DNA from: a virus
Taxonomy: Duplodnaviria > Heunggongvirae > Uroviricota > Caudoviricetes
Length of the DNA stretch: 22,496 nt
Reading direction: 5' to 3' (one strand)
Virus record (IMG/VR): IMGVR_UViG_3300008114_001632
Part shown: positions 1-22,496 of the stretch, piece after piece
How the letters are laid out: each line of letters begins with the position of its first letter
Numbering within the stretch: position 1 is the first letter of the stretch
Translations under genes and position numbers: made by a program
The notes under the pieces: model-generated
Seen by the model: only the letters and a program-made list of their open reading frames with translations
Told to the model about the DNA's origin: nothing
Database searches by the model: none

Positions 1-65
1 CGCCCTATGTTTTCAGGCCGTATAGAATATATAATACGAGCTAGATCACCTTGCTTACATTTCAT
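1..65 (-). CDS. Hypothetical protein, N-terminal fragment running off the window start (MKCKQGDLARIIYSIRPENIG...)
   Basis: ATG at 65 overlaps the end of the upstream 76-aa ORF; frame is open to position 1. Not in the ORF track; translated by hand. Confidence 0.55.
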   Translation of the reverse strand, partial: MKCKQGDLARIIYSIRPENIG

Positions 66-285
66 CTTTTGCCTTGTTCATTTCGTATTTCATTACCAGA
101 GCAGTAACATCTTCTACTTTGCACAACCAACCATTTGCGTTTACAATAAACACATCCCCTGGTTTGTATAAGTGACTGCTCTTAGGCGTGCCGTCACGGC
201 TTACACCCATAACTTCACCTTCCCATTCACCTTCGACTCTAAAGTTGTCGCCTACTTGATTTATGTTATATTCAACCCAAAGCAT
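55..285 (-). CDS. Hypothetical protein, 76 aa
   Basis: ORF co-oriented with and overlapping both neighbours; no motif recognised. Confidence 0.65.
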   Translation of the reverse strand: MLWVEYNINQVGDNFRVEGEWEGEVMGVSRDGTPKSSHLYKPGDVFIVNANGWLCKVEDVTALVMKYEMNKAKDEM

Positions 286-1054
286 TTATTCCGTCCAATA
301 TGTTATTAATGTTCCAGTACAGTGACTTTTCTATGTTAATGTTTAATCCGCTGTGCATCTTATAATATATAGCAAGTTTGTTCTGATACTCTAATTTATT
401 CTTATCGTATCTATCTTTGTTATAAAAATGAACTCCGGGTATCAAGGATCCACCCCATGCTCTATAATTTATTACAGCAGCATGACCAAATTGTGTTTCA
501 ATGTCGTTTAGTGATTTAAAAGTCTTAGTCCATTCGATATTTTCAGAACACTGTTCTGTTTTAAATCGTATAACTTGTAGCGTAGGTTTATGGTGAAATA
601 ATCTTAAGGGTGCTATCCTAGCATTGCCCACAACTACTTCCCAAGTATTGTAGTATCTGTTCCATGCTTGTGTTAACGGAAACTCTATAGTTCCGTTATT
701 TCTTAAATGGTCACTTAACCAAAATATCTTTGCAACTGCATCAATAAACGGATAAGAGGATTGTGCCTCTGTCCAATCACTTTCTGAATATACATTTGAA
801 AAACGTTGTTCCCAATCGTGTAACCTTGCAAGCTCAAACTCGTCACAGCTTCTAACATTAATAGATTGACTTATTTGTTCTACTACTGTAGATCTATCTG
901 CTTCTACTAGTCCTAAAATTTCATTTTGATTTAATGACTGAAAAAAGATATCAGCCATCCTAATCTTATCAACATCATGCCCGTGTCTAAGATAGGGTAA
1001 CGGTTTTACTGAATTGATAAGTTTAATATCTTCAGTACGATATAAAAAAGACAT
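272..1054 (-). CDS. Hypothetical protein, 260 aa (weak ParB/Srx-like motif WEVVVGNARI)
   Basis: Long ORF, TAATG-coupled to the upstream gene; the ParB-like reading rests only on the hydrophobic-G-N-x-R segment. Confidence 0.7.
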   Translation of the reverse strand: MSFLYRTEDIKLINSVKPLPYLRHGHDVDKIRMADIFFQSLNQNEILGLVEADRSTVVEQISQSINVRSCDEFELARLHDWEQRFSNVYSESDWTEAQSSYPFIDAVAKIFWLSDHLRNNGTIEFPLTQAWNRYYNTWEVVVGNARIAPLRLFHHKPTLQVIRFKTEQCSENIEWTKTFKSLNDIETQFGHAAVINYRAWGGSLIPGVHFYNKDRYDKNKLEYQNKLAIYYKMHSGLNINIEKSLYWNINNILDGINALG

Positions 1055-1707
1055 TAGACTCCGCTGGCTAATACAATTTTACAAATGTGTTCTAAACGCT
1101 CAATATGTTCGTAAGCACGCCATGGAGTACTGTCAATAGCAACTACACCATGTCCTTTAATACCTACAATGTCGTAAGCAATATTTCCATCTTTGTCTAA
1201 TTTTAAATTGCGATGACAAGCGTCACCTAGTTCCTGACTGATAGGAGGCACATCACCAACATTAGGTGCTACCTTTGTATATCTGCTAAGTTCTGGAAAG
1301 TCATCTACAATAGTGCTTAAATCAATTCCGGCATGCATGGCAGCAACACAATAAGTAGGATGAACGTGTACAACAACTCTAACATCGTTTTTATGCTGTC
1401 CTAGTTCTTTTTGCAGTCCAAAATGTAAAGGCATCTCGCCGCTAGGTTCAAGATTGCCGCTTAGGTCAGTTTGCTCAATAACTTCCCAATTATAATTAAA
1501 AACAGCAGAACCTACTCCACTGTTAATTGTGCGCCAGATTTTAATTTTTTTAAACATTTCTGGCTGCATGTTTTGTTTGCGTACACCACTAGGTGTGACA
1601 TAAAAATGATCACGATCGTGATGACGAATAGAAATGTTACCATCTCTACTGGTAATCCAATTACGCTTGTAAGCGTCTACTAAAATATCGCAACAAGTTT
1701 CTAACAT
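1054..1707 (-). CDS. Class II aldolase/adducin-family metalloenzyme (FucA/AraD/MtnB-like)
   Basis: Family motifs RDGNISIR, YVTPSG, PSGEMPLH, VVHVHPTY (HxH) and IKGHGVV; AAGGA SD upstream. Confidence 0.9.
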   Translation of the reverse strand: MLETCCDILVDAYKRNWITSRDGNISIRHHDRDHFYVTPSGVRKQNMQPEMFKKIKIWRTINSGVGSAVFNYNWEVIEQTDLSGNLEPSGEMPLHFGLQKELGQHKNDVRVVVHVHPTYCVAAMHAGIDLSTIVDDFPELSRYTKVAPNVGDVPPISQELGDACHRNLKLDKDGNIAYDIVGIKGHGVVAIDSTPWRAYEHIERLEHICKIVLASGV

Positions 1708-1716
1708 GTTTTTCCT

Positions 1717-1866
1717 TTACCAATGTCTTACAACACCTGCTATAATAAATGCGTTAGTGATAAGATAGGCAAGTACGATTAAAGTTCGTATGACAGCAAT
1801 TCTGTCTGCTTCTTTATCGCTCTTGCCTGTTTTCTCACCTAGAGCTTTTGCCCAAAGACGCCACAT
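1717..1866 (-). CDS. Small membrane protein, 49 aa (MWRLWAKALGEKTGKSDKEADRIAVIRTLIVLAYLITNAFIIAGVVRHW)
   Basis: Fills the 1707-1868 gap exactly; hydrophobic C-terminal helix; below the ORF-track size cutoff; translated by hand. Confidence 0.75.
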   Translation of the reverse strand: MWRLWAKALGEKTGKSDKEADRIAVIRTLIVLAYLITNAFIIAGVVRHW

Positions 1867-1867
1867 A

Positions 1868-2059
1868 TTACATTGCGTTTTTCTTCTCTTGTATTTCCAT
1901 ACGTCGAGACTTAGTTAGTTTACCTAATTCGCCAAGTGCTTTACGAGCCCGTGCTGCCGCAGCTTTTACATTTTTATTTTCAAAAGCTTCTGCTTCTTTA
2001 ATGTATACGTTAAATGCTAATACAATTTCGTCATGAATTGTGTTTGTTACTTCTGTCAT
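1868..2059 (-). CDS. Histone H1-like Hc1-family short basic protein
   Basis: KAAAARARKALGELGKLTKSRRMEIQE resembles the short Hc1-type signature (KAAgxRARKxxxEL); AGGAG SD. Confidence 0.65.
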   Translation of the reverse strand: MTEVTNTIHDEIVLAFNVYIKEAEAFENKNVKAAAARARKALGELGKLTKSRRMEIQEKKNAM

Positions 2060-2071
2060 GGCCTTTTCTCC

Positions 2072-2359
2072 TTATATATGAATGCCTGTTGTTTGTGCTG
2101 TGTATTGTTTTGCAATATCGTCTTGAGTTTTTGCAACACAGCTTACTGAACCTTTGCGAAGTGTGAACTTTGCATCAGGTGATACTGAGAACATAAATGG
2201 TGCTAGTCCCAGTCCTTGTTGTCCCATGATAAGAACCATTGGTTTTAGTACTGTGAAAGTTTTGTCACCTTCGGCCTCTAGTCTACCAAGAATTTCTTCT
2301 CCTGAGCTTAATTTAAAACTTACAATGTCGCCTGTTCTGTAGGGTATTTCTATTAACAT
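2072..2359 (-). CDS. Probable Sm/LSm-like fold protein, 95 aa
   Basis: Beta-rich pattern IVSFKLSSGEEILGRL...FTVLKPMVL resembles Sm1; fold is an inference. Confidence 0.5.
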   Translation of the reverse strand: MLIEIPYRTGDIVSFKLSSGEEILGRLEAEGDKTFTVLKPMVLIMGQQGLGLAPFMFSVSPDAKFTLRKGSVSCVAKTQDDIAKQYTAQTTGIHI

Positions 2360-2361
2360 GT

Positions 2362-2586
2362 TTATCCTTTAAGTACCTGTTTTAATTCTGTAAATCCGCC
2401 TATTAATTTTTCGTCTAAAAAAATCTGTGGAACTGTTCTAGCTGTTGGAACAGCTTCAAGCAAATCTTCTTTTGTGAAGCCATACCCAATTTTTTTCTCT
2501 TCAAACTCAATGCCTTTCATCTTGAGCAAGTTTTTAGCTTGATCACAAAATGGACAATGGTCTTTACTCCATACTATCGCTTTCAT
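2362..2586 (-). CDS. grx: Glutaredoxin (CPFC)
   Basis: CPFC active site, TVPQIF and IGGFTEL motifs; downstream of nrdAB. Confidence 0.95.
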   Translation of the reverse strand: MKAIVWSKDHCPFCDQAKNLLKMKGIEFEEKKIGYGFTKEDLLEAVPTARTVPQIFLDEKLIGGFTELKQVLKG

Positions 2587-2587
2587 A

Positions 2588-2752
2588 TTACGCTCTTTCT
2601 ATTTCTACTAATGTACCTGCACCTGCAAGCTCTTCTACTACTGATTCAAGACTATGCAATATATCGTTGCTGATAATCTCTGTTATGTTCTCACTGTCTT
2701 TTAATAGTTTACTAACTTTAATTACTAATACTTCTTCTTGTAGCTTTGCCAT
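2588..2752 (-). CDS. Small acidic hypothetical protein, 54 aa (MAKLQEEVLVIKVSKLLKDSENITEIISNDILHSLESVVEELAGAGTLVEIERA)
   Basis: AAGGAG SD 5 nt before ATG at 2752; fills the nrdB-grx gap; translated by hand. Confidence 0.75.
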   Translation of the reverse strand: MAKLQEEVLVIKVSKLLKDSENITEIISNDILHSLESVVEELAGAGTLVEIERA

Positions 2753-2761
2753 AGTGTCTCC

Positions 2762-3862
2762 TTATATCGCGGGTAGCTCATCATAGTTAATAGAATCGCC
2801 CATTATCCCAATAACATAATTAGTTGATTCACTTTCTTGTAGTGCTGTCTGTTTCTTACTAGTATCACTGTGTTTGTTAAACCACGGGATAGGAGTAGAT
2901 CTAGGAGCAGGATTCCAATACTTGATCCCAACATTCTTTAGTGCATCAGTTGCAGTGAAGTCTACAAAGTCTTTAAGGATATTTGCATTAAGACCAATCA
3001 CAGGCCCTAACTTAAACAAGTAATCTGCCCATTCTTTTTCTTCTCTAATAACATCTTTATATATCTGTATCACTTCTGATTCACAATCTTTAGCGGCTTG
3101 GGCAAAGCGACTGTCTTCTTTAACTACTTGATTAATCAAGTAAGCAGTCCAACCTTTGTGTAATAACTCGTCTTGTAAAATCAAACTAATAATATTACCA
3201 TTACCAATAAAGATCTTATTCTCTACCATTGCTAGACTTGTAGCAAAGCTAACCATAAAGCGAAACGCCTCTAAACCATAGCTTGCATGTAGGGCTAGAT
3301 AGATTGCTTTAACATGTTCGTACTCATCAACTGCTTCGCCTAATTCTTTGCGACAGTTAATAATATGGAGCCTATCATAATATAGACCAATACTTGATGC
3401 CATTTCTACAATTTCTTTAGTGTCATGGATTGTGTTGAACACATCCTTGGGCACGTTGTAGATGTTGCGAATAATATGACTATAGCTCTTGCTATGAATA
3501 TTAGTTTCAAAGAAACCCCAGTTGTACATTAATGCTTCTACTTCTGGAAGACTGCATACAGGCGTAAATACCTGTGTTGGGCCTCTACCCTGCAAGCTAT
3601 CCAAAGCAGTTTGACGAAGTAGGTTACTAGTAAAAATATGCTTGACAGCATCGCTGGCTTCCTTAAAATCATTAGAGTCTTTACTTAAACTGATCTCTTC
3701 AGGTTGCCAAAAGAATCCTCGTGCTGTCGCATCGTAGTCGGCAATTTTTTTATACTTTACTTCTTCAAACCGTTGAATAGTTACTGGGCCTGCAGGATCA
3801 AGAAACATTTTACGACCAAGGTAATCTGTTTTTGTATTTAGGTTATACTGTGCTTTACTCAT
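2762..3862 (-). CDS. nrdB: Ribonucleotide reductase class Ia beta subunit
   Basis: QTALDSLQG, ETNIHSKSY (radical Tyr), EAFRFMVSF, DELLH and C-terminal QESESTNY motifs. Confidence 0.96.
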   Translation of the reverse strand: MSKAQYNLNTKTDYLGRKMFLDPAGPVTIQRFEEVKYKKIADYDATARGFFWQPEEISLSKDSNDFKEASDAVKHIFTSNLLRQTALDSLQGRGPTQVFTPVCSLPEVEALMYNWGFFETNIHSKSYSHIIRNIYNVPKDVFNTIHDTKEIVEMASSIGLYYDRLHIINCRKELGEAVDEYEHVKAIYLALHASYGLEAFRFMVSFATSLAMVENKIFIGNGNIISLILQDELLHKGWTAYLINQVVKEDSRFAQAAKDCESEVIQIYKDVIREEKEWADYLFKLGPVIGLNANILKDFVDFTATDALKNVGIKYWNPAPRSTPIPWFNKHSDTSKKQTALQESESTNYVIGIMGDSINYDELPAI

Positions 3863-6195
3863 AATTTACATGCCTCGCAATCATCGTCATTCATTAGTTC
3901 CATTTCAAATTTAGTTTCTTCTATGTGGAAACCATTTATCTTTTCTTCTACTTGTTTTGATCCCGCTTTGTTAATTAAACTATAGTAGAATGTTTTGATT
4001 CCCCACATCTGTGCCTGCATTAAGTTTTTAGCAATTAATGTAGTTGGCACCTTTCGGTCTTGAAAATGTGCAGGATTATAAAAAGTATTTGTTGAAATAC
4101 TTTGGTCCACATATGCTTGTAGCACAGCCGCTGTTTTCAAATAATTAATGCAGTCTTTTTGTTCCCACATCATTTGATACTTGTTTTTTAACTTAGCATA
4201 CTCTGGAACAACTTGTGTAAATGATCCTGCTTTTGATTCTTTGGTACTAATCAAACTCATTGGCATTTCGATACCATTAGTACTGTTAATAACAACACTA
4301 GAACTTTCTACAGGTGCAATAGCCATTTGTGTTGCATTACGCACACCATGCTCTTTCATTTGAACACGTAGGCTTTCCCAGTCAAGCTCAGGAGCAAAAT
4401 CAGCTAATTCGTTAACACCGTTAGCACGTAGTTCCCATGGAAACTTACCTTGTCCATAACGTGTTTTGTCGCTGTGAGCACATGGTCCACGTTCCTTAGC
4501 CAACTCCACAGTAGCTTCTGTAAGATAGTATGACTGATGTTCCATCCATGTCTTAACTTCTTGCAGTGCATCTTTGTCTCCGTACTTAAGACTGCGCTTG
4601 GCGTGCCAGTAAGCTAGATTAGTAACTCCAATACCTAATGGACGGATTTCGTCATTGCTTAGTTTACTTTGAATACTTAGAAAGTCTTGGTAATCCAGAA
4701 TGTTGTTAAGACTGCGATGTAAAATCCGGCAAGCACGGCGCATATCTTCTGGGTTACGGAATGCTCCCCAGTTGATACTGCCCAACGTACATAAAGCAAT
4801 ACGACCATCAGCGTCATCGAGACGCTTAAAAGATTTAGTAGGTAATAAAATTTCACAACATAAATTTGACTGATAGATAGTGTGGTATTCAGGATCGAAC
4901 GGGCCTTGATTCATCACGTTATCGATAAAGACTAGATAGATTCGTCCTGTATCAGTTCTCTCCTTTAAAATACCACTTTTGAATACTTCCTCGGCACTCA
5001 TAGTCTTCTTACGAAGGCCTTTTTGTTTTTCGTATTTAACATATAATTCTTCAAACAACTTTGTATTAGAGTAAAACGCTTCGTACAAATCAGGTACTTC
5101 ATTGGGATCAAAAAATGTTATGTTTTCTTTGTTCTTGAATCGTCTCCAGAAGAAACTACTAAGCACAACCCCATAATCCATATGACGGACTCGGGTTTCC
5201 TCTGTTCCTTGGTTGTTCTTAAGTACAATAAGATCATCAAACTGATGATGCCAAATAGGATAAAATACAGTAGCACTTGCATTGCGGATACCTCCTTGTG
5301 AACATGATCGCAAATCTCCAAACCACTTCTTTAAGAAAGGTATCATGCCAGTGTGCATGATTTCGCCACCGCGAATAGGACTGCCTAGCGGACGCAACCT
5401 ACCAATCTCTAAACCAATACCAGCACGTTTGCTGGCATACTTGGCCATCATCTCCCCACTAGCAAATATGCTATCCAAATCATCGTCACTGCGGATAAGA
5501 ACACAACTACTAAACTGTTTAGTAGGAGTCCCAAGCCCTGCCAACACAGGAGTAGCAAGAGTAAACAAACCATCTGAAGCACAGTTGTAGTACTCTTTGA
5601 TGTAACGCATACGGGCCGTGTTAGGTTCTTCTTTATGAAATACAGTCGCGGCCGCAACCATATAACGAACTTGTGGTGTTTCATAGATTTCCTTTGTCGC
5701 ACGATTGCGTACCAAATACTTTTCAATTAACTGTTCAATGGCAGCATAACTGTATTGTTCATCTTTGTCATGATCTAGCATATCATTCATTTTATTCCAA
5801 TCTTCTTCAGTGTACCACTCAAGAAGTTCTGGAGTATATAGACCAGTAGCTACATTAGTCTTTACAATCTCATAAAGGTGGGGAGGCGTGTAATCACCAT
5901 ACACATCTTTTCTCAACATGCTAAGTCGTTGCTTACCTGCAACGTGTTGATAGTTAGTGTGTCCTAAATCTGGATTTGATTCAACGTCAATAAGATCTAC
6001 AATGGCTCTTAGAGTTACTTCGTCAATCTCTCTAGTTGTCATGCCGTCGTAAAAATGTGGCTGAGCTTTGATCTCTATCATACTCTGACTTACATCAGCT
6101 ATGCCCGAACAAACCTTAGCTACTTGTGCCTGCCACTTTTCTACAGCTAGTGGCTCCCTGTTACCCGATCTTTTTATTACCGTAATTTTTGTCAT
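3859..6195 (-). CDS. nrdA: Ribonucleotide reductase class Ia alpha subunit with N-terminal ATP-cone
   Basis: VIKRSG ATP-cone start, FSSCVL, QSNLCCEI (N-x-C-x-E), ALCTL, KTFYY and C-terminal CEAC. Confidence 0.98.
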   Translation of the reverse strand: MTKITVIKRSGNREPLAVEKWQAQVAKVCSGIADVSQSMIEIKAQPHFYDGMTTREIDEVTLRAIVDLIDVESNPDLGHTNYQHVAGKQRLSMLRKDVYGDYTPPHLYEIVKTNVATGLYTPELLEWYTEEDWNKMNDMLDHDKDEQYSYAAIEQLIEKYLVRNRATKEIYETPQVRYMVAAATVFHKEEPNTARMRYIKEYYNCASDGLFTLATPVLAGLGTPTKQFSSCVLIRSDDDLDSIFASGEMMAKYASKRAGIGLEIGRLRPLGSPIRGGEIMHTGMIPFLKKWFGDLRSCSQGGIRNASATVFYPIWHHQFDDLIVLKNNQGTEETRVRHMDYGVVLSSFFWRRFKNKENITFFDPNEVPDLYEAFYSNTKLFEELYVKYEKQKGLRKKTMSAEEVFKSGILKERTDTGRIYLVFIDNVMNQGPFDPEYHTIYQSNLCCEILLPTKSFKRLDDADGRIALCTLGSINWGAFRNPEDMRRACRILHRSLNNILDYQDFLSIQSKLSNDEIRPLGIGVTNLAYWHAKRSLKYGDKDALQEVKTWMEHQSYYLTEATVELAKERGPCAHSDKTRYGQGKFPWELRANGVNELADFAPELDWESLRVQMKEHGVRNATQMAIAPVESSSVVINSTNGIEMPMSLISTKESKAGSFTQVVPEYAKLKNKYQMMWEQKDCINYLKTAAVLQAYVDQSISTNTFYNPAHFQDRKVPTTLIAKNLMQAQMWGIKTFYYSLINKAGSKQVEEKINGFHIEETKFEMELMNDDDCEACKL

Positions 6196-6226
6196 TTATT
6201 TTGCTCGTTGAATTATTTGTATTCGA

Positions 6227-6232
6227 TATTTA
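6227..6232 (-). promoter_or_regulatory. TAAATA late-promoter-like motif upstream of nrdA
   Basis: CTAAATA overlapping the upstream stop codon, ~31 nt before the nrdA ATG. Confidence 0.5.
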
Positions 6233-6655
6233 GTGAAGCGGATGCATCACATATATTCTTTGTGATACCAGATAGTCTGGTAAGGAATTTTGCTTAACTG
6301 GGTTATCCTCATCGTAACCAATTACATAATCGTTAACGCAGAGTAGGTAGTGTGTTTGAGATTTAGAATGATCCATAGCAATATGTATCTCAAACATTTT
6401 ATCTTTAAAACGTTCAGTTAATTGTAATGAATAGCACATTCCTAGTACACGAGAAAACTCACAATATTGATTTTCATAAAGAAGTTCCCAAGGTCCTAAC
6501 CAGCTAGATTTATCCCAAGGATCTGTTAATATGCTTACATAGGGTGCTAATTTATAAAATACAATAACATCCTTTAGCGGAGATAGCGACAGTTCTAATT
6601 GGTCTCTAAAATTTCGCCAGGTGGCAAGGCGCTCTTCATAAATTTGATCAAACAT
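6230..6655 (-). CDS. Hypothetical protein, 141 aa
   Basis: TAATG-coupled to the 577-aa gene; no motif recognised. Confidence 0.8.
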   Translation of the reverse strand: MFDQIYEERLATWRNFRDQLELSLSPLKDVIVFYKLAPYVSILTDPWDKSSWLGPWELLYENQYCEFSRVLGMCYSLQLTERFKDKMFEIHIAMDHSKSQTHYLLCVNDYVIGYDEDNPVKQNSLPDYLVSQRIYVMHPLH

Positions 6656-8388
6656 TAAGATAGGTCAGTTTGTTTCGTTTCGACTCTAAACTTAAATTGT
6701 GTTCTGTCATCGCTGATCATTAAACTATTGCTTCTAATTACTAATGTATCAAAATTACCGTCAGTGTTAATATCTCTTAGTATAGCATCTAAATAGATAC
6801 TGTCAAGATATGTTGAGTCGCCAACGTAGTGGTAGTCATCCGAAACCTCTACTCGAGGAGTTCCGGCGCTGACATCAGTCCTACCATTTAACATTATAGT
6901 TAATTTTCCAGTCCTCATTGCATTGTATGTTTCACTTACCATTGAATAAGATATTTCAAATGCTTGATTAATTGCTTGGGGTAGGCGAAACAATGTAAGC
7001 TGTTGTCCACTTAAAATTGTGAGCTGATGCTCAAAACCCCAACTGTAGTTTGTTGGTCCTTGTACTTCGGCTATGTATGGTACATTGCCTAAGATGTTTG
7101 GAGTCACTAAAGGATTAATTGTCTGTGTGTAAGATAATACTCGTGTACGTGTAAAAAAGTCATTAACGGATGTATTGCCTAGTCTTGAATATTTAATGAT
7201 ACTGTATACTGGCTGATCGTCTGACCCACCGTCATTACCGCAGGTTATGAACTTGTTATTTCGACTTACGTTGTAAGTACCTTCATTAATTAAAATTGCC
7301 TGACGTTCTATGTTGGTAAACACACAGTCAGACCAAATATTGTTTGTAGGACCTGTAGCTGTACCATTAGCAACTGAGCCGTCAATGGTCATATCTTTAC
7401 CAAATACAGCACCAAATCCACTTTCAGAAAAATTACAAATACTAAACACATTATCGTTAATGTCCCAGTTTGAAACAATATCATATGCCCAATTTTTAAT
7501 TGAGCAATTTATAAATTTATTTCGAACAGTTTCAACACCGCCATTCTTACTGTTTAAGGTTAACCCAATATTTGAAGTTATGTTAGTTGAGTTAACACCG
7601 TTCTCAAGAGAGTCAGTGCCAAGAGGCAAAATAGTTCCTAGAGACCATGTACCAACTATTTCAACATCTTCAAATATGCTGTCTCTACAACTTTGTAAAA
7701 CTAAACCTTTGCTAGTACCTACTGCTTTTAATGTTAGACCATACAAGGTAATGTTTCTTGCTTGGTTATTAAATGTGCTAGTTGAGTCAGCAGCAGGTGT
7801 ACCTGCTGTACTAGAATCGTTTACTGTTTGGAAAACTGCTTTATTATTTCCTATTTGTCTAATTACGGTTTTGCCAGATCCAGCGCCTCGTATCGTAGCG
7901 TGTGGCGGGATATAAATCGTGTTACTGATAGTGTATACTCCAGGCTCCATTTCAAGGACTACTCTGTTACTTGTAGTAACTTCTAGTCCACCGTTTAGAA
8001 ACAACTGATCAATAGCTCTTTGTAGAGCTACAGTACAATCAACTGCTTCAATTCCTTGTACACCAAATGCTTTAACGCTGACTTCGTCATCTAGTCTTTC
8101 TTGCAGTGTTCTTCTAACAGGATTTGAAGCATCTACACCAGTAACAACTACGCCGCTGTTTTCTTTGTAGATATAACTATCTGCTAGGGTAAAAAGATCA
8201 TCGTGTTCGGTAATGATCTTAGTATTACCTACTGTAGGAGCACCTTCCGCTACACTACCGTTGCCTATGTATAGTGCTTGTGTGTCAATTGCCCAGCCTA
8301 ATTCGCCGCTGGCCAGCTGTGGGAGTCCGGAACCTTGATTCTCCTGCCCTCTTCTAATTTGTATCTTGCTTATTTGTACGACAGCCAC
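6655..8388 (-). CDS. Probable virion (tail/baseplate-associated) protein with Mtd-N-like N-terminus and pectate-lyase-like beta-helix
   Basis: IQIRRG...LPQLASGELGWAIDTQALYIG N-terminus; VSVKAFGVQG...DCTVALQRAIDQL...MEPGVY...TIRGAG is the typical Pectate_lyase_3-type start; GTG start with AGGAG SD. Confidence 0.75.
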   Translation of the reverse strand: MAVVQISKIQIRRGQENQGSGLPQLASGELGWAIDTQALYIGNGSVAEGAPTVGNTKIITEHDDLFTLADSYIYKENSGVVVTGVDASNPVRRTLQERLDDEVSVKAFGVQGIEAVDCTVALQRAIDQLFLNGGLEVTTSNRVVLEMEPGVYTISNTIYIPPHATIRGAGSGKTVIRQIGNNKAVFQTVNDSSTAGTPAADSTSTFNNQARNITLYGLTLKAVGTSKGLVLQSCRDSIFEDVEIVGTWSLGTILPLGTDSLENGVNSTNITSNIGLTLNSKNGGVETVRNKFINCSIKNWAYDIVSNWDINDNVFSICNFSESGFGAVFGKDMTIDGSVANGTATGPTNNIWSDCVFTNIERQAILINEGTYNVSRNNKFITCGNDGGSDDQPVYSIIKYSRLGNTSVNDFFTRTRVLSYTQTINPLVTPNILGNVPYIAEVQGPTNYSWGFEHQLTILSGQQLTLFRLPQAINQAFEISYSMVSETYNAMRTGKLTIMLNGRTDVSAGTPRVEVSDDYHYVGDSTYLDSIYLDAILRDINTDGNFDTLVIRSNSLMISDDRTQFKFRVETKQTDLS

Positions 8389-8415
8389 TAGATTCTCCTA
8401 CACAGTTATTTTATA

Positions 8416-8422
8416 TATTTAT
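8416..8422 (-). promoter_or_regulatory. ATAAATA late-promoter-like motif inside an SD-sequestering hairpin (8396-8430)
   Basis: Motif 27 nt upstream of the GTG at 8388; arms TCCTACGCA / TGTGTAGGA flank it. Confidence 0.7.
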
Positions 8423-9099
8423 GCGTAGGACTCGTAATACTTGTAGACTCTATCGTACCATTCTTTGCGCCATTCTTCGTATTCAGCAGGCCATATGTCA
8501 AACTGCTGATATTCACAATCTCTAGTACAAATAAACACATGCCCTTCACAAATATTTGTACCGTGCATTTCATTATGTGCTTCTGCATAAGCTACGAGCT
8601 GTAGAAAATAATCTTCAATCCACTCAACTTTCTTAGGTTTATTGCTTTGTTTAAAATCCATAATAGATGGATTGCCTTTGTAAACTCCTACTAGATCAGT
8701 AGTTCCAGCGTACATTTGTGGCACATATAAGTTTACTTCGCTGCCCCATATTTCGTCAACGTTTGAAAGAGCATGTTGTTTAATCTGTTCTGCCATCTTA
8801 TGTGCTTGTTGTGCGTAGGGATTTGAACCCGGACTAGGCCATACGGCAGTGTCTATGTAATCTTCAAGATATTTGTGCATGCGGGTTCCAACACCTGCTG
8901 CTTCTGTGGTAATTTCAGTAGCTTTTTGTTCGCCTATTCTTTTCCGCCAGGCGTGTAGATGTGTTTTATCTTTGGTAGCATCTAGTATTGTAGTTACTGA
9001 GGCTACAGCAAATCCGTCGGGCGTCAAATATTTTCTTTTTCCCTCTACTGACGTTCTTTCTATTTTTTCATACTTGTAACGCTCAACAATTAAAGTCAT
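8419..9099 (-). CDS. PD-(D/E)XK family exonuclease (RecB/MGME1-like)
   Basis: GTRMHKYLE, SEVNL, AGTTDL, IMDFKQS and YFLQLVAYA motifs. Confidence 0.9.
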   Translation of the reverse strand: MTLIVERYKYEKIERTSVEGKRKYLTPDGFAVASVTTILDATKDKTHLHAWRKRIGEQKATEITTEAAGVGTRMHKYLEDYIDTAVWPSPGSNPYAQQAHKMAEQIKQHALSNVDEIWGSEVNLYVPQMYAGTTDLVGVYKGNPSIMDFKQSNKPKKVEWIEDYFLQLVAYAEAHNEMHGTNICEGHVFICTRDCEYQQFDIWPAEYEEWRKEWYDRVYKYYESYA

Positions 9100-9122
9100 T
9101 ATAATTATACTCCTAGTTAACT

Positions 9123-9151
9123 ATACTACACTAGAAATAACTTTTTGTCAA
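9123..9151 (-). promoter_or_regulatory. Sigma70-type (early) promoter TTGACA-N17-TAGTAT
   Basis: Perfect -35 at 9146-9151, 17-nt spacer, -10 at 9123-9128, then AGGAG SD and the exonuclease ATG. Confidence 0.8.
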
Positions 9152-9155
9152 GCAA

Positions 9156-9776
9156 TTAAAATGCTTTTTCAAGAGATTCTGATTTAGACCAGCCTATCAA
9201 AAAGTTAGCCTTCCAATGGTTTTGTTCAAAGCCTTTTAGATCTTTCCATTGATCACGTTTGTTCCAAACACGTTGCGCCGCATCTTTCCAGTCCATGTGT
9301 CTAATTGTGTATTCTATACATATGAGTTGATTTTTAAACATTTCATAATTAACATTGTCGTGTTCTATGTGTAATACTTCAAACACTTCTCCACTAGGTG
9401 CTGTTGCATTTAGATCAAAGTCATAGCCCCATTTCTGTTTTGCTTGCAGTAGCATACGTGCTTGTGGAATTTCTTTAGAAATTTTAGTTAGTTGTTCAAA
9501 TGCATATTCTGCATAAGAGCACCGATGTAGTATTAGTGAATGATCTAAAAATAAATTATCATCTTCTAATTCAAACCAAGGTTCTTGCCAACACACATGA
9601 TTTAATATAGGATGATTGATAGGATATTGCATAGCGGAATAAAATTTGCGCTCTGCTTGATTTAACTCAAACCCGTCTTTGTCAAAATACTGAAAATCTT
9701 CTTTGTCTAGATTTTCAACTGCTCTAAGACACAACGGATTTGAAATTAACAAATAGTCCTGTCTGGCTAGTCGCAT
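9156..9776 (-). CDS. Hypothetical protein, 206 aa
   Basis: Long ORF; aromatic-rich; no motif recognised. Confidence 0.8.
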   Translation of the reverse strand: MRLARQDYLLISNPLCLRAVENLDKEDFQYFDKDGFELNQAERKFYSAMQYPINHPILNHVCWQEPWFELEDDNLFLDHSLILHRCSYAEYAFEQLTKISKEIPQARMLLQAKQKWGYDFDLNATAPSGEVFEVLHIEHDNVNYEMFKNQLICIEYTIRHMDWKDAAQRVWNKRDQWKDLKGFEQNHWKANFLIGWSKSESLEKAF

Positions 9777-9777
9777 G

Positions 9778-10164
9778 TTACAATTTGTCGTCTAAGTTAG
9801 TTGCTCGTTTAGCCATAGCGCCTACAGATGCTCCAGCATTTGATCTGTCACCTTGAGGTACATCTGATGGTGCTTTTTTAGTCTTAGGTTCTATTCCTCG
9901 TTCACTGAAGTTTGCTATTAGAGCTTTTATTCTAGGATCTGTGTCATAGGCTGCTTTGAAAGTATCGTAATGAAACTCTTCAGAATCTACATTCTGCATT
10001 AATTTATTAAGATCAAGATTCATCGCACCTGATTTAATTTCATTTGGTCTGGGCTTATTAAAATGCAAATAGGCAGTAGTACCTTTACGGTCTGCACTGC
10101 CTATTACTGTTCTTAAAACTTGTATTAGTTTTGTTGAGTCAATTGATGTTTCAGCTTCAGTTAC
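9778..10164 (-). CDS. 128-aa -1 frame extension (VTEAETSIDSTKLIQVL...NLDDKL), probably expressed as a fusion to 10161-10994
   Basis: Frame is open from 10164 through the TTG at 10068 used by the ORF track; no ATG/GTG/TTG or clear SD lies between the slip site and 10068. Confidence 0.7.
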   Translation of the reverse strand, partial: VTEAETSIDSTKLIQVLRTVIGSADRKGTTAYLHFNKPRPNEIKSGAMNLDLNKLMQNVDSEEFHYDTFKAAYDTDPRIKALIANFSERGIEPKTKKAPSDVPQGDRSNAGASVGAMAKRATNLDDKL

Positions 10165-10994
10165 TTTTTTTTTGAACTTAGTAATGTGCCTAATCTGCGG
10201 GAAAACTGTATTGATTCGCGCTTTGCACGACCAGCTTCTTCAGCACCACCTGCTGCTGGAGCGGCTGTTGCAAATTCATCTTCATCATCTAGAGTTGGTT
10301 CCATGTCATCGCCTATATCTCCGCCCATGTCTGGCAATGGCTCTTCATCGCCTACGTCTGCGCCCATTGTGTCTGTCGGCTCAGCTTCACCTGTTAGTTG
10401 TCCAACACCTTGTGTTAGTGCAACACGAGTAGTTTCCATTGCAGCATACAATGATTCTAGTGCAGGCTTAACTGAGTTAACAAATGCGTCTGCCTGTTCT
10501 TGGCCCATTTCATCACGCACTGCGTCAGCTAGGTCAAGCATAGATTCTGTCTGCATTTCTGCTGTGTCTTCCATCCAACCAGTAAGACGATCAACCATAT
10601 CTTTAGCTGCCATTACTAGCTCTGCATGATCTTCTGCGCCTTCAACTATTCTAGAATCTTCGTCTACAATTTTAGCAATTTTCTTTTTCTTTTCTTCTTT
10701 TTTACGCTTTTCATCAGCAGTCTTTTTAGGATCAGCTACATCTTCGCGCTCTAAAATAGCAGCATTTAAAACGTCTAGGAATAGTTTTGATTTTTGGTAG
10801 CTTTCGTTCTTAAGTACAGAACCAAAACTTTCATTTGTTTCTACTTGCGAAATCTTTGTGCGCAGTCTGTTTCGAGCATCCTGTAGTTGCTCAAGCGTAA
10901 AAGCACCGATATCGATTCTAGTGCCGAATCTTTTAGCTAAACTTTCGTTTAGGCTTTTAGCTGTCATTGGTTTAGATATTTCTCTAATATTCAT
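10161..10994 (-). CDS. Acidic, helical 277-aa protein, probable prohead core/scaffold-like or internal head protein
   Basis: MNIREI N-terminus, several [LIV]-x-E sites (SLNES, IVEGA), coiled-coil character and an acidic low-complexity linker; function is an inference. Confidence 0.6.
   Translation of the reverse strand: MNIREISKPMTAKSLNESLAKRFGTRIDIGAFTLEQLQDARNRLRTKISQVETNESFGSVLKNESYQKSKLFLDVLNAAILEREDVADPKKTADEKRKKEEKKKKIAKIVDEDSRIVEGAEDHAELVMAAKDMVDRLTGWMEDTAEMQTESMLDLADAVRDEMGQEQADAFVNSVKPALESLYAAMETTRVALTQGVGQLTGEAEPTDTMGADVGDEEPLPDMGGDIGDDMEPTLDDEDEFATAAPAAGGAEEAGRAKRESIQFSRRLGTLLSSKKK
10164..10170 (-). other. Candidate -1 slippery heptamer A_AAA_AAG (within an A9 run, 10165-10173)
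   Basis: Reads TCA AAA AAA AAG TAA in frame 0; the heptamer is correctly phased and immediately precedes the stop. Confidence 0.7.
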
Positions 10995-11027
10995 ATTAAC
11001 TCTTCCTAGTTTGAATAGCGTACACTT

Positions 11028-11033
11028 TATTTA
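11028..11033 (-). promoter_or_regulatory. TAAATA late-promoter-like motif
   Basis: CTAAATA in the 10995-11039 intergenic gap, 33 nt before the ATG at 10994. Confidence 0.65.
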
Positions 11034-11039
11034 GTCTTT

Positions 11040-11465
11040 TCATCCTAAGATGATTCGATCTAGCTGTTGTTTAGCTTCTGCAGTTCTGGATCTTGCTATG
11101 TCGTAACGCATTTCAAGTATGTCTTTCCTGTTATAATCTTTGGTAGTTTTAATGTTGTGCTTGTAAAATACACAATCATTATACCATTTTTGTATGTCTT
11201 GATCAAGGCTCATTATTCGTGTTTTATGATCAGTCCCAGAAGCCATTGATTTTGCTAGGGCTATTGCTGAAGTTTTGCAAAAAGTTTCAGCAATCTGCGC
11301 ATTGTACTCGCAATCAAAAATCCTAAAAAAACCTCGTTTGTTTTCTCTAACAACATATTTTCCTATGCGGATACTGTTTCCTTTTTGATATGGAAACTTA
11401 GCAGGATCAATCTTTACATCCAACAGTTCTTCTAGGTCTTGTATTAGTTTAATTTTGTTAATCAT
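11040..11465 (-). CDS. Hypothetical protein, 141 aa
   Basis: Overlap-coupled ORF in a co-oriented run. Confidence 0.75.
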   Translation of the reverse strand: MINKIKLIQDLEELLDVKIDPAKFPYQKGNSIRIGKYVVRENKRGFFRIFDCEYNAQIAETFCKTSAIALAKSMASGTDHKTRIMSLDQDIQKWYNDCVFYKHNIKTTKDYNRKDILEMRYDIARSRTAEAKQQLDRIILG

Positions 11466-11658
11466 TTTTAATCACCATAACAGAACCGTCGCTCCTTACT
11501 TTACTTATAAGACTTTTGCGCACTAGGTTTTCTATTATGAAACGATCACGTTCGTTGAATTCGTGTAGATAGGTTGCAGCTTGGATGCTGTTGTATACAC
11601 GAGCTTCGTCGTTGCTCATATGTATTGTAAACGAACTGATCAGTTGGTTGATTTTCAT
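11458..11658 (-). CDS. Hypothetical protein, 66 aa (MKINQLI...)
   Basis: ATGA-coupled to the upstream ORF. Confidence 0.7.
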   Translation of the reverse strand: MKINQLISSFTIHMSNDEARVYNSIQAATYLHEFNERDRFIIENLVRKSLISKVRSDGSVMVIKND

Positions 11659-11912
11659 ATTTCGTCGTCAAGCTCTACTTTATCGCCCGGTTTAATTGTT
11701 GTGTTTGGTTTAGACATAGTTGCTTGCCCGGGCTTCTGCTGTGCATTTGTACTTAATTTAACTTTTCCAGTAGCAGGATCTTTAGCTAGAGCTTGCGGAT
11801 TTTTCTTTAGATCAATCACAGTTTTAGTACCGTCGCCATTATCAATTTCTGCACTTTGATTAGGCATCACTTTAGTAACTTTTGAGGGCTGCATTACTTC
11901 TGAAATTTTCAT
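11655..11912 (-). CDS. Hypothetical protein, 85 aa (MKISEVM...)
   Basis: TAATG-coupled; carries the shared N-terminal motif. Confidence 0.75.
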   Translation of the reverse strand: MKISEVMQPSKVTKVMPNQSAEIDNGDGTKTVIDLKKNPQALAKDPATGKVKLSTNAQQKPGQATMSKPNTTIKPGDKVELDDEI

Positions 11913-12211
11913 TATATTTTCCTTGCTCTGTTTGTTGAATGTCTTGGTTTATTTAACTTCTTAAGTCTAAGAGATGCAGAATTTGATCGTTTTGTAAGTT
12001 TAGATTTAACCTTCATCGATCCGCCCTTTTTCTGTTTTGTTTGTTTTAGGGTAACACTCTTTTGTATGTCTATGGGCTTGTTGCATGCTGCTGGAGAACT
12101 CATAACTCTGCCCTTGCGAGGACCATATGTGCAGCGATACTTACGAACAGTTTTATTTCCCTTGCGGCCCCAAGTGTTTCCACCAGCTTCAAATAGTTCT
12201 CTAATAAACAT
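11912..12211 (-). CDS. Highly basic small protein, paralog 1 (99 aa)
   Basis: Lys/Arg-rich; WGRKGNKTVRKYRC..G.R.GR aligns with the adjacent ORF. Confidence 0.8.
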   Translation of the reverse strand: MFIRELFEAGGNTWGRKGNKTVRKYRCTYGPRKGRVMSSPAACNKPIDIQKSVTLKQTKQKKGGSMKVKSKLTKRSNSASLRLKKLNKPRHSTNRARKI

Positions 12212-12212
12212 A

Positions 12213-12500
12213 TCAGTGTTTCCTAGTTGATTTATTAAGCTGTTGAACTCTCTTGCTAGCTGAATTTACTCGCTTAGTTCTATTTGACTTTCTTGACAAT
12301 CTAGCACCCATACGTGCTTTTGTAACTTTTAATCTTTTGCTTTTCTTAAGATCCGGTGGTGCAAAACATTGACTCATGTTGGCTACAATACGCCCGTGCC
12401 GACGACCGCCCATGCATCTATATTTGCGAACGACCTTTTTTCCGCTACGTGCCCAGACTTGTTTCTCGTCAAGGCTTATGGTAAGTTCTCTTAATAACAT
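12213..12500 (-). CDS. Highly basic small protein, paralog 2 (95 aa)
   Basis: WARSGKKVVRKYRC..G.R.GR aligns with the adjacent ORF. Confidence 0.8.
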   Translation of the reverse strand: MLLRELTISLDEKQVWARSGKKVVRKYRCMGGRRHGRIVANMSQCFAPPDLKKSKRLKVTKARMGARLSRKSNRTKRVNSASKRVQQLNKSTRKH

Positions 12501-12505
12501 GCAGT

Positions 12506-12512
12506 TATTTAT
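12506..12512 (-). promoter_or_regulatory. ATAAATA late-promoter-like motif 5 nt before an SD-less ATG
   Basis: ATAAATA-actgc-ATG; a TCGGGA-ccta-TCCCGA hairpin (12512-12527) lies directly upstream. Confidence 0.7.
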
Positions 12513-12536
12513 CGGGATAGGTCCCGACTAAAGATT

Positions 12537-12857
12537 TCAGATTCCGAAGAATTTAAAAACAGTTTGAATAGTGAGATTGCCGGTCCATCCAAGACCTGCG
12601 ATGAATGCTAGAGATACCAAGCCGTATTTTAACAACTTGTCTTTGGCTTTTTCCATCTCTGCTATTTTAGCGGATAACTGTTTGTGTTGTTGGCAGCTGT
12701 CTTCATGCATACTGTGAAGCTGTGCTTTGAGCTCATCGCCTGTTCTGTCTAGACAATCGTGAATGTCCCTAACATCGATCTTGAGATCATCTATTTTTTC
12801 GTCTAAGTTTATTACCTTAGTTTCTACTATACCAAGTCGTTCTACTGTTGTAGCCAT
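12537..12857 (-). CDS. Coiled-coil protein with C-terminal hydrophobic anchor (XhlA/holin-like architecture)
   Basis: Heptad-rich N-terminus followed by YGLVSLAFIAGLGW; GGAG SD. Confidence 0.55.
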   Translation of the reverse strand: MATTVERLGIVETKVINLDEKIDDLKIDVRDIHDCLDRTGDELKAQLHSMHEDSCQQHKQLSAKIAEMEKAKDKLLKYGLVSLAFIAGLGWTGNLTIQTVFKFFGI

Positions 12858-12940
12858 TTTAGGCGTTCTCCGTGTATATTAAGTCAAGGTCCTTTCGGAC
12901 ATGTGTTTAAGTTGAAATCGCCTGTTGTGTGCCTTGTGTA

Positions 12941-13327
12941 TTATTTATCTAGTTGTTCAAAAATAATGTTTGTGTGATTAGGGTCTTGCGTTCTAAATAC
13001 GTTGGAGTCAAACTTTGCATCTTCTGTAAGGTCTGCAATAAATGGTACTAAATCAAAATCGTTAAGCATCATGTCTACTGATAAACTAGCTTCAGCTTCT
13101 ACATAAAACTCCGCAGTCCACACAGTTTTTTTGCCCTTAAAACTAGATCCAAATATCTTTGCATCTTCTTTAGAAACTTTTATATAAAAGTCAGTAGCGT
13201 TGGTGCGTAACCCTATGGTATTATAAAGGGTCATAAAGTTTGCTTGTTGTCTAGTAAGCTGGGGATCATCACCTTTTCTAGCTCGTGTTTCTGTTATATC
13301 AACAAGTGTCTTGATTTTAAATTTCAT
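12941..13327 (-). CDS. Hypothetical protein, 128 aa
   Basis: Clean ORF downstream of a terminator with its own TAAATA motif. Confidence 0.8.
   Translation of the reverse strand: MKFKIKTLVDITETRARKGDDPQLTRQQANFMTLYNTIGLRTNATDFYIKVSKEDAKIFGSSFKGKKTVWTAEFYVEAEASLSVDMMLNDFDLVPFIADLTEDAKFDSNVFRTQDPNHTNIIFEQLDK
12942..12948 (-). promoter_or_regulatory. ATAAATA late-promoter-like motif
   Basis: Overlaps the stop of the 128-aa ORF; ~85-nt UTR containing a GTCC-GAAA-GGAC hairpin (12889-12900). Confidence 0.6.
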
Positions 13328-13331
13328 CTAG

Positions 13332-13337
13332 TATTTA
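13332..13337 (-). promoter_or_regulatory. TAAATA late-promoter-like motif 4 nt before an SD-less ATG
   Basis: TAAATA-ctag-ATG, directly after the terminator. Confidence 0.7.
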
Positions 13338-13345
13338 ACAGCCGT

Positions 13346-13372
13346 AAAAAAGCCCACTGTAAAAGTGGGCTT
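13346..13372 (-). terminator. Rho-independent terminator
   Basis: AAGCCCACT-tttac-AGTGGGCTT stem followed by a T run on the minus strand. Confidence 0.9.
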
Positions 13373-13394
13373 AGTCTTCCCATCCCGGGGAATA

Positions 13395-13754
13395 TTACAT
13401 TGCGTACAATGAACTTGGCTCTGTTACAGTTAGTGTACCACCTGCTGTGAATGTCCAAACACCGCTTGATGTTAGGGAACCAGCACCAATGATACGACCA
13501 GCACGGATTGCTAGTGCATCAACATCCAATGCATGACGATCACCAAATGCAAGGATAGCAAGGCCATCACTCTTAACTTGGAATACTGCTGAAGTTGTAC
13601 CAATTTCGTCGGTTACTGGTGTTGCTGAAGTTGCTGTTAGAGCAACTGCGCCATCGGAACCGCTCAATACATATTTGTATACGGTTTGTTGGAATGTACG
13701 TTGTACTGTACCTAATGCTACTGCTGTTGGGTTAACTCTTGTTACTGAAGGCAT
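13395..13754 (-). CDS. Small Ala/Thr/Val/Gly-rich protein, probable abundant virion structural (decoration-like) protein, 119 aa
   Basis: Own TAAATA motif, 5' hairpin, strong AAGGAG SD and own terminator suggest high late expression; function inferred. Confidence 0.55.
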   Translation of the reverse strand: MPSVTRVNPTAVALGTVQRTFQQTVYKYVLSGSDGAVALTATSATPVTDEIGTTSAVFQVKSDGLAILAFGDRHALDVDALAIRAGRIIGAGSLTSSGVWTFTAGGTLTVTEPSSLYAM

Positions 13755-13810
13755 TTTATTTCTCCTTTATCAAAAATGCACATCTTCTCGCTCCGAGAAG
13801 TTGTTATAAT

Positions 13811-13816
13811 TATTTA
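13811..13816 (-). promoter_or_regulatory. TAAATA late-promoter-like motif, followed by a CTTCTCG-gag-CGAGAAG 5' hairpin (13784-13800)
   Basis: Seen directly in the 13755-13840 intergenic region. Confidence 0.75.
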
Positions 13817-13840
13817 GCACTTTGATTAAAAAGAGGCGAA

Positions 13841-14173
13841 TTAGCTCTTGTTTTTGGCTCTTTTATGCAGTAACTTGAGCTGTTGAATGTAGGCTGTACC
13901 AGAATTTACTATGTCTTCTACCATTTCAATGATAGGCATGTATCCTTCTACGAATGTACTAGGTACACTTTTACCTTCTTCTGCAAGCTCAACAAACTTT
14001 GTAGCTTTCATAGCGTTTTCTAATCCAACTAGGTAACCATAAAGAGCAACACGGCGTTGTTTAGAGAGACGCTCAACACGCCTACCTCGTATTCTGTCTA
14101 GGGCGTCTTCGTCAAGGTGTTGTTCAACAAGTCCTTCTTCGTACAGACCCTTAATGAAATTCATGTCTTTCAT
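13841..14173 (-). CDS. Hypothetical protein, 110 aa
   Basis: Coupled ORF; LYE/LVE/LDE sites near the N-terminus. Confidence 0.75.
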   Translation of the reverse strand: MKDMNFIKGLYEEGLVEQHLDEDALDRIRGRRVERLSKQRRVALYGYLVGLENAMKATKFVELAEEGKSVPSTFVEGYMPIIEMVEDIVNSGTAYIQQLKLLHKRAKNKS

Positions 14174-14174
14174 A

Positions 14175-14561
14175 TTATAGATATTTCTTTACAAACAATG
14201 CTGGAATTTCGTGATAGTCTTTGATGTCAAGAAAATCAGTTAAACCATTTGATGTTTGAATATCCTTAGTAAACTGCATTCTTACCTGCGGTTTTACTTT
14301 GTCAGTGGTTGCTAGCATACGTAATATTTGAGCTTGGTCTGCTGTAACTTTAAAAGTTTTGCCGTCGTCGGTAGTAACAGTGTTTAGAGGCTTAGGATTT
14401 TCTTGACTATCTAATACTTTTCCTAGTTGATTAAACATTGTTTCATTTTTAAAGCCGGGTGCATCTGCACCATCATCTTCTGGTCTAGCATCAAAGTCAT
14501 CTAGTACTTCTGCTGTGATTTGATTTAGGTGATTTTCAAATTCTTTTAGATAACTATTCAT
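14175..14561 (-). CDS. Hypothetical protein, 128 aa
   Basis: TAATG-coupled; acidic N-terminal region. Confidence 0.75.
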   Translation of the reverse strand: MNSYLKEFENHLNQITAEVLDDFDARPEDDGADAPGFKNETMFNQLGKVLDSQENPKPLNTVTTDDGKTFKVTADQAQILRMLATTDKVKPQVRMQFTKDIQTSNGLTDFLDIKDYHEIPALFVKKYL

Positions 14562-15820
14562 TAATCTCTCTCCACTGCTCTGTTAGCTTTTGTAAAAAAT
14601 TCCCTTGGAACAAGTTTGATATCGCCTTCAGGATGAGCTAGAACGTAACCTTCACCGCCGGCTTGTCCGTTAATACTTGCTTCTATGTCAGCACCGTGTT
14701 GATCTAGCTGTCCAATGATATCATCTTTAACACGCATAATTCCATCAACTACTTGCCATAGAGCATTAAAGCCTGATACATTCTTGTTGATCCACTCAAT
14801 CACTTTACGTTTCTTTGCTTCGCTAACTTTGCTAGATGCAAGCCAGCCTGCAAAGTCTTGTGCTAGATTGTTAATGCCTGTATCTACTTTTGAGTTTAGG
14901 TATGTGTAAAAGATTGTTGGTAAGTCGGTAAGCTGTCCTGCTTTGAGTTGTTCTGCATTTAACAGAGTATCCATAGCTTTAGCGTTTTTATTGATTAATT
15001 GTCTTAGCTGTTTTAAACTAGAGTCGTCAACTTCTGGAGGACGTTGTGCTGTTACAGAAGGTACTACTAATACTTCAGGACCGTTAACTATACTGTCAAT
15101 CTCGCCCGGCTTTAATGCACGTTCATTACCAATCTCATCAACGAATCTATGTACTACAATTCCTGTAGTACTTGCGCCAATGCGCTTGCCTATATCAGAA
15201 TTCTTATCTACAGCATATTGTACAACGTTAGGTTTGAATACATAGCGGCCGTCTTGTTCTGGAGGTGTTGTAAAATACAACAGGTCTCCTTTAAAGTAGC
15301 CTCTAAAGTTTTCGTCTGTAGCTCTTTCAAACTTATCAAATATATTTTTCATGTTACCTGCAAACTTTACGTATCCAGGATTTTCTCTGTTCTTGCCGCC
15401 TGAACGATTCAAGAACATGTCTTCTAATTCTTCTGCACTCTTTGATTTTCCGTCGTAACCTTTAGCAGTGAAACCACTCTTGTCCGTAAGGATAAAATTA
15501 CCTTCTTCATCACGTCCAAAAATAACTGCCGGACTACCATCCCACTTAATGGTAACATTCTTATGACCTCCGGTCTCTAATTTCTTTAGACTTTCTAATG
15601 CGCGAACTGCGCCTGCACTACCTTCCCAAAATATTAAATCTTCTGCGTGTTGTATGCGAGCACCTTCATCTAATTGCAACGACTCGTTGGTCTTTTCACC
15701 TACAAGTTTTCCATGCAAGGGATGATCAGTACGCCCCGCTTTGGCTTTTGGCATTTTATCTTTGCCTTTGGCCTGACCCTTAGAGCCAGTAGCATATTCT
15801 TTAAATTCGTAGAATCTCAT
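14561..15820 (-). CDS. Covalent-nucleotidyltransferase (RNA/DNA ligase or capping enzyme-like) fold protein, 419 aa
   Basis: Motif I TIKWDGSP (KxDG, 15536-15547), motif III-like FKGDLLY, motif IV-like GEGYV, motif V-like IKLV. Confidence 0.65.
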   Translation of the reverse strand: MRFYEFKEYATGSKGQAKGKDKMPKAKAGRTDHPLHGKLVGEKTNESLQLDEGARIQHAEDLIFWEGSAGAVRALESLKKLETGGHKNVTIKWDGSPAVIFGRDEEGNFILTDKSGFTAKGYDGKSKSAEELEDMFLNRSGGKNRENPGYVKFAGNMKNIFDKFERATDENFRGYFKGDLLYFTTPPEQDGRYVFKPNVVQYAVDKNSDIGKRIGASTTGIVVHRFVDEIGNERALKPGEIDSIVNGPEVLVVPSVTAQRPPEVDDSSLKQLRQLINKNAKAMDTLLNAEQLKAGQLTDLPTIFYTYLNSKVDTGINNLAQDFAGWLASSKVSEAKKRKVIEWINKNVSGFNALWQVVDGIMRVKDDIIGQLDQHGADIEASINGQAGGEGYVLAHPEGDIKLVPREFFTKANRAVERD

Positions 15821-16605
15821 TAGCGCATCCTAATGCCGTTGCCTAGCATAACAGTACTGTTTAGATTGATGCCAGCTAATTGTTTTAGCCGTGCAATGTC
15901 TGTACTTTCAGGCAATGTTAAATTATCTCTAGCAAATGTTTCTTTTGCATCTGCTACTAATTGTTCGTAGTTAGGCAAGCTCTTAGCCTTGCCAATAATA
16001 GTTTCAACACTGTCAAGGTCTTCGACATGTGCTGTGGGACCTAACAGCTTAACAGCAATCTCAGCAGGGACTTTAGAAATAAGTTCATTAGTGTCTCTGT
16101 CAAGTAGTCCTACATTAGCACTCCATTTGAATCCGTTTGCTTTTGCAATACTTGCCATCAGTATCTGTTTATGTACACCCTTGTAAGGACTCTGCTCATC
16201 ACTGGATCCACGTAGACTCCAGGTCATCCATTGTGGGTCACCAAACATTAGATCTGTTTGTACAAATCCGCTTGCTTCATTGCCACTAATAGGTGTTAGG
16301 AAGTGTACAGAGATACCGCTTTTCTTGATGTATACTTTAGGATCTTTACCGTTGGCCTTACACCAAGCTGCTAATTTTTGTACTAGTTCTTCTTTGGTTA
16401 CTTCTTCTTGATTAACTGCAATGTCTAGGTCTCCAGAAGTTTCTTTGCGACCAGTGCTACCTAATTTAAAATCCTTGTGTGGAATGCCTGTAATTTTTTC
16501 AAGCCAAGCTAGAGTAGGATCAACATCGGCTCTGTTGATGCGCTGTGTTAAAGGTTCCTTAGTCTGTGGATCCTTAAAGATGTTACCGCCTTCATTCAAT
16601 CTCAT
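15820..16605 (-). CDS. DNA polymerase beta-superfamily nucleotidyltransferase, 261 aa (start moved to MRLNEGG)
   Basis: LGSTGRKETSGDLDIAV fits hG[GS]x8-13DhD (16423-16461); third Asp candidate in VQTDLMF; the ATG at 16605 overlaps the upstream ORF by 14 nt, against 83 nt for the ORF-track start. Confidence 0.75.
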   Translation of the reverse strand: MRLNEGGNIFKDPQTKEPLTQRINRADVDPTLAWLEKITGIPHKDFKLGSTGRKETSGDLDIAVNQEEVTKEELVQKLAAWCKANGKDPKVYIKKSGISVHFLTPISGNEASGFVQTDLMFGDPQWMTWSLRGSSDEQSPYKGVHKQILMASIAKANGFKWSANVGLLDRDTNELISKVPAEIAVKLLGPTAHVEDLDSVETIIGKAKSLPNYEQLVADAKETFARDNLTLPESTDIARLKQLAGINLNSTVMLGNGIRMR

Positions 16606-16855
16606 TTTGTTTACTCTCAATAACTTTTTGAATGCCACGCTTAAATTTACGAGGGTCGCCGCTCTTAATTGCATTAATGAATCGACGTTCTAGTTCTCCA
16701 GCAGTTTCAGCTTCGTAGGTGTTTGATATGCGATTAAGTAAGTTAATAGCACTTTCTATGATATTGCTGCCTGATGTTTCTATTAGAAGATCGTTATCCT
16801 TGGTACGACCAAGATTATTAAGTTCTTCTAATATGCTTCTAGTTCGCTTTCTCAT
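16592..16855 (-). CDS. Hypothetical helical protein, 87 aa
   Basis: GGAG SD and TAAATA motif upstream. Confidence 0.8.
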   Translation of the reverse strand: MRKRTRSILEELNNLGRTKDNDLLIETSGSNIIESAINLLNRISNTYEAETAGELERRFINAIKSGDPRKFKRGIQKVIESKQNEIE

Positions 16856-16874
16856 TTGTTACACTCCAGTGTAT

Positions 16875-16880
16875 TATTTA
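16875..16880 (-). promoter_or_regulatory. TAAATA late-promoter-like motif inside a 9-bp RBS-occluding hairpin (16857-16888)
   Basis: TGTTACACT-AAATAATACACTGG-AGTGTAACA-A-ATG. Confidence 0.75.
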
Positions 16881-16919
16881 GTGTAACATGCACAGAAAGA
16901 ATATGTACATATGACAGAC

Positions 16920-17189
16920 TCAAACTCCTGTAATAACATTTTCGGACCCTGTTGCAATTATGTGTCCACAGGATGCAGCATCACCTTGACGTGCAACTGG
17001 TCGATCTTCTGCTATAACTGTAGGCTCGTATCCTACTATCACAGCACCGTTATGCGGGCCTCCGGGTATGTGCGGAGTAATTACATCACCCAGAGTTACT
17101 ACAGGTGTATCGTTAACAATAACAGTTAACCGTCCAGAAATAATAGTTGATCCAGCGACATCTTTGCCTCGTCTTGCGGTCTTTGGCAT
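16920..17189 (-). CDS. PAAR-repeat protein (tail spike tip, T4 gp5.4-like)
   Basis: Three PAAR-like repeats (KTARRG, PVVTLGD, PVARQGD), His/Cys ligands PH..PH..CGH, and GSxNV ending. Confidence 0.9.
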   Translation of the reverse strand: MPKTARRGKDVAGSTIISGRLTVIVNDTPVVTLGDVITPHIPGGPHNGAVIVGYEPTVIAEDRPVARQGDAASCGHIIATGSENVITGV

Positions 17190-18046
17190 TAAAATATTCC
17201 GTCTTCGCCTGTTTGTACTGTAGCCTCAGGCGGAGTTCCGCCTGCTTTTTGTATAGCATTAGCTGACACTGCAACGCTAAAGTCGTCCAGCACATTTTTA
17301 AGAATTAGCGCACCTGCTACCGCATCAATAGAGTTTCTTAAAAGAGATGTTATGTACTGCAACGCAATGGTTTTCATAGTTATTGCGGCACTCATTATAT
17401 TTAAGGGTAATGAATAGCTAGGAAAAGCACCAGCTACTTCTGTTAAAATTGGCAAACCTACTCCTCCGCTAAAGGTTATGCCGCCAAGGCCTGGCCCACC
17501 TGGAGGTAACAAAGACAATTGTGGAGTAAATTTTAAAAAATCTGAAAAGAATCCCGCGGTGCGCATAGCTTGCGCTCCACTAACAATAGCAGACAGCGCA
17601 CCAGTTTCTACAATAGCGCCGCCTAGATCAGATAATATTGTTGCTCCAGGATTGGCTGGTGTTGGGACTGGTTCTTTATTTTCTATTAGAGCATTTCTTA
17701 CAATATTGTAATGATAAGGATCGAGTGCATCTTTAATTTTTATTCCGCCTTCGGGGTCCGTTATAGTTTGTAGTGCAACAGCAAGTTCAATTGTTACAAG
17801 TGCTTCTTGCGCCATCTGTATTGCAAGGTCACCAAACTCTGCAGAATGATTAGGAATATTAAGAAAAAATCCGCCGGTATGATTTGCAGGGCCTGTGGAA
17901 CCTATGCCATTGTTTAGTTCTGGAACTTGCAGACCAACATATATTGGAGCTGGAGGGACTAACGGTATATTACCAGTTAAAAAATTGAAACCTAACTTAT
18001 TAGCAACACCTGATAATCCGGAAACGGCACCTTCAAAAATAGACAT
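17189..18046 (-). CDS. Gly/Pro/Ala-rich hydrophobic hypothetical protein, 285 aa, coupled to PAAR
   Basis: TAATG overlap with PAAR; AGGAG SD; late motif upstream. Confidence 0.75.
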   Translation of the reverse strand: MSIFEGAVSGLSGVANKLGFNFLTGNIPLVPPAPIYVGLQVPELNNGIGSTGPANHTGGFFLNIPNHSAEFGDLAIQMAQEALVTIELAVALQTITDPEGGIKIKDALDPYHYNIVRNALIENKEPVPTPANPGATILSDLGGAIVETGALSAIVSGAQAMRTAGFFSDFLKFTPQLSLLPPGGPGLGGITFSGGVGLPILTEVAGAFPSYSLPLNIMSAAITMKTIALQYITSLLRNSIDAVAGALILKNVLDDFSVAVSANAIQKAGGTPPEATVQTGEDGIF

Positions 18047-18065
18047 AGTAATTTCTCCTGTACAC

Positions 18066-18072
18066 TATTTAT
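18066..18072 (-). promoter_or_regulatory. ATAAATA late-promoter-like motif inside an anti-SD hairpin (18055-18079)
   Basis: CTCCTG-aATAAATAgtgta-CAGGAG-aaattact-ATG. Confidence 0.75.
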
Positions 18073-18833
18073 TCAGGAGTTTTCCGTACTTTGTTGTTGT
18101 ATTCTACTGCTTGTTTGAGTACACTTAAATCTACATTATCGCGTTCAGCTGAATGAATAATTGCAGATGTATCTTTAGGGAAACAATGTCCGCCCCAACC
18201 ACGTTCATCTGTGATCGCTGTGTGACTTCCACCAATCCTTGGGTCAACTCCCACCAGCTGTGCTACTAGATTATAGTCTATATCTTTTGCTTTACAAAAA
18301 TCAAATATTTGATTAAAGAAACTAACCTTTGTAGCAAGGAATGCATTTCTAAAATATTTTCCTGCTATTAAAAGTTTTGGATCCATACGGCCCACACTAA
18401 GATTTAGAATTGCTTTGGAATATACATCATGCCAAAACTCGACTCCACTGCCGCCCATAAAAAGTACGTTCTCGCTCCACATGTCTTTTTCAGCATGATC
18501 GGATCTTAAAAACTCTGGACAAAATGTTAAGTTATGCTCAGGAAATGATTCTGTTAGCATTTCCCAACCTTCTATCGAAATAGTGCTGCGAATGATAATT
18601 GGTGTAGATTTGTTTGTTTGACTTATTACATCATAAACATTGGCCATTTCACATGCACCATTGTGTCTTGCAGGAGTAGACACGCAACAAATTACTCCGT
18701 CTGTGTCGTCTGCAAAGTCCTGTACAGTCTTTCCTAACACCAATGGGTCAGCTAGTCTGAGTTCGTGTTTGTGGCCTAATATAGCTTTGTGTGCTTGGCC
18801 AAGCACACCGTAACCTGCGATTGTGATTTTCAT
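18069..18833 (-). CDS. UDP-glucose/GDP-mannose dehydrogenase-family protein lacking the C-terminal domain, 254 aa
   Basis: GYGVLG (GxGxxG), CVSTP, IIRSTI, FCPEFLR, KYFRNAFLATKVSFFN, catalytic GGHCFPKD. Confidence 0.9.
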   Translation of the reverse strand: MKITIAGYGVLGQAHKAILGHKHELRLADPLVLGKTVQDFADDTDGVICCVSTPARHNGACEMANVYDVISQTNKSTPIIIRSTISIEGWEMLTESFPEHNLTFCPEFLRSDHAEKDMWSENVLFMGGSGVEFWHDVYSKAILNLSVGRMDPKLLIAGKYFRNAFLATKVSFFNQIFDFCKAKDIDYNLVAQLVGVDPRIGGSHTAITDERGWGGHCFPKDTSAIIHSAERDNVDLSVLKQAVEYNNKVRKTPE

Positions 18834-18839
18834 ACGCTT

Positions 18840-18867
18840 ATTTTACTACCTTTTTGTATAATGTCAA
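18840..18867 (-). promoter_or_regulatory. Sigma70-type promoter TTGACA-N16-TAAAAT, 6 nt before an SD-less ATG
   Basis: -35 at 18862-18867, -10 at 18840-18845, ATG at 18833. Confidence 0.7.
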
Positions 18868-18887
18868 CAGAATTATCTGCCAAATAA

Positions 18888-19211
18888 TTATACTGAGAAA
18901 CTACTTCCGCAACCGCAAGATGTTTGTGCATTAGGATTTTGTATACTGAATGAAGCACCCATTATATCTTCTTTGTAGTCTATGACAGCACCAGACAGGT
19001 ACTGCATGCTCATTGCATCAACTAGCACTTTGAATTCTCCTACTGGAATTTCAAAGTCGTCTTCGTTTTTTTCTTCGTCAAATGTAAATCCGTATTGGAA
19101 GCCCGAACAGCCCCCGCCTTGAACAAACGTTCTCAAAGATAGTTTATCGTTGTTTTCTTCTAATAGAAGATCTGTTATTTTGTGTTGTGCTGATTCTGTT
19201 ATTGTTATCAT
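18888..19211 (-). CDS. erpA: A-type Fe-S carrier ErpA
   Basis: [17 protein letters not shown] and [14 protein letters not shown]. Confidence 0.92.
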
Positions 19212-19534
19212 ACTCTAAAACTTTCTCCACATCCGCAACGATCTCGTTCGTTGGGGTTAATAAAATCAAAGCCTTCATTTAGGCCGTTGCGAACCCAATC
19301 CATAGTTAGTCCGTTTAGGTAAGCTAGACTTTTAGCATCTACCAAAACAACAAATCCATCATGAGCAAAATTAGTTACTCCAACTTCAGCTTCGTAGTTG
19401 TCCACGTATTCTAACACATAAGCAAGTCCACTGCAACCTGTGGTCTTAACGCCTATACGAATGCCTACACCTTTACCTCGGCGTTCTAAGGTTTGCTTAA
19501 TACGCTTACTTGCTGTTTCGGTTACGGTAATCAT
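19208..19534 (-). CDS. iscA: A-type Fe-S carrier IscA
   Basis: [24 protein letters not shown] and CGCGESF. Confidence 0.92.
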
Positions 19535-19892
19535 TTACGGCCGCCTTAATAGCATCTTCTGCTAGAATTGAACAATGGATCTTTACTGGGGGTAATGCTA
19601 GTTCTGTGGCGATTTCGGAGTTTTTGATTGCTCCTGCTTCGTCGAGGGTTTTACCTTTGAGCCATTCTGTAACGAGGCTCGAACTTGCGATAGCCGATCC
19701 GCAGCCATACGTTTTAAATTTTGCATCTGTAATAATACCTGTATCATGATCCACCTTTATCTGTAGTTTCATAACATCACCGCAAGCAGGTGCGCCAACC
19801 ATGCCTGTACCAATGTCAGCATCGTTCTTATCAAAGCTACCTACGTTGCGAGGATTTTCGTAATGATCAATAACTTTGTTACTGTAAGCCAT
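19506..19892 (-). CDS. iscU: Fe-S scaffold IscU (start moved to MAYSNKV)
   Basis: HYENPRNVG, GAPACGD, YGCG, LPPVK, HCS; AAGGAG SD before the ATG at 19892. Confidence 0.96.
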   Translation of the reverse strand: MAYSNKVIDHYENPRNVGSFDKNDADIGTGMVGAPACGDVMKLQIKVDHDTGIITDAKFKTYGCGSAIASSSLVTEWLKGKTLDEAGAIKNSEIATELALPPVKIHCSILAEDAIKAAVNDYRNRNSK

Positions 19893-19911
19893 GTGTTTCT
19901 CCTTGAGCATA

Positions 19912-19918
19912 TATTTAT
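19912..19918 (-). promoter_or_regulatory. ATAAATA late-promoter-like motif upstream of iscU
   Basis: 19 nt before the iscU ATG, within a small GGGCATA-aata-TATGCTC hairpin. Confidence 0.65.
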
Positions 19919-19976
19919 GCCCTAATATTTTACTCAAAATATTTCTAATATATATTATGGTTTCTACTGAGCATGC

Positions 19977-19982
19977 TAAATA
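19977..19982 (+). promoter_or_regulatory. TAAATA late-promoter-like motif, divergent from the iscU motif
   Basis: CTAAATA 43 nt before the ATG at 20026. Confidence 0.6.
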
Positions 19983-20025
19983 ATTATGTTGCAAAGCAAC
20001 ACTACACACTTACAGAGGAAAGAAA

Positions 20026-20202
20026 ATGAAAACCTTATCAAAAACTATGTTAGCCCTAGTGGAACGGCTAGCAGAAATGTTTCCCGATTCCACGTATCAA
20101 GATCGCTTAGATACATATCTAAGCACCAAAGGCATTACCGATGCCGCACAATTGGAAATTTACATTCAACAATTTACTTCTCAAAAGGAAAAATATCTAT
20201 GA
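20026..20202 (+). CDS. DUF3563-like small protein, 58 aa (MKTLSKTMLALVERLAEMFPDSTYQDRLDTYLSTKGITDAAQLEIYIQQFTSQKEKYL)
   Basis: GAGG SD; the RLDxYL...DxxQLExxI pattern recalls DUF3563; translated by hand. Confidence 0.65.
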   Translation: MKTLSKTMLALVERLAEMFPDSTYQDRLDTYLSTKGITDAAQLEIYIQQFTSQKEKYL

Positions 20203-20321
20203 AAAAATTACTCAACTTTCTATATGAAGTTGGTATCAGTATTGGGCAAGCCCGTGCTGCCGCTGCTTTAGCTAGACAAGGACTTCACCAAGAAGCTAGA
20301 GATCTAATGTTAGCCAAATAA
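20199..20321 (+). CDS. Small helical protein, 40 aa (MKKLLNFLYEVGISIGQARAAAALARQGLHQEARDLMLAK)
   Basis: ATGA-coupled to 20026-20202; this is the C-terminal part of the ORF-track 19986-20321 call. Confidence 0.65.
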   Translation: MKKLLNFLYEVGISIGQARAAAALARQGLHQEARDLMLAK

Positions 20322-20324
20322 ATA
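20318..20324 (+). promoter_or_regulatory. ATAAATA late-promoter-like motif 4 nt before an SD-less ATG
   Basis: ATAAATA-ctgc-ATG, overlapping the upstream stop. Confidence 0.7.
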
Positions 20325-20328
20325 CTGC

Positions 20329-20904
20329 ATGAACCTAGTATATATTCACGGTGCTAATGCAACTAGCGAAAGTTTTAATTATATTAGAAAGAAGCTAGGA
20401 CCAGGCATAAACATTGATTATGACAGTCGTAATGGATTTGAAAATAATCTAAAAGATATGTTGCTCAAATTGTCAACTACCGAAAACATGGCATTTGTAG
20501 CGCATAGTTTGGGTGGTATATATGCACTGCATATTGCCAATGCTATGCCTGATCAAGTACTGGGTGCTGTTACGTTGAGTACTCCGTATGGAGGAGCAGC
20601 CGTAGCAGACTATGCCCAATATTTTTTGCCGTTCAGTAGACTCATGCGTGATATAGGACCTAGTTCATGGGTAATGAAACAAGCCAATTCTATTAAGATT
20701 CAACATCCTTGGACCAACATTGTTACTGTGAAAGGCCAAAGTCCTTTCTTACTAGAACGCAATGATGGTGTTGTTACTATTGCTAGTCAACGACATCACG
20801 ATGACATGGAATTGATTGAGGCGGAGTGCAATCATTACGAAGTGGTTCTCAATAATCAAGTGCTAGAGATTATCAAAGAACGAGTAAAAAAGTTCAAAAA
20901 ATAG
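20329..20904 (+). CDS. Alpha/beta hydrolase (esterase/lipase-like)
   Basis: YIHG oxyanion motif, AHSLGG nucleophile elbow, NDGVV (Asp) and NHYEV (His). Confidence 0.9.
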   Translation: MNLVYIHGANATSESFNYIRKKLGPGINIDYDSRNGFENNLKDMLLKLSTTENMAFVAHSLGGIYALHIANAMPDQVLGAVTLSTPYGGAAVADYAQYFLPFSRLMRDIGPSSWVMKQANSIKIQHPWTNIVTVKGQSPFLLERNDGVVTIASQRHHDDMELIEAECNHYEVVLNNQVLEIIKERVKKFKK

Positions 20905-20933
20905 TTGCTTTTTTATTGAAAGGCATATATAAT
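20905..20933 (+). promoter_or_regulatory. Sigma70-type promoter TTGCTT-N17-TATAAT
   Basis: -35 at 20905-20910, perfect -10 at 20928-20933; followed by an 8-bp inverted repeat at 20936-20960. Confidence 0.7.
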
Positions 20934-20989
20934 AGCATATAGGAAAAACATACCTATATGTAAGACATACACACACAAGGAGAAATGAA

Positions 20990-21289
20990 ATGTCAGATTT
21001 AACTAAACAAGCGGAACAGATGGCAGAGCAGTTTAAGGCAGCGATGCCCAAAGTAACATTCAACAAGAACGGTTACGAAATTAGAACACAAGTTCTTGAT
21101 ATGGCAAAACAAATGGCAGAGTTTGAATATTCTGCAAAGTTTGCACAAGTAGAAATGACTGCAAAGCGTGATCCAAAGACCAACGAAGTTATTAGTACAG
21201 TTGCGTTTCCTGAGATCCCAGGAACTGAAAAAGTATTAGAAGCCGCACAAAAGTTTTACAACTTTGTGAACCAAGGCGTGCATAAGTAA
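20990..21289 (+). CDS. Hypothetical protein, 99 aa
   Basis: AAGGAG SD with CA-rich leader; own promoter and terminator. Confidence 0.85.
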   Translation: MSDLTKQAEQMAEQFKAAMPKVTFNKNGYEIRTQVLDMAKQMAEFEYSAKFAQVEMTAKRDPKTNEVISTVAFPEIPGTEKVLEAAQKFYNFVNQGVHK

Positions 21290-21338
21290 AAATATAAAAT
21301 ATACTAAGGGCGTAGCCCAATATAATAAAATATTATAG

Positions 21339-21384
21339 AAAAGAAACCCCGGTTAGTAGAAATACTTTCCGGGGTTAATCTTTT
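21339..21384. terminator. Probable bidirectional terminator between convergent genes
   Basis: AAAAGA-AACCCCGG...AGTA-gaaa-TACT...CCGGGGTT-aa-TCTTTT nested stem with A/T tracts on both sides. Confidence 0.8.
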
Positions 21385-21529
21385 AATGTTGACTGTATGG
21401 ATTTTGTTTTGAATCAGAGCCGTCGTCTTCAGGATTAACTACATACTGCTCTGGTTGAGGTTGTTGATTTTTGTTCTCTTGTTTTTCAAAAGTTCTTTTG
21501 ATGTAATCTGCTAGAGTTTTATCTTGCAT
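21383..21529 (-). CDS. Small hypothetical protein, 48 aa (MQDKTLADYIKRTFEKQ...NPYSQH)
   Basis: ATG 1 nt after the stop of the Cys/His-rich ORF; GAGG SD upstream. Confidence 0.6.
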   Translation of the reverse strand: MQDKTLADYIKRTFEKQENKNQQPQPEQYVVNPEDDGSDSKQNPYSQH

Positions 21530-21530
21530 T

Positions 21531-21689
21531 TTAATTGTACCCTCTTTCAATTTGTTCCTGTTCTGCTTGACAATGTACGCAAGCACATTCTGGGCAGTGA
21601 TCGCAGGCTTCGTCTGAGCATCCATGTCCGCAATGTGCAGGATGTCTACAGTGGTTGCACAAAAATTCATTCTGTTCTGTCTTTGTCAT
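21531..21689 (-). CDS. Metallothionein-like Cys/His-rich peptide, 52 aa
   Basis: MTKTEQNEFLCNHCRHPAHCGHGCSDEACDHCPECACVHCQAEQEQIERGYN; 9 Cys and 6 His; AGGAGG SD 8 nt before ATG; absent from the ORF track. Confidence 0.75.
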   Translation of the reverse strand: MTKTEQNEFLCNHCRHPAHCGHGCSDEACDHCPECACVHCQAEQEQIERGYN

Positions 21690-22089
21690 CTATCGCTCCT
21701 CCTGTTACCCACGCTGTACAGCTACGTGTGCCAGCGCATTTAAAATGTAAGAAATTACAGTAGCCTAGATCTGCTTTGTGTATAGTAGCCATAGTATCAG
21801 CACTGGGCTCATCGCCCTTAGCACCATCTTCAATACACTTCCACATCTTGTCTGATACATCAAATGCAGCACAGTTACCACACAGCATTGTCTTGGCAGT
21901 TTTCTCTGTGATGTTCCAACGCCGGGCAGCTTGTTTCCAATAACTTTCAGGCTCGTCTGGATTAGCAGGACCATAGTGATACTCATCTATAGCTTTCTGA
22001 CGATTCTTTAGATTAACATCTATGTCATAAGTCGCTATAGGACAGCCCTTGTTGGCTGCTTCTACTATGTTTATGTATTTTCTATACAT
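21667..22089 (-). CDS. Cys-rich protein, 140 aa, with HiPIP-like Cys pattern
   Basis: CGNCAAF ... GYCNFLHFKCAGTRSCTAW; N-terminus MYRKYINIVEA. Confidence 0.7.
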   Translation of the reverse strand: MYRKYINIVEAANKGCPIATYDIDVNLKNRQKAIDEYHYGPANPDEPESYWKQAARRWNITEKTAKTMLCGNCAAFDVSDKMWKCIEDGAKGDEPSADTMATIHKADLGYCNFLHFKCAGTRSCTAWVTGGAIDDKDRTE

Positions 22090-22090
22090 T

Positions 22091-22496
22091 TCAATTCCCT
22101 ACCAATAATAAATCAAAGGCTGCGGTGTATCTGCCGTTGTTGGTTCTACCTGATACTCGCACATCAATATCCGACTTTTCTGGGATGGGTGGCGGGAATG
22201 CAAAGTCATAAGTGTATTGACCACCGGTGCCGCCCACTTCAAAGGTGTGCTGTGTTCTAAAACTTTCTTCGCCAAAATATCTCACAAACATATTGCCTGT
22301 GGCATCAGACCCGCTTTGTGCTGAAGCAGTGCCTTTGTAAAGATAGCCAGTATATCCAGCAGGTACAGTGTACACAGCCATTAGTGTCTGTCCTTTGGTA
22401 GCAGTGATACGAGCCACTGTGGTTGAATTTCGTTGTATGTCAATGTTGCCTACATTTGTAGTGCCGTCTGCTACGAACGCTCTAAACACTCGCTTG
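22091..22496 (-). CDS. Beta-rich probable virion structural protein, C-terminal part (5' end outside the window)
   Basis: Frame is open to the window end; beta-strand-rich (QTLMAVYTVPAG, PIPEKSDIDVR). Confidence 0.7.
   Translation of the reverse strand, partial: KRVFRAFVADGTTNVGNIDIQRNSTTVARITATKGQTLMAVYTVPAGYTGYLYKGTASAQSGSDATGNMFVRYFGEESFRTQHTFEVGGTGGQYTYDFAFPPPIPEKSDIDVRVSGRTNNGRYTAAFDLLLVGN

Follow-up and report, generated by a model that had tools for sequence, protein, structure and literature searches.

How is the 3' end of a late gene decoded in an uncultured giant T4-like freshwater phage, given that its zero-frame product stops directly after a run of nine A's and that a second frame, lacking a start codon, continues in the -1 register? 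We addressed this question in a stretch of 22,496 nt (here called the window) that carries the two frames, referred to as P0001 (zero frame) and P0002 (-1 frame). On the evidence of the sequences, we consider it probable, at roughly 80%, that P0001/P0002 is decoded in two ways by slippage at the A-run. Under this proposal, most ribosomes would translate 277 codons and release an acidic, largely helical protein of 30.4 kDa at the TAA, while a minority would move one base back on the A-run and translate 128 further codons, giving a 405-amino-acid (aa) fusion of 44.5 kDa. The tRNA-Lys would slip by -1 on A_AAA_AAG, aided by the directly following stop (a "shifty stop"); stuttering of RNA polymerase on A9, which would add one A to some mRNAs and lead to the same protein, is a probable contributor. 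The production of the fusion, its ratio, the type of slippage, and the loading of the small domain into the virion are what we infer here.

The proposed slip site and its length

Direct reading of the window confirmed two statements of an earlier note on this DNA, namely that the 277-aa ORF ends in SSKKK with A_AAA_AAG at its stop and that the -1 frame runs for 128 codons to position 9778, with no start codon among the first 32 (Table 1). The 3' end of P0001 reads AGT TCA AAA AAA AAG TAA, and the opening codons of P0002 are GTA ACT GAA GCT. The first ATG, GTG, or TTG of the -1 frame is the TTG at 10068, 32 codons in; the frame is open from 10239, and this part upstream of the A9 run holds no start codon either. 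The N-terminal domain of P0001 is conserved; it is followed by a Lys-rich linker, a long hairpin of helices, a disordered stretch of acidic character, and a basic helix at the C terminus. The late-promoter motif MTAAATA occurs 14 times in the window against 14.9 expected, i.e., with no excess over chance, and it is the position of the late-promoter-like motif before gene starts alone that is suggestive. By tblastn, the 141-aa gene that opens the module immediately precedes the P0001 homologue in 105 of ∼110 loci; it gave no informative family match.

Table 1. Positions of the recoded gene, its slip site, and associated features in the window
Feature	Position	Strand	Details
141-aa gene, first gene of the module	11040-11465	minus	Directly upstream of P0001; function without assignment
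CTAAATA, T4-late-promoter-like motif	11028-11034	minus	34 nt upstream of the P0001 ATG
Putative ribosome-binding site (RBS) AGGAAGAG	11000-11007	minus	5 nt before the P0001 ATG; read from the sequence
P0001, zero-frame ORF	10994-10161	minus	277 aa, 30.4 kDa, pI 4.6; stop TAA 10163-10161
I-V-E codons, residues 116-118	10649-10641	minus	Followed by G; candidate prohead-protease site at the central domain boundary
A9 run (T9 on the plus strand)	10173-10165	minus	Followed by G at 10164
Slippery heptamer A_AAA_AAG, zero-frame register	10170-10164	minus	Stop TAA directly after
P0002, -1 frame extension	10164-9778	minus	128 codons (10164-9781) plus stop TAA 9780-9778
V-T-E codons at the junction	10164-10156	minus	Followed by Ala; candidate cleavage site
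Extension residues 8-93, alpha/beta domain	10143-9886	minus	Predicted with AlphaFold2

An assembly error does not explain the A9 length, since gene calls on 27 contigs give the identical 277-aa product, a DNA contig from an independent run crosses the stretch with zero differences, and a run is present in 67 of the 79 distinct junctions of related phage contigs. What the contigs show, as assembled sequence, is A9 and not A10, an alternative that the earlier note had raised. One RNA-library contig across the site likewise has plain A9 with no indel, although a contig drops minor variants and could not reveal a rare slipped species; the read-level evidence consists of assembled contigs, from which the fractions of A9 and A10 cannot be measured. 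Homopolymers are error-prone in some sequencing chemistries, and one might read the split frames as a homopolymer assembly error or as a fusion that has become a pseudogene. This reading is effectively refuted by the 27 contigs, the independent contig, the 108 related loci described below, and six invariant A's; against it also stand the recurrence of the same sequence in numerous assemblies made independently in at least 16 studies and the purifying selection that acts on both frames across sequences down to 27 to 60% identical.

Conservation of the A-run and coding signature of the start-less frame

P0001 has 4,521 homologues, and the family is also present on hundreds of viral contigs. In 108 IMG/VR loci as well as in the window, the P0001 homologue is always followed by a P0002 homologue. 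In 86 of the 108 loci, an A-run of at least 7 was found together with a -1 frame that stays open over 105 codons or more (one of these frames is ended by the contig end). In the 22 loci without such a run, the downstream gene is equipped with a separate RBS, an ATG, and a short leader; among these separate-gene loci, L098 still has the minimal A6G heptamer. None of the 108 loci contains an in-frame fusion, and no fused protein occurs among the top 120 protein homologues, ∼100 of which end in KKK or SKKK and a minority in SSRN, SSR, TSR, SSSNT, and similar. The run, mostly A9G, has a length of 9 in 52 of the 67 distinct run-bearing junctions, 10 in 8, 8 in 5, and 6 in 2, and all 67 have A_AAA_AAN in register. 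All 54 representative junctions have the same six A's ahead of the shift point, whereas the flanking positions vary (entropy of 1.4 to 1.9 bits); by this comparison of sequences, the conservation of the run is far from chance. The ninth A occupies a synonymous site (TCA in 48 of the 54 junctions). Several lineages have a -1-frame stop 0 to 2 codons before the run, so that a shift is possible only within the run itself. The deep branches of the tree are all in the frameshift state, with separate genes appearing as nested groups on at least two occasions.

The possibility that the downstream protein begins at an initiation codon of its own, considered in the earlier note, did not hold up: no ATG, GTG, or TTG precedes helix 1 of the extension domain in 46 of 54 lineages. 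Within the start-less stretch, the codon-position entropy is highest at the third position (1.41 versus 0.78 and 0.52), which argues that this stretch is translated. The AlphaFold2 model of the extension reaches a pLDDT of 91 to 95 over residues 11 to 90 and exceeds 90 from residue 8, so that a start at TTG-33 or ATG-48 would truncate the predicted fold. An ordinary gene read from the internal TTG at 10068 or ATG at 10023, with the A-run merely encoding the Lys tail of P0001, is thus very improbable, even though automatic annotation gives an 81-aa version from Met48, many clusters have 80 to 85 aa, and AGGTG stands just before ATG 10023. Met48 is not conserved, whereas residues 1 to 47 are; these residues bear the coding signature and, with a pLDDT of >90, make up helix 1 and strand 1 of the fold. 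Despite lacking any start codon ahead of it, the [LIV]-x-E at residues 1 to 3 is kept by 53 of 54 lineages, and the run-less lineages always have an ATG upstream of helix 1.

The best structural matches of the extension are mostly winged-helix domains (MCM8, the JetABC kleisin, ORC2, and OmpR-type), with Foldseek E values of at least 1.2 and VIA Z scores of at most 5.8, and Z scores below 8 may reflect merely a common arrangement; we describe the extension as a small domain that is, weakly, winged-helix-like. A fold search of AFDB clusters with P0002 returned one uncharacterized relative and nothing else. The model of P0001 (pTM of 0.30) matches uncharacterized viral proteins and a 771-aa Atu_ph07 protein at an E value of 3e-3, and ESM Atlas look-ups gave no names.

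The conserved run, the coding-like and foldable start-less frame, and the lack of in-frame fusions together indicate that recoding at the A-run is real and under selection. This supports the proposal of the earlier note that a -1 recoding event yields a 277-aa form and a fusion of ∼405 aa: the heptamer is conserved among the homologues, and these are not single ORFs.

Ribosomal and transcriptional slippage as proposed mechanisms

Ribosomal -1 slippage is most likely, and is favored over slippage of RNA polymerase, because strong hairpins accompany the weaker site variants, A9C and A6G. Downstream hairpins were predicted in four A9C lineages (z of -3.9 to -7.2) and in the single A6G lineage, L098 (z of -2.7, 2 to 5 nt away from the site), whereas the A9G lineages have no strong downstream hairpin (median z of -0.6). 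Such a distribution would be expected if selection acted on ribosomal slippage. Within the arms, synonymous changes on the 3' side (GTG to GTA, CTC to CTT) are matched by changes on the 5' side, and hairpins were also seen at some A10 sites of relatives. RNAalifold found no consensus structure among seven hairpin-bearing relatives, whose 5' arms lie in differing registers, and hairpins were for this reason judged sequence by sequence. The window itself has no stimulatory hairpin in the 70 nt downstream (minimum free energy of -5.1 kcal/mol, z of +1.1) and no well-spaced Shine-Dalgarno (SD)-like element, and Rfam returned nothing credible at the site. A downstream stimulator (a hairpin or pseudoknot ∼5 to 9 nt from the heptamer) is not obligatory for A_AAA_AAG sites, and the stop codon directly 3' of the heptamer may act as a substitute.

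The same two products could also arise mainly from RNA polymerase stuttering on the T9 template, which would yield A10 mRNAs and leave ribosomal slippage a minor part; this caveat of the earlier note stands, and we regard such an origin as possible but unlikely. The run length of 9 in 52 of the 67 distinct junctions (at least 8 in 65) and the synonymous ninth A fit such a process, as does the lack of a stimulatory hairpin in the A9G majority, the window included. In many bacteria, slippage of RNA polymerase becomes important at a run length of 9 (PMC1088944), and Thermus thermophilus dnaX and insertion sequence (IS) elements with A9 are precedents (PMC1088944, PMC5009743). Furthermore, the phage encodes a tRNA-Lys(CUU) beside tRNA-Lys(UUU), and this cognate reader of AAG should lower slippage in the A site, an argument already made for T. 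thermophilus dnaX and its A9 transcriptional slippage (PMC5009743). However, the A9C lineages, which also have nine A's, have very strong hairpins that are relevant to translation alone, L098 keeps the A6G site alone together with its nearby hairpin, and the invariant core consists of exactly the six A's of the heptamer. Other A9 or A10 runs lie inside long ORFs of the same genome, where slippage is evidently tolerated or low; homopolymer runs of at least 9 number 4 in the 111.6-kb record against 6.9 expected, a sample too small to bear on mechanism. The G that follows the run can be explained by the need for Val, Ile, or Leu in the -1 product rather than by slipperiness.

A further alternative is phase variation of the DNA, in which replication slippage would toggle the run between A9 and A10 and a subpopulation would carry a truly fused gene without any recoding. 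Homopolymer runs are hypermutable, and one contig variant (P0003) has indels around the run, but all 67 run-bearing junctions are in the nonfused register, the exact 277-aa product recurs on its 27 contigs, and the conserved hairpins of the weak-site lineages point to a translational mechanism. Considering that rare A10 genomes would be invisible in contigs, we rate this alternative as improbable, hardly more probable than an internal start. Overall, we would place roughly half of the odds on a mainly ribosomal process, a little under a third on a mainly transcriptional one, and about a fifth on another process or none.

Two dnaX genes frame this weighing. The tau and gamma products of Escherichia coli dnaX arise by -1 ribosomal frameshifting at A_AAA_AAG, for which both an SD-like element upstream and a stem-loop downstream are required there. 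P0001 shares with it the heptamer, decoding by tRNA-Lys, and two products from one gene, with a set ratio in dnaX. In E. coli dnaX, however, the shift leads to a stop after one codon and a shorter product, whereas the shift in P0001 would add 128 residues, and P0001 in the window has neither stimulator and has its zero-frame stop directly after the heptamer. T. thermophilus dnaX and the IS elements with A9 resemble P0001 in having nine A's on the sense strand and an altered C-terminal part, and, as in the phage, AAA and AAG have separate tRNA-Lys species (PMC1088944, PMC5009743). For these, heterogeneity of the mRNA has been shown, whereas P0001 is a case read from sequence that includes weaker site variants with hairpins; the latter argue for a ribosomal component.

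A possible role in the virion and the place of the family

Searches with the 2.3-kb region (blastn) and with P0002 (tblastn) against 50,697 phage records returned nothing, and whole P0001 (tblastn against the same records) matched only a 593-aa protein of Sinorhizobium phage Phosso that shares the central domain. Neither P0001 nor P0002 has a match in Pfam, and no match was found for the P0001 profile among PDB sequences. A comparable gene order exists in cultured jumbo phages: gp296/gp297 of Serratia phage BF and ENKO_328/ENKO_329 of Klebsiella phage fENko-Kae01 are annotated as virion proteins by LC-MS/MS, and comparable loci are present in Salmonella PHA46 and Escherichia A4. The genes there encode a ∼210-aa protein, a ∼110-aa protein, and an exonuclease, in this order; the window has the matching order, with an extra 206-aa gene before its exonuclease. 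In the larger protein, the central domain is a homologue of that in P0001 (hhalign 89%, E value of 2.5e-6, 100 columns), but the protein lacks the first ∼115 residues of P0001. The small protein has the leader M-R-F-S-D-L-T-E and, near its end, a V-[ST]-x-M-A-[KT]-[KR]-A motif like that of P0002; in contrast to P0001/P0002, the two proteins come from separate genes with 12 nt between them, and neither an A-run nor a frameshift is present. Since the profile-profile match of P0002 to these ∼110-aa virion proteins is not significant (probability of 2.5%), the link between them is one of synteny and short motifs.

The strongest point in favor of the earlier note's "head-core-like" description, its weaker part, is the homology of the central domain to virion proteins detected by MS. 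P0001 has no Pfam or PHROG match to gp22, gp67, or gp68, and a complete 357.6-kb relative with the same module encodes a separate 364-aa gp22-like protein between its gp21-like and gp23-like genes, far from the module. By similarity and position, P0001 accordingly does not qualify as a gp22-type scaffold or core protein, and "head-core" is at most a candidate identity. Neither a Peptidase_S77 (gp21-like) protease nor gp23 was found in the 111.6-kb record of the window, which is a fragment (CheckV, 32% complete), so that absence from the phage does not follow; the complete relative has the gp21-like protease.

In T4, gp21 cuts after L/I-x-E. The resemblance of the junction sequence VTE/A to a prohead-protease cut was borne out as a motif: 53 of 54 lineages have [LIVM]-x-E no more than 12 residues from the junction, compared with a 2% background elsewhere. 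A cut at V-T-E would free a domain with a computed mass of 13.7 kDa and a pI of 8.9, and at the second candidate site, within P0001, E118 and G119 are invariant in 30 homologues. The [LIV]-x-E after the junction could thus fit release by a T4-type prohead protease, with the site remaining a candidate, as a motif is no proof of cleavage. Cargo fused to the C terminus of a capsid-targeted protein enters the T4 head, as in packaging by IPIII fusion (PMC9026906), and P0002 resembles such cargo in that V-T-E stands at the fusion junction and that its stand-alone versions begin with leaders (M-K-I-F-E-L-Y-E-A and similar) like the T4 capsid-targeting sequence (CTS; string in PMC8442874). The T4 fusions were engineered, whereas the P0001/P0002 fusion, known here from genes, would be natural and made by recoding. 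We tentatively propose, as a possibility that is rather less than even, that the frameshift is a device for loading cargo: a small, basic, DNA-binding-like domain would be placed at a fixed low ratio on a virion-targeted carrier and freed by the prohead protease at [LIV]-x-E, and the run-less lineages would have compensated, at least twice, with a capsid-targeting-like leader of their own. If so, evolution would have used recoding and an N-terminal targeting peptide as interchangeable solutions, the phage tRNA-Lys(CUU) could tune the ratio, and the locus would illustrate how proteins are added to the interior of the virion in giant phages.

Programmed frameshifts of phages are textbook knowledge for tail chaperones and the T7 capsid. 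Lambda G/GT (tail chaperone) and T7 10A/10B (capsid) are both late genes of morphogenesis; a -1 shift shortly before the ORF ends gives a minor form extended at its C terminus, and the lambda G/GT frameshift is conserved across many phages. P0001 follows the same plan of a -1 C-terminal extension but differs in gene family, slippery sequence, and role. We know of no programmed frameshift described for T4-like giant phages, and a search of an incomplete literature collection found no paper describing one in these phages or in the P0001 family. The case is a known kind of mechanism, programmed recoding, in a new gene family. Public gene calls shorten the downstream part to ∼80 residues, so that thousands of database entries misstate the product. 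With its slip-site variants with and without hairpins and its repeated exchange of recoding for a separate gene with a leader, the family is a natural experiment that could reveal how slippery-site strength coevolves with the stimulators, and why a virus sets the ratio of two forms by recoding instead of by two genes.

The slip site and its two reading frames

The upstream open reading frame, encoding the 277-residue product P0001, ends AGT TCA AAA AAA AAG TAA, and the -1 frame continues GTA ACT GAA GCT... for 128 codons (P0002), with its earliest ATG, GTG or TTG 32 codons in and no start codon upstream of the run of nine A's (A9) either. Re-reading the ORF end, A9, heptamer, stop and start-less frame showed that the earlier note, which had proposed a programmed -1 frameshift here, described every element of the site correctly.

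The A9 run is not an artefact. Gene calls on 27 contigs of up to 320 kb give an identical P0001, the stretch is present in 20 public runs from 16 studies, a DNA contig across it has zero differences from the window, and the one RNA-library contig crossing the run also carries A9, assembled contigs being unable to reveal minor variants. A single 5.6-kb contig encodes P0003 (289 aa), which matches P0001 up to ...SSKK and then reads through in the zero frame; since this needs two nearby indels (one A fewer, one G more), a read or assembly error is the probable cause. Record 2 of X1, a public sequencing run, is a same-metagenome contig that matches only a 46-nt island at the slip site, with 3 differences, and is dissimilar on either side; it comes from a related phage in which the recoding site alone is recognisable at the DNA level.

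The A9 at the slip site is the sole run joining two long frames in the 111.6-kb record (G000:C1) that holds the window. Two of its other long runs lie inside long ORFs without an alternative open frame, and the third lies between genes. Runs of 8 nt number 4 against 12.8 expected under a first-order Markov model, a roughly three-fold depletion.

Features of the recoded gene, its surroundings and related records
Feature	Position	Strand	Remark
P0001 ORF	10994-10161	minus	277 residues
-1 frame open from	10239	minus
A9 run	10173-10165	minus	read from sequence
In-register heptamer A_AAA_AAG	10170-10164	minus	read from sequence
Zero-frame stop TAA	10163-10161	minus	abuts heptamer
Earliest TTG of -1 frame	10068	minus
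-1 frame stop	9780-9778	minus
P0001 C-terminal motif	about 10212-10235		residues 254-261, A-G-R-A-K-R-E-S
P0002 C-terminal motif	about 9799-9816		residues 117-122, M-A-K-R-A-T
P0002 part from Met48	9778-10023	minus
Island matched by X1 record 2	10155-10200
141-aa gene	11040-11465	minus
206-aa gene	9776-9156	minus
Stop and start, TAA c ATG	9774-9780	minus
Other long runs	G000:C1:30423		A9, inside ORF
	G000:C1:56268		A10, inside ORF
	G000:C1:72227		T9, between genes
tRNA-Lys(CUU), tRNA-Lys(UUU)	G000:C1:70506-70661		outside window
Tandem partial duplication	L035:2501-4792

Conservation across related loci

From IMG/VR we took 30 loci containing the downstream part and 80 containing the upstream one. 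In the window and in each of the 108 informative loci, the P0001-type gene has a P0002-type part as its immediate downstream neighbor. Of the 108, 86 (one ending at a contig edge) have an A-run of at least 7 near the upstream ORF end, and there the -1 frame stays open for 105 codons or more. In the 22 run-less loci the frame of the downstream gene varies (+1, 0 or -1), and the gene has its own RBS-like sequence, ATG and short N-terminal leader; one of them, L098, retains a minimal heptamer. The homologues are not single ORFs, with in-frame fusions in 0/108 loci and none among the best 120 protein homologues, ∼100 of which end in KKK or SKKK.

Of 79 distinct junctions, 67 bear a run: A9G in 44, A10 then T in 8, A9C in 7, A8G in 5, A6G in 2 and A9 in another phase in 1. 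All 67 contain A_AAA_AAN in register, and in 54/54 representative junctions the six A's ahead of the shift point never vary, with flanks at 1.4 to 1.9 bits of entropy. Several lineages have a -1-frame stop 0 to 2 codons ahead of the run, so the shift must occur inside it.

On comparative grounds, the start-less frame appears to be translated. The earlier note had observed that the first 32 codons of the downstream part contain no start codon in the window, and in 46 of 54 lineages ATG, GTG and TTG are absent from the whole open -1 frame ahead of the first conserved helix. The 15 codons of this helix have entropies of 0.78/0.52/1.41 at their three positions, which marks a protein under purifying selection, and the other frames there are mostly closed. 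AlphaFold2 with a 50-sequence alignment gives P0002 a pLDDT of >90 from about residue 8 to 93, and in this model a start at TTG-33 or ATG-48 would cost helix 1 and strand 1. Public collections (ESM Atlas) hold the downstream part from Met48 only, as “hypothetical proteins” of ∼80 aa, and P0002-type clusters of 80 to 85 residues exist among public gene calls, indicating that the product is mis-annotated at scale and its domain systematically truncated.

Ribosomal or transcriptional slippage

Ribosomes would slip by -1 at A_AAA_AAG, next to the zero-frame stop, to yield the trans-frame fusion; alternatively, RNA polymerase would add one A to some mRNAs, and both processes may act together. The protein, ...SSKKK-VTEA..., is identical in either case, as had been anticipated, so sequence alone cannot tell the two apart. 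We consider a mainly ribosomal process the leading reading, at a probability of roughly 0.5. The invariant core is exactly the ribosomal heptamer, and the adjacent zero-frame stop that formed part of the proposed signal is kept in 25 of 38 A9G junctions, including the window, a “shifty stop” setting of the classical sort (Weiss et al. 1987, cited in PMC5009743). All four A9C lineages keep the same nine A's with a less slippery A-site codon and have very strong downstream hairpins (z -3.9 to -7.2, minimum free energy about -22 kcal/mol), whereas the 38 A9G junctions lack them (median z -0.6, like that of the control). In L098, with A6G, a hairpin lies 2 to 5 nt from the heptamer, and in hairpin lineages synonymous 3'-arm changes are matched by 5'-arm changes. 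These patterns argue against a mainly transcriptional origin.

Such an origin, by RNA polymerase slippage at A9, is in our view the less probable main process of the two, but several observations favor it. Nine A's is the commonest run length and that at which polymerase slippage becomes relevant in many bacteria, as exploited by IS elements (PMC1088944); the ninth A is a synonymous site (TCA in 48/54); and the window, like the other A9G junctions, has no hairpin (z +1.1). The phage also has adjacent tRNA-Lys(CUU) and tRNA-Lys(UUU) genes, within a 28-gene tRNA island, and a tRNA cognate to AAG should reduce slippage in the A site, by the reasoning applied to T. thermophilus dnaX (PMC5009743); the phage-supplied reader could modulate slippage at A_AAA_AAG. 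Whether G, A or C follows the run, the -1 product gets Val, Ile or Leu there, so conservation of this base is attributable as much to the trans-frame protein as to slipperiness.

The products and their genomic setting

P0001 (30.4 kDa, pI 4.6) is predicted to be all-helical, with a long helical hairpin (residues 100 to 201), an acidic disordered stretch and a basic C-terminal helix. Its one family match is partial, to PHROG 14154 “virion structural protein” (E 1.4e-11), and its central domain is homologous (hhalign 89%, E 2.5e-6) to ∼210-aa proteins of cultured jumbo phages (Serratia BF gp296, Klebsiella fENko-Kae01 ENKO_328, Salmonella PHA46 and Escherichia A4). These phages have the ∼210-aa gene followed by a ∼110-aa gene and an exonuclease, an order close to that of the window, and the annotations of both proteins state that LC-MS/MS found them in virions; unlike the window, the phages have two separate genes without an A-run. 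At profile level, the ∼110-aa protein shows no significant homology to P0002, but common to both are a leader with L-T-E at its end and a C-terminal motif, V-[ST]-x-M-A. A weakly winged-helix-like fold is predicted for the P0002 domain (structural matches Z at most 5.8); cut after V-T-E, the domain would have a computed 13.7 kDa and pI 8.9. P0001 and P0002 carry similar invariant motifs near their C termini, with cultured-phage counterparts E-R-E-M-K-E-S and M-A-T-K-A-A, and these may represent one docking or processing motif common to both. In the linker from P0001 residue 86 to 116, the majority of homologues in alignment A1 have K-P-D-[FY]-[LI]-D-x-D-K-D-G-[DN]-K-K-E-P-M-K-K-A, which looks like a calcium-binding loop; the protein of the window has a Lys/Glu-rich stretch instead, and some homologues have Cys-rich or ∼100-aa insertions.

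The 111.6-kb fragment, about 32% complete, belongs to an uncultured freshwater phage. A complete 357.6-kb relative has the same module and, far from it, a T4-type head module with a gp21-like Peptidase_S77 protease, a 364-aa gp22-like scaffold and a gp23-like capsid protein, which places the clade among giant T4-like phages. With a separate gp22-like scaffold in this relative, the recoded gene is not the canonical one; as to the earlier label “head-core-like,” PHROG 14154 and the central-domain homologues annotated as virion proteins suggest a virion link, the head-core identity being putative. The 141-aa gene lies directly upstream in 105 of ∼110 related loci, making a conserved three-part module with P0001 and P0002. 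The 206-aa gene starts one base past the -1 frame stop without an obvious SD sequence, and its translation could be coupled to frameshifted ribosomes; it occupies this position in just 2 of ∼110 loci. L035, an IMG/VR contig, repeats P0001 residues 116 to 276 together with the A10 run and the -1 domain; the repeat is missing from its near-twin L039 and may be an assembly artefact or a genuine duplication.

The suggested prohead-protease-like site, VTE/A, holds up at motif level: 53 of 54 lineages have [LIVM]-x-E no more than 12 residues from the junction, compared with 2% of windows of this kind taken from other parts of these proteins. An invariant [LIV]-x-E-G also precedes the P0001 central domain. 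T4 gp21 cleaves after L/I-x-E, and cargo on the C terminus of a capsid-targeted protein enters T4 heads (PMC9026906). Stand-alone P0002 versions have leaders such as M-K-I-F-E-L-Y-E-A, resembling the T4 capsid-targeting sequence (PMC8442874). In the P0002-domain tree the frameshift state is on all deep branches, with the stand-alone state nested at least twice on well-supported branches and five times by parsimony, the direction of change being tentative given the short alignment and midpoint root. Together, sites, leaders and tree make it plausible, though unproven, that this small domain can be delivered either as a recoded fusion or with a leader of its own. No paper in the literature searched describes this frameshift. 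The kind of mechanism is already known, but this case is new and widely conserved, and its more interesting aspects are that slip-site strength and hairpins co-vary and that recoding and a two-gene arrangement have repeatedly been exchanged.

Follow-up and report, generated by a model that had tools for sequence, protein, structure and literature searches.

A minimal family X polymerase-like protein coupled to a DUF6267 ligase-like protein, a candidate fill-and-seal repair pair of giant T4-like phages

We set out to determine what two coupled genes, one encoding a nucleotidyltransferase (NTase) and the other a ligase-like protein, contribute to an uncultured giant T4-like phage known from a contig that is 32% complete. 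The window, by which we mean the whole 22,496-nucleotide stretch that was analysed, holds the pair within a conserved block:

16875..16881, minus strand: CTAAATA motif; the 87-aa gene starts 20 nt downstream
16592..16855, minus strand: 87-aa gene heading the block (phrog_11854 ‘virion structural protein’, E 8e-15)
15820-16605, minus strand: NTase/PolX-like gene (261 aa, N-terminus MRLNEGG)
14561-15820, minus strand: ligase-like DUF6267 gene (419 aa)
14175..14561, minus strand: 128-aa gene, TAATG-coupled to the ligase-like gene, with a homologue downstream in 47 related loci
13841..14173, minus strand: 110-aa gene, the final conserved member of the transcription unit, with a same-order homologue in 45 related loci

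Gene order and linkage of the pair

The junction between the PolX-like and ligase-like genes, read directly, is a TAATG in which one base is shared, just as an earlier note on this DNA had described, and a second TAATG at 14561 links the ligase-like gene to the 128-aa gene. At the head of the block, the 87-aa gene overlaps the start of the PolX-like gene by 14 nt. A longer, 284-aa NTase frame opening at 16674 was dropped because relatives begin at M-x-L-x-EGGN. In 79 of 80 related loci a homologue of the 87-aa gene immediately precedes the pair. The homologues in PA5oct and fHe-Yen9-04 are annotated as virion structural, an annotation confined to this neighbour of the pair; an atlas search with the 87-aa protein returned its own cluster alone, which carries no name. 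PHROG searches with the 128-aa and 110-aa genes found no match for either.

From its sequence and position, CTAAATA is a candidate T4-late-like promoter for this operon. On the minus strand, 8 of 11 copies of MTAAATA sit just upstream of start codons, an enrichment of position and not of number (14 copies observed in total against 14.9 expected), and the exact T4 late consensus TATAAATA has zero occurrences within the window.

The pair travels together. Among 80 related viral loci, 77 have the ligase gene directly downstream of the PolX-like gene, an adjacency that persists in loci whose ligase shares only 30-33% identity. The two are joined in a 642-aa fusion on two independent contigs, and both domains occur together, in either order, in 13 of 20 multidomain representatives. 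Atu_ph07 and Phosso have a different ligase-like gene (KLDG...EGVV, with a weak PF09414 match) adjoining the PolX-like gene. Some relatives fuse a domain of the pair to ART-PolyVal or Tad3, and HAD-phosphatase-like fusion partners occur in others; Tad3 is a domain known from a defence inhibitor, and ART-PolyVal comes from the multi-domain ‘polyvalent’ phage proteins. The families concerned are large (1341 clusters at 50% identity for the PolX-like proteins, thousands of proteins for DUF6267) and both span aquatic giant phages and cyanophages. Conservation of the neighbourhood had been proposed as a check on the earlier interpretation, and it bears that interpretation out in part: the tight linkage and frequent fusion support the conclusion that the pair is a two-enzyme nucleic-acid module.

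Folds and catalytic motifs of the two proteins

The NTase carries G49-S50-T-G-R53-KETS-G58-D59-L-D61 followed by a third aspartate, D118, and this motif, GSTGRKETSGDLD plus D118, is conserved in the family. Its catalytic residues are encoded as follows:

16429-16431, minus strand: catalytic D59 of the PolX-like gene
16423-16425, minus strand: catalytic D61 of the PolX-like gene
16252-16254, minus strand: catalytic D118 of the PolX-like gene

Across 45 aligned family members, with identities down to 28%, conservation of each of the three is 90% or higher. In the AF2 model (pLDDT 87), D59 and D61 lie on strand 59-65 and D118 on strand 114-122. The GSTG-x5-GDLD signature and third Asp first noticed in the sequence thus match the hG[GS] loop (G49-S50), the DxD of the following strand and the third carboxylate of a pol-beta palm; R22 and R53 are candidate triphosphate ligands.

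Profile methods did not place this protein. It has no Pfam or PHROG match, a Pfam scan of the protein and 62 relatives at E up to 10 returned no family, and PF14792 found nothing on the genome at the same limit. PDB profile searches with the family alignment recovered no PolX chain, and hhalign comparisons with PTIM40_181, PA5oct gp258 and Phosso 445 gave nothing, single-sequence templates having little power. Structural comparison points to one group of enzymes. With VIA-align, the top 10 matches are all family X polymerases, aligned over 155-178 residues at Z 7.1-10.2; Pol beta scores Z 10.2 over 164 aa and ASFV Pol X scores Z 8.6 over 156 of 176 aa. The top 50 PDB and top 22 Swiss-Prot matches from Foldseek are likewise all PolX at probability 1.0, the value given to Pol beta and lambda, with model residues 21-199 corresponding to Pol beta 148-335. 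Other pol-beta NTases align over the palm alone, some 90 residues, at Z of 6.9 or less; CD-NTases rank below PolX at Z 5-5.9 and, like the TUTase matches, cover only the palm. Since the structural matches across palm and thumb are confined to family X, the 261-aa protein is, by its predicted fold, a minimal family X DNA polymerase. The earlier assignment to a pol-beta-type NTase thus had the enzyme fold right and was too generic, as a PolX thumb follows the palm. Palm and thumb occupy residues ~21-199 and are followed by a C-terminal helical extension, 200-243. The fingers subdomain and the 8-kDa (dRP lyase / 5'-phosphate binding) domain are absent, the palm being preceded by ~20 residues.

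The ligase-like protein matches Pfam PF19782 (DUF6267) with an E of 6e-35 and 121.7 bits against a gathering cut-off of 27, across profile positions 4-374 of 376. Three of its features are needed here:

15659..15820, minus strand: leader, residues 1-54 (MRFYEFKE tag, basic linker, and L-D-E52 before the catalytic domain)
15545-15547, minus strand: motif I K92 of the ligase-like gene
14699..15025, minus strand: helical insertion that separates motif IIIa from motif IV, residues 266-374 (from the secondary structure of the model)

The KWDG, GD, EG and K motifs that had been read in ligase order are present as K92-W-D94-G95, G178-D179, E390-G391 and K402, to which we add motif IIIa (F195/Y202) and motif V (K402/R406), the latter in the form K-L-V-x-R and not K-x-K. 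In an alignment of 37 DUF6267 sequences from two clades covering motifs I, III, IIIa, IV and V, residues K92, D94, G95, D179, F195/Y202, E390, G391 and K402 are invariant between giant-phage and cyanophage proteins that share 26-32% identity. The AF2 model (pLDDT 81.7) sets D179, F195/Y202, E390-G391 and K402 on beta strands, and 24 of its top 25 VIA-align matches are RNA or DNA ligases or a capping enzyme (Z 4.7-6.8), with Naegleria RNA ligase, T4 Rnl2, REL1, Rnl1 and Trl1 among the top ones. The ~110-aa helical insertion holds the invariant N309 and K365. The C-terminal OB domain with motif VI is absent: the model stops 15 residues past motif V. To our knowledge, an OB domain is present in all DNA ligases.

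When 64 DUF6267 members were run against Pfam at E up to 10, DUF6267 alone was matched, with no PF01068, PF01653, PF09414 or PF09511. PDB profile searches with the DUF6267 alignments recovered no ligase chain; the HIV integrase matches from the PDB searches, for which three family alignments were used in all, cover a 20-residue stretch and were set aside as chance. Comparisons by hhalign of DUF6267 with the genome’s canonical ligase, the Atu_ph07 324-aa and Phosso 411-aa proteins and PA5oct gp257 also gave nothing, again from single-sequence templates of little power. Given its modest structural match, DUF6267 is most likely a diverged member of the ligase/capping superfamily, and the lack of an OB domain together with the helical insert would bring it closer to the RNA ligases. 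Predicted structures and short motifs underlie both the PolX and the ligase assignments. Structure prediction with fold search, suggested earlier as a way of checking the motifs, places them in real enzyme folds in both proteins.

These folds bear on a reading in which the pair does not repair at all, the KxDG enzyme capping RNA or adenylylating protein while the pol-beta enzyme produces a signalling nucleotide or AMPylates a target. Capping enzymes do appear low in the ligase-like structural list (Z 4.1-5.0), and the CD-NTase matches noted above would suit a signalling enzyme. Capping enzymes require the OB domain and motif VI, however, both of which this protein lacks; the CD-NTase and TUTase matches span the palm alone whereas the PolX matches span palm and thumb; and repeated fusion of both domains suits consecutive steps on one substrate. 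We therefore consider this reading highly improbable, and nothing we found supports the capping, AMPylation and cyclic-nucleotide options raised in the earlier note.

Candidate substrates of a fill-and-seal pair

We lean, by a small measure, towards the pair being a fill-and-seal module for strand breaks, encoded by coupled genes in a probably late operon, with a ligase that is head-loaded and injected. The minimal PolX would extend a 3'-OH inside a gap by one or a few nucleotides, and the DUF6267 protein would self-adenylylate on K92 and then seal the remaining nick. Both enzymes would be co-produced from one operon, probably late, headed by the 87-aa virion-protein homologue. A canonical ATP-dependent DNA ligase is also encoded in the genome (G000:76324-77640), which rules out DUF6267 as the phage’s sole ligase and suggests that the DUF6267/PolX-like pair has a role apart from replication.

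The earlier note’s main idea was an RNA repair kit of the RlaP-plus-RNA-ligase type, in which the NTase restores 1-2 nt at an RNA 3' end cut by host anticodon nucleases and DUF6267 religates it. Giant phages are known to pair RlaP with an RNA ligase, and damaged RNA receives 1-2 NMPs from RlaP (PMC7824862, PMC12776372). Like those modules, the present pair sets a pol-beta NTase beside a ligase-superfamily enzyme in an add-then-seal arrangement. The ligase-like protein, OB-less and with a helical accessory module, resembles RNA ligases, several of which are among its top structural matches as listed above; the Atu_ph07 and Phosso partners weakly match Pfam RNA_ligase; and the HAD-phosphatase-like fusion partners would suit end healing. 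Unlike RlaP and Rnl modules, however, this pair has a DUF6267 protein in place of Rnl1 or Rnl2, and no match to PF10127 (RlaP) was found at E up to 10 in the genome and 62 family members. Its palm is followed by a PolX thumb, whereas RNA-specific pol-beta NTases are without one and align over the palm alone. The conserved block also holds no kinase or 2',3'-cyclic phosphodiesterase gene. We judge the RNA kit unlikely on balance.

The PolX palm and thumb move the favoured substrate from tRNA or RNA ends to gapped or nicked duplex DNA, a preference drawn from the model and by analogy. Two features of the models count against it: absence of the OB domain, with RNA ligases among the best matches, speaks for RNA or a hybrid as substrate of the ligase, and the polymerase lacks the 8-kDa and fingers parts, by which most PolX enzymes hold gapped DNA. 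The activities and the substrate of the pair are thus what we infer from folds and motifs.

Known viral enzymes offer a precedent for fill-and-seal on DNA. ASFV Pol X, a 174-aa enzyme without the 8-kDa and fingers parts, works with the ASFV DNA ligase in viral base excision repair (PMC5537341). Like it, the PolX-like protein consists of palm and thumb with a virus-encoded ligase partner in a fill-and-seal arrangement; unlike it, the phage protein belongs to a virus of a bacterial host, has no detectable sequence similarity to its counterpart, and adds N-terminal (1-20) and C-terminal helical (200-243) parts. Its partner is an OB-less DUF6267 protein and not a canonical DNA ligase, and the genes are translationally coupled or fused, with a leader on the ligase that resembles a capsid-targeting sequence (CTS). 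PgVPolX of Phaeocystis globosa virus is an active fusion of PolX with an NAD+-dependent DNA ligase for base excision repair (PMC5537341), joining PolX and ligase in one polypeptide as many relatives of our pair do. In PgVPolX the Pol beta core is complete, dRP lyase included, and the ligase is of LigA type; our pair has a minimal polymerase, and its ligase comes from an uncharacterised branch unrelated to LigA.

Polymerase and ligase are also joined for break repair in bacterial LigD, which combines ligase, polymerase and phosphoesterase for non-homologous end joining, and phosphatase-like partners occur in some relatives of the pair. LigD has a primase-type polymerase and an OB-bearing ligase, in contrast to the PolX and OB-less ligase here, and the block showed no Ku gene.

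A leader and tag on the ligase-like protein

The removable-looking leader of ~50 aa that had been proposed for the ligase is real: residues 1-54 have low pLDDT (block means 32-60), family conservation begins at A54/R55, and L-D-E52 directly precedes ARIQHAED. The companion claim of a leader on the NTase fails, as that protein has just MRLNE, five residues, before the invariant GGN of the folded domain; in other clades its homologues either carry the MRFxEF tag of the ligase or begin right at MGG.

Among DUF6267 homologues, the MRFxEF tag is found in 110 of 119 from giant phages and in 0 of 119 from cyanophages. The corresponding counts for a [LIVMF]xE boundary are 119 of 119 and 0 of 119; the boundary always accompanies the tag and lies exactly at the domain edge, while the linker between tag and domain varies from 14 to 205 aa. 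Unrelated proteins share the tag, among them one of 277 aa that is homologous to a virion structural protein. Genome-wide, 10 tag-like N-termini were counted where 1.9 were expected, six of them within this block, and 0 of 2000 shuffles reached 10, for a pattern chosen post hoc, after inspection of the data.

T4 gp21 cuts after L/I-x-E, and a 10-aa CTS suffices for packaging (PMC9026906). The ligase leader resembles such a sequence and fits T4-style head targeting, for which we also count the ART-PolyVal and Tad3 fusions of some relatives. As in T4 IPI-III and Alt, a short N-terminal tag sits on unrelated proteins and an [LIVM]-x-E site borders the mature part; the differences are that the cargo candidates here are repair enzymes, that the tag is M-R-F-x-E-F, that linkers can be long, and that the system is known from sequence alone. 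With the CTS-like tag and the [LIVM]-x-E boundary, the ligase would probably enter the prohead, lose its leader to the prohead protease and accompany the DNA into the cell; its packaging, processing and delivery from the virion, like late expression of the operon, are here inferred from sequence patterns. A gp21-type prohead protease is present in five cultivated relatives, and gp21 and gp23 profiles found no match on five partial contigs (this 32%-complete one and four related fragments).

Alternatively, the pair may never enter the head and may serve in the cytoplasm, for repair or as a replication accessory; the shared N-terminal motif would then act in translation start or in the stability of late gene products. 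Cyanophage DUF6267 is leaderless and lies within the replication module, the block follows primase and helicase genes in PA5oct, Phosso, Atu_ph07 and a Vibrio phage, and the Atu_ph07 and Phosso ligase-like versions have no leader. PA5oct gp256, a distant DUF6267 homologue, does not carry the annotation given to proteins detected in virions by mass spectrometry, and the DUF6267 protein of S-PM2 is annotated as hypothetical, not structural. Against this reading, tag and [LIVMF]xE co-occur at the domain edge and are both missing from cyanophages, the same tag marks unrelated proteins, the 277-aa virion-structural homologue included, and the linker range is as for a disposable propeptide. We regard a never-packaged pair as possible, at rather less than an even chance.

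Head loading of the ligase could extend to the whole kit. Polymerase and ligase would then be injected together and would mend nicks and gaps before phage gene expression, acting on virion damage (sunlight, oxidation) or on cuts made by host nucleases at entry. This fuller version we put forward tentatively and think somewhat unlikely.

In the literature searched we found no paper on DUF6267 and no bacteriophage credited with a family X polymerase; ASFV is the sole virus listed for that family in a 2022 review on the DNA polymerases of phages (PMC8775771). If the activities hold, the ligase superfamily would gain a new branch, the OB-less DUF6267, T4-like cyanophages without a recognised ligase would gain a candidate for one, and head-packaged repair enzymes would form a new class of injected phage cargo. 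Should the head-loaded kit prove true, the DNA ligase so long missing from marine T4-like cyanophages would be their leaderless DUF6267 protein.

Fold assignment of two translationally coupled genes

The window is the first 22.5 kb, reverse-complemented, of a 111,581-bp IMG/VR viral contig that encodes a ribonucleotide reductase, a PD-(D/E)XK exonuclease, a PAAR protein and virion-protein homologues. Its completeness of 32% (CheckV) would put the full genome near 350 kb. The genes under study are:

15820-16605, minus strand: 261-aa ORF
14561-15820, minus strand: 419-aa ORF

The two ORFs share one base at a TAATG junction, bearing out the translational coupling proposed in an earlier note. A second TAATG joins the 419-aa ORF to the 128-aa gene downstream, and an 87-aa upstream gene overlaps the start of the 261-aa gene by 14 nt. 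We rejected a longer frame for the latter, from 16674, because relatives start M-x-[IL]-x-EGGN. Every motif named in the note was confirmed: the 261-aa protein has GSTG-RKETS-GDLD and D118, and the 419-aa protein has KWDG, GD, EG and K402.

The 261-aa protein matched no Pfam or PHROG family, nor did any of 62 relatives at E values up to 10, and no sequence method applied to the protein or its family reached PolX. We modeled it with AlphaFold2 using 62 homologues as input (mean pLDDT 87). The best 50 PDB matches listed by Foldseek are all family X polymerases (probability 1.0), as are the ten top chains when VIA-align was run exhaustively: Pol beta (Z 10.2, 164 residues), ASFV Pol X (Z 8.6, 156 of 176 residues), Leishmania Pol beta, TdT, Pol lambda, Thermus PolX, Pol mu and Deinococcus PolX among them. 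Below these, TUTases, CD-NTases, poly(A) polymerase and CCA enzymes reach Z ≤6.9 and match only about 90 palm residues. In a search of Swiss-Prot models, residues 21-199 align with Pol beta 148-335, exactly the palm and thumb. Because only family X polymerases match over both subdomains, the 261-aa protein is, on its model, a minimal PolX that lacks the 8-kDa and fingers parts. The 'pol-beta-type nucleotidyltransferase' of the earlier note thus stands as to motifs, but a generic enzyme of that type gives way to a family X fold. In an alignment of 45 sequences with identities as low as 28%, conservation is at least 90% at D59, D61, D118 and in the GS loop. From the alignment ends and motif spacing, we infer that R22, S50, R53 and G58 would correspond to R149, S180, R183 and G189, the triphosphate ligands of Pol beta. 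ASFV Pol X has been described as the sole known PolX without 8-kDa and fingers parts (PMC5537341), and a 2022 review of phage polymerases includes no phage family X enzyme (PMC8775771).

The 419-aa protein belongs to Pfam DUF6267 (E 6e-35) and to phrog_455, a PHROG of unknown function; we found no mention of DUF6267 in the literature searched. Its model (pLDDT 81.7) is ill-defined over residues 1-54. Foldseek gave weak ligase matches (best E 0.07), and RNA ligases, DNA ligases and one capping enzyme fill 24 of the 25 top VIA-align places at modest Z (4.7-6.8; 144-206 residues aligned), in line with the ligase or capping-like enzyme first proposed. Aligning giant-phage with cyanophage members (26-32% identity) left H58, E60, D61, K92, D94, G95, G174, D179, F195, P197, Y202, H224, N309, K365, E390, G391, V393, K402, V404 and R406 invariant, spanning ligase motifs I, III, IIIa, IV and V in canonical order. 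The model lacks an OB domain, and a helical module (residues 266-374) sits between motifs IIIa and IV. We conclude from model and alignment that DUF6267 is probably a diverged branch of the covalent nucleotidyltransferase superfamily without an OB domain; its predicted accessory architecture resembles RNA ligases more than DNA ligases. Some metagenomic relatives (P0086, P0100 and P0101; about 561-566 aa) also bear a Cu/Zn superoxide dismutase domain (PF00080), which hints at a tie to oxidative damage.

Linkage and possible function of the pair

The PolX-like family, scanned against IMG/VR, gave 80 loci. A DUF6267 gene comes next on the same strand in 77, even where ligase identity has fallen to 30-33%, and two of the other three have <520 nt of downstream sequence. 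Upstream of the pair lies the 87-aa gene (79 of the 80 loci); downstream lie the 128-aa gene (47 loci) and a 110-aa gene (45 loci). On two contigs from different samples, PolX and DUF6267 form a single 642-aa protein. A full HMMER search gathered 1341 PolX-like clusters, many of 600-1300 aa, and in 13 of 20 multidomain representatives scanned DUF6267 shares the chain, in either order. Other partners among the 20 are a HIGH-motif cytidylyltransferase-like domain (five), HAD/NT5C-like phosphatases (three), Amidoligase_2 (two), Tad3 (one) and ART-PolyVal (one).

Tad3 is a Thoeris inhibitor, and ART-PolyVal is the ADP-ribosyltransferase of polyvalent proteins. The domain content of the long metagenomic relatives with Tad3, ART-PolyVal, Amidoligase_2 or HAD/NT5C-like partners (P0374, P0461, P0373, P0383, P0389 and P0363) suggests polyproteins built from injected modules for counter-defence and repair.

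The pairing recurs with non-identical partners, since the cultivated giant phages Atu_ph07 and Phosso carry a different ligase-like neighbor. There the genes after the 87-aa homologue encode, in order, a protein of about 240 aa, a shorter ligase-like protein (KLDG...EGVV, weak match to PF09414, Pfam RNA_ligase) and a PolX-like protein starting MGG, the last two leaderless and in reversed order relative to the window:

Atu_ph07, L004:4013-5810: overlapping ligase-like and PolX-like genes
Phosso, L092:6025-8077: overlapping ligase-like and PolX-like genes

Co-translation and frequent fusion are most simply read as consecutive action on one broken strand, which the polymerase would fill and the ligase would seal. 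The modeled PolX thumb favors a templated duplex as the substrate. The PgVPolX polymerase-lyase-ligase fusion is a biochemically proven precedent, and ASFV Pol X with the ASFV ligase a further one (PMC5537341). The contig holds two ligase-superfamily genes, DUF6267 and, beyond the window:

G000:C1:76324-77640 (= L086:1048-2364): canonical ATP-dependent DNA ligase (PF01068, E 9e-24; phrog_114, E 1e-93)

Given this canonical enzyme, DUF6267 here should not be the replicative ligase, and a specialized role is expected. RNA repair is a serious alternative: giant phages encode pairs in which RlaP-type pol-beta NTases function with RNA ligases (PMC7824862, PMC12776372), and the 419-aa protein resembles an RNA ligase in architecture, but the 261-aa NTase is not RlaP by sequence and has a PolX thumb. 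By analogy with bacterial LigD end joining, a mixed course is possible, in which ribonucleotides would be filled in and a 3'-ribo nick then sealed.

Leaders, promoter-like motifs and possible head packaging

Of the capsid-targeting leaders suggested for both proteins, that of the ligase-like one found support. A tag, M-[RK]-[FLAYIV]-x-[ED]-[FIL], forms the N-terminus of 110 of 119 giant-phage DUF6267 proteins, a linker of 14 to 205 residues follows, and all 119 have an [LIVMF]-x-E triplet within 8 residues ahead of the conserved domain. Neither tag nor boundary occurs in 119 cyanophage DUF6267 proteins, which begin M-A-K-N-T-H-L-E-H-L-E-D. The window's PolX-like protein has only MRLNE ahead of GGN. 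As those of other clades carry the tag and then h-h-x-E-GGN, or begin directly with MGG, its mature N-terminus is probably G6. In T4, gp21 cuts after L/I-x-E, and the ten N-terminal residues of IPIII suffice for head targeting (PMC9026906). Tag-like ORF starts number 10 in the genome against 1.9 expected, a count that is indicative only, the pattern having been chosen post hoc; six lie at 10161-15820, including that of a 277-aa virion structural protein homologue.

We found gp21-type proteases in Atu_ph07, Phosso, PA5oct, Vibrio phage 2.275.O and S-PM2, and none on the window's own, 32% complete contig. The 87-aa protein has homologues in PA5oct and fHe-Yen9-04 that carry a virion structural annotation, and in PA5oct the two genes that follow are structural by ESI-MS/MS. 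Three genes downstream of that homologue lies gp256 (446-aa hypothetical, L093:6119-7459), which aligns with the whole DUF6267 profile, EKIDG and EGYV included (hhalign probability 49%, E 1.7e-4); its annotation records no mass-spectrometry detection. PA5oct is a cultivated giant phage and could be an experimental entry point.

CTAAATA stands 20 nt ahead of the 87-aa gene start and fits a candidate T4-late-like promoter. The exact T4 late consensus TATAAATA does not occur in the window. Eight of 11 minus-strand MTAAATA copies lie just upstream of starts; the motif is above chance in placement alone, not in total count.

6227, 8416, 11028, 12506, 13811, 16875 and 18066, minus strand: (A/C)TAAATA, 20-35 nt ahead of start codons and oriented as the gene

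From the tag and boundary, the proteases, the virion neighbors and the promoter-like motifs, we tentatively regard packaging of the ligase as plausible, at somewhat less than an even chance.

Two further observations concern this region. Ligase leader residues ~14-40 (15700-15780), where the model is ill-defined, keep K-G-x-D-K-M-P-x-A-K-x-G-R-x-x-H-P-L-x-G-K-L-V-G-E in the closest relatives, and this linker may be a functional peptide and not a mere spacer. Two small basic paralogues of 99 and 95 aa (11912-12211 and 12213-12500, minus strand) start MFIRELFE and MLLRELT, have R-K-Y-R-C in common and are kept in 29 related loci; they match no family and look like tagged internal-protein candidates.

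Related systems and cyanophage DUF6267

The closest known systems to a polymerase acting in turn with a ligase are ASFV Pol X with its ligase, PgVPolX, RlaP with Rnl, and LigD; for delivery, they are the T4 CTS cargo proteins. The pair differs from these five in that its PolX is bacteriophage-encoded, its ligase-type partner is an OB-less DUF6267 and that ligase has a CTS-like leader.

In the T4-like cyanophages S-PM2 and P-TIM40, a leaderless DUF6267 lies in the replication module, between gp41/mazG and gp61, with a HIGH-motif cytidylyltransferase-like enzyme:

S-PM2d138, L001:5992-7767: the two fused
PTIM40_182/183, L002:6001-8265: the two adjacent

Neither complete genome has a PolX-like gene or a PF01068, PF01653 or PF09414 ligase. 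Marine cyanophages are known to lack gp30 (PMC2993671). Since these phages have DUF6267 and no recognized ligase, DUF6267 is a candidate for the 'missing' DNA ligase of T4-like cyanophages.

Follow-up and report, generated by a model that had tools for sequence, protein, structure and literature searches.

The closing codons of a dehydrogenase-like gene in a Caudoviricetes contig (IMG/VR record IMGVR_UViG_3300008114_001632) are exactly complementary to the Shine-Dalgarno (SD) sequence of the gene that follows, and a TAAATA motif lies between the two. This arrangement raises the question of whether RNA reading in from upstream folds so as to hide the ribosome-binding site (RBS) of the downstream gene while RNA begun at the motif leaves it free, as the initial annotation proposed when it described the site as the fourth early-transcript translation lock within 10 kb. 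The window, that is, the whole stretch of DNA analysed (22,496 nt), corresponds, in reverse complement, to the initial 22.5 kb of an IMG/VR contig of 111.6 kb, which is 32% complete by CheckV and carries its genes nearly all on one strand; positions given below are those of the window, on its minus strand, except where a genome position is indicated.

Architecture of the junction and its flanking genes

The 3' end of the dehydrogenase-like ORF (18069-18833) reads ...AAA ACT CCT GAA TAA, and the 5' arm of the predicted hairpin, CTCCTG (18079-18074), lies inside the ACT CCT GAA codons (T-P-E, residues 252-254) that close it, where it complements the SD and forms the stem of the minimum free energy (MFE) structure. 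The 3' arm, CAGGAG (18060-18055), carries the SD sequence AGGAG and is separated by 8 nt (AAATTACT) from the ATG (18046-18044) of a gene encoding 285 aa (17189-18046). The arms enclose a 13-nt loop, AATAAATAGTGTA (18073-18061), which contains both the TAA stop codon (18071-18069) and a T4-late-type promoter-like box, AATAAATA (18073-18066), made up of a TAAATA core (18071-18066) and the two bases 5' of it; the stop codon is the first three bases of the core, and GTGTA then separates the box from CAGGAG. The intergenic spacer, from the stop to the ATG of the 285-aa gene, is only 22 nt, with the SD 9-14 nt past the stop. An optional and weak outer helix, pairing AGTA (18087-18090) with TACT (18050-18047) just 5' of the ATG, is present in both the MFE and the centroid structures of an 80-nt read-through RNA. 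The arms, loop, spacing and multiple use of the ORF end had all been described correctly, in every element, in the initial annotation.

The upstream gene encodes a 254-aa protein of truncated UDP-glucose/GDP-mannose dehydrogenase type (Pfam PF00984, 2.9e-24, plus PF03721; PHROG 9148), which lacks the C-terminal UDP-binding domain and matches the Pfam N-domain model (187 positions) only from position 70 onward. Since the short form is conserved in all relatives (252-255 aa), the gene is not regarded as broken; judged from its sequence, the protein can hardly have standard dehydrogenase activity. Profile searches with the 285-aa protein found no relative in Pfam, PHROG or PDB, and its AlphaFold2 model (pLDDT 56) was unusable. 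It has 53 homologues, and its N-terminal residues M1, I3, F4 and G6 are conserved in 32 homologues. The stop codon of this gene overlaps the start of the next, to which it is coupled and which encodes an 89-aa PAAR-motif protein of the spike-tip type (16920-17189; PF05488 at 2.4e-15), with synteny kept in all close loci. Megablast of the region against GenBank phages gave zero matches, and a single-sequence scan of viral contigs found one relative, an alignment-based search being required for the remainder.

TAAATA as a conserved promoter-like box

Late promoters of phage T4 carry an 8-bp box, TATAAATA, about one helical turn before +1, which is read by gp55 (PMC2988020). Copies of this canonical box number 0 in the window, against 2.2 expected. 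The TAAATA hexamer, counted on both strands of the whole contig, lies no more than 60 nt upstream of a same-strand start in 32 of its 83 copies where 3.7 would be expected (binomial p 4e-22), a start-proximity of about 9-fold, and is depleted elsewhere in the contig; on the gene-rich strand the motif falls below its Markov expectation (53 vs 87). Among 15 composition-matched hexamers, TAAATA was both the rarest and the most start-proximal (39%). The extended consensus across the contig is roughly (G)(A/G)TAAATA(C), and the distances from TAAATA to ATG are bimodal, one class of ten genes with no SD lying at 3-6 nt and a second, SD-containing class that includes the junction lying at 16-36 nt.

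Comparison of the relatives further revealed that, at each of the 23 distinct loci analysed, with protein identities as low as 39%, the homologue of the 285-aa gene is preceded by TAAATA; the arrangement is TAAATA-N6-AGGAG in most of them, and the TAA often doubles as the upstream stop codon. Taken from the sequences, these observations support TAAATA as a real, conserved promoter-like box; at the junction, the promoter box and the RBS constitute the solid result and the stem is weaker evidence. If T4 geometry applies, RNA started from the box would have its +1 at about 18060-18059, on or next to the C of CAGGAG.

The class with TAAATA 3-6 nt before the ATG and no SD includes genes with genome starts at 9170, 9997, 25348, 29370, 40598, 81465 and 84129, and is represented in the window at 12496-12527, 13327 and 20329; these genes probably give leaderless mRNAs from the phage box. 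A role for TAAATA as an RNA-processing site was considered and rejected, as this class better fits a transcription start site.

Two TAAATA genes match virion-structural PHROGs, and the 285-aa gene is linked to PAAR. The 'late' status of the box is nevertheless unproven because genes for IscU-like and QueD-like proteins are likewise preceded by TAAATA. Searches of the 111.6-kb fragment for T4 gp55 and gp45 gave no match, which is uninformative at 32% completeness, and the Pfam models Gp23 and gp19 found nothing in the same 32%-complete fragment, the Gp23 control having matched nowhere. The IscU-like gene has its own TAAATA-N9-GGAGA (19892-19918; genome 2580-2607), and its start is probably the ATG at genome 2605, giving 128 aa; in the longer ORF that begins with GTG, the Pfam match does not start until residue 41. 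Fe-S cluster genes that lie upstream of the dehydrogenase thus also stand behind a phage TAAATA box.

Promoter of the upstream gene and predicted read-through

The best sigma70-like match in the region, TTGACA-16-TAAAAT (18867-18840; 11/12 match), is directly 5' of the dehydrogenase ATG, and the arrangement TTGACA-N17-TA(T/A)AAT-N6-ATG is kept in 10 of the 11 loci for which this region is available. In this promoter region (18834-18867; L022-L037 among the relatives), the -10 element ends 6 nt before the ATG and there is no SD, which suggests that the dehydrogenase mRNA is leaderless and early, from a host-type promoter. On the minus strand between this promoter and the end of the 285-aa gene (18833-17189), no terminator-like site was found. 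The earlier claim that the upstream gene has a sigma70 promoter and no terminator is therefore borne out, and the promoter is conserved besides. From these sequences we infer both the early and late timing and the transcript starts at the junction, and the site is best explained as a transcription-unit boundary, at which an early-type gene would give way to a virion-type pair (the 285-aa gene and the PAAR gene).

Predicted masking of the ribosome-binding site

The 6-bp stem alone has a folding energy of -8.9 kcal/mol at 37°C and -12.8 kcal/mol at 20°C. In an 80-nt read-through RNA, the SD pairs with the upstream arm with a probability of 0.8-1.0, and the energy needed to open the RBS, taken from the SD to the AUG, is 7.4 kcal/mol for the long RNA versus 1.3 kcal/mol for the short RNA; the SD is thus predicted by the folding models to be masked in read-through RNA at the junction. 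The same code gave 15.7, 16.9 and 9.6 kcal/mol for the long RNAs of T4 genes e, 49 and soc, respectively, against 1.1-3.0 kcal/mol for the short ones, with stems of 10-16 bp. The window stem is weaker than every one of these validated T4 locks (9.6-16.9 kcal/mol) and is the weakest locked form among the lineages. Whatever effect it may have on translation is read from these modelled energies and, the stem being weaker than all validated examples, would be at best that of a partial brake.

Two statistics were applied to the pairing. The first considered the SD paired only with bases 5' of TAAATA and, with 40 nt of such sequence, gave dinucleotide-shuffle p values of 0.007-0.015 for the window site. 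Because it missed T4 soc and 49, it was replaced by the opening energy of the whole RBS, with shuffling of all bases missing from the late RNA. With this final statistic, the T4 locks e, 49 and soc are recovered at p 0.010, 0.010 and 0.020, and 84 SD genes lacking TAAATA, used for calibration, give Fisher 0.78. At the junction the statistic compares the 7.4 kcal/mol with about 4.0-4.7 kcal/mol in shuffles (p 0.05-0.10 by variant), and the plain fold z-score of the stem is -1.07; the window stem alone is therefore marginal, with a shuffle p between 0.007 and 0.10 depending on the statistic. A search of Rfam returned nothing relevant.

Such whole-RBS and z-score values are in keeping with a chance by-product, in which only the box, the SD and their spacing are functional and CTCCTG represents Thr-Pro codons that happen to complement AGGAG, unselected in this lineage. 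We regard this explanation as doubtful, though it carries appreciable weight, and the evidence that bears on it comes mainly from the relatives.

The same junction in related lineages

In the crown clade, CTCCTG is identical in the window, L022-L025, L026-L028 and L029, with TAGGAG as the 3' arm in L026-L028 (a G-U closing pair). The arm is broken in three close lineages (L002, CACCAG; L030, CACCCG; L031, CTACAG), and since L030 keeps the K-T-P-E end with ACA CCC, its stem has been destroyed by synonymous changes. Third-position identity between these genes is 0.5-0.65, so that neutral drift would be expected to keep the arm about as often as is seen, in 4 of the 6 crown lineages. Both the loss and the retention fit the chance by-product, as does the lack of significance in a partner-swap test (p 0.12, or 0.24 with the window lineage left out). 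A synonymous-site test inside the 'locked' group was circular, and was rejected once the sister lineages L030 and L031 were included.

Other lineages speak against chance, for there unrelated sequences mask the same RBS. The hairpin of L007 is composite, with about 21 bp and a stem energy of -18.8 kcal/mol; its apical loop carries TAAATA, its 3' half contains the SD as well as the AUG, and the locus reaches p 0.007 by the final statistic (15.8 vs 6.8 kcal/mol). In L034 and L037 a stem of 10-12 bp (-10.9 kcal/mol; for L034, p 0.013, 10.8 vs 4.5 kcal/mol) extends between the stop codon and the nucleotide immediately 5' of the AUG. Its 5' arm, which begins with the stop codon, is nearly all noncoding, and these two loci share an identical 41-nt spacer despite different flanking codons. 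In L004 (p 0.033) and L006 (p 0.060) the form is soc-like, the box and the next bases pairing with the AUG and first codons. L005 reached p 0.040; in L033 both sides of the stem have changed (ACCCCT/AGGGGT; p 0.17); and L002, L003, L009, L010, L014, L030 and L031 were not significant. The pairing partners of the soc-like form, seen in the marine or estuarine loci L004, L006 and L015, are GATAAATACTTGTAA (box and next bases) and ATGGGTATTATATC (AUG and first codons); the loop contains the SD.

Combined over independent lineages, Fisher's test gave 0.0013, or 0.0021 without the window lineage, the omission of which removes ascertainment, and 0.0047 when L004 and L006 were in addition counted once, the independence of lineages being approximate. 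The signal is confined to the whole-RBS statistic: the SD-only statistic was not significant across the family, the hand-combined Fisher value being about 0.1 when the window lineage is included and about 0.4 when it is left out. A count of structure pairs on a MAFFT alignment gave 70.6% paired versus 64.1% when shuffled, a difference of little weight given that geometries differ and rows are related. By the whole-RBS statistic, the model-based comparison supports masking of the same RBS by differing sequences in other lineages.

The exactness of the inverted repeat CTCCTG-N13-CAGGAG around the box would also suit a DNA operator bound by a dimeric regulator, promoter-centred inverted repeats being typical operators. 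The arms, however, are found at no other TAAATA site in the genome, and across lineages they vary yet complement the RBS, one arm always being the SD or AUG region. Because a changing arm sequence with kept RBS complementarity fits RNA pairing and does not fit a protein site, the operator was rejected as highly improbable.

Masking across the genome

The initial annotation counted four instances of the switch in 10 kb and suggested its systematic use. All four exist as sequence, but under the calibrated test only lock 1, at a 577-aa gene, is individually significant (p 0.01), with p values of 0.28 for lock 2, 0.63 for lock 3 and 0.10 for the present site. The opening cost at the 577-aa gene is 12.1 kcal/mol, within the T4 range. 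Among the 19 TAAATA genes with an SD in the contig, three reached p<=0.05 (Fisher 0.22; Mann-Whitney against controls 0.24), earlier variants of the test gave the same answer, and a yield of 2-3 in 19 is near expectation, which again agrees with chance pairing. The three genes with significant masking have genome starts at 14109 (window 8388), 37050 and 85342 (p 0.01, 0.05 and 0.05, respectively). A raw class difference (0.42 for the lock class vs 0.20) disappeared when each class was set against its own shuffles (0.42 vs 0.38). Among ordinary SD genes of the contig, such pairing lies slightly below the null (0.23 vs 0.26), a tendency to avoidance that counts against chance. Genes with TAAATA and an SD are no more masked than shuffles or than genes lacking TAAATA, and the genome-wide scan against shuffled controls that the annotation itself had put forward as a check showed no enrichment; by that criterion, the suggestion of systematic use is not supported.

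A further element precedes an 87-aa gene (16853-16888), reading GTTACAC-TAAATA-ATACAxxGGAGTGTAA(C/T)A, and is nearly invariant in L022-L037 even where the neighbouring protein is only 55% identical. It would form an 8-9 bp stem varying mainly from G-C to G-U, in place of which L033 has ACTCC...GGAGT. In the window this element was not significant in the shuffle test (p 0.63), despite its striking sequence conservation.

Proposed mechanism and competing readings

The reading that we put forward is that the junction is a minimal member of the T4 e/soc/49/I-TevI type, in which read-through RNA masks the RBS and box-started RNA does not; its chances of being right or wrong appear to us about evenly balanced. 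The sigma70-promoted dehydrogenase unit, without a terminator, would read into the 285-aa and PAAR pair, which would have its own T4-late-type box (AATAAATA) over the upstream stop, 6 nt before AGGAG. In read-through RNA, the end codons CTCCTG of the dehydrogenase gene would pair with CAGGAG and mask the SD. RNA begun about 6 nt past the box would start at the SD, without the 5' arm, and would be freely translatable. The 6-bp form would amount to a modest bias (about 6 kcal/mol) against read-through translation and not to an absolute lock. The translation lock as initially conceived thus survives in part: the conserved box, the sigma70 promoter, the predicted masking of the SD, the masking of the RBS in other lineages and a late-type RNA without the 5' arm speak for it, while the stem is the weakest form, is lost in three close lineages, and the labels 'early' and 'late' are themselves deduced.

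The position of the 5' arm allows a second mechanical reading. Because the arm consists of the last three codons of the dehydrogenase ORF, translational coupling by RNA unfolding is plausible, and it is an equally mechanical account of an arm that lies in translated codons: translation of the 285-aa gene would depend on ribosomes finishing the dehydrogenase ORF, which would open the stem since they translate its 5' arm, and this counts against a lock. The geometry agrees: the structure that would inhibit the downstream RBS draws its 5' strand from codons 252-254 of the upstream ORF, the stop codon falls in the loop, 22 nt from the ATG, and the SD follows this stop by 9-14 nt. The 5' half in L007 is also coding, and that in L034 starts at the stop codon. 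An RNA-unfolding model of this kind has been described with f1 VII/IX, MS2 and rpmI-rplT as examples (PMC12548453). Coupling, however, needs no promoter box, yet the hairpin loop holds a conserved one between the two ORFs; no stoichiometric link is evident between a metabolic enzyme and a PAAR-associated protein; and the similarly placed 5' arm of T4 gene e, with a 37-nt spacer after nudE, still represses about 100-fold. On balance, we judge coupling to be improbable as the explanation of the junction.

Another reading, broader than a minimal T4-type lock and in our judgement rather unlikely, sees in the hairpin a part of a general, '5'-end-defined' programme of translation in this phage group, with +1 placed at the AUG or the SD. 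Efficient translation of a gene would then be confined to RNA from its own promoter, +1 falling at AUG or SD in both promoter classes, and read-through RNA would be poorly translated through buried leaderless starts or small maskings. Its examples would be TTGACA-N17-TATAAT-N6-ATG at the dehydrogenase gene, the ten genes with TAAATA-N3-6-ATG, and TAAATA-N6-AGGAG at the junction.

Comparison with known systems

The TAAATA core resembles T4-family late promoters in lying a short fixed distance before the RBS or ATG, without a -35 element and with AT-rich sequence downstream. Nine T4 late promoters carry A at -13, giving AATAAATA (PMC2988020), and the junction box is this same A(-13) variant; the late promoter box of cyanophage S-PM2 is NATAAATA (PMC2984593). 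Unlike the T4 box TATAAATA, the consensus here is (G)(A/G)TAAATA(C) and the box also precedes IscU-like and QueD-like genes; a further difference from T4-family late promoters is that gp55 and gp45 were not found in the 32%-complete fragment.

The downstream RBS would pair with the closing codons of the upstream ORF, as in f1 VII/IX, MS2 coat-lysis and E. coli rpmI-rplT (PMC12548453), and ribosomes terminating there would open the helix. The junction differs from these coupled pairs in having a conserved promoter box between the ORFs and products that are functionally unrelated.

The RBSs of T4 genes e, soc, 49 and I-TevI are sequestered by hairpins whose 5' strand contains or adjoins a late promoter (Uzan and Miller 2010, PMC3014915), and the gene e hairpin represses about 100-fold (PMC3014915). 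The junction is like these in that the SD is predicted to be paired in RNA from upstream, with a TATAAATA-type box inside the structure, from which a transcript would begin without the 5' arm; in that upstream transcription would start at a host-type promoter and meet no terminator; and in that the relatives show both an e-like form (box in the loop) and a soc-like form (box in the 5' arm). It is unlike them in strength (6 bp and 7.4 kcal/mol, against 10-16 bp and 9.6-16.9 kcal/mol in T4), in having a 5' arm made of translated upstream codons and a box that supplies the upstream stop, and in a stem that is missing in some close relatives.

If the proposed reading is true, the T4 timing trick, by which a gene is translatable only from its own late promoter, would extend to distant uncultured phages, and the device would turn over quickly, with 6-bp, 12-bp, ~21-bp and soc-like versions by lineage and none in others. 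In practical terms, the site marks a transcription-unit boundary and a promoter motif for the annotation of these genomes. The mechanism is not new, the device being known from T4 (PMC3014915). What the junction would add is modest: a member in a distant phage group, a 5' arm and box written into the end of a coding sequence, and a fast turnover of structure at one conserved junction.
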